Source: Eledone cirrhosa (Eukaryota). Taken from it: a stretch of 64,000 bases of DNA. The number at the start of each line of letters is the position of its first letter. Within the stretch, counting starts at the first letter, position 1. Below, piece after piece: positions 1 through 64,000 of the stretch. The stretch lies in the NCBI GenBank assembly GCA_964016885.1, contig OZ024742.1:147622001-147686000 (forward strand), in the 5' to 3' direction. Position numbers and translations under genes: made by a program. The notes under the pieces were generated by a model, which did no database searches, was not told the origin of the DNA, and saw nothing but the letters and a program-made list of their open reading frames with translations.

Positions 1-59
1 TATCATTGCACCACTCTCTTCTATTTTCACTATTGATCACATTTGCCTTGAAACAAGAT

Positions 60-560
60 GACCTCCTTGGTGTTGGTGCCATTATAAAATGCATTTGGTA
101 CACTCTGTAGTGTCTGGCATTCAAACATAGGGTAGAGATAACTCTTCAGTTATATCAAAGATATGACACCTTAGTGCTGGTACCAGTGTACTATATAAAG
201 TGGTTGATATTAGGAGGACATCTGGCTGTAGAAACCAGTTTCTGACTCTAATAGGAAGACAGTAGCTCTGTGTATATAATGACCTGATCTGTTACAAAAC
301 TTCATCACCATCATCATTGTTTAACGTCCATCTTCCAGGCTAGCATGGGTTGGACGGTTTTATCCCACTTGAGGTGAAATTGGTCGGGAAACCGTGTCTT
401 ACTTGTACAGAACTGTTTCTGGCAGGATGCCCTTCCTAATACCAACCACATTTACAGTGTGGACCGGGAGCCTTTTTACCATGTCTCCTACACGACCACT
501 TTACAGTGTGGACTTGGTGCTTTTTGTCATGTCACCTACATGACCACTTTACAGTGGACG
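60..560. mobile_element. Old SINE remnants on both strands in the ZNF-1 3' flank; paralog at ~57835-58345
   Basis: GTGGTTGATATTAGGAGGACATC (+), GGATGCCCTTCCTAATACCAACC and CATCATCAT..AACGTCC..GCATGGGTTGGAC (-), three ACCACTTTACAGTG-type repeats. Confidence 0.55.
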
Positions 561-734
561 GGTAGGGGTAAGGTGTATTTTGGCTTAAGAGGTGCCTTCT
601 TCCAATCTATGCCAAAATAAAAAAACAAATGTAAAATGATAATGAAGGTCATAGTAAGGTGGTTAGTCTCCAGTACACACGTATTTAGTGAAGTTAATTT
701 TTTCATAAAATAATTTACCACAGATTTACTAGTA

Positions 735-2186
735 TCATTTCTTTCTGGTATGAATGCATTTGTGAGAAGTTAAATTACATTTCACAGAAAATGATTTATC
801 ACACCCATCACAGTGATATGGCTTCTCTCCTGTATGAACACGTTTGTGAGATTTTAGGTGATCATTTCGTGGGAATGATTTACCACAGATATCACAGTGA
901 TATGGTTTCTCTCCTGTATGAATACGTTTGTGGGTATTTAAGTGACTTCTGTAAGTAAATGATTTACCACAGATTTCACAATGATGTGGTTTTTCTCCAG
1001 TATGAATACGTTTGTGAGTATCTAATTGATCCTTTCGAGAAAATGACTTACCACAGATATCACAACGATATGGTTTCTTTCCTGTATGTGTGCGATTGTG
1101 AGAAGTTAATTCACTATTTCTAGAGAATGACTTACTACAGATTTCACAATGATATGGCTTTTCTCCTGTATGTATACGTTTGTGTTTAGTTAAAGAATTT
1201 CCATGAGAGAATGCTTTATCACAGATATCACAGTTATATGGTTTCTCTCCTGTATGAATACGCTTGTGAATAGTTACGTTACCTTTTTGAGAGAATGATT
1301 TACCACAGATATCACAGTGATATGGCTTCTCTCCTGTATGAATGAATTTGTGTTTAATTAAGGTAAGTGTTTGAGAGAACGATTTACCACAGATATCACA
1401 ATGATATGGTCTCTCTCCCGTATGAATACGTTTGTGAGTAGTTAGGTTACTTTTTTGAAAGAATGATTTGCTGCAGAAATCACAGTGATATGGCTTCTCT
1501 CCTGTATGAATTCTTTTATGTTTAGTTAAGTCATTTCTTTGTGAGAATGATTTAAGACAGATATTGCAGTGATATGGTTTTTCTCCAGTATGAATACGTT
1601 TGTGGATTGTTAAGGCATTTCCTACAGAGAATGTCTTGCCACATATATCACAGTGATATGGTCTTTCTCCTGTATGGATACGTGTATGGCTAGTTAAGTC
1701 ATTTCTTTGTGAGAATGATTTACCACAGATATCACAGTGATATGGCTTTTCTCCAGTATGAGTACGTTTATGGCTAGTTAGGACATTTCCATCGGAGAAT
1801 GATTTACCACAGATACCACAGTGATATGGTCTCTCTCCAGTATGAATACGTTTGTGTCTAGTTAAAGTATTTTCGTGAGAGAATGATTTACCACAGATAT
1901 CACAGTGATATGGTTTCTCTCCTGTATGAATACGTTTGTGTCCAGTTAAAGTATTTCCGTGAGAGAATGATTTACCACAGATATCACAGTGATATGGTTT
2001 TTCGCCTGTATGAATGCGTTTATGAGTAGTTACATTACCTTTCTGAGAGAATGATTTACCACAGATATCACAGTTATATGGTTTTGTATTTGTATGAGTT
2101 TCTTTATGCTTAGTCAAGTCATTCCTTCGAGAGAATGATTTTTTACACATATTACTGTGGTATGATTTTCCCGTATTTTTCGGCAT
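735..2186 (-). CDS. C2H2 zinc-finger protein ZNF-1: 17 tandem fingers (first degenerate, Cys>Ser), no effector domain
   Basis: 483-aa ORF of 28-aa C-x2-C-x12-H-x3-H repeats with TGEKPY linkers; starts MPKNTGKS, ends HKCIHTRKK. Confidence 0.93.
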
Positions 2187-2605
2187 CTTTGTGGTAATAA
2201 ACTTAATCCTTTAAATCACTCAAATAAGTTATTTCCCTACAACTCTGATGTCAACACAATATATACATAATTTTCTTTTTATATTTTATTTCAAACAAAC
2301 ATTTCTACAGCTACATTTCCATCAACTATAGTCTTTGTCAATATCTGAAGATCCTGTAAACTCCTTTGTATCTTTAAGTTTAATGAGAATGAAAAATCAC
2401 CCTGAACATATTCCAGTCAGTGAAATAGAGAAATGTTGCTATTAATCTCAGTTCAGAGGAAATAGTTCACAGTAATTCTACCACAGATTTATAGAAATAC
2501 AATTATATCTGTTGTATATAACTCCTTCCTTTAGTCTTTAAAAGATGATACATGTTGATGACACTGTTAAAGTAAAAACGTTATTCTGAAATAATAAAGA
2601 AACAG
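2187..2605 (-). promoter_or_regulatory. Putative splice acceptor (AG at 2587-2586) and 5'UTR part of the ZNF coding exon
   Basis: Minus strand reads CTGTTTCTTTATTATTTCAG|AATAACG; conserved upstream of every ZNF (about 11888, 21646, 30559, 38735, 60510). Confidence 0.6.
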
Positions 2606-2699
2606 TAAAAAATATAAGTGGATATTAAAATGTAAAGATTCAATAATAGAAATTTTACTACTTTTTCATATTCATAAACTGTAAACTTTTACCTACACT

Positions 2700-3975
2700 A
2701 AGTTTATGAAGAACTTGGGCATATTACTGCATAAGTTACTTCAATTTTTACACTTAATTCAGCCTTCTGCCTTCCATCACCCATGAACATAGACCCAAGA
2801 TACTTGAACTTCTCCACCTGCTTCACTGGAACTCCCCTCACATGCAGCTTCTTTGAGAGGATGTGTGTCTGTCTTTGCAGCATTGATTTTCATCCCTATG
2901 GTGTAGCACTCAGCATGAAAGCTATCAAGTGCATGTTGATGGTCACCTTCTGATGAGCTAAGTAATACCATGTCGTCTGAAAATTCCAGCTGACTGATCT
3001 TACTCATGTCAGTTTCAATTTAGCACCATTTATCCAAGCACAAATACTTCAGCATTCATATAGACATCAGGGTAACATGAAATTGTACATCGATCCCATA
3101 CTCCTGCAGAACCTTCTACAGCAGGTTCTGTGGAATATGGTTGTATGTCTTTATAAGATCTACAAAGCAAGAATACACCTCTTAGCAATACTCTCACGAT
3201 TTCTCAAAGACCTGCTGCAGTGTGAATATTTGGTTGGCTGTTTTGCATCAGGGGCGAAAGCTACACTGTTCATCAGCGAGCTTTGATTCAACAATCCTTC
3301 TACATCTCATTGCCAGACACTTAGCATAGACTTTACAAGATCCTTCTCTAATTGGAGCAATCTCTCGTCTCAATTTTTGAAAATGAGGATTATCACCCCC
3401 AATTGTCATTGCTTAGGCGTCTTTTCAGAGATCTAAGTCGGTGGATGATCTACCAGAACACTTTATTTGCTGATCTGAAGTCGGATTCCTGCTTAACCCC
3501 TAAGTCCTCACATGTCTTAACTTTGGACACCATTACTGTCTCTGCTGTGACTTTTTGCATCTGCTTGTACTGCATGTGCAAGGACTTATTTCCAAGCCAA
3601 GCTTTGTAGGCCGCCTTCTTTGCTTGGCTGGCATCTTTGACCTTTTGACTGAACCATGTGGTCCTTCCTCCTGTCGCCCAGCGCCACACCAAGTTGCTTT
3701 CATCTGTAGCATTTAACAGCTCAAACAGAAACTGACTATTTAAACAGTCTCCACTCCACTCAGTTTGCTCAGAGTTCTCTGAATTTGGATGCAATAACAT
3801 CCGCATAACTGGTCCTCACTTCCTTATCCATCAAAACTTCCCACTTTATCCTATAGGTCGACCTGGACCTGCTCATTTTGTGGGCTTTTTCAGCTTTAGG
3901 TAGTCTCAAATTGCAGATAACTAAATGGTGATCAGTTGACAGTTCACCCCTCTCTTAATACGAAGATCCAGCACA
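2700..3975 (-). mobile_element. Degenerate RTE-clade LINE fragment (Rex3/Expander-like) in the ZNF intron
   Basis: Endonuclease tail TDHHLVICNLRL, RT motifs PKQWQLGVII, LEFSDDMVLL (YADD box) and QVEKFKYLGS; stops and frameshifts. Confidence 0.85.
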
Positions 3976-4069
3976 AAATCGAAAATATATATAATGACGT
4001 TAATGCTTTCATTTACTGAATGTTTTCCGTTTGTGTTTGCAGTGTGCAAAACGCGAATTTGCAAACATT

Positions 4070-4430
4070 TTCATCATACTTTCCAATTTTAATGATCTTG
4101 AACTTTCTCGCGTTAAATTATTATTTTTTTCTTTTAATAATTTTAAGAAAAGAAAATAAGAAACATAAATTATAATATTCAAAAGTGTCTATTATACATC
4201 ATAATGTTATATTCAATATTGCCGAAGTTGTTTTCTGGAATAGCACGGCGCCAATAGAGGTAACTGGCGAATCTCGCGAGGGCGCTTGGCTGTTCCAGCG
4301 CATGAGCCTCGCCATCACTGCCAGTGGGCTGGCTTGCCTCAAAAGTCATCAGAGAGGTTGCCGAGTACCCCTCGCTGGTCTTTTGCTCAGGTCTTGGCTC
4401 GGTTGTCCACCCCTTCCTTTACAGTTTTAA
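4070..4430 (-). promoter_or_regulatory. Putative ZNF-1 promoter and non-coding exon 1
   Basis: Local GC/CpG island in AT-rich DNA; TCTCGCGAG 4272-4280, second TCTCGCG 4106-4112, CCAAT 4251-4255; candidate donor AA|GTATGA at 4079. Confidence 0.6.
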
Positions 4431-5117
4431 ACGAGAATTTGTTTGTTTTTTTAGTTTGGTATTCCTTCAGTTTCCAGTTTTTTTCTTCTCTTCCTTTATT
4501 TAAACATGTCTTTCTCTCTTCCCTACCCCTAAACCTTTTCCTTACTTTCGCTATTTAATTTGTTTCCCCTCTTTCTTTTTCTTTTTGTTATTGCAAACAT
4601 TATATAACCGAATTGAAATTTGTCGAACAAATTAAAGTCCTTTAAAAAATGTTTTTTTCTATATATGAAAACGAAACTACCGAATCAATATAATTCAATA
4701 AAACAACAATATTATTTATTCAATGTTAATAGTATTTTTCTTACTTAATTACATTAAAACAAAATAAAAAAAATAATTTAACGCGGGGAAAGTTCAAAAT
4801 AACCGCTTTTACACCTACCTCCCATATTATGATACGCCATCGTAAACTTTTTATATAAAACCACGATAAAAGTATGTCTATACCTTTATTACTATGTATA
4901 ATTTCCACCATAAAGTAAACATATTTATTTATTTCAGCAATTTAAACGTCCTTATAGGGCTGGTAAGCCTGATAGACGGGCAGAGTTATTTAATATCCTT
5001 TATGACAAGAGTCAGAAACAAAAAGGAGGCAAATGAAGCAATAATAAGTAAAAAAAAGAAGGTATTTCGAGATTTTTAAAATATTTTTTTTCTTCTAAAT
5101 ACAATTTCTTTAATAAT

Positions 5118-5219
5118 TGTTTCTACTTTAGGCACAAGGCCAGCAATTACCCAGTGCATTACTGGTACTTTATTTTATCGACCCCGTAAGGATGAAAGGC
5201 AAAGTCAACCTCGGCAGGA
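5118..5219 (-). mobile_element. tRNA-derived SINE (Nin-domain-like), 5'-short copy
   Basis: Core GCCTTTCATCCTTACGGGGTCGATAAAATAAAGTACCAG; TSD TTTCTTTAATAAT at 5105-5117 and 5220-5232. Confidence 0.8.
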
Positions 5220-6520
5220 TTTCTTTAATAATGATAACAATTTAACTTACGACGTAATTCATAATATATTCAAAATTAAATTATTAAAAGAAATGTGTAT
5301 TAAAAAAAAAAACGATAATTATGCGAGCCTGTATATCCTGTATCGTCTAAGTGGAACAATTTTATTATTTACACATATTAATATAGACTTAAGGTAAATG
5401 TTTGTCAACTTACCGTGTTCACATGTAAACAGTAAATGAGTGAGTTGCGTGTTTATTTTATAAAACTACCAAAGAAATTATCTGGTTGTTATATTCAGCT
5501 TTTCAAATGTTTGATCAACTTTAGTTCTACAGCATCAATTTACAATGTAACTTCACATCTTTAGCCGGAGCTTCGTATCTTGTCAGAATATCATTAGCAA
5601 CAATTTCGATAGGAAATCCTTCTGCTACATTTACTCTATTTTTATATCGACAAATAATTACAGAAATGATTGATTAAAATTGTCCAAATGTAATAAAATC
5701 TAATTAATTTATAATAATATTTATCTGATTAAAGCATAATATTATTGTAATTATTTTTACATATACATGAACTGTTAAGTTTATTTTGTTTGCAAAGAAA
5801 CATTTCATTACAAATGCAAACTCTATTTTCTTAAATAAAAAACCGCTTGTGTGTGTGTAATAAAATTTTAATCCAAACTAATTCAAGAAAGCTATTTACA
5901 TTTCCTCAACTACGCCCGTATTCAGCAAAATTATCTCACAGTCAATAGTTCATCTACTGAGAACAGAATGGTATGGTTTGGTGTTGACCATTGTTGACAG
6001 ATCGTAGTCAAGGATTTATACAACAAGAACAAGTCAGGGTTTAATGGAAGCTGCAAAAGTAAAGTGCATATAGACACACACATTTATATGTGTAACAAAT
6101 TATCCTTTGGTGAATTTTGCTATGGTATGAAAATACGCCGTATTTTCATAATTTCCTACAAAAATTTACCAAACTATAATGTTACACTCAGCTAAGCAAC
6201 TATACAATCTCCATTTTTGACCATTGCAAAGAAAATACTTTCTGTGAATTCTATTTCAATATAATGTTAATATGGTTTTGTAGAATTCCTAAATATTTCA
6301 AATGTAGTTTCGTTTCCTTTATGCTCATTATTTACTCAGATACTAATGAGGAAATGCTGGAGTTTTGAGACAATACACCCACTATACTCTGTAATGTATC
6401 ATGCTGGTACTGTTAATAAAATACACCTGGTGTACTCAGTTAAGTGGTTGGTGATAGGAAAGGCATCTAGCATAAAAATTATGCTAAGTATGAGCTAGAT
6501 GTGGTTCTTAGACCAATAGT

Positions 6521-7875
6521 CGTGGGAACAGACCTAATCGTGGGAAAAATGCATGCCATGACAATATGTAAAGAAAATAAACCGAATACTCTGATGGCTG
6601 GATAATCTAAGATTTTCCTCGATGAAGCGGGAAAAATGCAGGTTTTCATTTAATGCGGGCCCTAGGGCATCAAGAAAATGAATTGTTTTATGTGCGTAAT
6701 ATGCCTTGAAATTTCGGGAAAATCGGTTAGTCGTAACGTCTAAAAAGCTGGAAGAAAAATGAAGTTTTTAACCTAATGCGGGCCCTAGGCCATAAAAAAG
6801 TTGGATTTCCTTTGTTCACAGTATGAAGAGACTGATTAATACAGTTACAATTACAAGGCAATCGGTCTGACGTAAGGCCTCAAAATACCCCAGTTTTTCA
6901 CCTAATAGGGGATCAAATGCTAGTTATTTATAATTCTTACAAAGTATAAAATTTACACACCAAAAAAATAAACAATACTTTATTTCTTAAGTAATTCGCA
7001 TAAAAATATAAAATCAAACGAATAAATATATATATATAGAGATTTTCTACAATAACTATATGTATATATATAATAGCTGTAAAATAGTAACTTTTGTTCT
7101 CATAAAGGCACGTAAGTAAGCAACAGTGAAAACTGAAGCTATTATAGCGATGTTTTTCTTTACATGCTTTAATTTTTAGTGTTATGTAAAATATATAACC
7201 TGCAAACCTGATTTTAGAATCGCAGCAGGATCGACTTTATTTCACTCACTCCACTAAAGGTTGGATTACGGTATGAAGAAGAGACTGACTAATACATAGT
7301 TACAGGCTTTCGTTTTTAGTGTTGTGTGAATTATATAACCGCTTTAGATAAGCTTACTATTGCCACAACCACAGCTGGCAAAGAAGTAAGGGTCTGGTGG
7401 TACGTAAGTAAGCAACACTGTGGCTTAAAACATGAGGAAGAAATTGTGTGCACTTACCAACTGTTTGGGGAATGTGTGAGATTTGTCTTGAGCAAGGGTG
7501 GTTGAATAACCGGAGGCAGTGGGCCGTAACTGACGTAATGCAGACATAGACATATATTATAAGAGCGCCTTCTGGATGCAGAGGGAATTGTAGGAAGTGA
7601 CGTAATGCAGGCAGTCAGACGTACAGACAGATATTATAAGGGCGCGACGTTATATGTATCTATCTAAAGAGAGAAAGACTAAGAATTATAGAGAGAGATC
7701 GCTAATTCGCCTAATCCGGTCCCTAGGGCATTGAAAATTTGAAATTTTTTTTGCTCAACACTCCCTGAAACATAAGTATTACATTTGTAAAGTTTGAAAA
7801 CAGTCGGTTGGGTGCTTCTCAAGTTTTAGGGGATTCAAACTCACAGAGATAGACATCCTGTTTTATATATAGAGA
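6521..7875 (-). mobile_element. Non-autonomous Helitron, 3' end deleted
   Basis: Homologous to the complete copies in the other units; hairpin/CTAG end missing. Confidence 0.7.
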
Positions 7876-8347
7876 CTAGCAGAAAACCACACGTGGGCGG
7901 TTTTTGCTAGTCTATATATCTAAAACAGAGAATGTCTGTCAGCTCACTAAAACTTAAGAACCATCCAACTGATTGTTTTCAAACTTTAGACATGTAATAC
8001 TTATGGTCCTGTGAGTGTTTTGAACAAAAATTATTTCAAATTCTTAGTCTTTCTTTTTAGATAGATACATAGATATAACGTTGCGCCCTTATAATATCTG
8101 TCTGGCTGTCTGCATTACGTCATTATGACGCGCTCAGCGCGATTCCCTCGGCCTCAGTGACCAAAGTCAATGGAGAGGGGAAGGTAATGTTTCTGTAGCA
8201 CGTGTTTTAGCGTCTATTCACTCTCTCCCTCCCGCTATCCCCCTCTTGTAGTCTGTCTCTTTCTTTCACTCTCACTCTGTCTCAACGCACGTGTTTCCAC
8301 CGTCGGACAGACAGACAGAGAAATTGCTGGTTATATATATGAGTAGA
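7876..8347 (-). mobile_element. Second, composite Helitron-like insert unique to unit 1
   Basis: Minus strand starts TCTACTCATATATATAAC followed by (CTGT)n and ends GGTTTTCTGCTAG; contains an inverted copy (7911-8123) of the first Helitron's 5' end. Confidence 0.55.
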
Positions 8348-8502
8348 TTATGATATTTGAAGCTTGTGTTACGTTCGTTCTAGATATAAATAACACAGTA
8401 TCACACATGTAGGTTTTTATACTAGAATATATATCATATTTTAACATTATCAGTGACTGGGAAATATATTCATTTTAGACTGCCTCTCAACCCACTAACT
8501 TT

Positions 8503-8720
8503 CTACATCACATTTTCACTAGATAACTACCATCAACCACTGACTACATCACATGTTCACTAGATAACTACCATCAACCACTGACTACATCACATTTTCA
8601 CTAGATAACTACCATCAACCACTGACTACATCGCATGTTCAATAGATAACTACCATCAACCATTAACATTGCATGTTCAATAACCACCATCAGCCACTAA
8701 ATACATTGCATGCTCATTAT
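8503..8720. repeat. 41-bp minisatellite, ~4 copies plus degenerate tail
   Basis: Unit CTACATCACATGTTCACTAGATAACTACCATCAACCACTGA. Confidence 0.95.
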
Positions 8721-9864
8721 ATAACCATCATTTAATGTAAAAAGATATCCTATTGTTTATCTCTCACTCACTACATGATAACCTCTAATATCTAGTATTT
8801 AGTTTCAAATATTGTCAACAAATTATATAGCTTACAAGTAAACAGTTAGTAAATATTTCAGTTTAAAGAAATATTTAACTTTTATCATATATTGAACTGT
8901 GAATTATATAGTTTAAAGTTGTGTCAGGTTAAATATAATGACAGAATAATTTAAGAATAAATAATTTATATTTAGATTTAGCGTGATGAAGAATATTCAC
9001 ACATGTATGTGGTCAAAACTCAGGATTCTGGGATTGACAGTTAAGATGACAAAAGATTGAGAAAATTCAGTGATAATTTGTATGACAGACATATCAAACC
9101 CACACAAGCCGGCTGAATGGACATTAAAACATTAATATTTATATACATATAAAAATGAGAAAACTCATCGCTAGAACAGCTGTTAAGACATCTAAATTCT
9201 GTCAAAGACAACAATGGACAGAGACCTGTGTCCAACAATCCACAAGGTGGGTCACAGGCAAATGAAATATAGAAAAGATTGGAAGAGGACAAACAGAAGT
9301 GTGTTGGTGCATACAATTGACAGGCAGAAGGAAATAAAGAATGTACAAGACAAGTTTACACACACACATCTATCTTCACCCTCATCAACTCTCAAACCAG
9401 CAAAACGTTTTTCACAATTTCAAATATAACTGAACAGTGCCATTGTCCTTTATTTATGAGGGTGATTTCTCAGATATAGTTATATAAAATAGTGTTGGAA
9501 GGTATATATATTCTTTCTTCTGTAAATGGTTATATAAGTTTTGTTTATTTTCTCAAATGGGTTCTGTAACAATTGATCTTTCCTTTGTTACAAACCAGTG
9601 GACTTCTTGCCCTAGAAAAATCTGGTAACAATAATGTTGTTAACCTCAACATCCACAAAACTTGAATGATGTCTTGTATGTAACTCTCTAAAAACTGCCC
9701 ACTGAAGAGCTTCATTGATCTGTCATCTCTGTTCCACACCCTATCAACTCTCCATTATGTCCTCAATAATCATCATTTACTTATTAATGACCTACTAGCC
9801 ATCATGTCCAGCAATGCCCACTAAGTTGATACCACCCTTCATTCATAAAATAATTTACCACAGA

Positions 9865-11484
9865 TCATTTCTTTCTGGTATGAATGCATTTGTGAGAAGT
9901 TAAATTACATTTCGCAGAAAATGATTTATCACACCTCTCACATTGATATGGCTTCTCTCCTGTATGAACACGTTTGTGAGATTTTAGGTGATCGTTTCGT
10001 GGGAATGATTTACCACAGATATCACAGTGATATGGTTTCTCTCCTGTATGAATACGTTTGTGGGTAGTTAATTGACTTCCGTAAGTAAATGATTTACCAC
10101 AGATTTCACAATGATGTGGTTTTTCTCCTCTGTGAAATTGTTTGTGAGTATCTAATTGATCCTGTCGAGAAAATGATTTACCACAGATATCACAACGATA
10201 TGGGTTCTTTCTTGTATGTGTTCGATTGTGACAAGTTAATTCACTATTTCTAGTGAATGACTTACTACAGATTTCACAATGATATGGCTTTTCTCCTGCA
10301 TGTATACGCTTGTGTTCAACTAAAGAATTTCCATGAGAGAATGCTTCATGACAGATATCACAGTGATATGGTTTCTCTCCTGTATGAATACGCTTGTGAA
10401 TAGTTACATTACCTTTTTGAAAGAATGATTTACCACAGATATCACAGTGAAATGGTTTCTTTCCTGTATGAATGAGTTTGTGTGTAATTAAGGCACTTCT
10501 ATGATTGAATGATTTACCACAGATATCACAGTGATATGGTCTCTCTCCCGTATGTGTGCGTTTGTGGTTGGTTAAATAATCTTTTCGAGCAAATGACTTA
10601 CTGCAGATACTACACTGATATGGCTTCTCTCCTGTATGAATACGTTTGTGGAGGGTTAAAACACATCGTTCAGAAAATGATTTACCACAGATATCACAAT
10701 GAAATGGTTTCTCTCCTGTATGGATACGTTTGTGGCTAGTTATGGCATTTCCTGAAGAGAATGAGTTACCACAGATATCACAATGATATGGCCTCTCTCC
10801 TGTATGAATACGTTTGTGAGTAGTTAGGTTACTTTTTTGAAAGAATGATTTGCTGCAGAAATCACAGTGATATAGCTTCTTTCCAGTATGAATTCTTTTA
10901 TGTTTAGTTAAGTCACTTTTTTGTGAGAATGATGTAACACAGGTATTACAGTGATATGGTTTTTCTCCAGTATGTATACGTTTGTGGATTGTTAAGGCAT
11001 TTCTTACAGAGAATGTCTTGCCACATATATCACAGTGATATGGTCTTTCTCCTGTATGGATACGTGTATGGCTAGTTAAGGCTTGTCTTTCAGAGAATGA
11101 TTTACCACAGATACCACAGTGATATGGCTTTTCTCCAGTGTGAGTACGTTTATGGTTAGTTAGGCCATTTCCATCAGAGAATGATTTACCACAGATATCA
11201 CAGTGATATGGTTTTTCTCCTGTATGAATACGTTTATGTCCAGTTAAAGTATTTCCGTGAGAGAATGATTTACCACAGATATCACAGTGATACGGTTTTT
11301 CTCCTGTATGAATACGTTTATGAGTAGTTACATTACCTTTCTGAGAGAATGATTTACCACAGATATCACAGTGATATGGTTTTGCATTTGTATGAGTTTG
11401 TTTATGCTTAGTCAAGTCATTCCTTCGAGAGAATGATTTTTTACACATATTACAGTGGTATGATTTTCCCGTATTTTTCGGCAT
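9865..11484 (-). CDS. C2H2 zinc-finger protein ZNF-2: 19 fingers
   Basis: 539-aa intact ORF, paralog of ZNF-1 with the same N- and C-termini. Confidence 0.93.
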
Positions 11485-11999
11485 CTTTGTGGTAATAAAT
11501 TTAATCCTTTAAATGACTCAGATAAGTTATTTCCCTACAACTCTTATGTCACCACAATATATACATAATTTTCTTTTTATATTTTATTTCAAACAAACAT
11601 TTCTACAGCTACATTTCCATCAACTATAGTCTTTGTCAATATCTGAAGATCCTGTACACTCCTTTGTCAGTTTATTTAAGTTTAATGAGAATGAAAAATC
11701 ACCCTGAACATAATCCAGTCAGTGAAATAGAGAAATGTTGCTATTAATCTCAGTTCAGAGGAAATAGTTCACAGTAATTCTACCACAGATTTATAGAAAC
11801 ACAATTATATCTGTTGTCTATAAGTCCTTCCTTTCGTCTTTAAAAGATGATAAATATTGATGACACTGTTAAAGTAAAAACGTTATTCTGAAATAATAAA
11901 GAAACAGTAAAAGATATAAGTGGATATTAAAAAGTAAAGATTCAACAATAGAAATTTTACTACTTTTTCATATTTATAAACTGTAAACTTTTACCTACA

Positions 12000-13555
12000 C
12001 GGAGTTTATGAAGAAATTGGGCATATTACTGCAATTTTTACACTTAATTCAGCCTCCTGCCTTCCATCACCCATGAACACGGCCCCAAGGTACTTGAACT
12101 TCTCCACCTGCTTCAGTGGAACTCCCCTCACAAGTAGAGTGCACTGTGCAGCTTCTTTGAGAGGATGAGTATCTGTCTTTGTAGCATTGATTTTCATCCA
12201 AATGTTGTAGCACTTAGCATGAAAGCTATCAAGTGCATGTTGATGGTCACCTTCTGATGAGCTAAGTAATACCATGTCGTCTGAAAATTCCAGCTGACTG
12301 ATCTTACTCATGCCAGTATTGATACCACTTCCATCCTGGCTGTGTATATCAACTCAGTTCATGAAGATTATGAAGAGAAGAGGCGACAGTATGTACCTTT
12401 GGCGGAGTCCAAATCTCACATTGAATGGTCTCAATTTAGCACCATTTATCCAAACACAAATACTACAGCATTCATATAGACATCAGGGTAACATGAAGTT
12501 GTACATAGATCCCATACTCCTGCAGAACCTTCTACAGCAGGTTCTGTGGAATATGGTTGTATGTCTTTATAAGATCTACAAAGCAAGAATACACCTCTTA
12601 GCAATACTCTCACGATTTCTCAAAGACCTGCTACAGTGCGAATATTTGGTTGGCTGTTTTGCATCAGGAGAGAAAGCTACTGTTCATCAGATAGCTTTGA
12701 TTCAACAATCCTTCTACATCTCTTTGCCAGACACTTAGCATAGACTTACAAGATCCCTCTCTAATTGGAGCAATCTCTCTTGTTTCACTTTTTGAAAATG
12801 AGGATTATCACATATAAGGTCTTTAATTGCTCTTGTAACCTCAGCCTCTGGGAGATTAGTAATCAGTCCCAAATGTACCTCATGTACATCAGAAGATACT
12901 GTTGCAACCGGGTTTAGATCAGCAGAGCATTCTCTTCACCCCGCGAGGATGCTCCTCTCAGAACAGAGAATTCCAGATGCATTCCTGATAGCAGGTGTGG
13001 GGGAGGACTTCTTATTACAAAGTCGGTGGATGATCTACCAGAATACTTTATTTGCTGATCTGAAGTCGGATTCCTGCTTAACCCCAAAGTTCTCACATGT
13101 CTTAACTTTGGACACCATGACTGTCTCTGCTGTGACTTTTTGCACCTGCTTGTACTGCATGTGTAAGGAATTATTTCCAAGCCAAGCTTTGTAGGCTGCC
13201 TTCTTTGCTTGTCTGGCATCTTTGACCTTTTGACTGAACCATGGGGTCCTCCTGTCCCCCAGCGCCACACCAAGTTGCTCTCATCTGTAGCATTTAACAG
13301 CTGAAACAGAAACTGACTATTTAAAGAGTCTCCACTCCACTCAGTTTTCTCAGAGATTTCTCTGAATTTGGATGCAACATCCGCATAACTGGTCTTCACT
13401 TTCTTACCCATCAAAACTTCCACTTTATCCTATAGGTCGACCTGGACCTGCTCATTTTGTAGGCTTTTTCGGCTTTAGGTAGTCTCGAATTGCAGATAAC
13501 TAAATGGTGATGAGTTGACAGTCCACCCCTCTCTTAATACGAACATCCAGCACAA
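12000..13555 (-). mobile_element. RTE-clade LINE fragment (duplicated with the unit)
   Basis: Same motifs (ORFs 12006-12311, 13035-13268); different internal deletion from units 1, 3, 4 and 5. Confidence 0.85.
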
Positions 13556-13619
13556 AATCGAAAATATATATATAATAACGTTATAATCCGTGTGCAAAAC
13601 GCGAATTTGTAAACATTTT

Positions 13620-13990
13620 CATCATACTTTCCAATTTTAATGCTCTTGAACTTTCTCGCGTTAAATTATAATTTTTTTCTTTTAATAATTTTAAGAAAAG
13701 AAAATAAGAAACATAAATTATAATATTCAAAAGTGTCTGTTATACATCATAATAATGTTGTATCCAATATTGCCAAAGTTGTTTTCTTGAATAGCACGGC
13801 GCCAATAGAGGTAACTGGCGAATCTCGCGAGGGCGCTTGGCTGTTCCAGCGCATGACCCTCGCCATCACCCGAGGCAACTCTGCCAGTGTGTTGGCTTGC
13901 CTCAAAAGTCATCAGAGAGGTCGCCCAGTACCCCTCGCTGGTCTTTTGCTCTGGTGTTGGCTCGATTGTTCAACCCTTCCTTTACAGTTT
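13620..13990 (-). promoter_or_regulatory. Putative ZNF-2 promoter and exon 1
   Basis: Paralogous block; TCTCGCGAG 13823-13831. Confidence 0.6.
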
Positions 13991-14692
13991 TAAACGAGGA
14001 TTTGTTTGTTTGTTTTTTATAGTACTGTTTGGTATTCTTTCTTAAGTTTCCAGTTTTTTTCCTCTCTTCTTTTATTTAAACATGTCTTTCTCCCTTCCCT
14101 ACCCCTAAACCTTTTCCTTACTTTCGCTATTTAATTTTTTTCCCCTCTTTCATTTTCTTTTTGTTATTGAAAACATTATATAACCGAATTGAAATTGGTC
14201 GAATAAATAAGTGCTTTGAAAAAAATTTTTTTTTTAAATATGAAAACAAAACTACCGAATCAATGTAATTCAATAAAACAACAATATTATTTATTCAATG
14301 TTAATAGTATTTTTCTTACTTAATTACATTAAAACAAAATAAAAAAATAATCTAACGCGGGGAAAGTTCAACATAACCATTTATACACCTACCTCCCATA
14401 TTATGATACGCCATCGTAGACTTCTTTGTGCATATATAACCACGATAAAAGTATGTCTATACCTTTATTACTATGTATAATTTCCACCATAAAGTAAACA
14501 TATTTATTTATTTAATTAATTTAAACGTCCTTATAGGGCTGGTAAGCCTGATAGACGGGGAGAGTTATTTAATATCCTTTATGACAAGAGTCAGAAACAA
14601 AAAGGAGGCAAATGAAGCAAAAATAAGTAAAAAAAGGTATTTCGAGATTTTTACAATATTCTTTTTCTTCTAAATACAATTTCTTTAATAAT

Positions 14693-14786
14693 TGTTTCTA
14701 CGTTTGGCACAAGGCCAGCAAATACACAGTGCATTACTGGTACTTTATTTTATCGACCCCGTAAGGATGAAAGGCAAAGTTAACCT
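14693..14786 (-). mobile_element. SINE fragment at the paralogous site, 5' part and right TSD deleted
   Basis: Same core sequence. Confidence 0.75.
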
Positions 14787-16039
14787 TGTGTGTTACGACG
14801 TAATTCATAATATATTCAAGATTAAAAGAAATTTGTATTAAAAAAAAAAAACGATAATTATGCTAGCCTGTATATAATGTATCGTCTAAGTGGAACAATT
14901 TTATTATTTACACATATTAATATAGACTTAAGGTAAATGTTTGTCAACTTACCGTGTTCACATGTAAACAGTAAATGAGTGAGTTGCGTGTTTATTTTAT
15001 AAAACTACCAAAGAAATTATCTGGTTGTTATATTCAGCTTTTCAAATGTTTGATCAACTTTAGTTCTACAGCATCAATTTACAATGTAACTTCACATCTT
15101 TAGCCGGAGGTTCGTATCTTGTCAGAATATCATTAGCCACAATTTCGATATGTGCTACATTTACTCTATTTTTATATCGACAAATAATTTCAGAAATGAT
15201 TGATTAAAATTGTCCAAATGTAATAAAATCTAATTAATTTGTAATAATATTTATCTGGTTAAAGCATAATATTATTGTAATTATTTTTTACATATAGATG
15301 AACTGTTAAGTATATTTTGTTTGCAAAGATAAACATTTCATTACAAATGCAAACTCTATTTTCTAAAATAAAAAACGCTTATGTGTGTAATAAAATTTTA
15401 ATCCAAACTAATTCAAGAAAGCTACGCCCGTAAGCAGCAAAATTATCTCACAGCCAATAGTTCATCCACTGAGAACAGAATAGTATGGTTTGGTGTTGAC
15501 CATTGTTGACAGGTCGTAGTCTAGGATTTATACAAGAACAAGTCAGGGTTTAATGGTGGCTGCAAAAGTAATGTGCATATAGACACACACATTTATATGT
15601 GTAACAAATTATCCTTTGGTGAATTTTGCTATGGTATGAAAATACGCCGTATTTTCATAATTTCCGATAAAAATTTACCAAATACTATGATGTTACTATC
15701 AGCTAAGACACCAACTATACAATCTCCATTTTTGACCAGCCAGACACAGGCTGAAGCTGTCACAGTTTTATTTCCTTACTCTCTTTACAAACATCGCTTA
15801 GCCTGTTTCTCTCTAAAACGATGTACAATACAACATAGTTTTCCTCAATACAACTTCACCTAAAAGCATTGCAAAGAAAATACTTTCTGTGAATTCTATT
15901 TCAATATAATGTTATGGTTTTGTAGAATTCCATGGCTAAAATAAATATTTCAAGTATAGTTTTGTTTCCTTTATGCTCATTATTCACTCAGATACTAATG
16001 AGGTAATGCTGGAGTTATGAGAAAATACACCCACTATAC

Positions 16040-16240
16040 TCTGTAATGCATCATGCTGGTACTGCAATAAAATACACCTGGTGTACTCAGTTAAGTGGTT
16101 GGTGATAGGAAGGGCATCTACCATATAAACTATGCTAAGTATGAGCTAGATGTGGTTCTCAGACCAATAGTCTTTGCCATTGACCTTCTGTCCACCCTAT
16201 GCCAGTATGGAAAGCAAATGTAAATGATGATTATTATATT
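16040..16240 (+). mobile_element. Old SINE remnant (MetaSINE-like GGAAGGGCATC core, (ATG)n tail); paralogs near 6400, 25550, 34440, 42610 and 54340
   Basis: AAGTGGTTGGTGATAGGAAGGGCATCT...CCTATGCCAGTATGGAAAGCARATGTAAATGATGA; the Helitron sits in its tail. Confidence 0.55.
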
Positions 16241-16245
16241 ATACA

Positions 16246-17778
16246 CGAGCAGTGGTACCCGGCGTTGCACGGTAAAGGTATTTTGGAACACGGGCCGCCA
16301 ACAGACCTAAGCGTGGGGAAAATGCATGCCTTGACAATATGTAAAGAAAATAAACCGAATACTCTGATGGCTGGGTAATCTTTAAGATTTTCCTCGAAGA
16401 AGCAGGAAAAATGCAGGTTTTCACCTAATGCGGGCCCTAGGGCATCAAGAAGATGAATTGTTTTATGTGCGTAATATGCCTTGAAATTTCGGGAAAATCG
16501 GCTAGTAGTAACGCCTCAAAAAAGACCTTAAAAGCTGAAAAATGAAGTTTTTAACCTAATGCGGGCCCTAGGCCATAAAAAAGTTGGATTTCCTTTGCTC
16601 ACGGTATGACGAAGAGACTGATTAATACAAAGTTACAATTACAAGGCATTCGGTCTGACGTTAACGCCTCAAAATACCCCTAAAAAGCTGAAAAAAAATG
16701 CAGTTTTTCAAATGCTAATCATTTATAATTCTTACGAAGTATAAAATTTACACATCAAAAAAATATACAATACTTTATTTCTTAAGTAATTCACATAAAA
16801 ATATAAAATCAAAACGAAAAAAAATATATATATCTAGATTTTTGGCAATAACTATATGTATATATATAATTGTTTCTACTTTAGGCACAAGGCCAGCAAT
16901 TACCAGTGCATTACTGGTACTTTATTTTATCGACCCCGTAAGGATGAAAGGCAAAGTCAACCTCGGTAGCGGTAAAATAGTAACTTTTGTTCTCATAAAG
17001 GCACGTAAGTAAGCAACAGTGTGAAAACTGAAGCTATTATAGCAATGTTTTTCTTTACCGGCTTTAATTTTTAGTGTTGTGTAAAATATATCTGCAAACC
17101 TGATTTTTTAATCGCAGCAGGATCGACTTTATTTCACTCGCTCCACTAAAGGTTGGATTACGGTATGAAGAAGAGACTGACTAATACATAGTTACCAGCT
17201 TTCATTTTTAGTGTTGTGTGAAATATATAACCACCTTAGCTAAGCTTACTATTGCCACAACTACGGCTGGCAAAGAAGTAAGGGTCTGGTGGTACGTAAG
17301 TAAGCAACACTGTGGCTTAAAACGTGAGGAAGAAATTGTGTGCACTTACCAACTGTTTGGGGAATGTGTGAGATTTGTCTTGAGCAAGGGTGGCTAAATA
17401 ACCGGAGGCAGTGGGCCGTAACTGACGTAATGCAGACAGCCAGACATAGACAGATATTATAAGGGCGCGTTCTGGACCCAGAGGGAATTGTAGGAAGTGA
17501 CGTAATGCAGACAGCCAGACGTAGACAGATATTATAAGGGCGCGACGTTGTATGTATCAATCTAAAAAGAGAAAGTCTAAGAATTATAGAGAGAGGTCGC
17601 TAAATCGCCTAATGCGGTCCCTAGGGCATTGAAAATTTGAAATGTTTTTGCTCAGAACACTCCCTGAAACATAAGTATTACATGTGTAAAGTTTGAAAAC
17701 AGTCGGTTGGGTGCTTCTCAAGTTTTAGGGGATTCAAACTCACACAGAGACAGACATCCTCAGTTTTATATATATAGA
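16246..17778 (-). mobile_element. Non-autonomous Helitron
   Basis: 5' TCTATATATATAAAACTGAG; 3' hairpin CCGTGCAACGCCGG then CTCG (mutated CTAG); no TSD. Confidence 0.8.
16871..16966 (-). mobile_element. SINE fragment nested in the unit-2 Helitron
   Basis: Same core; absent at the paralogous TATATAATAGCGG site in other units. Confidence 0.8.
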
Positions 17779-17933
17779 TTATGATATTTGAGGCTTGTGT
17801 TATGTTTGTTCTAGATATAAATAACACAGTATCACACATGTAGGTTTTTATACTATAATATATATCATATTTTAACATTATCAGTGACTGGGAAATATAT
17901 TCATTTTAGACTGCCTCTCAACCCACCAACTTT

Positions 17934-18590
17934 CTACATCACATTTTCACTAGATAACTACCATCAACCACTGACTACATCACATGTTCACTAGATGACT
18001 ACCATCAACCACTGACTACATCACATGTTCACTAGATAACTACCATCAACCACTGACTACATGACATGTTCAATAGATAACTACCATCAACCACTGACTA
18101 CATCGCATGTTCGATAACTCCCATCAACCACTGACTACATCGCATGTTCGATAACTCCCATCAACCACTGACTACATCGCATGTTCAATAGATAACTACC
18201 ATCAACCACTGACTACATCACATTTTCACTAGATAACTACCATCAACCACTGACTACATCACATGTTCACTAGATAACTACCATCAACCACTGACTACAT
18301 CACATGTTCACTAGATAAATACCATCAACCACTGACTACATCGCATGTTCACTAGATAACTACCATCAACCACTGACTACATCACATGTTCACTAGATAA
18401 CTACCATCAACCACTGACTACATCACATGTTCACTAGATAAATACCATCAACCACTGACTACATCGCATGTTCACTAGATAACTACCATCAACCACTGAC
18501 TACATCGCATGTTCAATAGATAACTACCATCAACAACATTGCATGTTCAATAACAACCATCAACCACTAAATATATTGCGTGTTCATTAT
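17934..18590. repeat. 41-bp minisatellite, ~15 copies (some 37-bp variants)
   Basis: Direct count of CTACAT starts. Confidence 0.95.
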
Positions 18591-19742
18591 ATAACCATCA
18601 TTTAATGTAAAAAGATATCCTATTGTTTATCTCTCACTCACTACATGATAACCTCTAGTATTTAGTTTCAAATATTGTCAACAAATTATATAGCTTACAA
18701 GTAAACAGTTAGTAAATATTTCAGTTTAAAGAAATGTTTAACTTTTATCATATATTGAACTGTGAATTATATAGTTTATAGTTGTGTCAGGTTAAATAAT
18801 GACAGAATAATGTAAGAATAAATAATTTTTATTTAGATTTAGCGTGATGAAGAATATTCTCAGATGCATGTGGTCAAAACTCAGGATTCTGGGATTGACA
18901 GTTAAGATGACAAAAGATTGAGAAAATTCAGTGATAATTTGTATGACAGACATATCAAACCCACACAAGCCGGCTGAATGGACATTAAAACATTAATATT
19001 TATATACATATAAAAATGAGAAAACTCATCGCTAGAACAGCTGTTAAGACATCTAAATTCTGTCAAAGACAACAATGGACAGAAATTCCTGAAGACAGAC
19101 CAGTGGCCAACAATCCACAGGGTGGGTCACAGGCAGATGAAATATAGAAAAGATTGGAAGAGGACAAACAGAAGTGTGTTGGTACATAGAAGTGACAGGC
19201 AGGAGGAAATAAAGACAATGTACAAGACAAGTTTGCACACACACATCTATCTTCACCCTCATCAGCACTCAAACCAGCAAAACGTTTTTCACAATTTCTA
19301 ATATAACTGAACAGTGCCATTGTCCTTTATTTATGACAGTGATTTCTCAGATATAGTTATATAAAATAGTGTTGGAAGGTATATATTCTTTCTTCTGTAA
19401 ATGGTTATATAAGTTTTATTGTTTATTTTCTGAAATGGCTTCTGTAACAGTTGATCTGTCCTTCCTTACAAACCAGTGGACGTCTTGCCCTAGAAAAATT
19501 TGGTAACAATAATGTTGTTAACCTCAACATCCACAAAACTTTAATGATGTCTTGTATGTAAATCTCTAAAAACTGCCCACTGAAGAGCTTCATTGATCTG
19601 TCATCTTTGTTGCACACCCTATCAACTCTCCATTATGTCCTCAATAATCATCATTTACTTATTAATGACCATCTAGCCATCATGTCCAGCAATGCCCACT
19701 AAGTTGATACCACCCTTCATTCATAAAATAATTTACCACAGA

Positions 19743-21362
19743 TCATTTCTTTCTGGTATGAATGCATTTGTGAGAAGTTAAATTAGATTTCACAGAAAAT
19801 GATTTATCACACCTCTCACATTGATATGGCTTCTCTCCTGTATGAACACGTTTGTGAGATTTTAAATGATCATTTCGTGTGAATGATTTACCACAGATAT
19901 CACAGTGATATGGTTTCTCTCCTGAATGAATACGTTTGTGGGAGGTTAATTGACTTCCGTAAGTAAATGATTTACCACAGATTTCACAATGATGTGGTTT
20001 TTCTCCTGTGTGAATACGTTTGTGAGTATCTAATTGATCCTGTCGAGAAAATGATTTACCACATATATCACAACGATATGGTTTCTTTCCTGTATGTGTG
20101 CGATTGTGAGAAGTTAATTCACTATTTCTAGAGAATGACTTACTACAGATTTCACAATGATATGGCTTTTCTCCTGTATGTATACGCTTGTGTTCAGCTA
20201 AAGAATTTCCATGAGAGAATGCTTCATCACAGATATCACAGTGATATGGTTTCTCTCCTGTATGAATACGCTTGTGAATATTTACGTTACCTTTTTGAAA
20301 GAATGATTTACCACAGATATCACAGTGATATGGCTTCTTTCCTGTATGAATGAGTTTGTGTGTAATTAAGGCACTTCTATGATTGAATGATTTACCACAG
20401 ATATCACAGTGATATGGTCTCTCTCCCGTATGTGTGCGTTTGTGGTCAGTTAAATAATCTTTTCGAGCAAATGACTTACTGCAGATATTACACTGATATG
20501 GCTTCTCTCCTGTATGAATACGTTTGTGGATGGTTAAAACATGTCCTTCAGAAAATGATTTACCACAGATATCACAATGAAATGGTTTCTCTCCTGTATG
20601 GATACGTTTGTGGCTGGTTATGGCATTTCCTGAAGAGAATGAGTTACCACAGATATCACAATGATATGGCCTCTCTCCTGTATGAATACGTTTGTGAGTA
20701 GTTAGGTTACTTTTTTGAAAGAATGATTTGCTGCAGAAATCACAGTGATATAGCTTCTCTCCTGTATGAATTCTTTTATGTTTAGTTAAGTCACTTCTTT
20801 GTGAGAATGATTTAACGCAGATATTGCAGTGATATGGTTTTTCTCCAGTATGTATACGTTTGTGGATTGTTAAGGCATTTCTTACAGAGAATGTCTTGCC
20901 ACATATATCACAGTGATATGGTCTTTCTCCTGTATGAATACGTGTATGGCCAGTTAAGGCATTTCTTTCAGAGAATGATTTACCACAGATACCACAGTGA
21001 TATGGCTTTTCTCCAGTGTGAGTACGTTTATGGCTAGTTAGGCCATTTCCATCAGAGAATGATTTACCACAGATATCACAGTGATATGGTTTCTCTCCTG
21101 TATGAATACGTTTGTGTCCAGTTAAAGTATTTCCGTGAGAGAATGATTTACCACAGATATCACAGTGATACGGTTTTTCGCCTGTATGAATGCGTTTATG
21201 AGTAGTTACATTACCTTTCTGAGAGAATGATTTACCACAGATATCACAGTGATATGGTTTTGTATTTGTATGAGTTTGTTTATGCTTAGTCAAGTCATTA
21301 CTTCGAGAGAATGATTTTTTACACATATTACTGTTGTATGATTTTCCCGTATTTTTCGGCAT
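19743..21362 (-). CDS. C2H2 zinc-finger protein ZNF-3: 19 fingers (first degenerate)
   Basis: 539-aa intact ORF, colinear finger-for-finger with ZNF-2. Confidence 0.93.
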
Positions 21363-21754
21363 CTTTGTGGTAATAAACTTAATCCTTTAAATGACTCAGA
21401 TAAGTTATTTCCCTACAACTCTGAGGTCAACACAATATATAGATAATTTTCTTTTTATATTTTATTTCAAACAAACATTTCTACAGCTACATTTCCATCA
21501 ACTATAGTCTTTGTCAATATCTGAAGATCCTGTACAATCCTTTGTAAGTATGTTACAAACAATCATATCTGTTGTATATAACTCCTTCCTTTCGTCTTTA
21601 AAAGATGATAAATATTGATGACACTGTTAAAGTAAAAACGTTATTCTGAAATAATAAAGAAACAGTAAAAGATATAAGTGGATATTAAAAAGTAAAGATT
21701 CAACAATAGAAATTTTACTACTTTTTCATATTCATAAACTGTAAACTTTTACCT

Positions 21755-23150
21755 ACTTATGAAGAAATTGGGCATATTACTGCATACGTTACTGCAATTT
21801 TTACACTTAATTCAGCCTCCTGCCTTCCATCACCCATGAACACGGACCCAAGATACTTGAACTTCTCCACCTGCTTCAGTGGAACTCCCCTCACAAGTAG
21901 AGTGCACTGTGCACCTTCTTTGAGAGGATGAGTGTCTGTCTTTGTAGCATTGATTTTCATGCCTATGTTGTAGCACTCAGCATGAAAGCTATCAAGTGCA
22001 TGTTGATGGTCACCTTCTGATGAGCTAAGTAATACCATGTCGTCTGAAAATTCCAGCTGACTGATCTTACTCATGTCAGTATTGATGCCACTTCCATCCT
22101 GGCTGTGTATATCAACTCAAAATGAAGATTATGAACAGAAGAGGCGACAGTATGTACCTTTGGCGGAGTTCAAATCTCACATTGAATGGTTTTGATTTAG
22201 CACCATTTATCCAAACACAAATACTTCAGCATTCATATAGACATCAGGGTAACATGAAGTTGTACATCGATCCCATACTCCTGCAGAACCTTCTACAGCA
22301 GGTTCTGTGGAATATGGTTGCATGTCTTTATAAGATCTACAAAGCAAGAATACACCTCTTAGCAATACTCTCACGATTTCTCAAAGACCTGCTGCAGTGT
22401 GAATATTTGGTTGGCTGTTTTGCATCAGGGGCGAAAGCTACACTGTTCATCAGCTAGCTTTGATTCAACAATCCTTCTACATCTCTTTGCCAGACATTTA
22501 GCATAGACTTTACAAGATCCTTCTCTAATTGGAATAATCTCTCTTTTTGAAAATGGGGATTATCACCCCCAATTGCCATTGCTTAGGCGTCTTTTCAGAG
22601 ATCTAAGCCGGTGGATGATCTACCAGAACACTTTATTTGCTGATCTGAAGTCGGATTCCTGCTTAACCCCAAAGTCCTCGCATGTCTTAACTTTGGACAC
22701 CATTACTGTCTCTGCTGTGACTTTTTGCACCTGCTTGTACTGCATGTGCAAGGAGGACTTATTTCCAAGCCAAGCTTTGTAGGCCGCCTTCTTTGCTTGG
22801 CTGGCATCTTTGACCTTTTGACTGAACCATGGGGTCCTCCTGTCGCCCAACGCCACACCAAGTTGCTTTCATCTGTAGCATTTAACAGCTGAAACAGAAA
22901 CTGACTATTTAAACAGTCTCCACTCCACTCGGTTTGCTCAGAGATTTCTCTGAATTTGGATGCAATAACATCCGCATAACTGGTCCTCACTTCCTTATTC
23001 ATCAAAACTTCTCACTTTATCCTATAGGTCGACCTGGACCTGCTCATTTTGTAGGCTTTTTCGGCTTTAGGTAGTCTCGAATTGCAGATAACTAAATGGT
23101 GATGAGTTGACAGTCCACCCCTCTCTTAATACGAACATCCAGCACAAAAT
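21755..23150 (-). mobile_element. RTE-clade LINE fragment (duplicated with the unit)
   Basis: ORF 21757-22074 FSDDMVLL...KQVEKFKYLGSVF. Confidence 0.85.
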
Positions 23151-23209
23151 CGAAAATATATATATAATAACGTTATAATCCGTGTGCAAAACGCGAATTT
23201 GTAAACATT

Positions 23210-23570
23210 TTCATCATACTTTCCAATTTTAATGCTCTTGAACTTTCTCGCGTTAAATTATAATTTTTTTCTTTTAATAATTTTAAGAAAAGAAAATAAG
23301 AAACATAAATTATAATATTCAAAAGTGTCTATTATACATCATAATAATGTCGTATCGAATATTGCCGAAGATGTTTTCTTGAATAGCACGGCGCCAATAG
23401 AGGTAACTGGCGAATCTCGCGAGGGCGCTTGGCTGTTCCAGCGCATGAGCCTCGCCATCACCCGAAGCAACGCAGCCAGTGGGTTGGCTTGCCTCAAAAT
23501 TCATCAGAGAGGTCGCCCAGTACCCCTCGCTGGTCTTGGCTCGGTTGTTCACCCCTTCATTTACAGTTTT
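23210..23570 (-). promoter_or_regulatory. Putative ZNF-3 promoter and exon 1
   Basis: Paralogous block; TCTCGCGAG 23415-23423. Confidence 0.6.
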
Positions 23571-24105
23571 AAACGATGATTTGTCTGTTTGTTTTTTTAT
23601 AGTACTGTTTAGTATTCCTTAAGTTTCCAGTTTTTTTCCTCTCTTCCTTTATTTAAACATGTCTTTCTCCCTTCCCTCCCCCTAAACATTTTCCTTACTT
23701 TCGCTATTTAATTTGTTTCCCCTTTCTTTTTCTTACTTAATTACATTAAGACAAAATAAAAAAATTATTTAACGCGGGGTAAGTTCAAGATAACGGCTTT
23801 TACACCTACCTCCCTTATTATGATACGCCATCGTAGACTTCTTTGTGCATATAAAACCACGATAAAAGTATGTCTATACCTTTATTACTACGTATAATTT
23901 CCACCATAAAGTAAACATATTTATTTAATCAATTGAAACGTCCTTATAGGGCTGGTAAGCATGATAGACGGGGAGAGTTATTTAATATCCTTTATGACAA
24001 GAGTCAGAAACAAAAGGGAGGCAAATGAAGCAAAAATAAGTTTAAAAAAAGTATTTTGAGATATTTAAAATTTTTTTTTCTTCTAAATACAATTTCTTTA
24101 ATAAT

Positions 24106-24292
24106 TGTTTCTACTTTTGGCACAAGGCCAGCAATTACCCAGTGCATTACTGGTACTTTATTTTATCGACCCCGTAAGGATGAAAGGCAAAGTTAACCTC
24201 GGCTGGATTTGAACTCAGAATGGCAAACACCGTAACTCTATGCGTCAAAGCATGGCGTCCGACCCTCTACCGATACTGCCAATCCATCGCCC
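24106..24292 (-). mobile_element. Full-length tRNA-derived SINE
   Basis: B-box-like GAGTTCAAATCC plus core; TSD TTTCTTTAATAAT at 24093-24105 and 24293-24305. Confidence 0.85.
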
Positions 24293-25756
24293 TTTCTTTA
24301 ATAATGATAACAATATAAGTTACGACGTAATTCATAATATATTCAAGATTAAATTATTAAAAGAAATTTGTATTAAAGAAAAAAAAAACCGATAATTATG
24401 CTAGCCTGTATATAATTACTGTATCCTCCAAGTGGAGCAATTTTATTATTTACACATATTAATATAGACTTAAGGTAAATGTTTGTCAACTTACCTTGTT
24501 CACATTTAAACAGTAAATGAGTGAGTTGCGTGTTTATTTTATAAAACTACCAAAGAAATTATCTGGTCGTTATATTCAGCCTTTCAAATGTTTGATCTAC
24601 AGCATCAATTTACAATGTAACTTCACATCTTTAGCCGGACGTTTGTATCTTGTCAGAATATCATTAGCCACAATTTCGATATGTGCTACATTTACTCTAT
24701 TTTTATATGGACAAATAATTTAAGAAATGATTGATTAAAATTGTCCAAATGTAATAAAATCTACTTAATTTATAATAATATTTATCTGATTAAAGCATAA
24801 TATTATTCTAATTATTTTTACATATACATGAACTGTTAAGTATATTTTGTTTGCAAAGATAAACTCTATTTTCTAAAATAAAAAACGCTTATGTGTGTAA
24901 TAAAATTTTAATCCAAACTAATTCAAGAAAGCTACGCCCGTAATCAGCAAAATTATCTCAGTCAATAGTTCATCCACTGAGAACAGAATGGTATGGTTTG
25001 GTGTTGACCATTGTTGACAGGTCGTAGTCTAGGATTTATACAAGAACAAGTCAGGGTTTAATGGTGGCTGCAAAAGTAATGTGCATATAGACACACACAT
25101 TTATATGTGTAACAAATTATCCTTTGGTGAATTTTGCTATGGTATGAAAATACGCCGTATTTTCATAATTTCCGATAAAAATTTACCAAATACTATGATG
25201 TTACTATCAGCTAAGACAGCAACTATACAATCTCCATTTTTAACCAGCCAGACACAGGCTGAAGCTGTCACAGCTTTATTTCCTTACTCTCTTTACAAAC
25301 ATCGCTTAGCCTGTTTCTCTCTAAAACGATGTACAATACAACATAGTTTTCCTCAATACAACTTCACCTAAAAGCATTGCAAAGAAAATACTTTCTGTGA
25401 ATTCTATTTCAATATAATGTTATGGTTTTGTAGAATTCCATGGCTAAAATAAATATTTCAAGTATAGTTTTGTTTCCTTTATGCTCATTATTCACTCAGA
25501 TACTAATGAGGTAATGCTGGAGTTATGAGAAAATACACCCACTATACTCTGTAATGCATCATGCTGGTACTGCAATAAAATACACCTGGTGTACTCAGTT
25601 AAGTGGTTGGTGATAGGAAGGGCATCTACCATATAAACTATGCTAAGTATGAGCTAGATGTGGTTCTCAGACCAATAGTCTTGGCCATTGACCTTCTGTC
25701 CACCCTATGCCAGTATGGAAAGCAGATGTAAATGATAATGATTATTATATTATACA

Positions 25757-27254
25757 CTAGCAGTGGTACCCGGCGTTGCACGGTAAAGGTATTTTGGAAC
25801 GCGGGCCGCCAACAGACCTAAGCGTGGGAAAAATCCATGCCTTGACAATATGTAAAGAAAATAACCCGAATACTATGATGGCTGGATAATCTAAGATTTT
25901 CCTCGAAGAAGCAGGAAAAATGCAGGTTTTCACCTAATGCGGGCTCTAGGGCTTCAAGAAAATGAATATTTTTTATGTGCGTAATATCCCTTCAAATTTC
26001 GGGAAAATCGGCTAGTCGTAACGCCTAAAAAAAGCCCTTAAAAGCTGAAAAAATGAAGTTTTTAATGTAATGCGGCCCTAGGCCATAAAAAAGTTGGATT
26101 TTCTTTGCTCAGGGTATGACGAAGAGACTGATTAATACAAAGTTACAATTACAAGGCAATCGGTCTGATGTAACGCCTCAAAATACCCCTAAATAGCTGA
26201 AATAACAGTTTTTCACCTAATAGGGGATCAAATGCTAGTCATTTATAATTCTTACAAAGTATAAAATTTACACAGCAAAAAAATATACAATACTTTATTT
26301 AAGTAATTCACATAAAAATATAAAATCAAAACGAAAAAATATATATGTATATAGATTTTCTACAATAACTATATGTATATATATAATAGCGGTAAAATAG
26401 TAACTTTTGTTCTCATAAAGGCACGTAAGCAAGCAACACTGAAAACTGAAGCTATTATAGCGATGTTTTTCTTTACCGGCTTTAATTTTTAGTGTTGTGT
26501 GAAATATATAACCTGCAAACCTGATTTTTTAATCGCAGCAGGATCGACTTTATTTCACTCGCTCCACTAAAGGTTGGATTACGGTATGAAGAGACTGACT
26601 AATACATAGTTACCAGCTTTCATTTATAGTGTTGTGTGAATTATATAACCGCCTTAGCTAAGCTTACTATTGCCACAACCACGGCTGGCAAAGAAGTAAG
26701 GGGCTGGTGGTACGTAAGTAAGCAACACTGTGGCTTAAAACATGAGGAAGAAATTGTGTGCACTTACCAACTGTTTGGGGAATGTGTGAGATTTGTCTTG
26801 AGCAAGGGTGGTTGAATAACCGGAGGCAGTGGGCCGTAACTGACGTAATGCAGACAGCCAGACATACACATTATAAGGGCGCATTCTGGACGCAGAGGGA
26901 ATTGTAGAAAGTGACTCAATGCAGACAGCCAGACAGACAGATATAATAAGGGCGCGTTCTGGACGCAGAGGGAATTGTAGGAAGTGACGTAATGCAGACA
27001 GCCAGACGTAGACAAATATTATAAGGGCGCGACGTTATATGTATCAATCTAAAAAGAGAAAGTCTAAGAATTATAGAGAGAGGTCGCTAAATCGCCTAAT
27101 GTGGTCCCTAGGACATTGAAATTTTTGCCCAGAACACTCCCTGAAACTAAGTATTACATGTGTAAAGTTTGAAAATAGTCGGTTGGGTGCTTCTCAAGTT
27201 TTAGGGGATTCAAACTCACACAGAGACAGACATCCTCAGTTTTATATATATAGA
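25757..27254 (-). mobile_element. Non-autonomous Helitron
   Basis: 5' TC, 3' CCGTGCAACGCCGGGTACCACTGCTAG, flanked by A and T. Confidence 0.85.
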
Positions 27255-27409
27255 TTATGATATTTGAAGCTTGTGTTATGTTTGTTCTAGATATAAATAA
27301 CACAGTATCACACATGTAGGTTTTTATACTATAATATATATCATATTTTAACATTATCAGTGACTGGGAAATATATTCATTTTAGACTGCCTCTCAACCC
27401 ACCAACTTT

Positions 27410-27790
27410 CTACATCACATTTTCACTAGATAACTACCATCAACCACTGACTACATCACATTTTCACTAGATGACTACCATCAACCACTGACTACATCAC
27501 ATGTTCACTAGATAACTACCATCAACCACTGACTACATGACATGTTCAATAGATAACTACCATCAACCACTGACTACATCGCATGTTCGATAACTCCCAT
27601 CAACCACTGACTACATCACATGTTCAATAGATAACTACCATCAACCACTGACTACATCGCATGTTCGATAACTACCATCAACCACTGACTACATCACATG
27701 TTCAATAGATAACTACCATCAACCATTAACAACATTGCATGTTCAATAACCACCATCAACCACTAAATATATTGCGTGTTCATTATATAA
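27410..27790. repeat. 41-bp minisatellite, ~8 copies
   Basis: Direct count. Confidence 0.95.
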
Positions 27791-28872
27791 CCATCATTTA
27801 ATGTAAAAAGATATCCTATTGTTTATCTCTCACTCACTACATGATAACCTCTAACATCTAGTATTTAATTTCAAATATTGTCAGCAAATTATATAGCTTA
27901 CAAGTAAACAGTTAGTAAATATTTCAGTTTAAAGAAATGTTTAACTTTTATCATATATTGAACTGTGAATTATATAGTTTATAGTTGTGTCAGGTTAAAT
28001 AATGACAGAATAATTTAAGAATAAATAATTTTTATTTAGATTTAGCGAAAGATTGAGAAAATTCAGTGATAATTTGTATGACAGACATATCAAACCCACA
28101 CAAGCCAGCTGAATGGACATTAAAACATTAATATTTATATACATATAAAAATGAGAAAACTCATCGCTAGAACAGCTGTTAAGACATCTAAATTCTGTCA
28201 AAGACAGCGATGGGCAAACATGCCTGAGGACAGAGACCAGTGGCCAACAATCCATAAGGTGGGTCACAGGCAGATGAAATATAGAAAAGATTGGAAGAGG
28301 ACAAACAGAAGTGTGTTGGTACATAGAAGTGACAGGCAGAAGGAAATAAAGACAATGTACAAGACAAGTTTACACACACACATCTATCTACACCCTCATC
28401 AGCTCTCAAACCAGCAAAACGTTTTTCACAATTTCTAATATAACTGAACAGTGCCATTGTCCTTTATTTATGACAGTGATTTCTCAGATATAATTATATA
28501 AAATAGTGTTGGAAGGTATATATTCTTTCTTCTGTAAATGGTTATATAAGTTTTGTTTATTTTCTCAAATGGGTTCTGTAACAGCTGATCTTTCTTTGTT
28601 ACAAACCAGGGGACGTCTTGCCCTAGAAAAATCTGGTAACAATGTTGTTGACCTCAACATCCACAAAACTTTAATGATGTCTTGTATGTAAATCTCTAAA
28701 AACTGCCCACTGAAGAGCTTCATTGATCTGTCATCTTTGTTGCACACCCTATCAACTCTCCATTATGTCCTCAATAATCATCATTTACTTATTAATGACC
28801 ATCTAGCCATCATGTCCAGCAATGCCCACTAAGTTGATACCACCCTTCATTCATAAAATAATTTACCACAGA

Positions 28873-30156
28873 TCATTTCTTTCTGGTATGAATGCATTTG
28901 TGAGAAGTTAAATTAGATTTCACAGAAAATGATTTATCACACCTCTCACATTGATATGGCTTCTCTCCTGTATGAACACGTTTGTGGATAGTTAAGTGAC
29001 TTCTGTAAGTAAATGATTTACCACAGATTTCACAATGATGTGGTTTTTCTCCTGTGTGAATACGTTTGTGAGTATCTAATTGATCCTGTCGAGAAAATGA
29101 TTTACCACAGATATCACAACAATTTGGTTTCTTTCCTGTATGTGTGCGATTGTGAGAAGTTAATTCACTATTTCTAGAGAATGACTTACTACAGATTTCA
29201 CAATGATATGGCTTTTCTCCTGTATGTATACGCTTGTGTTCAGCTAAAGAATTTCCATGAGAGAATGCTTCATCACAGATATCACAGTGATATGGTTTCT
29301 CTCCTGTATGAATACGCTTGTGAATATTTACGTTACCTTTTTGAAAGAATGATTTACCACAGATATCACAGTGATATGGCTTCTTTCCTGTATGAATGAG
29401 TTTGTGTTTAATTAAGGCACTTGTATGATTGAAAGATTTACCACAGATATCACAGTGATATGGTCTCTCTCCTGTATGAATACGTTTGTGAGTAGTTAGG
29501 TTACTTTTTTGAAAGAATGATTTGCTGCAGAAATCACAGTGATATAGCTTCTTTCCTGTATGAATTCTTTTATGTTTAGTTAAGTCACTTCTTTGTGAGA
29601 ATGACGTAACACAGATATTGCAGTGATATGGTTTTTCTCCAGTATGTATACGTTTGTGGCTTGTTAAGGCATTTCTTACAGAGAATGTCTTGCCACATAT
29701 ATCACAGTGATATGGTCTTTCTCCTGTATGGATACGTGTATGGCTAGTTAAGTCATTTCTTTGTGAGAATGATTTACCACAGATATCACAGTGATATGGC
29801 TTTTCTCCAGTGTGAGTACGTTTATGGTTAGTTAGGCCATTTCCATCAGAGAATGATTTACCACAGATATCACAGTGATATGGTTTTTCTCCTGTATGAA
29901 TACGTTTATGTCCAGTTAAAGAATTTCCGTGAGAGAATGATTTACCACAGATATCACAGTGATATGGTTTTTCGCCTGTATGAATGCGTTTATGAGTAGT
30001 TACATTACCTTTCTGAGAGAATGATTTACCACAGATATCACAGTGATATGGTTTTGTATTTGTATGAGTTTCTTTATGCTTAGTCAAGTCATTCCTTCGA
30101 GAGAATGATTTTTTACACATATTACAGTGGTAGGATTTTCCCGTATTTTTCGGCAT
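28873..30156 (-). CDS. C2H2 zinc-finger protein ZNF-4: 15 fingers
   Basis: 427-aa intact ORF; lacks four whole fingers relative to ZNF-2/3. Confidence 0.92.
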
Positions 30157-30619
30157 CTTTGTGGTAATAAACTTAATCCTTTAAATGACTCAGATAAGTT
30201 ATTTCCCTACAACTCTGATGTCACCACAATATATACATAATTTTCTTTTTATATTTTATTTCAAACAAACATTTCTACAGCTACATTTCCATCAACTATA
30301 GTCTTTGTCGATATCTGAAGATTCTGTACACTCCTCTGTAAGTTTATTTAAGTTTAATGAGAATGAAAAATCACCCTGAACATAATCCAGTCAGTGAAAT
30401 AGAGAAATGTTGCTATTAATCTCAGTTCAGAGGAAATAGTTCACAGTAATTCTACCACAGATTAATAGAAACACAATTATATCTGTTGTATATAACTCCT
30501 TCCTTTAGTCTTTAAAGATGATAAATATTGATGACACTTTTAAAGTAAAAACGTTATTCTGAAATAATAAAGAAACAGTAAAAGATATAAGTGGATATTA
30601 AAAAGTAAAGATTCAACAA

Positions 30620-32015
30620 TAGAAATTGGGCATATTACTGCAGAGTTACTGCAATTTTAACACTTAATTCAGCCTCCTGCCTTCCATCACCCATGAACAC
30701 GGACCCAAGATACTTGAACTTCTCCACCTGCTTCAGTGGAACTCCCCTCACAAGTAGAGTGCACAGTGCAGCTTCTTTGAGAGGATGAGTGTCTGTCTTT
30801 GTAGCATTGATTTTCATCCCTATGGTGTAGCACTCAGCATGAAAGCTATCAAGTGCATGTTGATGGTCACCTTCTGATGAGCTAAGTAATACCATGTCGT
30901 CTGAAAATTCCAGCTGACTGATCTTACTCATGCCAGTATTGATGCCACTTCCATCCTGGCTGTGTATATCAACTCAGTTCATGGATATTATGAACAGAAG
31001 AGGCGACAGTATGCACCTTTGGCAGAGTCCAAATCTCACATTGAATGGTTTCAATTTAGCACCATTTATCCGAACACAAATACTTCAGCATTCATGTAGA
31101 CATCAGGGCAACATGAAGTTGTACATAGATCCCATACTCCTGCAGAACCTTCTACAGCAGGTTCTGTGGAATATGGTTGTATATCTTTATAAGATCTACA
31201 AAGCAAGAATACACCTCTTAGCAATACTCTCACGATTTCTCAAAGACCTGCTGCAATGTGAATATTTGGTTGGCTGTTTTGCATCAGGGGCGAAAGCTAC
31301 ACTGTTCATCAGCTAGCTTTGATTCAACAATCCTTCTACATCTCTTTGCCAGACATTTAGCATAGACTTTACAAGATCCTTCTCTAATTGGAGCAATCTC
31401 TCGTCTCACTTTTTGAAAATAGGGATTATCACCCCCAATTACCATTGATTAGGCGTCTTTTCAGAGATCTAAGTCGGTGGATGATCTACCAGAACACTTT
31501 ATTTGCTGATCTGAAGTCGGATTCCTGCTTAACCACAAAGTCCTCACATGTCTTAACTTTGGACACCATTACTGTCTCTGCTGTGACTTTTTGCACCTGC
31601 TTGTACTGCATGTGCAAGGAGGACTTATTTCCAAGCCAAACTTTGTAGGCCGCCTTCTTTGCTTGGCTGGCATCTTTGACAATTTGACTGAACCATGGGG
31701 TCCTCCTGTCGCCCAACGCCACACCAAGTTGCTTTCATCTGTAGCATTTAACAGCTGAAACAGAAACTGACTATTTAAACAGACTCCACTCCACTCAGTT
31801 TGCTCAGAGATTTCTCTGAATTTGGATGCAATAACATCCGCATAACTGGTCCTCACTTCCTTATTCATCAAAACTTCTCACTTTATCCTATAGGTCGACC
31901 TGGACCTGCTCATTTTGTAGGCTTTTTCGGCTTTAGGTAGTCTCGAATTGCAGATAACTAAATGGTGATGAGTTGACAGTCCACCCCTCTCTTAATACGA
32001 ACATCCAGCACAAAA
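30620..32015 (-). mobile_element. RTE-clade LINE fragment (duplicated with the unit)
   Basis: ORFs 30635-30931 and 31486-31722. Confidence 0.85.
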
Positions 32016-32074
32016 TCGAAAATATATATAATAACGTTATAATCCGTGTGCAAAACGCGAATTTGAAAACATTT

Positions 32075-32448
32075 TCGTCATACTTTCCAATTTTAATGCT
32101 CTTGAACTTTCTCGCGTTAAATTATTATTTTTTTCTTTTAATAATTTTAAGAAAAGAAAATAAGAAACATAAATTATAATATTCAAAAGTGTCTATTATA
32201 CATCATAATAATGTTGTATTCAATATTGCCGAAGTTGTTTTCTGGAATAGCACGGCGCCAATAGAGGTAACTGGCGAATCTCGCGAGGGCGCTTGGCTGT
32301 TCCAGCGCATTAGCCTCGCCATCACCTGAGGCAACGCTGCCAGTGGGCTGGCTTGCCTCAAAAGTCATCAGAGAGGTTGCCGAGTACCCCTGGCTGGTCT
32401 TTTGCTCTGGTGTTGGCTCGGTTGTTCAACCCTGCCTTTACAGTTTTA
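32075..32448 (-). promoter_or_regulatory. Putative ZNF-4 promoter and exon 1
   Basis: Paralogous block; TCTCGCGAG 32279-32287. Confidence 0.6.
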
Positions 32449-34652
32449 AAGGAAGATTTGTTTGTTTTTTTTATAGTACTGTTTGGTATTCCTTAAGTTT
32501 CCAGTTTTTTTTCCTCTCTTCTTTTATTTAAACATGTCTTTCTCCCTTCCCTACCCCTTTTCTTTACTTTCGCTATTTAATTTTTTTCCCCTCTTTCTTT
32601 TTCCTTTTTGTTATTGGAAACATTATATAACAGAATTGAAATTTGTCGAATAAATAAAAGTCCTTTAAAAAATTTTTTTTATTTAAAATATGTATATGAA
32701 AACAAAACTACCAAATCAATGTAATTCAATAAAACAACAATATTATTTATTCAATGTTAATAGTATTTTTCTTACTTAATTACACTAAAACAAAATAAAA
32801 AAATAATCTAACGCGGGGAAAGTTCAAGATAACCACTTTTACACCTACCTCCCATATTATGATACGCCATCGTAGACTTCTTTGTGCATATATAACCACG
32901 ATAAAAGTATGTCTATACCTTTATTACTATGTATAATTTCCACCATAAAGTCAACATATTTATTTCATCAATTTAAACGTCCTTATAGGGCTGGTAAGCC
33001 TGATAGACGGGCAGAGTTATTTAATATCCTTTATAACAATAGTCAGAAACAAAAAGGAGGCAAATGAAGCAAAAAATAAGTAAAAAAAGGTATTTCGAGA
33101 TTTTTAAAATATTTTTTTTCTTCTAAATACAATTTCTTTAATAATGATAACAATTTAAGTTACGACGTAATTCATAATATATTCAAAATTAAATTATTAA
33201 AAGAAATGTGTATAAAAAAAAAAAACGATAATTATGCTAGCCTGTATATCCTGTATCGTCTAAGTGGAACAATTTTATTATTTACACATATTAATATAGA
33301 CTTAAGGTAAATGTTTGTCAACTTACCGTGTTCACATGTAAACAGTAAATGAGTGAGTTGCGTGTTTATTTTATAAAACTACCAAAGAAATTATCTGGTT
33401 GTTATATTCAGCTTTTCAAATGTTTGATCAACTTTAGTTCTACAGCATCAATTTACAATGTAACTTCACATCTTTAGCCGGAGATTCGTATCTTGTCAGA
33501 ATATCATTAGCCACAATTTCGATATGAAATCCTTCTGCTACATTTACTGTTATTTTTATATCGACAAATAATTTCAGAAATGATTGATTAAAATTGTCCA
33601 AATGTAATAAAATCTAATTAATTTATAATAATATTTATCTGATTAAAGCATAATATTATTGTAATTATCTTTACATATACATGAACTGTTAAGTATATTT
33701 TGTTTGCAAAGATAAACATTTCATTACAAATGCAAACTCCATTTTCTTAAATAAAAAACGCTTGTGTGTGTGTGTAAAACAATTTTAATCCAAACTAATT
33801 CAAGAAAGCTATTTACATTTCCTCAACTACGCCCGTATTCAGCAAAATTATCTCAGTCAATAGTTCATCCACTGAGAACAGAATGGTATGGTTTGGTGTT
33901 GACCATTGTTGACAGATCGTAGTCAAGGATTTATACAAGTCAGGGTTTAATGGAAGCTGCAAAAGCAATGTGCATATAGACACACACATATATATGTGCA
34001 ACAAATTATCCTTTGGTGAATTTTGCTATGGTATGAAAATACGCCGTATTTTCATAATTTCCGATAAAAATTTACCGAACACTATGATGTTACTCTCAGC
34101 TAAGACAGCAACTACACAATCTCCATTTTTGACCAGTCAGACACAGGCTGAAGCTGTCACAGCTTTATTTCTTACTCTCTTTACAAACATCGCTTAGCCT
34201 GTTTCTCTCTAAAACGATGTACAATAAAACATAGTTTGCCTCAATACAACTTCAACTAAAAACATTGCAAAGAAAATACTTTCTGTGAATTCTATTTCAA
34301 TATAATGTCAATATGGTTTTGTAAAATTCCATGGCTAAAATAAATATTTCAAATGTAGTTTTGTTTCCTTTATGCTCATTATTCACTCAGATACTAATGA
34401 GGTAATGCTGGAGTTATGAGAAAATACACCCACTATACTCTGTAATGCATCATGCTGGTACTGCAATAAAATACACCTGGTGTACTCAGTTAAGTGGTTG
34501 GTGATAGGAAGGGCATCTAGATATAAACTATGGTAAGTATGGTAAGTATGAGCTAGATGTGGTTCTCAGACCAATAGTCTTGGCCATTGACCTTCTGTCC
34601 ACCCTATGCCAGTATGGAAAGCAGATGTAAATGATGATTATTATATTATACA

Positions 34653-36078
34653 CTAGCAGTGGTACCCGGCGTTGCACGGTAAAGGTATTTTGGAACGCGG
34701 GCCGCCAACAGACCTAAGCGTGGGAAAAATCCATGCCTTGACAATATGTAAAGAAAATAACCCGAATACTATGATGGCTGGATAATCTAAGATTTTCCTC
34801 GAAGAAGCAGGAAAAATGCAGGTTTTCACCTAATGCGGGCCCTAGGGCTTCAAGAAAATCAATATTTTTTATGTGCGTAATATCCCTTGAAATTTCGGGA
34901 AAATCGGCTAGTCGTAACGCCTAAAAAAAGCCCTTAAAAGCTGAAAAAATGAAGTTTTTAACCTAATGCGGCCCTAGGCCATAAATAAGTTGGATTTCCT
35001 TTACTCACGGTATGACGAAGAGACTGATTAATACAAAGTTACAATTACAAGGCAATCGGTCTGATGTAACGCCTCAAAATACCCCTAAATAACTGAAATA
35101 ACACAGTTTTTCACCTAATAAGGGATCAAATGCTAGTCATTTAGAATTCTTACAAAGTATAAAATTTACACAGCAAAAAAATACACAATACTTTATTTAA
35201 GTAATTCGGATAAAAATATATAATCAAAACGAAAAAATATATATGTATATAGATTTTTTACAATAACTATATGTATATATATAATAGCGGTAAAATAGTA
35301 ACTTTTGTTCTCATAAAGGCACGTAAGCAAGCAACACCGTGAAAACTGAAGCTATTCTTGCGATGTTTTTCTTTACCGGCTTTAATTTTTAGTGTTGGGT
35401 GAAATATATAACCTGCAAACCTGATTTTTTAATCGCAGCAGGATCGACTTTATTTCACTCGCTCCACTAAAGGTTGGATTACGGTATGAAGAAGAGACTG
35501 ACTAATACATAGTTACCAGCTTTCATTTATAGTGTTGTGTGAATTATATAACCGCCTTAGCTAAGCTTACTATTGCCACAACCACGGCTGGCAAAGAAGT
35601 AAGGGGCTGGTGGTACGTAAGTAAGCAACACTGTGGCTTAAAACGTGAGGAAGAAATTGTGTGCACTTACCAACTGTTTGGGGAATGAGTGTGAGATTTG
35701 TCTTGAGCAAGGGTGGCTAAATAACCGGAGGCAGTGGGCCGTAACTGACGTAATGCAGACATAGACATATATTACAAGAGCGCTTTCTGGATGCAGAGGG
35801 AATTGTAGGAAGTGACGTAATGCAGACAGTCAGACGTACAGACAGATATTATATGTATCTATCTAAAGAGAGAAAGACTAAGAATTATAGAGAGAGATCG
35901 CTAATTCGCCTAATCCGGTCCCTAGGGCATTGAAAATTTGAAATGTTTTTGCTCAGAACACTCCCTAAAACATAAGTATTACATGTGTAGTTTGAAAACA
36001 GTCAGTTGGGTGCTTCTCGAGTTTTTAGGGGATTTAAACTCACACACAGACAGACATCCTCAGTTTTATATATATAGA
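34653..36078 (-). mobile_element. Non-autonomous Helitron
   Basis: Same TC...hairpin-CTAG termini. Confidence 0.85.
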
Positions 36079-36231
36079 TTATGATATTTGAAGCCTGTGT
36101 TATGTTCGTTCTAGATATAAATAACACTATCACACACGTAGGTTTTTATACTATAATATATATCATATTTTAACATTATCATTGACTGGGAAATATATTC
36201 ATTTTAGACTGCCTCTCAACCCACCAACTTT

Positions 36232-36370
36232 CTACATCACATTTTCACTAGATAACTTCCATCAACCACTGACTACATCACATGTTCAATAGATAACTAC
36301 TATCAACCATTAACAACATTGCATGTTCAATAACCACCATCAACCACTAAATATATTGCGTGTTCATTAT
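36232..36370. repeat. 41-bp minisatellite, ~2 copies
   Basis: Direct count. Confidence 0.9.
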
Positions 36371-37503
36371 ATAACCATCATTTAATGTAAAAAGATATCC
36401 TATTGTTTATCTCTCACTCACTACATGATAACCTCTAATATCTAGTATTTAGTTTCAAATATTGTCAACAAATTATATAGCTTACAAGTAAACAGTTAGT
36501 AAATATTTCAGTTTAAAGAAATGTTTAACTTTTATCATATATTGAACTGTGAATTATATAGTTTATAGTTGTCAGGTTAAATAATGACAGAATAATTTAA
36601 GAATAAATAATTTTTATTTAGATTTAGCATGATGAAGAATATTCAGATGTATGTGGTCAAAACTCAGGATTCTGGGATTGACAGTTAAGAAAGATGACAA
36701 AAGATTGAGAAAATTCAGTGATAATTTGTGTGACAGACATATCAAACCCACACAAGCCTGCTGAATGGACATTAAAACATTAATATTTATATACATATAA
36801 AAATGAGAAAACTCATCGCTAGAACAGCTGTTAAGACATCTAAATTCTGTCAAAGACAACAATGGACAAAAAATGCCTGAGGACAGAGACCAGTGGCCAA
36901 CAATCCACAAGGTGGGTCACAGGCAGGTGAAATATAGAAAAGATTGGAAGAGGACAAAGAGAAGTGTGTTGGTGCATAGAAGTGACTGGCAGAAGGAAAT
37001 AAAGACAATGTACAAGACAAGTTTACGCACACACATCTATCTTCACCCTCATCAACTGTCAAACCAACAAAACGTTTTTCACAATTTCAAATATAACTGA
37101 ACAGTGCCATTGTCCTATATTTATGAGTGATTTCTCAGATATAGTTATATAAAATAGTGTTGTAAATGGTTATATAAGTTTTGTTTATTATCTCAAATGG
37201 GTTCTGTAACAGTTAATCTTTCTTTGTTACAAACCAGTGGACGTCTTGCCCTAGAAAAATCTGGTAACAATAATGTTGTTAGCCTCAACATCCACAAAAC
37301 TTTAATGATGTCTTGTATGTAAATCTCTAAAAACTGCCCACTGAAGAGCTTCATTGATCTGTCATCTTTGTTGCACACCCTATCAACTCTCCATTATGTC
37401 CTCAATAATCATCATTTACTTATTAATGACCATCTAGCCATCATGTCCAGCAATGCCCACTAAGTTGATACCACCCTTCATTCATAAAATAATTTACCAC
37501 AGA

Positions 37504-38451
37504 TCATTTCTTTCTGGTATGAATGCATTTGTGAGAAGTTAAATTAGATTTCACAGAAAATGATTTATCACACCTCTCACATTGATATGGCTTCTCTCCT
37601 GTATGAACACGTTTGTGAGATTTTAAGTGATCATTTCGTGTGAATGATTTACCACAGATATCACAGTGATATGGTTTCTCTCCTGAATGAATACGTTTGT
37701 GGGTAGTCAGGGTACTTTTTTGAAAGAACGATTTGCTGCAGAAATCACAGTGATATAGCTTATTTCCTGTATGAATTCTTTTATGATTAGTTAACTCACT
37801 TTTTTGTGAGAATGATTTAACACAGATATTGCAGTGATATGGTTTTTCTCCAGTATGTATACGTTTGTGGTTTATTAAGGCACTTCCTACAGAGAATGTC
37901 TTGCCACATATATCACAGTGATATGGTCTTTCTCCTGTATGGATACGTGTATGAGTAGTTGCATTACTTTTCTGAGGGAATGACTTACCACAGATATCAC
38001 AGTGATATGGTTTTTCTCCTGTATGTATACGTTTGTGGTTTGTTAAGGTATTTCTTACAGAGAACGTCTTGCCACATATATCACAGTGATATGGTCTCTC
38101 TCCTGTATGGATACGTGTATGGTTAGTTAATTCATTTCTTTGTGAGAATGATTTACCACAGATATCACAGTGATATGGTTTCTCTCCTGTATGAATACGT
38201 ATGTGTCCAGTTAAAGTATTTCCATCAGAGAATGATTTACCACAGATATCACAGTGATATGGTTTTTCGCCTGTATGAATGCGTTTATGAGTAGTTACAT
38301 TACCTTTCTGAGAGAATGATTTACCACAGATATCACAGTTATATGGTTTTGTATTTGTATGAGTTTCTTTATGATTAGTCAGGTCATTCCTTCGAGAGAA
38401 TGATTTTTTACACATATTACTGTCATATGATTTTCCCGTATTTTTCGGCAT
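37504..38451 (-). CDS. C2H2 zinc-finger protein ZNF-5: 11 fingers (first degenerate)
   Basis: 315-aa intact ORF with the same termini; in-frame loss of a block of fingers. Confidence 0.9.
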
Positions 38452-38844
38452 CTTTGTGGTAATAAATTTAATCCTTTAAATCACTCAGATAAGTTATTTC
38501 CCTACAACTCTGATGTCAACACAATATATAGATAATTTTCTTTTTATATTTTATTTCAAACAAACATTTCTACAGCTACATTTCCATCAACTATAGTCTT
38601 TGTCAATATCTGAAGATCCTGTACACTCCTTTGTAAGTATGTTACAAACAATTATATCTGTTGTATATAACTCCTTCCTTTCGTCTTTAAAAGACGATAA
38701 ATATTGATGACACTGTTAAAGTAAAAACGTTATTCTGAAATAATAAAGAAACAGTAAAAGATATAAGTGGATATTAAAAAGTAAAGATTCAACAATAGAA
38801 ATTTTACTACTTTTTCATATTCATAAACTGTAAACTTTTACCTA

Positions 38845-40230
38845 CTTATGAAGAAATTGGGCATATTACTGCATACGTTACTGCAATTTTTACACTTAAT
38901 TCAGCCTCCTGCCTTCCATCACCCATGAACACGGACCCAAGCTACTTGAACTTCTCCACCTGCTGCAGTGGAACTCCCCTCACAAGTAGAGTGCACTGTG
39001 CACCTTCTTTGAGAGGATGAGTGTCTGTCTTTGTAGCATTGATTTTCATGCCTATGTTGTAGCACTCAGCATGAAAGCTATCAAGTGCATGTTGATTGTC
39101 ACTTTCTGATGAGCTCAGTAATACCATGTCGTCTGAAAATTCCAGCTGACTGATCTTACTCATGCCAGTATTGATACCACTTCCATCCTGGCTGTGTATA
39201 TCAACTCAAAATGAAGATTATGAACAGAAGAGGCGACAGTATGTACATTTGGCGGAGTCCAAATCTCACATTGAATGGTTTTGATTTAGCACCATTTATC
39301 CAAACACAAATACTTCAGCATTCATATAGACATCAGGGTAACATGAAGTTGTACATAGATCCCATACTCCTGCAGAACCTTCTACAGCAGGTTCTGTGGA
39401 ATATGGTTGCATGTCTTTATAAGATCTACAAAGCAAGAATACACCTCTTAGCAATACTCTCACGATTTCTCAAAGACCTGCTGCAATGTGAATATTTGGT
39501 TGGCTGTTTTGCATCAGGGGCGAAAGCTACACTGTTCATCAGCTAGCTTTGATTCAACAATCCTTCTACATCTCTTTGCCAGACATTTAGCATAGACTTT
39601 ACAAGATCCTTCTCTAATCTCTCTTTTTGAAAATGGGGATTATCACCCCCAATTGCCATTGCTTAGGCGTCTTTTCAGAGATCTAAGTCGGTGAATGATC
39701 TTCCAGAACACTTTATTTGCTGATCTGAAGTCGGATTCCTGCTGAACCCCAAAGTCCTCGCATGTCTTAACTTTGGACACCATTACTGTCTCTGCTGTGA
39801 CTTTTTGCACCTGCTTGTACTGCATGTACAAAGAGGACTTATTTCCAAGCCAAGCTTTGTAGGCCGCCTTCTTTGCTTGGCTGGCATCTTTGACCTTTTG
39901 ACTGAACCATGTGGTCCTCCTGTCGCCCAGCGCCACACCAAGTTGCTTTCATCTGTAGCATTTAACAGCTGAAACAGAAACTGACTATTTAAACAGTCTC
40001 CACTCCACTCAGTTTGCTCAGAGATTTCTCTGAATTTGGATGCAATAACATCCGCATAACTGGTCCTCACTTCCTTATCCATCAAAACTTCCCACTTTAT
40101 CCTATAAGTCGACCTGGACCTGCTCATTTTGTAGGCTTTTTCGGCTTTAGGTAGTCTCGAATTGCAGATAACTAAATGGTGATGAGTTGACAGTCCACCC
40201 CTCTCTTAATACGAACATCCAGCACAAAAT
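38845..40230 (-). mobile_element. RTE-clade LINE fragment (duplicated with the unit)
   Basis: ORFs 38942-39163 and 39643-39936. Confidence 0.85.
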
Positions 40231-40289
40231 CGAAAATATATATAATAACGTTATAATCCGTGTGCAAAACGCGAATTTGTAAACATTTT

Positions 40290-40650
40290 CATCATACTTT
40301 CCAACTTTAATGATCTTGAACTTTCTCGCGTTAAATTATTATTTTTTTCTTTTAATAATTTTAAGAAAAGAAAATAAGAAACATAAATTATAATATTCAA
40401 AAGTGTCTATTATACATCATAATAATGTTGTATTCAATATTGCCGAAGTTGTTTTCTGGAATAGCACGGCGCCAATAGAGGTAACTGGCGAATCTCGCGA
40501 GGGCGCTTGGCTGTTCCAGCGCATTAGCCTCGCCATCACTGCCAGTGGGCTGGCTTGCCTCAAAAGTCATCAGAGAGGTTGCCGAGTACCCCTCGCTGGT
40601 CTTTTGCTCTGGTGTTGGCTCGGTTGTTCACCCCTTCCTTTACAGTTTTA
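40290..40650 (-). promoter_or_regulatory. Putative ZNF-5 promoter and exon 1
   Basis: Paralogous block; TCTCGCGAG 40493-40501. Confidence 0.6.
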
Positions 40651-42814
40651 AAGGAAGATTTGTTTGTTTGTTTGTTTGTTTGTTTTTTTATAGTACTGTT
40701 TGGTATTCCTTAAGTTTCCAGTTTTTTTTCCTCTCTTCTTTTATTTAAACATGTCTTTCTCCCTTCCTTACCCCTTTTCTTTACTTTCGCTATTTAATTT
40801 TTTTCCCCTCTTTCTTTTTCCTTTTGTTACTGGAAACATTATATAACAGAATTGAAATTTGTCGAATAAATAAAAGTCCTTTAAAAAAATTTTTTTTATT
40901 AAAATATGTATATGAAAACAAAACTACCGAATCAATGTAATTCAATAAAACAACAATATTATTTATTCAATGTTAATAGTATTTTTCTTACTTAATTACA
41001 TTAAAACAAAATAAAAAAATAATCTAACGCGGGGAAAGTTCAAGATAACCACTTTTACACCTACCTCCCTTATTATGATACGCCATCGTAGACTTTGTGC
41101 ATATATAACCACGATAAAAGTATGTCTATACCTTTATTACTATGTATAATTTCCACCATAAAGTCAACATATTTATTTCATCAATTTAAACGTCCTTATA
41201 GGGCTGGTAAGCATGATAGACGGGCAGAGTTATTTAATATCCTTTATGACAAGAGTCAAAAACAAAAAGGTATTTCGAGATTTTTAAAATATTTTTTTTC
41301 TTCTAAATACAATTTCTTTAATAATGATAACAATTTAAGTTACGACGTAATTCATAATATATTCAAAATTAAATTATTAAAAGAAATGTGTATTAAAAAA
41401 AAAAATGATAATTATGCTAGCCTGTATATCCTGTATCGTCTAAGTGGAACAATTTTATTATTTACACATATTAATATAGACTTAAGGTAAATGTTTGTCA
41501 ACTTACCGTGTTCACATGTAAACAGTAAATGAGTGAGTTGCGTGTTTATTTTATAAAACTACCAAAGAAATTATCTGGTTGTTATATTCAGCTTTTCAAA
41601 TGTTTGATCAACTTTAGTTCTACAGCATCAATTTACAATGTAACTTCACATCTTTAGCCGGAGATTCGTATCTTGTCAGAATATCATTAGCCACAATTTC
41701 GATATGAAATCCTTCTGCTACATTTACTGTTATTTTTATATCGACAAATAATTTCAGAAATGATTGATTAAAATTGTCCAAATGTAATAAAATCTAATTA
41801 ATTTATAATAATATTTATCTGATTAAAGCATAATATTATTCTAATTATCTTTACATATACATGAACTGTTAAGTATATTTTGTTTGCAAAGATAAATATT
41901 TCATTACAAATGCAAACTCCATTTTCTTAAATAAAAAACGCTTGTGTGTAATAAAATTTTAATCCAAACTAATTCAAGAAAGCTATTTACATTTCCTCAA
42001 CTACGCCCGTATTCAGCAAAATTATCTCAGTCAATAGTTCATCCACTGAGAACAGAATGGTATGGTTTGGTGTTGACCATTGTTGACAGATCGTAGTCAA
42101 GGATTTATACAAGTCAGGGTTTAATGGAAGCTGCAAAAGTAATGTGCATATAGACACACACATTTATATGTGCAACAAATTATCCTTTAGTGAATTTTGC
42201 TATGGTATGAAAATACGTCGTATTTTCATAATTTCCGATAAAAATTTACCAAACACTATGATGTTACTCTCAGCTAAGACAGCAACTATACAATCTCCAT
42301 TTTTGTCCAGCCAGACAGGCTGAAGCTGTCACAGCTTTATTTCCTTACTCTCTTTACAAACATCGCTTAGCCTGTTTCTCTCTAAAACGATGTACAATAA
42401 AACATAGTTTGCCTCAATACAACTAAAAACATTGCAAAGAAAATACTTTCTGTGAATTCTATTTCAATATAATGTTAATATGGTTTTGTAAAATTCCATG
42501 GCTAAAATAAATATTTCAAATGTAGTTTTGTTTCCTTTATGCTCATTATTCACTCAGATACTAATAAGGTAATGCTGGAGTTATGAGAAAATACACCCAC
42601 TATACTCTGTAATGCATCATGCTGGTACTGCAATAAAATACACCTGGTGTACTCAGTTAAGTGGTTGGTGATAGGAAGGGCATGTACCATATAAACTATG
42701 CTAAGTGTGAGCTAGATGTGGTTCTCAGACCAATAGTCTTGGCCATTGACCTTCTGTCCACCCTATGCCAGTATGGAAAGCAGATGTAAATGATAATGAT
42801 TATTATATTATACA

Positions 42815-43268
42815 CTAGCAGTGGTACCCGGCGTTGCACGGTAAAGGTATTTTGGAACGCGGGCCGCCAACAGACTTAAGCGTGGGAAAAATCCATGCCT
42901 TGATAATATGTAAAGAAAATAACCCGAATACTATGATGGCTGGATAATCTAAGATTTTCCTCGAAGAAGCAGGTTTTCACCTAATGCGGGCCCTAGGGCT
43001 TCAAGAAAATCAATATTTTTTATGTGCGTAATATCCCTTGAAATTTCGGGAAAATCGGCTAGTCGTAACGCCTAAAAAAAGCCCTTAAAAGCTGAAAAAA
43101 ATGAAGTTTTTAACCTAATGCGGCCCTAGGCCATAAATAAGTTGGATTTCCTTTACTACGGTATGACGAAGAGACTGATTAATACAAAGTTACAATTACA
43201 AGGCAATCGGTCTGATGTAACGCCTCAAAATACCCCTAAATAACTGAAATAACACAGTTTTTCACCTA
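42815..43268 (-). mobile_element. Helitron 3' portion, truncated by the unit deletion
   Basis: CTAG/hairpin end intact; sequence switches to LINE at ~43268. Confidence 0.8.
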
Positions 43269-43665
43269 GGAGGTCTTATTTGCAAGCCAAGCTTTGTAGG
43301 CCGCTTTCTTTGCTTGGCTGGCATCTTTGACCTTTTGACTGAACCATGTGGTCCTCCTGTCGCCCAGCGCCACACCAAGTTGCTTTCATCTGTAGCATTT
43401 AACAGCTGAAACAGAAACTGACAAGTTAAACTGTCTCCACTCCACTTAGTTTGCTCAGAGTTCTCTGAATTTGGATGCAATAACATCGGCATAACTGGTC
43501 CTCACTTCCTTATCCATCAAAACTTCCCACTTTATCCTATAGGTCGACCTGGACCTGCTCATTTTGTGGGCTTTTTTGGTTTTGGTAGTCTCAAATTGCA
43601 GATAACTAGATGGTGATCAGTTGACAGTTCACCCCTCTCTTAATACAAACATCCAGCACAAAATC
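43269..43665 (-). mobile_element. Truncated RTE-clade LINE fragment at the deletion junction
   Basis: Only the 5' ~400 bp of the unit LINE remains, fused to Helitron sequence at ~43268. Confidence 0.8.
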
Positions 43666-43754
43666 AATGATATATATAATAATCTTAATGCTTTCATTTG
43701 CTGAATATTTTCCATTTGTGTTTGCAGTGTGCAAAACTCGAATTTGCAAACGTT

Positions 43755-44132
43755 TTCATCATACTTTACAATTTTTATGCTCTTGAACTTTCTCGCGTTA
43801 AATTATTATTATTTTTTTTTTATTATTTTAATTTTAAGAAAAGAACATAAGAAACATAAATTATAATATTCAAAAGTATCTATAATACATCATAATAATG
43901 TTGTATCGAATATTGCCGAAGATGTTTTCTTGAATAGCACGGCGCTATAGAGGTAATTGGCGCATCTCGCGCGGGCGCTTCGCTTTTATAGCGCATTAGC
44001 CTCGACATCACCCGAGCCAAGGCTGCGAGTGTGCCGGCTTGCCTCAAAAGACATTTGAGAGGTCGCCTAGTACCCCTCGCTGGTCTTTTGCTCTTGTGTT
44101 GGCTGTGTTGCTCACCCCTTCATTTACAGTTT
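43755..44132 (-). promoter_or_regulatory. Orphan copy of the promoter and exon 1 (its own ZNF was deleted)
   Basis: More diverged paralogous block; motif changed to TCTCGCGCG 43965-43973, CCAAT lost, donor retained at 43764. Confidence 0.5.
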
Positions 44133-44388
44133 AAACGATGATTTGTTTGTTTGTTTGTTTTTAGTACTGTTTGGTATTCCTTCTTAAGTTTCCAGTTTTT
44201 TTTTCCTCTCTTCTTTTATTTAAACATATGCCTTTCTCTCTTCCCTACCCTTAAACCTTTTCCTTACTTTCGTTATTTAATTTTTTCCCCTCTTTCTTTT
44301 TCTTATCGAAAACATTATATAACCGAATTGAAATTTGTCGAATAAATAAGTCCCTTAAAAAAATAGAAAAACATGAATATGAAAACGA

Positions 44389-45621
44389 GGCATAGGTTAA
44401 GTTTAACGTTCGGGAAAGTGAAAGTAAATTTTCTTACAAGTGAATTTGTTTGTTGCTTTTTTTTACAATGAAAGTTACGATACACACGCAATTGTATGGA
44501 TTTCTTAAAATATATATATGTGTGGGTGTGTATATATGTGTGTACACTGTGAATTTGTTTGTTTATTTACAACAGATCTCTATAGTGATATGGTGTTAAT
44601 TAGTATTGCGTGTGTGATTATTTTTTCTTTTTCTTTTTTTGTGTATTGTGTGTACGGAAAAATTCTTTTTAAATAATGACATTGTGTGTTTTTAAGTAGC
44701 AAGATATTACAAAAACATCTAAACGATGATGACACAAACACATATATATATACAAACACACATATATATACACACCCACACATATATATATAAGAAAAAA
44801 TAATCACACACGTAATACTAATTAACACCATATCACTATAGAGACCTGTTGTAAATAAACAAACAAATTCACAGTGTACACACATATATACAAACATATA
44901 CACACCCACACATATATATATTTTAAGAAATCCATACAATTGCGTGTGTATCGTAACTTTCACTGTAATAAAAAAACAACAAACAAATTCACTTGTCAGA
45001 AAATTTACTTTCACTTTCCCGAACGTTAAACTTAACGTATGCCGGTTAAGAATAACGTCCTCGAAAGTGAAAGTCATTTTTATGACAAGTGAATGTGTTT
45101 TTTTTTTTTTTTTTTTACATTGAAAATTACGATACAGTTTGTTTATTTACAACAGGTCTCTATAGTGATGTGGTGTTAATTAGTATTGCGTGTGTGATTA
45201 TTTTCTCTTTTATATATATGTGTGGGTGTGTATATGTGTGTCTGTATGTATATATATATGTGTGTTTGTATATATACGTGTTTGTGTTATCATCATCGTT
45301 TAGATGTTTTTGTAATATCTTGCCAATGTTGGCACCAACTATAAACAAATTAAGGCCGGGTCATAAGGACAGAGAATGATAAGGGATTTGGGTAAAAACA
45401 TCTAAACGATGATGATGACACAAACACATATATACAAACACACATATATATATGAGAAAATAATCACACACGCAATACTAATTAACACCATATCACTATA
45501 GAGACCTGTTGTAAATAAACAAACTGTATCGTAAATTTCAATGTAAAAAAAACAAAACAAACACATTCACTTGTCATAAAAATGACTTTCACTTTCGAGG
45601 ACGTTATTCTTAACCTATGCC
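44389..45621. mobile_element. Non-coding foldback/MULE-like DNA transposon composite (1233 bp)
   Basis: Termini GGCATAGGTTAAG...CTTAACCTATGCC; 9-bp TSD TGAAAACGA at 44380-44388 and 45622-45630; single-copy empty site in other units; long internal inverted arms. Confidence 0.9.
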
Positions 45622-46607
45622 TGAAAACGAAACTACCGAATCAATATAATTCAATAAAACAACAATGTTATTTATTCAATGTTAATAGTATTTTTCTTAC
45701 TTAATTACATTAAAACAAAATAAAAAAATAATAAAACGCGGGGAAAGTTCAAGATAACCGCTTTTACACCTACCTCCCATATTATGATACGCCATCGTAG
45801 ACTTCTTTGTGCATATATAACCACGATAAAAGTATGTCTATACCTACGTATAATTTCCAGCATAAAGTAAACATATTTATTTATTTAATCAATTTAAACG
45901 TCCTTATAGGGCTGGTAAGCCTGATAGACGGGGAGAGTTATTTAATATCCTTTATGACAAGAGTCAGAAACAAAAAGGAGGCAAATGAAGCAAAAAAAGG
46001 TATGAGATTTTTTAAATATTTTTTTTCTTCTAAATACAATTTCTTTAATAATGATAACAATGTAAGTTACGACGTAATTCATAATATATTCAAAATTAAA
46101 TTATTAAAAGAAATTTGTATAAAAAAAAAAAAAACGATAATTATGCTCGCCTGTATATAATTACTGTTTAGCAGTATTAGTTATAGATGTTATCGAAATA
46201 CGAGTGACATAATAATGATTTCAACAGCAGAAATTAGAGATGAAATATACGTTTATTTTTTGATGTAGCACAAACAATGGTGTGGTACAGAGGCTGGTTT
46301 CTTACGTGTGATCAGTCGGCTTTCTCGCGTTCTCAACCGGCGTTGTTCTATCAAGGGGCGTGAGGCGTCTTACTACAGTACCTCGAGCCAGATTTTCAAA
46401 TTATCGAAAATCGATGTCATTACTCAAATGTGGAGTAAGATGGCGAACAAAGCAACAAGGGGGAGCTATTCGCTCTACCAAAAATTGAATCCAGAATAAG
46501 GATTTGAAAAATGTTTAAAAAAAAAACAAACAACATGCATGCATAAAAAAAACAAGGCAAAGAAAAAGCAGAAACACAGAGGCAAAAAAAGGTGCAGCTA
46601 ACATAGT

Positions 46608-48262
46608 CTAAATATAGACGGCGCTGCAAAATTTTTTGGGCCAGTGGACCCTACGACCTGAATGGGTCGTGGTCTTGTAACGTGGTGGTGGTGTAGGGAC
46701 AGGCGATGATGATGGTTCAGGAACAGGCGTTCGCTCAACAGGCAAATACGAAGGGGTTCGTGGATCAGGAACCACAGCGTCCGTGTCAAGATGCGCCTGC
46801 TTAAGCCTGTCTATTGTAACTGTCTCCCTGGAGCCCTTAATATCTAACGTGAAATGCTTAGCCGAGCGCGCTAAGACACGGTAAGGTCCAGTGTAAGGCT
46901 GTGTGAGCGGGGGCTTCACAGAATCTTTCCTTACAAAGACATGCGTCCACGAGGCAATATCCCTCGGGACAGCAGTCTTGACAGTTTGTTTCCTAGTGTC
47001 CATTGGCGGCAAATCCTGGAAATAGGAGCTCAAACGGGACACGTAGGAAGCGTGATCTTGGGCATCAAGATCGATAGGGGCACCGTACAGTACTTCGGCC
47101 GGTGAAAATCCAAAGTCGACCTTCACCGTTGACCGAATCCCTAGTAGCACAATAGGGAGGTACTCGCTCCAACGCGCCGAGTCCATTGAGGCCATTAAGG
47201 AGGCCTTCAGCTGTCGGTGAAAACGCTCCACCATACCATTTGAAGCAGGATGGTACGCCGTAGTTCTAATGCGTTTAGCACCAATTAATTTTGACAGCTC
47301 GAGGAAAAGGCTCGACTCGAACTGCCGTCCACGGTCGGTAGTTATTGTGGATGGAACTCCATAACGAGAGATCCATCCAGACACCAGAGCACGTGCTGTT
47401 GTCTCCGCGGTGATGTTTTTCAAGGGGATGGCCTCAGGCCATCTCGAAAAACGGTCAACAGATAAGAAAAACCATCGCTGACAGGCCAAGGTCCGACTAT
47501 GTGAAAAACGCGCATCTGGATTAGCAAAGGTACCCAGGGGAGCCTTGATGTGTCGATGGACCTTTGATCTCTGGCAAGCGACGCAGGAACGGCACCAAGC
47601 AGCAATTTCACGCCTCATATTTGGCCAGAAAAATCTAGCTGATATGAGCTTTGCTGTGGCAGAAGATCCTGGATGCGAGATACTATGTAATCCCAGAAAC
47701 ACAGTCCGACGATGATTCTCTGGAACGAAGGGCCTAGGCACGTCCAAAGAGACGTCGCAGAGGATTTGGCCAACTGCAGTCGACAGAGGCAAGTATTTCA
47801 TCTCGCAATTCGCAAACTCAGGCGATGCGACATCCAATGACTCAAGGGGAGGCTGATCCGCAGCCAAACGAGTCAGATCTATGTCAGAGGATGACGAGAT
47901 CGCTGTCACGGGTAAGCGGGACAAAGCATCGGCCGCTGTATTTAGTGAACCCGGAATGTGCTGGATATCACTCTTATATTGCGAGATGAAATCAAGGTGT
48001 CTCGTCTCTCTGGGCGAGTATTTATCAGCCTTCGCTCTCAAAGCAAAAGTCAATGGTTTATGGTCAGTGAGGATAGTAAATTGTCTACCCTCTAGCTCAT
48101 GTGAAAAATGTTTCACGGCCAAAAGCTCTCTTCCAAAGGTGCTGTAGCGCGTCTCAGCAGGATTTAGCTTTTTGGAAAAAAACTCCAGCGATTGCTGGTA
48201 ACCATTGATGTTTTGCTGTAGTACTGCGGCCACAGCGATATCCGATGCATCAACACAAAGCG
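46608..48262 (-). pseudogene. pol: Element A pol: RNase H and integrase with small deletions and compensating frameshifts
   Basis: [20 protein letters not shown] (HSISHPG...CVAC), [22 protein letters not shown]; region of the first catalytic Asp is shifted out of frame. Confidence 0.9.
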
Positions 48263-49645
48263 TTAGCTTTGCACCGGGTGAGTCAGTAACGAAGCATTAG
48301 CCAAAGCAGTTTTGGCGTGCTGAAAATCAGCAAGTTGAGTGTCTGTCAAAGAAATATCTTTGTTCTTCCTCCGACAATTTTTCAAAATTTCTGTCAGGGA
48401 GAAAAGCAATTTTGCACAGTTTGGCACGAAACGCCTATAAAAGTTAACCAGACCTAAGAACTGGCGTAACTGACGTAGTGAGGTCGGTGGAGGCAAATCC
48501 TCTATGACCTTAACTCGCTCAGGCCGGGGTCGAATACCGTCAGCATCGATGACGTGACCCAAGAAAGTCAGTGACTCAGCACCAAAAACACATTTGGGTG
48601 CATTAAGCTGCACGTTATACGCCTTCAATCGGCGGAAAAGAAGATTCAAATGGTGTGTATGCTGCTCTGGAGAAGAACTAGCAATGAGCAGGTCGTCAAT
48701 ATAGGTATAGACGAAATCGAGGCCGCGAGTAACCTCATCCATAAACCGCTGAAAAGTACTAGCGGCATTCCTTAATCTGAACGGCATAGTCAAAAACTCA
48801 AAAGACCCAAATGGCGTAACTATAGCCGTTTTTGGAATGTCATTTTTATGGACAGGAATTTGATGGTACGCACGAATTAAATCCAGTTTGGAGAATATCT
48901 TGCATCCCTGCAACGAAGACGCAAAGACTTGCAGATGAGGGATAGGATACCAGTCCGGTACCGTTATCGAATTCAGGCGTCGATAATATCCAGTAGGTCT
49001 CCAATCGCCATTCGCTTTCGGTACCATGTGTAATGGGGACGCCCACGGGCTCGTGGACGGACGAATAATCCCCATTTGCAGCATATGATCAAACTCTGAT
49101 CGTGCTGCTTTGAGTTTGTCCGGAGGCAAGCGACGAGGACGAGAGAAAATGGGAGCACCAGTTGTAGATATGAAGTGCTCTGTGGTATGAGTTGGTTCAT
49201 CAACTTGAAAATTTCCCCGAGTCAGTTGCGGGAACGAGTTCAACAACGCATGGAAAGGATCACTGGTGTTAGCAAGAAAAAATGTCGGGCTAACCGTTGG
49301 AACTCCTGCTGCCTTGCCAACAACAGTTAATCCCGTGATGCCATCAATTAGGCGTTTACGACGAAGGTCCACCGTCAATGAAAAATGGTGGTGAAAATCC
49401 GCGCCTAGAATCGGATACGGCAAGGCAGCGACAGTAAATATCCATTTAAACTCGCGCCGCAGATTACGAAACTGCAAAGGTAACGAGATTTGTCCGAAAG
49501 TTCGAATCGGCGAACAATTTACTGCCTGCAACTCAATAGGCGTCTCCTTCATACAACACAGGCCATACGGAACAAACTGCACCTGTCAACCAGAAAAGCT
49601 CTACCTGACAGCAGGTCCTTAATGAAAAAGTGGCGGTTAGATGTT
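48263..49645 (-). pseudogene. pol: Element A pol: protease (frameshifted at LVDTGA) and reverse transcriptase
   Basis: [50 protein letters not shown] motifs. Confidence 0.9.
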
Positions 49646-49699
49646 GTTTCGCAGAGCGCACTATCCGCCGTTAGTGACTCTGGTCGTCTTTTCCCTCGT

Positions 49700-49832
49700 A
49701 AGCACAAGGACCCCTACCGCTTTTCTCGGGCATTTGAGCGATTCCCAAGATCAGGATAGCCCTTTCCTGAAGCAATTGTTCTTCTCTCGCCTACCTCAAG
49801 AGGTACAGGCGATCCTAGCCCATATGCTATAA
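49700..49832 (+). pseudogene. gag: Gag fragment of element A in inverted orientation
   Basis: Plus-strand RTPTAFLGHL...SPFLKQLFFSRLPQEVQAILA resembles the CsRn1-type Gag motif RKPSQxL...LFLQRLP...ILA, on the strand opposite to pol. Confidence 0.6.
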
Positions 49833-51466
49833 AGCTGCCACTCACTGTTCCCCGTATTGGTCAGTGGTTAAACAACGCTGTCGCTGCTGCTGTCGTTGTT
49901 GTTGTCAAGTGTAGCCATGACATTTCGGTAGCCATCTTGAAATTTTTTCGTGGCGAAAAATTCTTTGAAATACTGCCAATTTTTCAAAAATCTTATAAGG
50001 AATATTTTTTATTTTCGCAAGTTGCGAAAAGGTTGGCAACGTGGCAATAAAAGTTCAACTGAATGAAAAAGAAGGGCTGCGTTAAATTCTTACGTCGGTC
50101 ACCACTTTAGCAGTATTAGTTATAGATGTTATCGAGATACGAGTGACATAATAATGATTTCAACAGCAGAAATTAGAGATGAAATATACGTTTATTTTTT
50201 GATGTAGCACAAACAATGGTGTGGTACAGAGGCTGGTTTCTTGCGTGTGATCAGTCGGCTTTCCAGTGGCTGTCTGTCTTTTCTTTCTCGCGTTCTCAAC
50301 CGGCGTTGTTCTATCAAGGGGCGTGAGGCGTCTTACTACAACTGTATCCTCCAAGTGGAACAATTTTATTATTTACACATATTAATATAGACTTAAGGTA
50401 AATGTTTGTCAACTTACCGTGTTCACATTTAAACAGTAAATGAGTGAGTTGCGTGTTTATTTTATAAAACTACCAAAGAAATTTTCTGGTTGTTATATTC
50501 AGCTTTTCAAATGTTTGATCAACAGCATCAATTTACAATGTAACTTCACATCTTTAGCGGTTCGTATCTTGTCACAATATCATTAGCCACAATTTCGATA
50601 TGTGCTACATTTACTATATTTTTATATTGACAAATAATTTATTAAAATTGTCCAAATGTAATAAAATCTAATTAATTTATTAACTTATTGTAATTATTTT
50701 TACATATACATGAACTGTTAAGTATATTTTGTTTACAAAGATAAACATTTCTTTACAAATGCAAACTCTATTTTCTTAAATAAAAAACGCTTGTGTGTGT
50801 AATAAAATTTTAATCCAAACTAATTCAAGAAAGCTACGCCCGTATTCAGCAAAATTATCTCAGTCAATAGTTCATCCACTGAGAACAGAATGGTATGGTT
50901 TGGTGTTGACCATTGTTGACAGATCGTAGTCAATGATTTATACAACAAGAACAAGTCAAGGTTTAATGGAAGCTGCAAAAGTAATGTGCATATAGACACA
51001 CACATTTATATGTGTTTAGTGAATTGGTCACAGGGTTATTTTCTTTGGTAAACGCCAATGCAGGCGAGCCACTAATTTAATTTGTTACAGATATAAGGTT
51101 AACAAACTCGTTCGTGAGTGAACTGTCTGAGAGCCGGTCGCCAAATATGCCAAGATGTCTCTTTTCTCCCTCCTTTATAATCCCTAGACCGGAAGTTCGA
51201 GGAATCTTCTAGAATTCAACGGAAAGTAACTCCAATTAGTTTTTTCTCCTCGGGCACGGTGGCGCTAGTCGCTACAAGGCTCCCCTCCAGACAATAGTTA
51301 ATAATAACCATAAGGTCATTGTAGCGAAAAGCTGTAGAATAAGGAGCAAGCAAAACAAAAGGTAGATAAATTGCAATAGTTTGTAACAAAATGAAAATAA
51401 ACATGCAGAAAAATGTAACTGGAACAATACGAGGGAGCAAGAAAAATAATGCTCAAAATTTTAATG

Positions 51467-53587
51467 CTAACAGTTAATGCTACTAGGGGTTAGACGAATA
51501 TTGTTTTTGAGAGTTTCCATGGGCATATTATTGTCCTGCCACTTCGTGTGACATGGTTGTGTGGTATGTGGTGTTTGAGGTGAAGGTGTTTGTGTGGGAC
51601 TGTATGTGCGAGATATGCCAGGCAATGATGTGAGATTTTCAGAGAAATCTTTCTTTGCTCTGTTAACGGATATTACCTCTTTTCGACCATTGACAGCCAC
51701 TGTAAAGTGTTTTGGTGTGTGCGAAAGCACACAAAAAGATCCATTATAAGGTGACGTAAGAGTTCCCTTGACGGAATCATTCCGTATGAAAACGTGTGTC
51801 CACGTAGAGATGTCCGATGGGACGGCAGAAGAATTAGATTGGTCACGAGGGTTCATTGATGGAAGATCCGAGAAATACGAACGAATGCTGGTGACATATG
51901 ATGCTGGGTCAAGATGTGATGAATCCACTGGTGCTAACATTTGTCCAGGAAGAGACAATGTAGTACCATAAAGAAGTTCAGCAGAAGAGAAACCTAAATC
52001 TGTCTTAATGGCAGAACGACAACCGAGAAGCACGATTGGCAAAAATTTGGTCCAACGTTGCAGATCAGGAGTAGCGCGAAGTGCAGCTTTCAACTGTCTA
52101 TGAAACCTCTCAACCATTCCATTGGAGGCTGGATGATAGCTGATCGTATGAATGTAATGAGCACCCAAGAGTCGTGATATTTTACGAAATAAGGAAGCTT
52201 CAAATTGGCGTCCACGATCCGTAGTTATTTTAGTAGAAATACCAAAGCGAGCAATCCAATTAGAAATGAAAGCTCGGGCAACGGACTCTGCTGTTATGTC
52301 CACTAAGGGTATGGCTTCAGGCCACCGAGAGAAACGATCGATACAAGTCAATATGTATGTGAACCCACGACTAACGGGCAATGGACCAACAATATCCATG
52401 TGAATATGACGGTAACGTGCGTCTGGCGGGCTGAATTTCCCAAGAGGAGCGCGGACATGACCATAAATCTTAGAGCATTGACACCTCGAACAAGAACGTG
52501 CCCAAGTGGTGATTAAATGACGCATATTAGGCCAGAGAAATCAAGCTGTAATAAGCTTCACCGTGGCAGCTATGCCGGGATGCGACAAGGAATGAAGTGC
52601 ATCAAAAACGGTACGTTGATGGCAATCTGAAACAAGTGGTCTGGGTGAGCCAGTAGAAATATCGCAAAGAATTTTTCCTTCAGCAGACGGAAGAGGTAAA
52701 TATTCAAATTTTCAGCAGGAAAACTGGGTAGAAGAAATGTCCAACGAATCCAAAGTAGGTTGGTCAGTTGCTATGGCAACCAAATCGATGTGTAGGAGAC
52801 GCAAGAGAACACACGGAAAGTCGAGATAATGCGTCCGCGGGTATGTTGGCAGCTCCAGCTATATGACGAATGTCACTGGTGTATTGGGATATGAGATCCA
52901 AATGTCTGTATGCCCTTGGAGAATATGTCGGACTTGGTTTGAAGAGCGAATGTGAGTGGTTCATGGTCTGTGAATACTGTGAACTCTCGATCTTCAAGAA
53001 GATGGTGGAAGTGTCTCACAGCAAGATAAACTGCTAAAAGCTCTCTGTCAAAAGTACTGTAACGTTGCTCTGTTGGTTTTAGTTGGCGTAAGAAAAACGC
53101 CAGTGGATGAACCTGGTGGTCGATCGTATGTTGCATGACTGCTCCAACAGCATGATCGGATGCGTCAACAGATAAAGAAAGTCTCGCGTTTGCAACAGGT
53201 TGGGCGAGTAAAGAAACTTCAGCCATCTCAGACTACAAAGTATCGGCAGAAAGTGAAATAGGAGCATCTTTGTTTTCCGCAGCCTTTAAAAACTGTGTCA
53301 TGGGGAACAACTTGTCCGCACAGTTAGGAATGAAGCAACGATAAAAGTTAATTAATCCCAAGCAATGACGTAATTGTTTCAGGGAGGTGGGTAGTGCAAT
53401 ATGCTGAATTGCTTCTACCTTAGATGGCAAAGGTCGTATGCCTTCTGAATCTATCAGATGTCCAAGGAATTCCAGTGAATCTGTACCAAACACACATTTA
53501 GCTGGGTTGATTCTGATTTGGTACGATTGGAGACGTTGAAATAACTGAGATAGATGTTGATGATGGTGTTCATCCAAATCACTGGCT
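51467..53587 (-). pseudogene. pol: Element B pol remnant: C-terminal RT, RNase H, integrase
   Basis: ORFs 53233-53577 (KCVFG..FLGH), 52873-53226 (VDASDHAVGAV, RELLA) and 51467-52525 ([26 protein letters not shown]), with stops between them. Confidence 0.9.
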
Positions 53588-53626
53588 ATCGGAAGGTTGC
53601 GTGTTCATATCACGTCGGGGTCACCA
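53588..53626 (+). other. 39-nt copy of the tRNA-Trp 3' half including CCA (extended primer-binding site of element B)
   Basis: ATCGGAAGGTTGCGTGTTCATATCACGTCGGGGTCACCA matches recalled metazoan tRNA-Trp(CCA) positions 38-76; canonical 18-nt PBS is 53609-53626. Confidence 0.88.
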
Positions 53627-54508
53627 CTTTGGTGAATTGGTCACAGCGTTATTTACTTTGGTAAATGCCACTGCAAGCCAACCACTAATTTAATTTGTTA
53701 CAGATATTAGGTTAACAAACTCACTCGTGAGTGAACTGTCCGAGAGTCGGTCGCCAAATAAGCCAAGATGTCTCTTTTCTCCCTCCTTTATAATCCCGAG
53801 ACCGAAGTTCAAGGTATCTTCTAGAATTCAACGGGAAGTAACTCCAATTAGTTTTTTCTCCCCGGGCAAGGTGGCGCTAGTCGCTACATGTGTAACAAAT
53901 TATCCTTTCGTGAATTTTGCTATGGTATGAAAATACGCCGTATTTTCATAATTTCCGATATAAATTTACCAAACACTATGATGTTACTCTCAGCTAAGAC
54001 AGCAACTATACAATCTCCATTTTTGACCAGTCAGACACAGGCTGAAGCTGTCACAGCTTTATTTCCTTACTCTCTTTTCAAACATCACTTAGCCTGTTTC
54101 TCTCTAAAACGATGTACAATACAACATAGTTTGCCTCAATACAACTTCACCTAAAAACATTGTAAAGAAAATACTTTCTGTGAATTCTATTTCAATATAA
54201 TGTTAATATGGTTTTGTAGAATTCCATGGCTAAAATAAATATTTCAAATGTAGTTTTGTTTCCTTTATGCTCATTATTCGCTCAGATACTAATGAGGTAA
54301 TGCTGGAGTTATGAGAAAATACACCCACTATACTCTGTAATGCATCATGCTGGTACTGCAATAAAATACACCTGGTGTACTCAGTGAAGTGGTTGGTGAT
54401 AGGAAGGGCATCTAGATATAAACTATGGTAAGTATGAGCTAGATGTGGTTCTCAGACCAATACAGTCCTGTCCACCCTATGGCAGTATGGAAAGCAGATG
54501 TAAATGAT

Positions 54509-54682
54509 GTGTATGGTGGGTCGTACGCCATGCTTTGACGCAATGAGTTACGGCCCTTTCCATTCTGAGTTCAAATCCCGCCAAGGTTAACTTTGCCTTT
54601 CATCCTTACAGGGTCGATAAAATAAAGTACTAGTAATGCACTGGGTAATTGCTGGCTTTGTGCCAAAAGTAGAAACAATTAT
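54509..54682 (+). mobile_element. tRNA-derived SINE, plus strand
   Basis: GAGTTCAAATCCCGCC B-box, core and GTAGAAACAATTAT tail; absent in other units. Confidence 0.8.
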
Positions 54683-54693
54683 CATATTATACA

Positions 54694-56051
54694 CTAGCAG
54701 TGGTACGCAGCGTTTCATGGTAAAGGTATTTTGGAACGGTGGCTGCCAACGGACCTAAGTGTGGAAAAACTGCATGCTTCGACAATATGTAAAGAAAATA
54801 AACCGAATGCTCTGATGGCTGGATAATCTTTAAGATATTCCTCGATGAAGCCAGAAAAATGCAGGTTTTCACCTAAAAAGATGAATTTTTTTTATGTACA
54901 TAATATGCCTTGAAATTTCGGGAAAAATCGGCTAGTCGTAACACCTAAAAACTGAAGTTTTTTAGCCAATGCGGGCCCTAGGCCATAAAAAAGTTGGATT
55001 ACCTTTGCTCATGGTATGAAGAAGCGATTGACTAATACAGTTACAATTACAAGGAAATCGGTCTGACGTAACGCCTCAAAATACGCTTAAAAAACCTAAA
55101 AAAAAACGCAGTTTTTCACCAAATGTTGGCCCTAGGGGATCAAATGCTAGTCATTTATAATTCTTACAAAGTATAAAATTTCCACACCAAAAAGGTATAC
55201 AATACTTTATTTCTTAAGTAATTCGCATAAAAATATAAAATCAAAACAAAAAAAAATATATATATATATAGATTTTCTACAATAACTATGTATATATATA
55301 GTAGCTGTAAAAAAGCAACACTGTGAAAACTGAAGCTATTATAGCGATGTTTTTCTTTACCGGCTTTAACTTTTAGTGTTGTGTGAAATATATAACCTGC
55401 AAACCTGATTTTTTAATCGCAGCAAGATCGACTTTATTTCACTTGCTCCACTAAAGGTTGGATTACGGTATGAAGAAGAGACTGACTAATACATAGTTAC
55501 CAGCTTTCATTTATAGTGTTGTGTGAATTATATAACCGCCTTAGCTAAGCTTACTATTGCCACAACCACGGCTGGCAAAGAAGTAAGGGGCTGGTGGTAC
55601 GTAAGTAAGCAACACTGTGGCTTAAAACGTGAGGAAGAAATTGTGTGCACTTACCAACTGTTTGGGGAATGAGTGTGAGATTTGTCTTGAGCAAGGGTGG
55701 CTAAATAACCGGAGGCATGGGCCGTAACTGACGTAATGCAGACAGCCAGACATACAGACAGATATTATAAGGGCGCGTTCTGGACGCAGAGGGAATTGTA
55801 GGAAGTGACGTAATGCAGACAGCAAGATGTACAGACAGATATTATAAGTATCTATCTAAAAAGAGAAAGACTAGGAATTATAGACAGAGAGCGCTAAATC
55901 GCCTAATGCGGTCCCTAGGGCATTGAAAATTTTTTTTTCTCAGAACACTCCCTGAAACATGTATTACATGTGTAAAGTTTGAAAACAGTCGGTTGGGTGC
56001 TTCTCGAGTTTTAGGGGATTCAAACTCACATCCTCAGTTTATATATATAGA
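54694..56051 (-). mobile_element. Non-autonomous Helitron (more diverged copy)
   Basis: TC and CTAG termini present, hairpin degenerate. Confidence 0.8.
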
Positions 56052-56206
56052 TTATGATATTTGAGGTTTGTGTTATGTTTGTTCTAGATATAAATAACAC
56101 AGTATCACACATGTAGGTTTTTATACTATAATATATATCATATTTTAACATTATCAGTGACTGGGAAATATATTCATTTTAAACTGCTTCTCAACCCACC
56201 AACTTT

Positions 56207-56465
56207 CTACATCACATTTTCACTAGATAACTACCATCAACCACTGACTACATCACATTTTCACTAGATAACTACCATCAACCACTGACTACATCACATT
56301 TTCACTAGATAACTACCATCAACCACTGACTACATCACATTTTCACTAGATAACTACCATCAACCACTGACTACATCGCATGTTCAATAGATAACTACCA
56401 TCAACCATTAACAACATTGCATGTTCAATAACCACCATCAACCACTAAATACATTGCGTGTTTAT
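56207..56465. repeat. 41-bp minisatellite, ~5 copies
   Basis: Direct count. Confidence 0.95.
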
Positions 56466-56681
56466 TATATAACCATCATTTAATGTAAAAAGATATCCTA
56501 TTGTTTATCTCTCACTCACTACATGATAACCTCTCATATCTAGTATTTAGTTTCAAATATTGCCAACAAATTATATAGCTTACAAGTAAACAGTAAATAT
56601 TTCAGTTTAAAGAAATGTTTAACTTTTATCATATATTGAACTGTGAATTATATAGTTTATAGTTGTGTCAGGATAAATAAT

Positions 56682-56854
56682 TGTTTCTACTTTCGACACA
56701 AGGCCAGTAATTACTCAGTACATTACTGCTACTTTATTTTATCGACCTCGTAAGGATGAAAGGCAAAGTTAACCTCGGCGGGATTTGAACTCAGATTGTA
56801 AAGGGACGTAACTATGCTGGAAAGCATGTCCGACCCTCTACCAATCCACCGCCT
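56682..56854 (-). mobile_element. Full-length tRNA-derived SINE
   Basis: TSD TTGTGTCAGGAWAAATAAT at 56663-56681 and 56855-56873; empty site in other units. Confidence 0.85.
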
Positions 56855-57501
56855 TTGTGTCAGGAAAAATAATGACAGAATAATTTAAGAATAAATAATT
56901 TATATTTAGATTTAGCGTGATGAAGATTATTCACACATGTATGTGGTCAAAACTCACAATTCTGGGATTGACAGTTAAGATGACAAAAGATTGAGAAAAT
57001 TTAGTGATAATTTGTATGACAGACATATCAAACCCACACAAGCCTGCTGAGTGGACATTAAACCATTAATATTTATATACATATAAAAATGAGAAAGCTC
57101 ATCGCTAGAACAGCTGTTAAGACATCTAAATTCTGTCAAAGACAACAATGGACAAAAATTCCTGAGGACAGAGACCAGTGGCCAACAATCCACAAGGTGG
57201 CTCACAGGCAGATGAAATATAGAAAAGATTGGAAGAGGACAAAGAGAAGTGTGTTGGTGCATAGAAGTGACAGGCAGAAGGAAATAAAGAGAATGTACAA
57301 GACAAGTTTACAAACACACATCTATCATCACCCTCATCAGCAAAAGGTTTTTCACAATTTCTAATATAACTGAACAGTGCCATTGTCCTTTATTTATGAC
57401 AGTGATTTCTCAGATATAATTATATAAAATAGTGTTGGAAGGTATATATTCTTTCTTCTGTAAATGGTTATATAAGTTTTATTGTTTTCTCAAATGGCTT
57501 A

Positions 57502-57563
57502 TGTAACAGTTGATTTTTCCTCTGTAACAGTTGATCTTTCCTTTGTAACAGTTGATCTTTCCT
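57502..57563. repeat. 21-bp tandem triplication (TGTAACAGTTGATCTTTCCTT) next to a deletion in the ZNF-6 distal 3' flank
   Basis: Three adjacent copies; single copy in units 2-5. Confidence 0.8.
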
Positions 57564-58542
57564 TATTAATAATCCACTATCCATCATGTCCAGCAATGCC
57601 CACTAAGTTGATACCACCCTTCATTCTTTCATAATCTTTGTCAGTAAGTATCTTTAACATATAAACTTAACATTTTACATCAAGCCACGCACATACTATT
57701 AAGGGAGACCACAAAAATGGGGTTGCCAATCTTGATTCCTTCAACAACAGAAAAAAAGCACTGCTCATTTCAAGAAAATATTGCACCACTCCCTTCTATT
57801 TTCACTATTGATTACATTTGCCTTGAAACAAGATGACCTCCTTGGTGTTGGTGCAATTATAAAATGCATTTGGTACTCTGTAGTGTCTGGCATTCAAATA
57901 ACATAGGGTAGAGATAACTCTTCAGTTACATCAAAGATATGACACCTTAGTGCTGGTACCAGTGTACTATATAAAGTGGTTGATATTAGGAGGACATCTG
58001 GCTGTAGAAACCAGTTTCTGATTCTAATAGGAAGACAGTAGCTCTGTGTATATAATGACCTGATCTGTTAGAAAACTTCATCACCATCATATTTTAACGT
58101 CCATCTTCTACACTAGCATGGGTTGGATGGTTTTATCCCACTAGAGGTGAGATTGATCGGGAGACCATGTCTTACTTGTACAGAACTGTTTCTGGCAGGT
58201 TTTCTACGGCTGGATGCCCTTCCTAATACCAACCACATTTACAGTGTGGACTGGGAGCGTTTTTACCATGTCTTCTACACGACCACTCTACAGTGTGGAC
58301 TTGATGCTTTTTGTCAAGTCACCTACACGACCACTTTACAGTGGACGGAAATGGGAGGTTGGAGTGGCGTGTGTGGCGTTGGGTGTATTTTGGCTTAAGA
58401 GGTGCCTACTTCCAATCTATGCCAAAATAAAGAAACAAATGTAAAATGATAATGAAGGTCATAGTAAGGTGGTTAGTCTCCAGTACACACATATTTGGTG
58501 AAGTTAACTTTTTCGTAGAATTATTTACCAGATTTACTAGTA

Positions 58543-58850
58543 TCATTTCTTTCTGTTATGAATGAATTTGTGAGAAGTTAAATTACATTTCACAGAAAAT
58601 GATCTATCACATCTATCACAGTGATATGGCTTCACTCCTGTATGAACACGTTTGTGAGATTTGAAGTGATCATTTAGTGTGAATAATTTACCACAGATAT
58701 CAGTGATATGGTTTTTTTTCTCCCGTATGAATACGTTTGTATCTAATTGATCCTTTCGAGAAAATGATTTACCAGATATCACGATATGGTTTCTTTCCTG
58801 TATGTGTGCGATTGTGAGAAGTTAATTCACTATTTCTACAGAATGACTTA
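58543..58850 (-). pseudogene. Decayed C-terminal four fingers of ZNF-6
   Basis: Remnants of [14 protein letters not shown], NDHxKS and VKCNLTS fingers interrupted by several 2-4 bp deletions; ends at the ancestral RKK* stop. Confidence 0.85.
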
Positions 58851-60152
58851 CTAGATTTCACAATGATATGGCTTTTCTCCTGTATGTATACGTTTGTGTT
58901 TTGTTAAAGAATTTCCATGAGAGAATGCTTCATCACAGATATCACAGTGATATGGTTTCTCTCCTGTATGAACACGCTTGTGACTAGCTACGTTACCTTT
59001 TCTAGAGAATGATTTACCACAGATATCACAGTGATATGGCTTCTCTCCTGTATGAATGAGTTTGTGATTAACTAAGTGAAGTCTGTGAGAGAATGATTTA
59101 CCACAGATATCACACTGATATGGTCTCTCCCCCGAATGTGTGTTTTTGTGGTCAGTTAAATAATCTTTTCGAGAAAATGACTTACTGCAGATATTACACT
59201 GATATGGCTTCTCTCCTGTATGAATACGTTTGTGGACGGTTAAAACATATCCTTCAGAAAATGATTTACCACAGATATCACAATGAAATGGTTTCTCTCC
59301 TGTATGGATACGTGTATGGCTAGTTAAGGCAGCTCCTGCAGAGAATGAGTTACCACAGATATCACAATGATATGGCCTCTCTCCTGTATGAATACGTTCG
59401 TGAGTAGTCATGTTACTTTTTTGAAAGAATGATTTGCTGCAGAAATCACAGTGATATGGCTTCTCTCCTGTATGAATTCTTATATGGTTAGTTAAGTCAC
59501 TTTTTTGTGAGAATGATTTAACACAGATATTGCAGTGATATGGTTTTTCTCCAGTATGTATACGTTTGTGGTTTGTTAAGGCATTTCTTACAGAGAATGT
59601 CTTGCCACATATATCACAGTGATATGGTCTTTCTCCTGTATGAATACGTGTATGGCCAGTTAAGGCATTTCTTTCAGAGAATGATTTACCACAGATATCA
59701 CAGTGATATGGCTTTTCTCCAGTGTGAGTACGTTTATGGCTAGTTAGGCCATTTCCATCAGAGAATGATTTACCACAGATATCACAGTGATATGGTTTTT
59801 CTCCTGTATGAATACGTTTGTGTCCAGTTAAAGTATTTCCGTGAGAGAATGATTTACCACAGATATCACAGTGATATGGTTTTTCGCCTGTATGAATGCG
59901 TTTATGAGAAATTACAGAATCTTTCCGAGAGAATGATCTACCACAGATATCACAGTGATATGGTTTTGCATTTGTATGAACGCTTTTGTGAGTAGTTACA
60001 TAATCTTTCCGAGAGAATGATCTACCACAGATATCACAGTGATATGGTTTTGCATTTGTATGAGTTTGTTTATGCTTAGTCAAGTCATTCCTTTGAGAGA
60101 ATGATTTTTTACACATATTACTGTCGTATGATTTTCCCGTATTTTTCGGCAT
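58851..60152 (-). CDS. C2H2 zinc-finger protein ZNF-6, truncated after 15 fingers (truncated gene or young pseudogene)
   Basis: 433-aa ORF ending CEI*; a 2-bp deletion (cttactacagatttca > cttactagatttca) creates TAG in finger 16. Confidence 0.7.
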
Positions 60153-60624
60153 CTTTGTAGTAATAATCCTTTAAATCACTCTTGTCACCACAATATATAG
60201 ATAATTTTCTTTTTATATTTTATTTCTACAGCTACATTTCCATCAACTATAGTCTTTGTCAATATCTGAAAATCCTGTACACTCCTTTGTAAGTATGTTT
60301 AAGTTTAATGAGAATGAAAAATCACCCTGAACATAATCCAGTCAGTGAAATAGAGAAATGTTGCTATTAATCTCAGTTTAGAGGAAATAGTTCACAGTAA
60401 TTCTACCACAGATTAATAGAAACACAATTATATCTGTTGTATATAAGTCCTTCCTTTAGTCTTTAAAGATGATAAATATTGATGACACTGTTAAAGTAAA
60501 AACGTTATTCTGAAATAATAAAGAAACAGTAAAAGATATAAGTGGATATTAAAAAGTAAAGATTCAACAATAGAAATTTTACTACTTTTTCATATTCATA
60601 AACTGTAAACTTTTACCTACACTA

Positions 60625-61990
60625 AGCTTATGAAGAAATTGGGTATATTACTGCACAAGTTACTGCAATTTTTACACTTAATTCAGCCTCCTGCCTTCCA
60701 TCACCCATGAACATGGACCCAAGATACTTGAACTTCTCCACCTGCTTCAGTGGAACTCCCCTCACAAGTAGAGTGCACTGTGCAGCTTCTTTGAGAGGAT
60801 GAGTGTCTGTCTTTGTAGCATTGATTTTCATCCCTATGGTGTAGCACTCAGCATGAAAGCTATCACGTGCATGTTGATGGTCACCTTCTGATGAGCTAAG
60901 TAATACCATGCCGTCTGAAAATTCCAGCTGACTGATCTTACTCATGTCAGTATTGATACCACTTCCATCCCGGCTGTGTATATCAACTCAGTTCATGAAG
61001 ATTATGAACAGAAGAGGCGACATCTTGCACCTTTGGCGACCTTCAAATTTCACATTAAATGGTTTCAATTTAGCACCATTTATCCGAACACAAATACTTC
61101 AGCATTCATATAGACATCAGGGTAACATGAAGTTGTATATAGATCCCATACTCCTGCAGAACCTTCTACAACAGGTTCTGTGGAATATGGTTGTATGTCT
61201 TTTCAAAGCAAGCATACACCTCTTAGCAATACTCTCACGATTTCTCAAAGACCTGCTGCAGTGTGAATATTTGATTGGCTGTTTTGCATCAGGGGATCAT
61301 TGATTTTGTAACCTCAGCTTCTCGGAGATTAGTAATCAGTCCCAAATGTACATCAGAAGATACTGTTGCAACCGGGTTTAGATCAGCAGAGCATTCTCTT
61401 CACCTCGCGCGGATGCTCCTCTCAGAACAGAGAATACCAGATGCATTCCTGATAGGTGTGAAGGACTTCTTATTACAAAGTCGGTGGATGATCTACCAAA
61501 ACACTATTTGCTGATCTGAAGTTGGATTCCTGCTTAACACGAAAGTCTTCGCATGTCTTAACTTTGGACACCTTTACTGTGTCTGCTGTGACTTTTTGCA
61601 CCTGCTTGTACTGCATGCGCAAGGAGGACTTATTTCCAAGCCAAGCTTTGCAGGCCGCCTTCTTTGACCTTTTGACTGAACCACGGGGTCCTCCTGTCAC
61701 CCTGCACCACACCAAGTTGCTTTCATCTGTAGCATTTAACAGCTGAAACAGAAACTGACAATTTAAACAGTCTCCACTCCACTCAGTTTGCTCAGAGAGT
61801 TCTCTGAATTTGGATGCAATAACATCCGCATAACTGGTCCTGACTTCCTTATTCACCAAAACTTCCCACTTTATCCTATAGGTCGACCTGGACCTGCTCA
61901 TTTTGTCGGATTTTTCGGCTTTAGGTAGTCTCAAATTGCAGATCAGTTGACAGTTCCCCCCCTCTCTTAATACGAAGATCCAGCACAAAA
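60625..61990 (-). mobile_element. RTE-clade LINE fragment (duplicated with the unit)
   Basis: ORFs 60628-60945 and 61473-61994; third internal-deletion variant. Confidence 0.85.
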
Positions 61991-62079
61991 TCAAAGATAT
62001 ATATAATAACCTTAATGCTTTGATTTACTGAATATTTTCCATGTGTTTGCAGTGTGCAAAACGCAAATTTGTAAACGTT

Positions 62080-62980
62080 TTCATCATACTTTCCAATTTT
62101 TATGCTCTTGAACTTTCTCTCGTTAAATTATTTTTTAGGGTTTTTTAAAAATAATTTTAAGAAAAGAAAAGAAACATAAATTATAATATTCAAAAGTGTC
62201 TATTATCTATATATATAAAACTGAGGATGTCTCTCTGTGTGTTTGTGGGTGAGTTTGAATCCCTAAAATCAGGGAGTGTTCTGAGCCAAACAAATTTCAA
62301 ATTTTCAATGCCCTAGGGACCGCATGAGGCGATTTAGCGATCTCTCTATAATTTTTAGTCTTTCTCTTTTTAGATAGATACATACATATAACGTCGCGCC
62401 CTTATAATATCTGTCTGTATGTATGTCTAGCTGTCTGTATTACGTCACTTCTTACAATTCGTTCTGCGTCCGGAACACGCCTTTATAATATCTGCCTGTC
62501 TGCTTCCTCCGGTTATTCTGCCATCCTTGCTGAAGACAAATCTCACACTCATTCCCCAAAACAGTTGGTAAGTGCACAACTTCATCCTCACGTTTTAAGC
62601 CAGTGTTGCTTACTTACGTAGCACCAGACCCTTACTTCTTTTCCAGCCGTGGTTGTGGCTATTCTAAGGTTACTAAGGCGGTTATATATTTCACAATACC
62701 TTATCCCGTGCAACGCCGGGTACCACTGCTAGTACATCATAATAATGTCGTATCCAATATTGCCGAAGATGTTTTCTTGAATAGCACGACGCCAATAGAG
62801 TTAACTGGCGAATCTCGCGAGGGCGCTTGGCTGTTACAGCGCATTAGCCTCTCCATAACCCGAGGCAACGCTGCGAGTTTGTTGGCTTGCCTCAAAAGTC
62901 ATTAGAGAGGGCGTCCAGTACCCCTCGCTGCTGTCTTTTGCTTTGGTGTTGGCTCGGTTGTTCACCCCTTCCTTAACAGT
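62080..62980 (-). promoter_or_regulatory. Putative ZNF-6 promoter and exon 1, interrupted by a Helitron
   Basis: Paralogous block; TCTCGCGAG 62813-62821; 527-bp insertion at 62206-62732. Confidence 0.5.
62206..62732 (+). mobile_element. Short (527 bp) non-autonomous Helitron, independent insertion
   Basis: TCTATATATATAAAACTG...CCCGTGCAACGCCGGGTACCACTGCTAG inserted between A and T of the empty site GTGTCTATTA|TACATCAT seen in the other units; no TSD. Confidence 0.92.
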
Positions 62981-64000
62981 TTAAACGAGGATTTTTTTTT
63001 TTTTTAGTAGTTTGGTATTCCTTAATTCTCCAGTTTTTTTCCTCTCTTCTTTTATTTAAACATGTCTCTCTGACTTCTCTTCCCCTAAACTTACTTTCGT
63101 TATTTAATTTTTCCCCCTCTTTCTCTTTGTTATTGCAAACATTATATAACCGAATTGAAATTTGTCGAATAAATAAAAGTACTTTAAAAAAAATATGAAA
63201 ACGAAACTACCGAATCAATATAATTCAATAAAACAACAATATTATTTATTCAATGTTAATAGTATTTTTCTTATTTAATTACATTAAAACAAAACAATAA
63301 TTTAACGCGGGGAAAGTTCAAGATAACCACTTTTACACCTACCTCCCTTATTATGATACGCCATCGTAAACTTCTTTGTGCATATAAAACCACGATAAAA
63401 GTATGTCTATACCTTTATTACTACGTATAATTTCCACCATAAAGTAAACATATTTATTTAATCAATTTAAAAGTCCTTATAGGGCTGGTAAGCATGATAG
63501 ACGGGCAGAGTTATTAAATATCCTTTATGACAAGAGTCAGAAACAAAAAAGAGGAAAACATATTTCGAGATTTTAAAAATATTTTTTTCTTCTGAATACA
63601 ATTTCTTTAATAATGACAACAATGTAAGTTACGACCTAATTCATAATATATTCAGGATTAAACTATTAAAAGAAATTTGTATAAAAAAAAAACGATAATT
63701 ACGCTAGCCTGTATATAATTACTGTATTCTCCAAGTGAAACAATTTTATTATTTACACATACTAATATAGACTTCAGGTAAATGTTTGTCAACTTACCGT
63801 GTTCACATGTAAACAGTAAATGAGTGAGTTGCGTGTTTATTTTATAAAACTACCAAAGAAATTATCTGGTTGTTATATTCAGCTTTTCAAATGTTTGATC
63901 AACTTTAGTTCTACAGCATCAATTTACAATGTAACTTCACATCTTTAGCCGGAGATTCGTATCTTGTCAGAATATCATTAGCCACAAATGTAATAAAATC

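What the first reader, a model, noticed from the sequence alone, without database searches (positions are those of the whole stretch)
53560..53630. Half a tRNA-Trp written into an LTR element, with an apparent m1A58 misincorporation and a stop at position 37
Seen: next to the 5' LTR of element B are 39 nt (53588-53626) matching the tRNA-Trp 3' half with CCA, not the usual 18 nt. The 19th nt from the end (53608) is T where the T-loop has invariant A58 (GTTCATAT vs GTTCRAAT). The match stops at A38 and joins directly into RT coding sequence (minus strand ATA GCC AGT, IAS, just after the YIDD box), so gag, PR and half of RT are gone. Known: plus-strand strong-stop DNA normally terminates at m1A58, read-through of m1A causes mismatches, and G37 is commonly m1G, a strong RT block. 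Inference: RT read through m1A58, stalled at 37, and the over-long strand transferred to an internal site by short (AT) microhomology. The genome would thus record two tRNA modifications and the birth mechanism of a deleted element.
Basis: partly seen in the sequence, partly recalled or inferred. Interest (0 to 1): 0.85.

Follow-up and report, generated by a model that had tools for sequence, protein, structure and literature searches.

The report
Jumping genes record tRNA modifications
A deleted jumping gene carries a 39-base copy of its primer tRNA where its family has only 11, and dozens of separate insertions in this genome show the same over-run with errors piled up at tRNA position 58, so the DNA likely preserves a record of chemical marks on the host's tRNA and of how such deleted copies likely arise.

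Summary
Confirmed, with two corrections. 53588-53626 matches the host tRNA-Trp(CCA) 3' half plus CCA at 37 of 39 bases. It lies beside the 5' LTR of a CsRn1-type Ty3/gypsy copy whose family PBS is only 11-12 nt. There is a second mismatch (position 41), and the junction microhomology with RT coding DNA is 5 exact bases (7 of 8), not 2. So this copy's end at 38 does not by itself prove a stall at 37. The junction is unique and replaces about 1.87 kb. It is one of 39 distinct over-run events. Position 58 is wrong in 11 of 39 (A4, G4, C3; background 31/1224, p~1e-8), whereas 77 of 79 host genes have A58. Ends fall at 41-35 (26 of 34) and 30-27 (7), none at 34-31; position 37 is miscopied in 2 of 8 read-throughs. 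In another family, copies converted repeatedly onto a built-in second box that ends at position 37. The parts are known from retroviruses; I found no genome-wide fossil read-out in 10 literature searches. The scan noted long tRNA copies at PBSs in other genomes.

The parts
53889..53892 (.). target-site duplication TGTG (right)
   Evidence: empty sites in five paralogous host repeat units; 4-bp TSDs in intact family copies
53628..53888 (-). 5' LTR (TG...AAA ends), 92% identical to the 3' LTR
53588..53626 (-). 39-nt complement of mature tRNA-Trp(CCA) positions 76-38, in place of the family's 11-12 nt PBS, 5' UTR, gag, PR and 5' RT (about 1.87 kb replaced)
53608..53608 (+). tRNA position 58 read as T (A in the plus-strand cDNA): likely misincorporation opposite m1A58
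53591..53591 (+). tRNA position 41 read as G: differs from both the tRNA genes and the RT acceptor; likely a later substitution
53588..53595 (-). junction microhomology between tRNA copy and RT coding DNA (5 exact at 53588-53592 when host tRNA and intact copies are compared; 7 of 8)
53233..53587 (-). 3' part of RT (starts just after the YVDD box)
   Evidence: (RVT_1 positions 161-203 of 205, below curated cut-off)
52876..53232 (-). RNase H domain (reading interrupted by stops)
   Evidence: PF17917, PF17919
51470..52540 (-). integrase core and C-terminal part
   Evidence: PF00665
51280..51288 (-). polypurine tract
51015..51276 (-). 3' LTR
51011..51014 (.). target-site duplication TGTG (left)

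Best explanation
This is a single, deleted copy of a CsRn1-type Ty3/gypsy retrotransposon that likely formed when plus-strand synthesis ran past the usual stop into its tRNA-Trp primer, likely mis-copied a methylated A58, and likely joined the minus strand inside the RT gene at a 5-8 base microhomology before integrating with a 4-bp duplication. Shown: the anatomy, the unique junction, the microhomology, the short native PBS, the excess of wrong bases at 58 over 39 events, and repeated origin in two families. Inferred: (1) the errors at 58 and 37 come from m1A58 and m1G37; (2) the tRNA-bearing strong-stop strand is normally a dead end, as in Ty1/Ty3, which is why native copies keep an 11-nt PBS; (3) this copy's strand ended at 38 because of m1G37 (about 50%; the join could equally have been made inside a longer overhang). 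For the window's T at 58 I put misincorporation at about 85%.
For: Host tRNA-Trp genes: A58 in 77 of 79, G37 in 77 of 79, none encodes CCA. Family B native PBS is 11-12 nt (14 places). The junction is found once in the genome (the only other hit, at 3 mismatches, has a different junction). Intact RT ends ...CTCCTGAT against tRNA copy ...CTTCTGAT; only 2-3 such sites exist per 4.2 kb of element. Other family-B junctions share 2-8 nt with the acceptor, in sense or antisense. Position 58 is non-T in 11 of 39 events against 31 of 1224 other sites (Fisher p 1.2e-8); transversions 8 of 39 against 6 of 1224 (p 1e-9); G or C alone 7 of 39 (p 1e-4). Position 37 is wrong in 2 of 8 read-throughs (p 0.016), and in L008, which lies outside the set. 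One copy that passes 26 is wrong at 26 (L189). Ends of 34 events: 41-39: 11; 38-35: 15; 34-31: 0; 30-27: 7; beyond: 1 (p 6e-4 against constant hazard, windows chosen after seeing the data). Family Z: 7 fully tRNA-converted copies against 29 others (27 native, 2 partly converted) are not one clade (AU p 6e-7; 1e-4 without two long branches) and differ at 58 and 47. Family-B A58 copies are weakly rejected as one clade (AU p 0.02, star-like tree). HIV-1 strong-stop products ending at 58, 55, 54 and 37 are described (PMC13191261, section 10 read).
Against: No modification was measured. The window copy has an unrelated mismatch at 41, and its LTR pair differs by 7-8%, so single changes do arise later. 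28 of 39 events have the correct base at 58. Two host gene copies have T58 and could supply the A class. Ends are not sharp at 38, and 9 of the events ending at 37-35 copied G37 correctly. Family X copies (52 of the 100 listed rows, by my count) were dropped as inherited, and 22 unlisted matches were not seen.
Confidence: 0.82

Rival explanations
1. The primer was a tRNA-Trp 3' half cut in the anticodon loop, so the enzyme ran off its end near 38-35 instead of stalling at m1G37.
For: Ends are spread over 41-35 (26 of 34); 9 events end at 37-35 with G37 copied correctly.
Against: 8 of 34 events pass the loop, one reaches position 8 (L189) and one covers nearly the whole tRNA (L088), so intact primers were used at least sometimes. 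Wrong bases at 37 occur in read-throughs. The second cluster at 30-27 needs another cause (likely a modified G26).
Confidence: 0.25
2. The end at 38 is set only by where the RT gene offered microhomology; the strand was longer and the excess was trimmed, or the stalled minus strand invaded the overhang.
For: 5 exact and 7 of 8 shared bases end exactly at 38; the A at position 37 is fully explained by the acceptor.
Against: 5 other, unrelated events also end at 38 and family Z's built-in box ends at 37; microhomology alone would not empty 34-31.
Confidence: 0.3
3. The T at 58 comes from a variant tRNA-Trp gene with T58, which lacks the methylated stop and is therefore over-represented among read-throughs, or from a later point mutation.
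For: 2 of 79 host gene copies have T58. Family B is biased to A at 58 (6 of 8 read-throughs). The window LTR's terminal branch is 0.037.
Against: Both T58 genes have C47, while the window needs T47, and both carry other stem or loop changes. 7 of the 11 wrong bases are G or C, which no gene supplies. A later T>A is about a 1% event (inference from divergence).
Confidence: 0.12
4. The 39 nt are an inherited long PBS, or came from a tRNA gene by DNA recombination, and the deletion is a separate later event.
For: Other families do inherit long tRNA copies: family X about 32 nt with A at 58 fixed, family Y 32 nt before gag.
Against: Family B native copies have 11-12 nt. No second copy shares the junction. 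Extended family-B copies all differ in length and partner and are weakly rejected as a clade. tRNA genes give neither CCA nor errors at 58 and 37.
Confidence: 0.05

Closest known systems
CsRn1 clade of Ty3/gypsy elements (CsRn1, PwRn1, AgCRs; PMC2582038, passages read)
   Same: tRNA-Trp PBS, 4-bp TSD, CHCC Gag motif, GPY/F integrase motif in intact family copies
   Different: The passages I read describe an ordinary PBS, with no over-run tRNA copies; the window copy has lost gag and PR.
HIV-1 over-extended plus-strand strong-stop products and the primer over-extension sequence (PMC13191261 section 10 read; PMC8599865 passages read)
   Same: Stops at 58 and, as a minor product, at 37; read-through when m1A58 is missing; a viral sequence that accepts over-run strands
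   Different: These papers say products running past 54 cannot be transferred or integrated. Here such products are fixed in the genome, with TSDs, in dozens of events, and carry misincorporations. Family Z's accepting box reaches position 37, not 54.
Retroviral deletions by erroneous plus-strand transfer (Pulsinelli and Temin 1991; title seen only in the reference list of PMC9278108, content recalled)
   Same: Large deletions starting at the PBS from faulty strong-stop synthesis and transfer
   Different: Single-round vector experiments in cultured cells; I recall no modification-specific tally and did not read the paper.
Ty1/Ty3 dead-end tRNA-bearing (+) strong-stop DNA and bipartite PBS (PMC5371799, passages read); Drosophila gypsy two PBSs (PMC1635307, passages read)
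   Same: Short 11-nt PBS plus a second tRNA-complementary box; tRNA sequence normally not inherited
   Different: In Ty3 the strand stops after 12 nt of tRNA; here it runs 39 nt or more and is sometimes inherited.
RT signatures of m1A and m1G in tRNA-seq (PMC4787781 abstract and section 27 read; PMC8062790 passages read)
   Same: Arrest plus misincorporation at m1A58, m1G37 and m2,2G26, depending on context and enzyme
   Different: These are in vitro libraries; here the signature is written by the element's own enzyme into germline DNA.

Membership tests
CsRn1 clade (Ty3/gypsy) | PBS complementary to tRNA-Trp | tested here: met
CsRn1 clade (Ty3/gypsy) | 4-bp target-site duplication | tested here: met
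   window TGTG; clear 4-bp repeats at L128, L134, L129, L137; L126 has one mismatch; three of the eight sites examined are AT-rich
CsRn1 clade (Ty3/gypsy) | Gag CX2HX9CX3C (CHCC) motif | tested here: met
   4 of 5 long family-B copies; absent from the window copy because gag is deleted
CsRn1 clade (Ty3/gypsy) | RT-RNase H-integrase order with GPY/F motif | tested here: met
CsRn1 clade (Ty3/gypsy) | RT groups with CsRn1/PwRn1 in a tree | not tested
   no reference RT sequences were fetched
Over-extended plus-strand strong-stop capture | mature-tRNA copy (with CCA) at the PBS, longer than the family's PBS | tested here: met
Over-extended plus-strand strong-stop capture | microhomology at the junction, intact LTR ends and TSD | tested here: met
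Over-extended plus-strand strong-stop capture | the intermediate itself is observed | not testable with these tools
   needs particle cDNA
m1A58 RT signature | excess mismatches at 58, of several kinds, against A58 genes | tested here: met
   11 of 39, A4 G4 C3
m1A58 RT signature | m1A shown on the host tRNA | not testable with these tools
   no RNA holder listed
m1G37 stall | ends peak at 38 and read-throughs are miscopied at 37 | tested here: inconclusive
   6 of 34 end at 38 within a 41-35 cluster; 2 of 8 miscopied
Primer over-extension sequence (lentiviral type) | native sequence beyond the PBS that matches the tRNA and accepts over-run strands | tested here: inconclusive
   not used by the window copy; family Z has a box matching tRNA 54-37 with repeated conversions; function not assayed
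tRNA gene or tRNA-derived SINE | tRNA 5' end with A box, in gene orientation, independent of an LTR | tested here: not met
   no tRNA gene in the window; only the 3' half, antisense to the element and abutting its LTR

The most novel reading that the evidence does not exclude
CsRn1-type retrotransposons routinely read through m1A58 and write an enzyme-specific, position-resolved record of germline tRNA modifications (58, 37, 26) into the genome. The over-run strands are integration-competent and are the source of new multi-part primer sites, one of which has evolved into a landing box tuned to the stop at position 37. Genome assemblies alone could then be mined as fossil tRNA-seq.
Probability: 0.45. 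Interest if true: 0.82.

Novelty: new variant of a known kind. Interest (0 to 1): 0.66.

Why it matters
The reviews I read state that strong-stop DNA running past tRNA position 54 cannot be transferred or integrated. This genome holds dozens of such products, some with target-site duplications, so the step is leaky in vivo for this clade and is a route to deleted and non-autonomous elements and to long or split primer sites. It also makes two questions testable from assemblies alone: which tRNA modifications were present in a germline in the past, and how different retrotransposon enzymes treat them (family B: 5 of 5 wrong at 58; other families: 6 of 34; p 8e-4).

Tried and rejected
ARAGORN and Rfam found no tRNA in the window or region: the piece is too short and is not a gene. 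The raw count at 58 over the first 100 listed of 261 matches (A61 T31 G6 C2) was rejected as evidence because most A rows belong to one amplified family. I first read family Z as having an inherited 39-40 nt PBS; one search showed most copies have an 11-nt PBS plus a second box, so I dropped that reading. A G41 isodecoder was sought and not found (0 of 77; 0 of 79). The family-B LTR tree has no strongly supported branch, so it is weak evidence. Sequencing runs: no RNA holder listed. Ten literature searches showed no paper, by title or start of abstract, that tallies modification errors in genomic PBS extensions. The library lacks most subscription and older papers, and I opened no supplements. 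I found no source for the modification map of this tRNA-Trp; that tRNA-Trp bears m1G37 is recalled. Earlier-findings look-ups by full wording, place and sequence were empty.

Full report
Observation. The 39 bases at 53588-53626 are as described, with tRNA position 58 at 53608 read as T. They lie one base inside the 5' LTR (53628-53888, minus strand) of a 2,874-bp element. Its 3' LTR is at 51015-51276, 92% identical, with a TGTG duplication; empty sites are visible in five paralogous host units. Downstream come the end of RT, RNase H and integrase. One public contig spans the junction without differences, though it may be from the assembly's own sample.

Host tRNAs. The genome has tRNA-Trp(CCA) genes. 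Of 79 gene-like copies in the two clusters and six other loci, 77 have A58, 77 have G37, all have A41, and none encodes CCA. The window copy therefore has two mismatches, at 58 and at 41. The two T58 copies have C47; the window has T47.

The family. Long copies are 4.5-4.8 kb with 4-bp duplications, a CHCC Gag motif (4 of 5) and a GPY/F motif. This fits the CsRn1 clade as described in PMC2582038 (passages read); no RT tree was made. Their PBS is only 11-12 nt (14 places). The window copy replaces about 1.87 kb with the tRNA copy, and its junction occurs once in the genome. Intact RT DNA just before the junction shares 5 exact bases, and 7 of 8, with the end of the tRNA copy. The crossover can thus lie anywhere in positions 42-38, and the A at position 37 is explained by the acceptor. 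Of 18 LTR-PBS junctions examined, 7 events had an acceptor in the intact element aligned directly at the junction (L010 and L030 counted as one). All 7 share 2-8 bases with it, three in sense and four in antisense.

The population. 261 places carry a CCA-bearing tRNA-Trp copy past position 58, but many are inherited in amplified families. I therefore took copies reaching position 42 (122 matches, 100 listed). I dropped 52 family-X rows (my count) and one tRNA gene, and collapsed the remaining 47 sequences by shared junction to 39 events. Position 58 is wrong in 11 of 39 (A4, G4, C3) against 31 of 1224 elsewhere (p 1.2e-8). Transversions are 8 of 39 against 6 of 1224, and G or C alone 7 of 39. 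Caveats: the pattern capped mismatches elsewhere at two; sites 64 and 49 reach 5 of 39, nearly all C>T; 28 of 39 events are correct at 58. Position 37 is wrong in 2 of 8 read-throughs (p 0.016). Of 34 events passing 42, ends fall at 41-39 (11), 38-35 (15), 34-31 (0), 30-27 (7) and 8 (1); p 6e-4 against a constant stopping rate, with windows chosen after the fact. This fits blocks in the anticodon loop and near G26, but it is not a sharp stop at 38.

Repeated origin. In family Z, 27 of 36 copies have an 11-nt PBS plus a box matching tRNA 54-37, 2 are partly converted and 7 are fully converted to tRNA sequence. The 7 differ at 58 and 47 and are not one clade on a tree of the downstream gag DNA (AU p 6e-7; 1e-4 without two long branches). 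In family B the LTR tree is star-like and only weakly rejects one origin (p 0.02). Family B is wrong at 58 in 5 of 5 events of the set, other families in 6 of 34. This suggests an enzyme-specific signature, but a variant T58 tRNA could also contribute.

Mechanism. Shown: anatomy, microhomology, uniqueness, excess errors at 58, repeated origin. Inferred: plus-strand synthesis from the polypurine tract copies the LTR and runs into the primer, mis-reading a methylated A58 and often halting in the anticodon loop or near 26. As in Ty1 and Ty3 (PMC5371799, passages read) this strand is likely a dead end, which keeps the native PBS short. Now and then it pairs with the minus strand at a chance microhomology, and the product integrates. 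I give 0.82 to this route, about 0.85 to misincorporation for the window's T58, and about 0.5 to m1G37 fixing this copy's end. Rivals are a half-tRNA primer, an end set by microhomology alone, a variant tRNA or later mutation, and an inherited long PBS.

Known and new. Stops at 58, 55, 54 and 37 and an accepting sequence for over-run strands are described for HIV-1. The same texts say products past 54 do not transfer or integrate (PMC13191261 section 10; PMC8599865 passages). Deletions by faulty plus-strand transfer are known from Pulsinelli and Temin 1991 (title seen in a reference list; content recalled). Modification signatures are known from tRNA-seq (PMC4787781 abstract and section 27; PMC8062790 passages). 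Ten searches showed no genome-wide tally of such errors in retrotransposon primer sites; older and subscription papers are mostly outside the library, and no supplements were opened. Two earlier notes of this scan describe long tRNA copies at LTR elements in other genomes; I did not test them, and one pointed me to PMC1635307 (passages read). Verdict: real, a new variant of a known kind, interest 0.66; the value lies in the population, not in the single copy.

Noticed in passing
L208-L237, L153, L160, L167, L174, L180, L185 (family Z): Native 5' UTR is an 11-nt PBS plus a box matching tRNA-Trp 54-37 (one mismatch). Seven copies are fully converted to the tRNA sequence in separate lineages and two partly: a candidate landing pad for over-run strands.
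   Followed up: yes
L124-L137 (family B native copies): Native PBS equals the tRNA complement 76-66 joined to 59-52, as if six bases matching the 3' T-stem strand were missing; short CCGACGT-type repeats follow. Possibly a split primer site.
   Followed up: partly
L034-L063 (family X): A large amplified family has about 32 nt of tRNA copy with A fixed at position 58: a misincorporation that appears to have been inherited and multiplied.
   Followed up: partly
L009 (G000:C1:118579548 onward): One LTR plus tRNA copy to position 30, folded back onto the LTR's own start and flanked by a 4-bp duplication: a strong-stop strand that seems to have integrated by itself.
   Followed up: partly
L088 and L189: Nearly whole tRNA-Trp copies behind an LTR; L189 is wrong at 58 and 26 and ends near 8-9.
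   Followed up: partly
L012, L014, L010/L030, L007, L170: Family-B junctions into antisense element sequence or head-to-head LTRs, implying switches onto plus-sense templates.
   Followed up: partly
tRNA position 49 in the 39-event set: 5 of 39 show the same C>T change at a non-CpG site; only 1 of 79 host genes has the matching base. Unexplained.
   Followed up: partly
L206:3989-4060: A degenerate host tRNA-Trp gene copy is changed at both 58 and 37; may be chance, or cDNA-mediated conversion.
   Followed up: no
window 46167-50340: A second Ty3/gypsy element (minus strand) whose primer site also has a worn second tRNA-Trp box.
   Followed up: partly
window 700-11300 and further repeat units: Tandem host units of about 9-10 kb with 84-nt repeat arrays (C2H2 zinc-finger period, label from recall); they give the empty insertion sites.
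   Followed up: no
window 44388-45622: Nested inverted repeats (foldback-like insert) absent from the other tandem units.
   Followed up: no
G000:C4:353.39-353.49 Mb and 277.40-277.45 Mb: Two tandem clusters hold most of the tRNA-Trp gene copies, many degenerate.
   Followed up: partly
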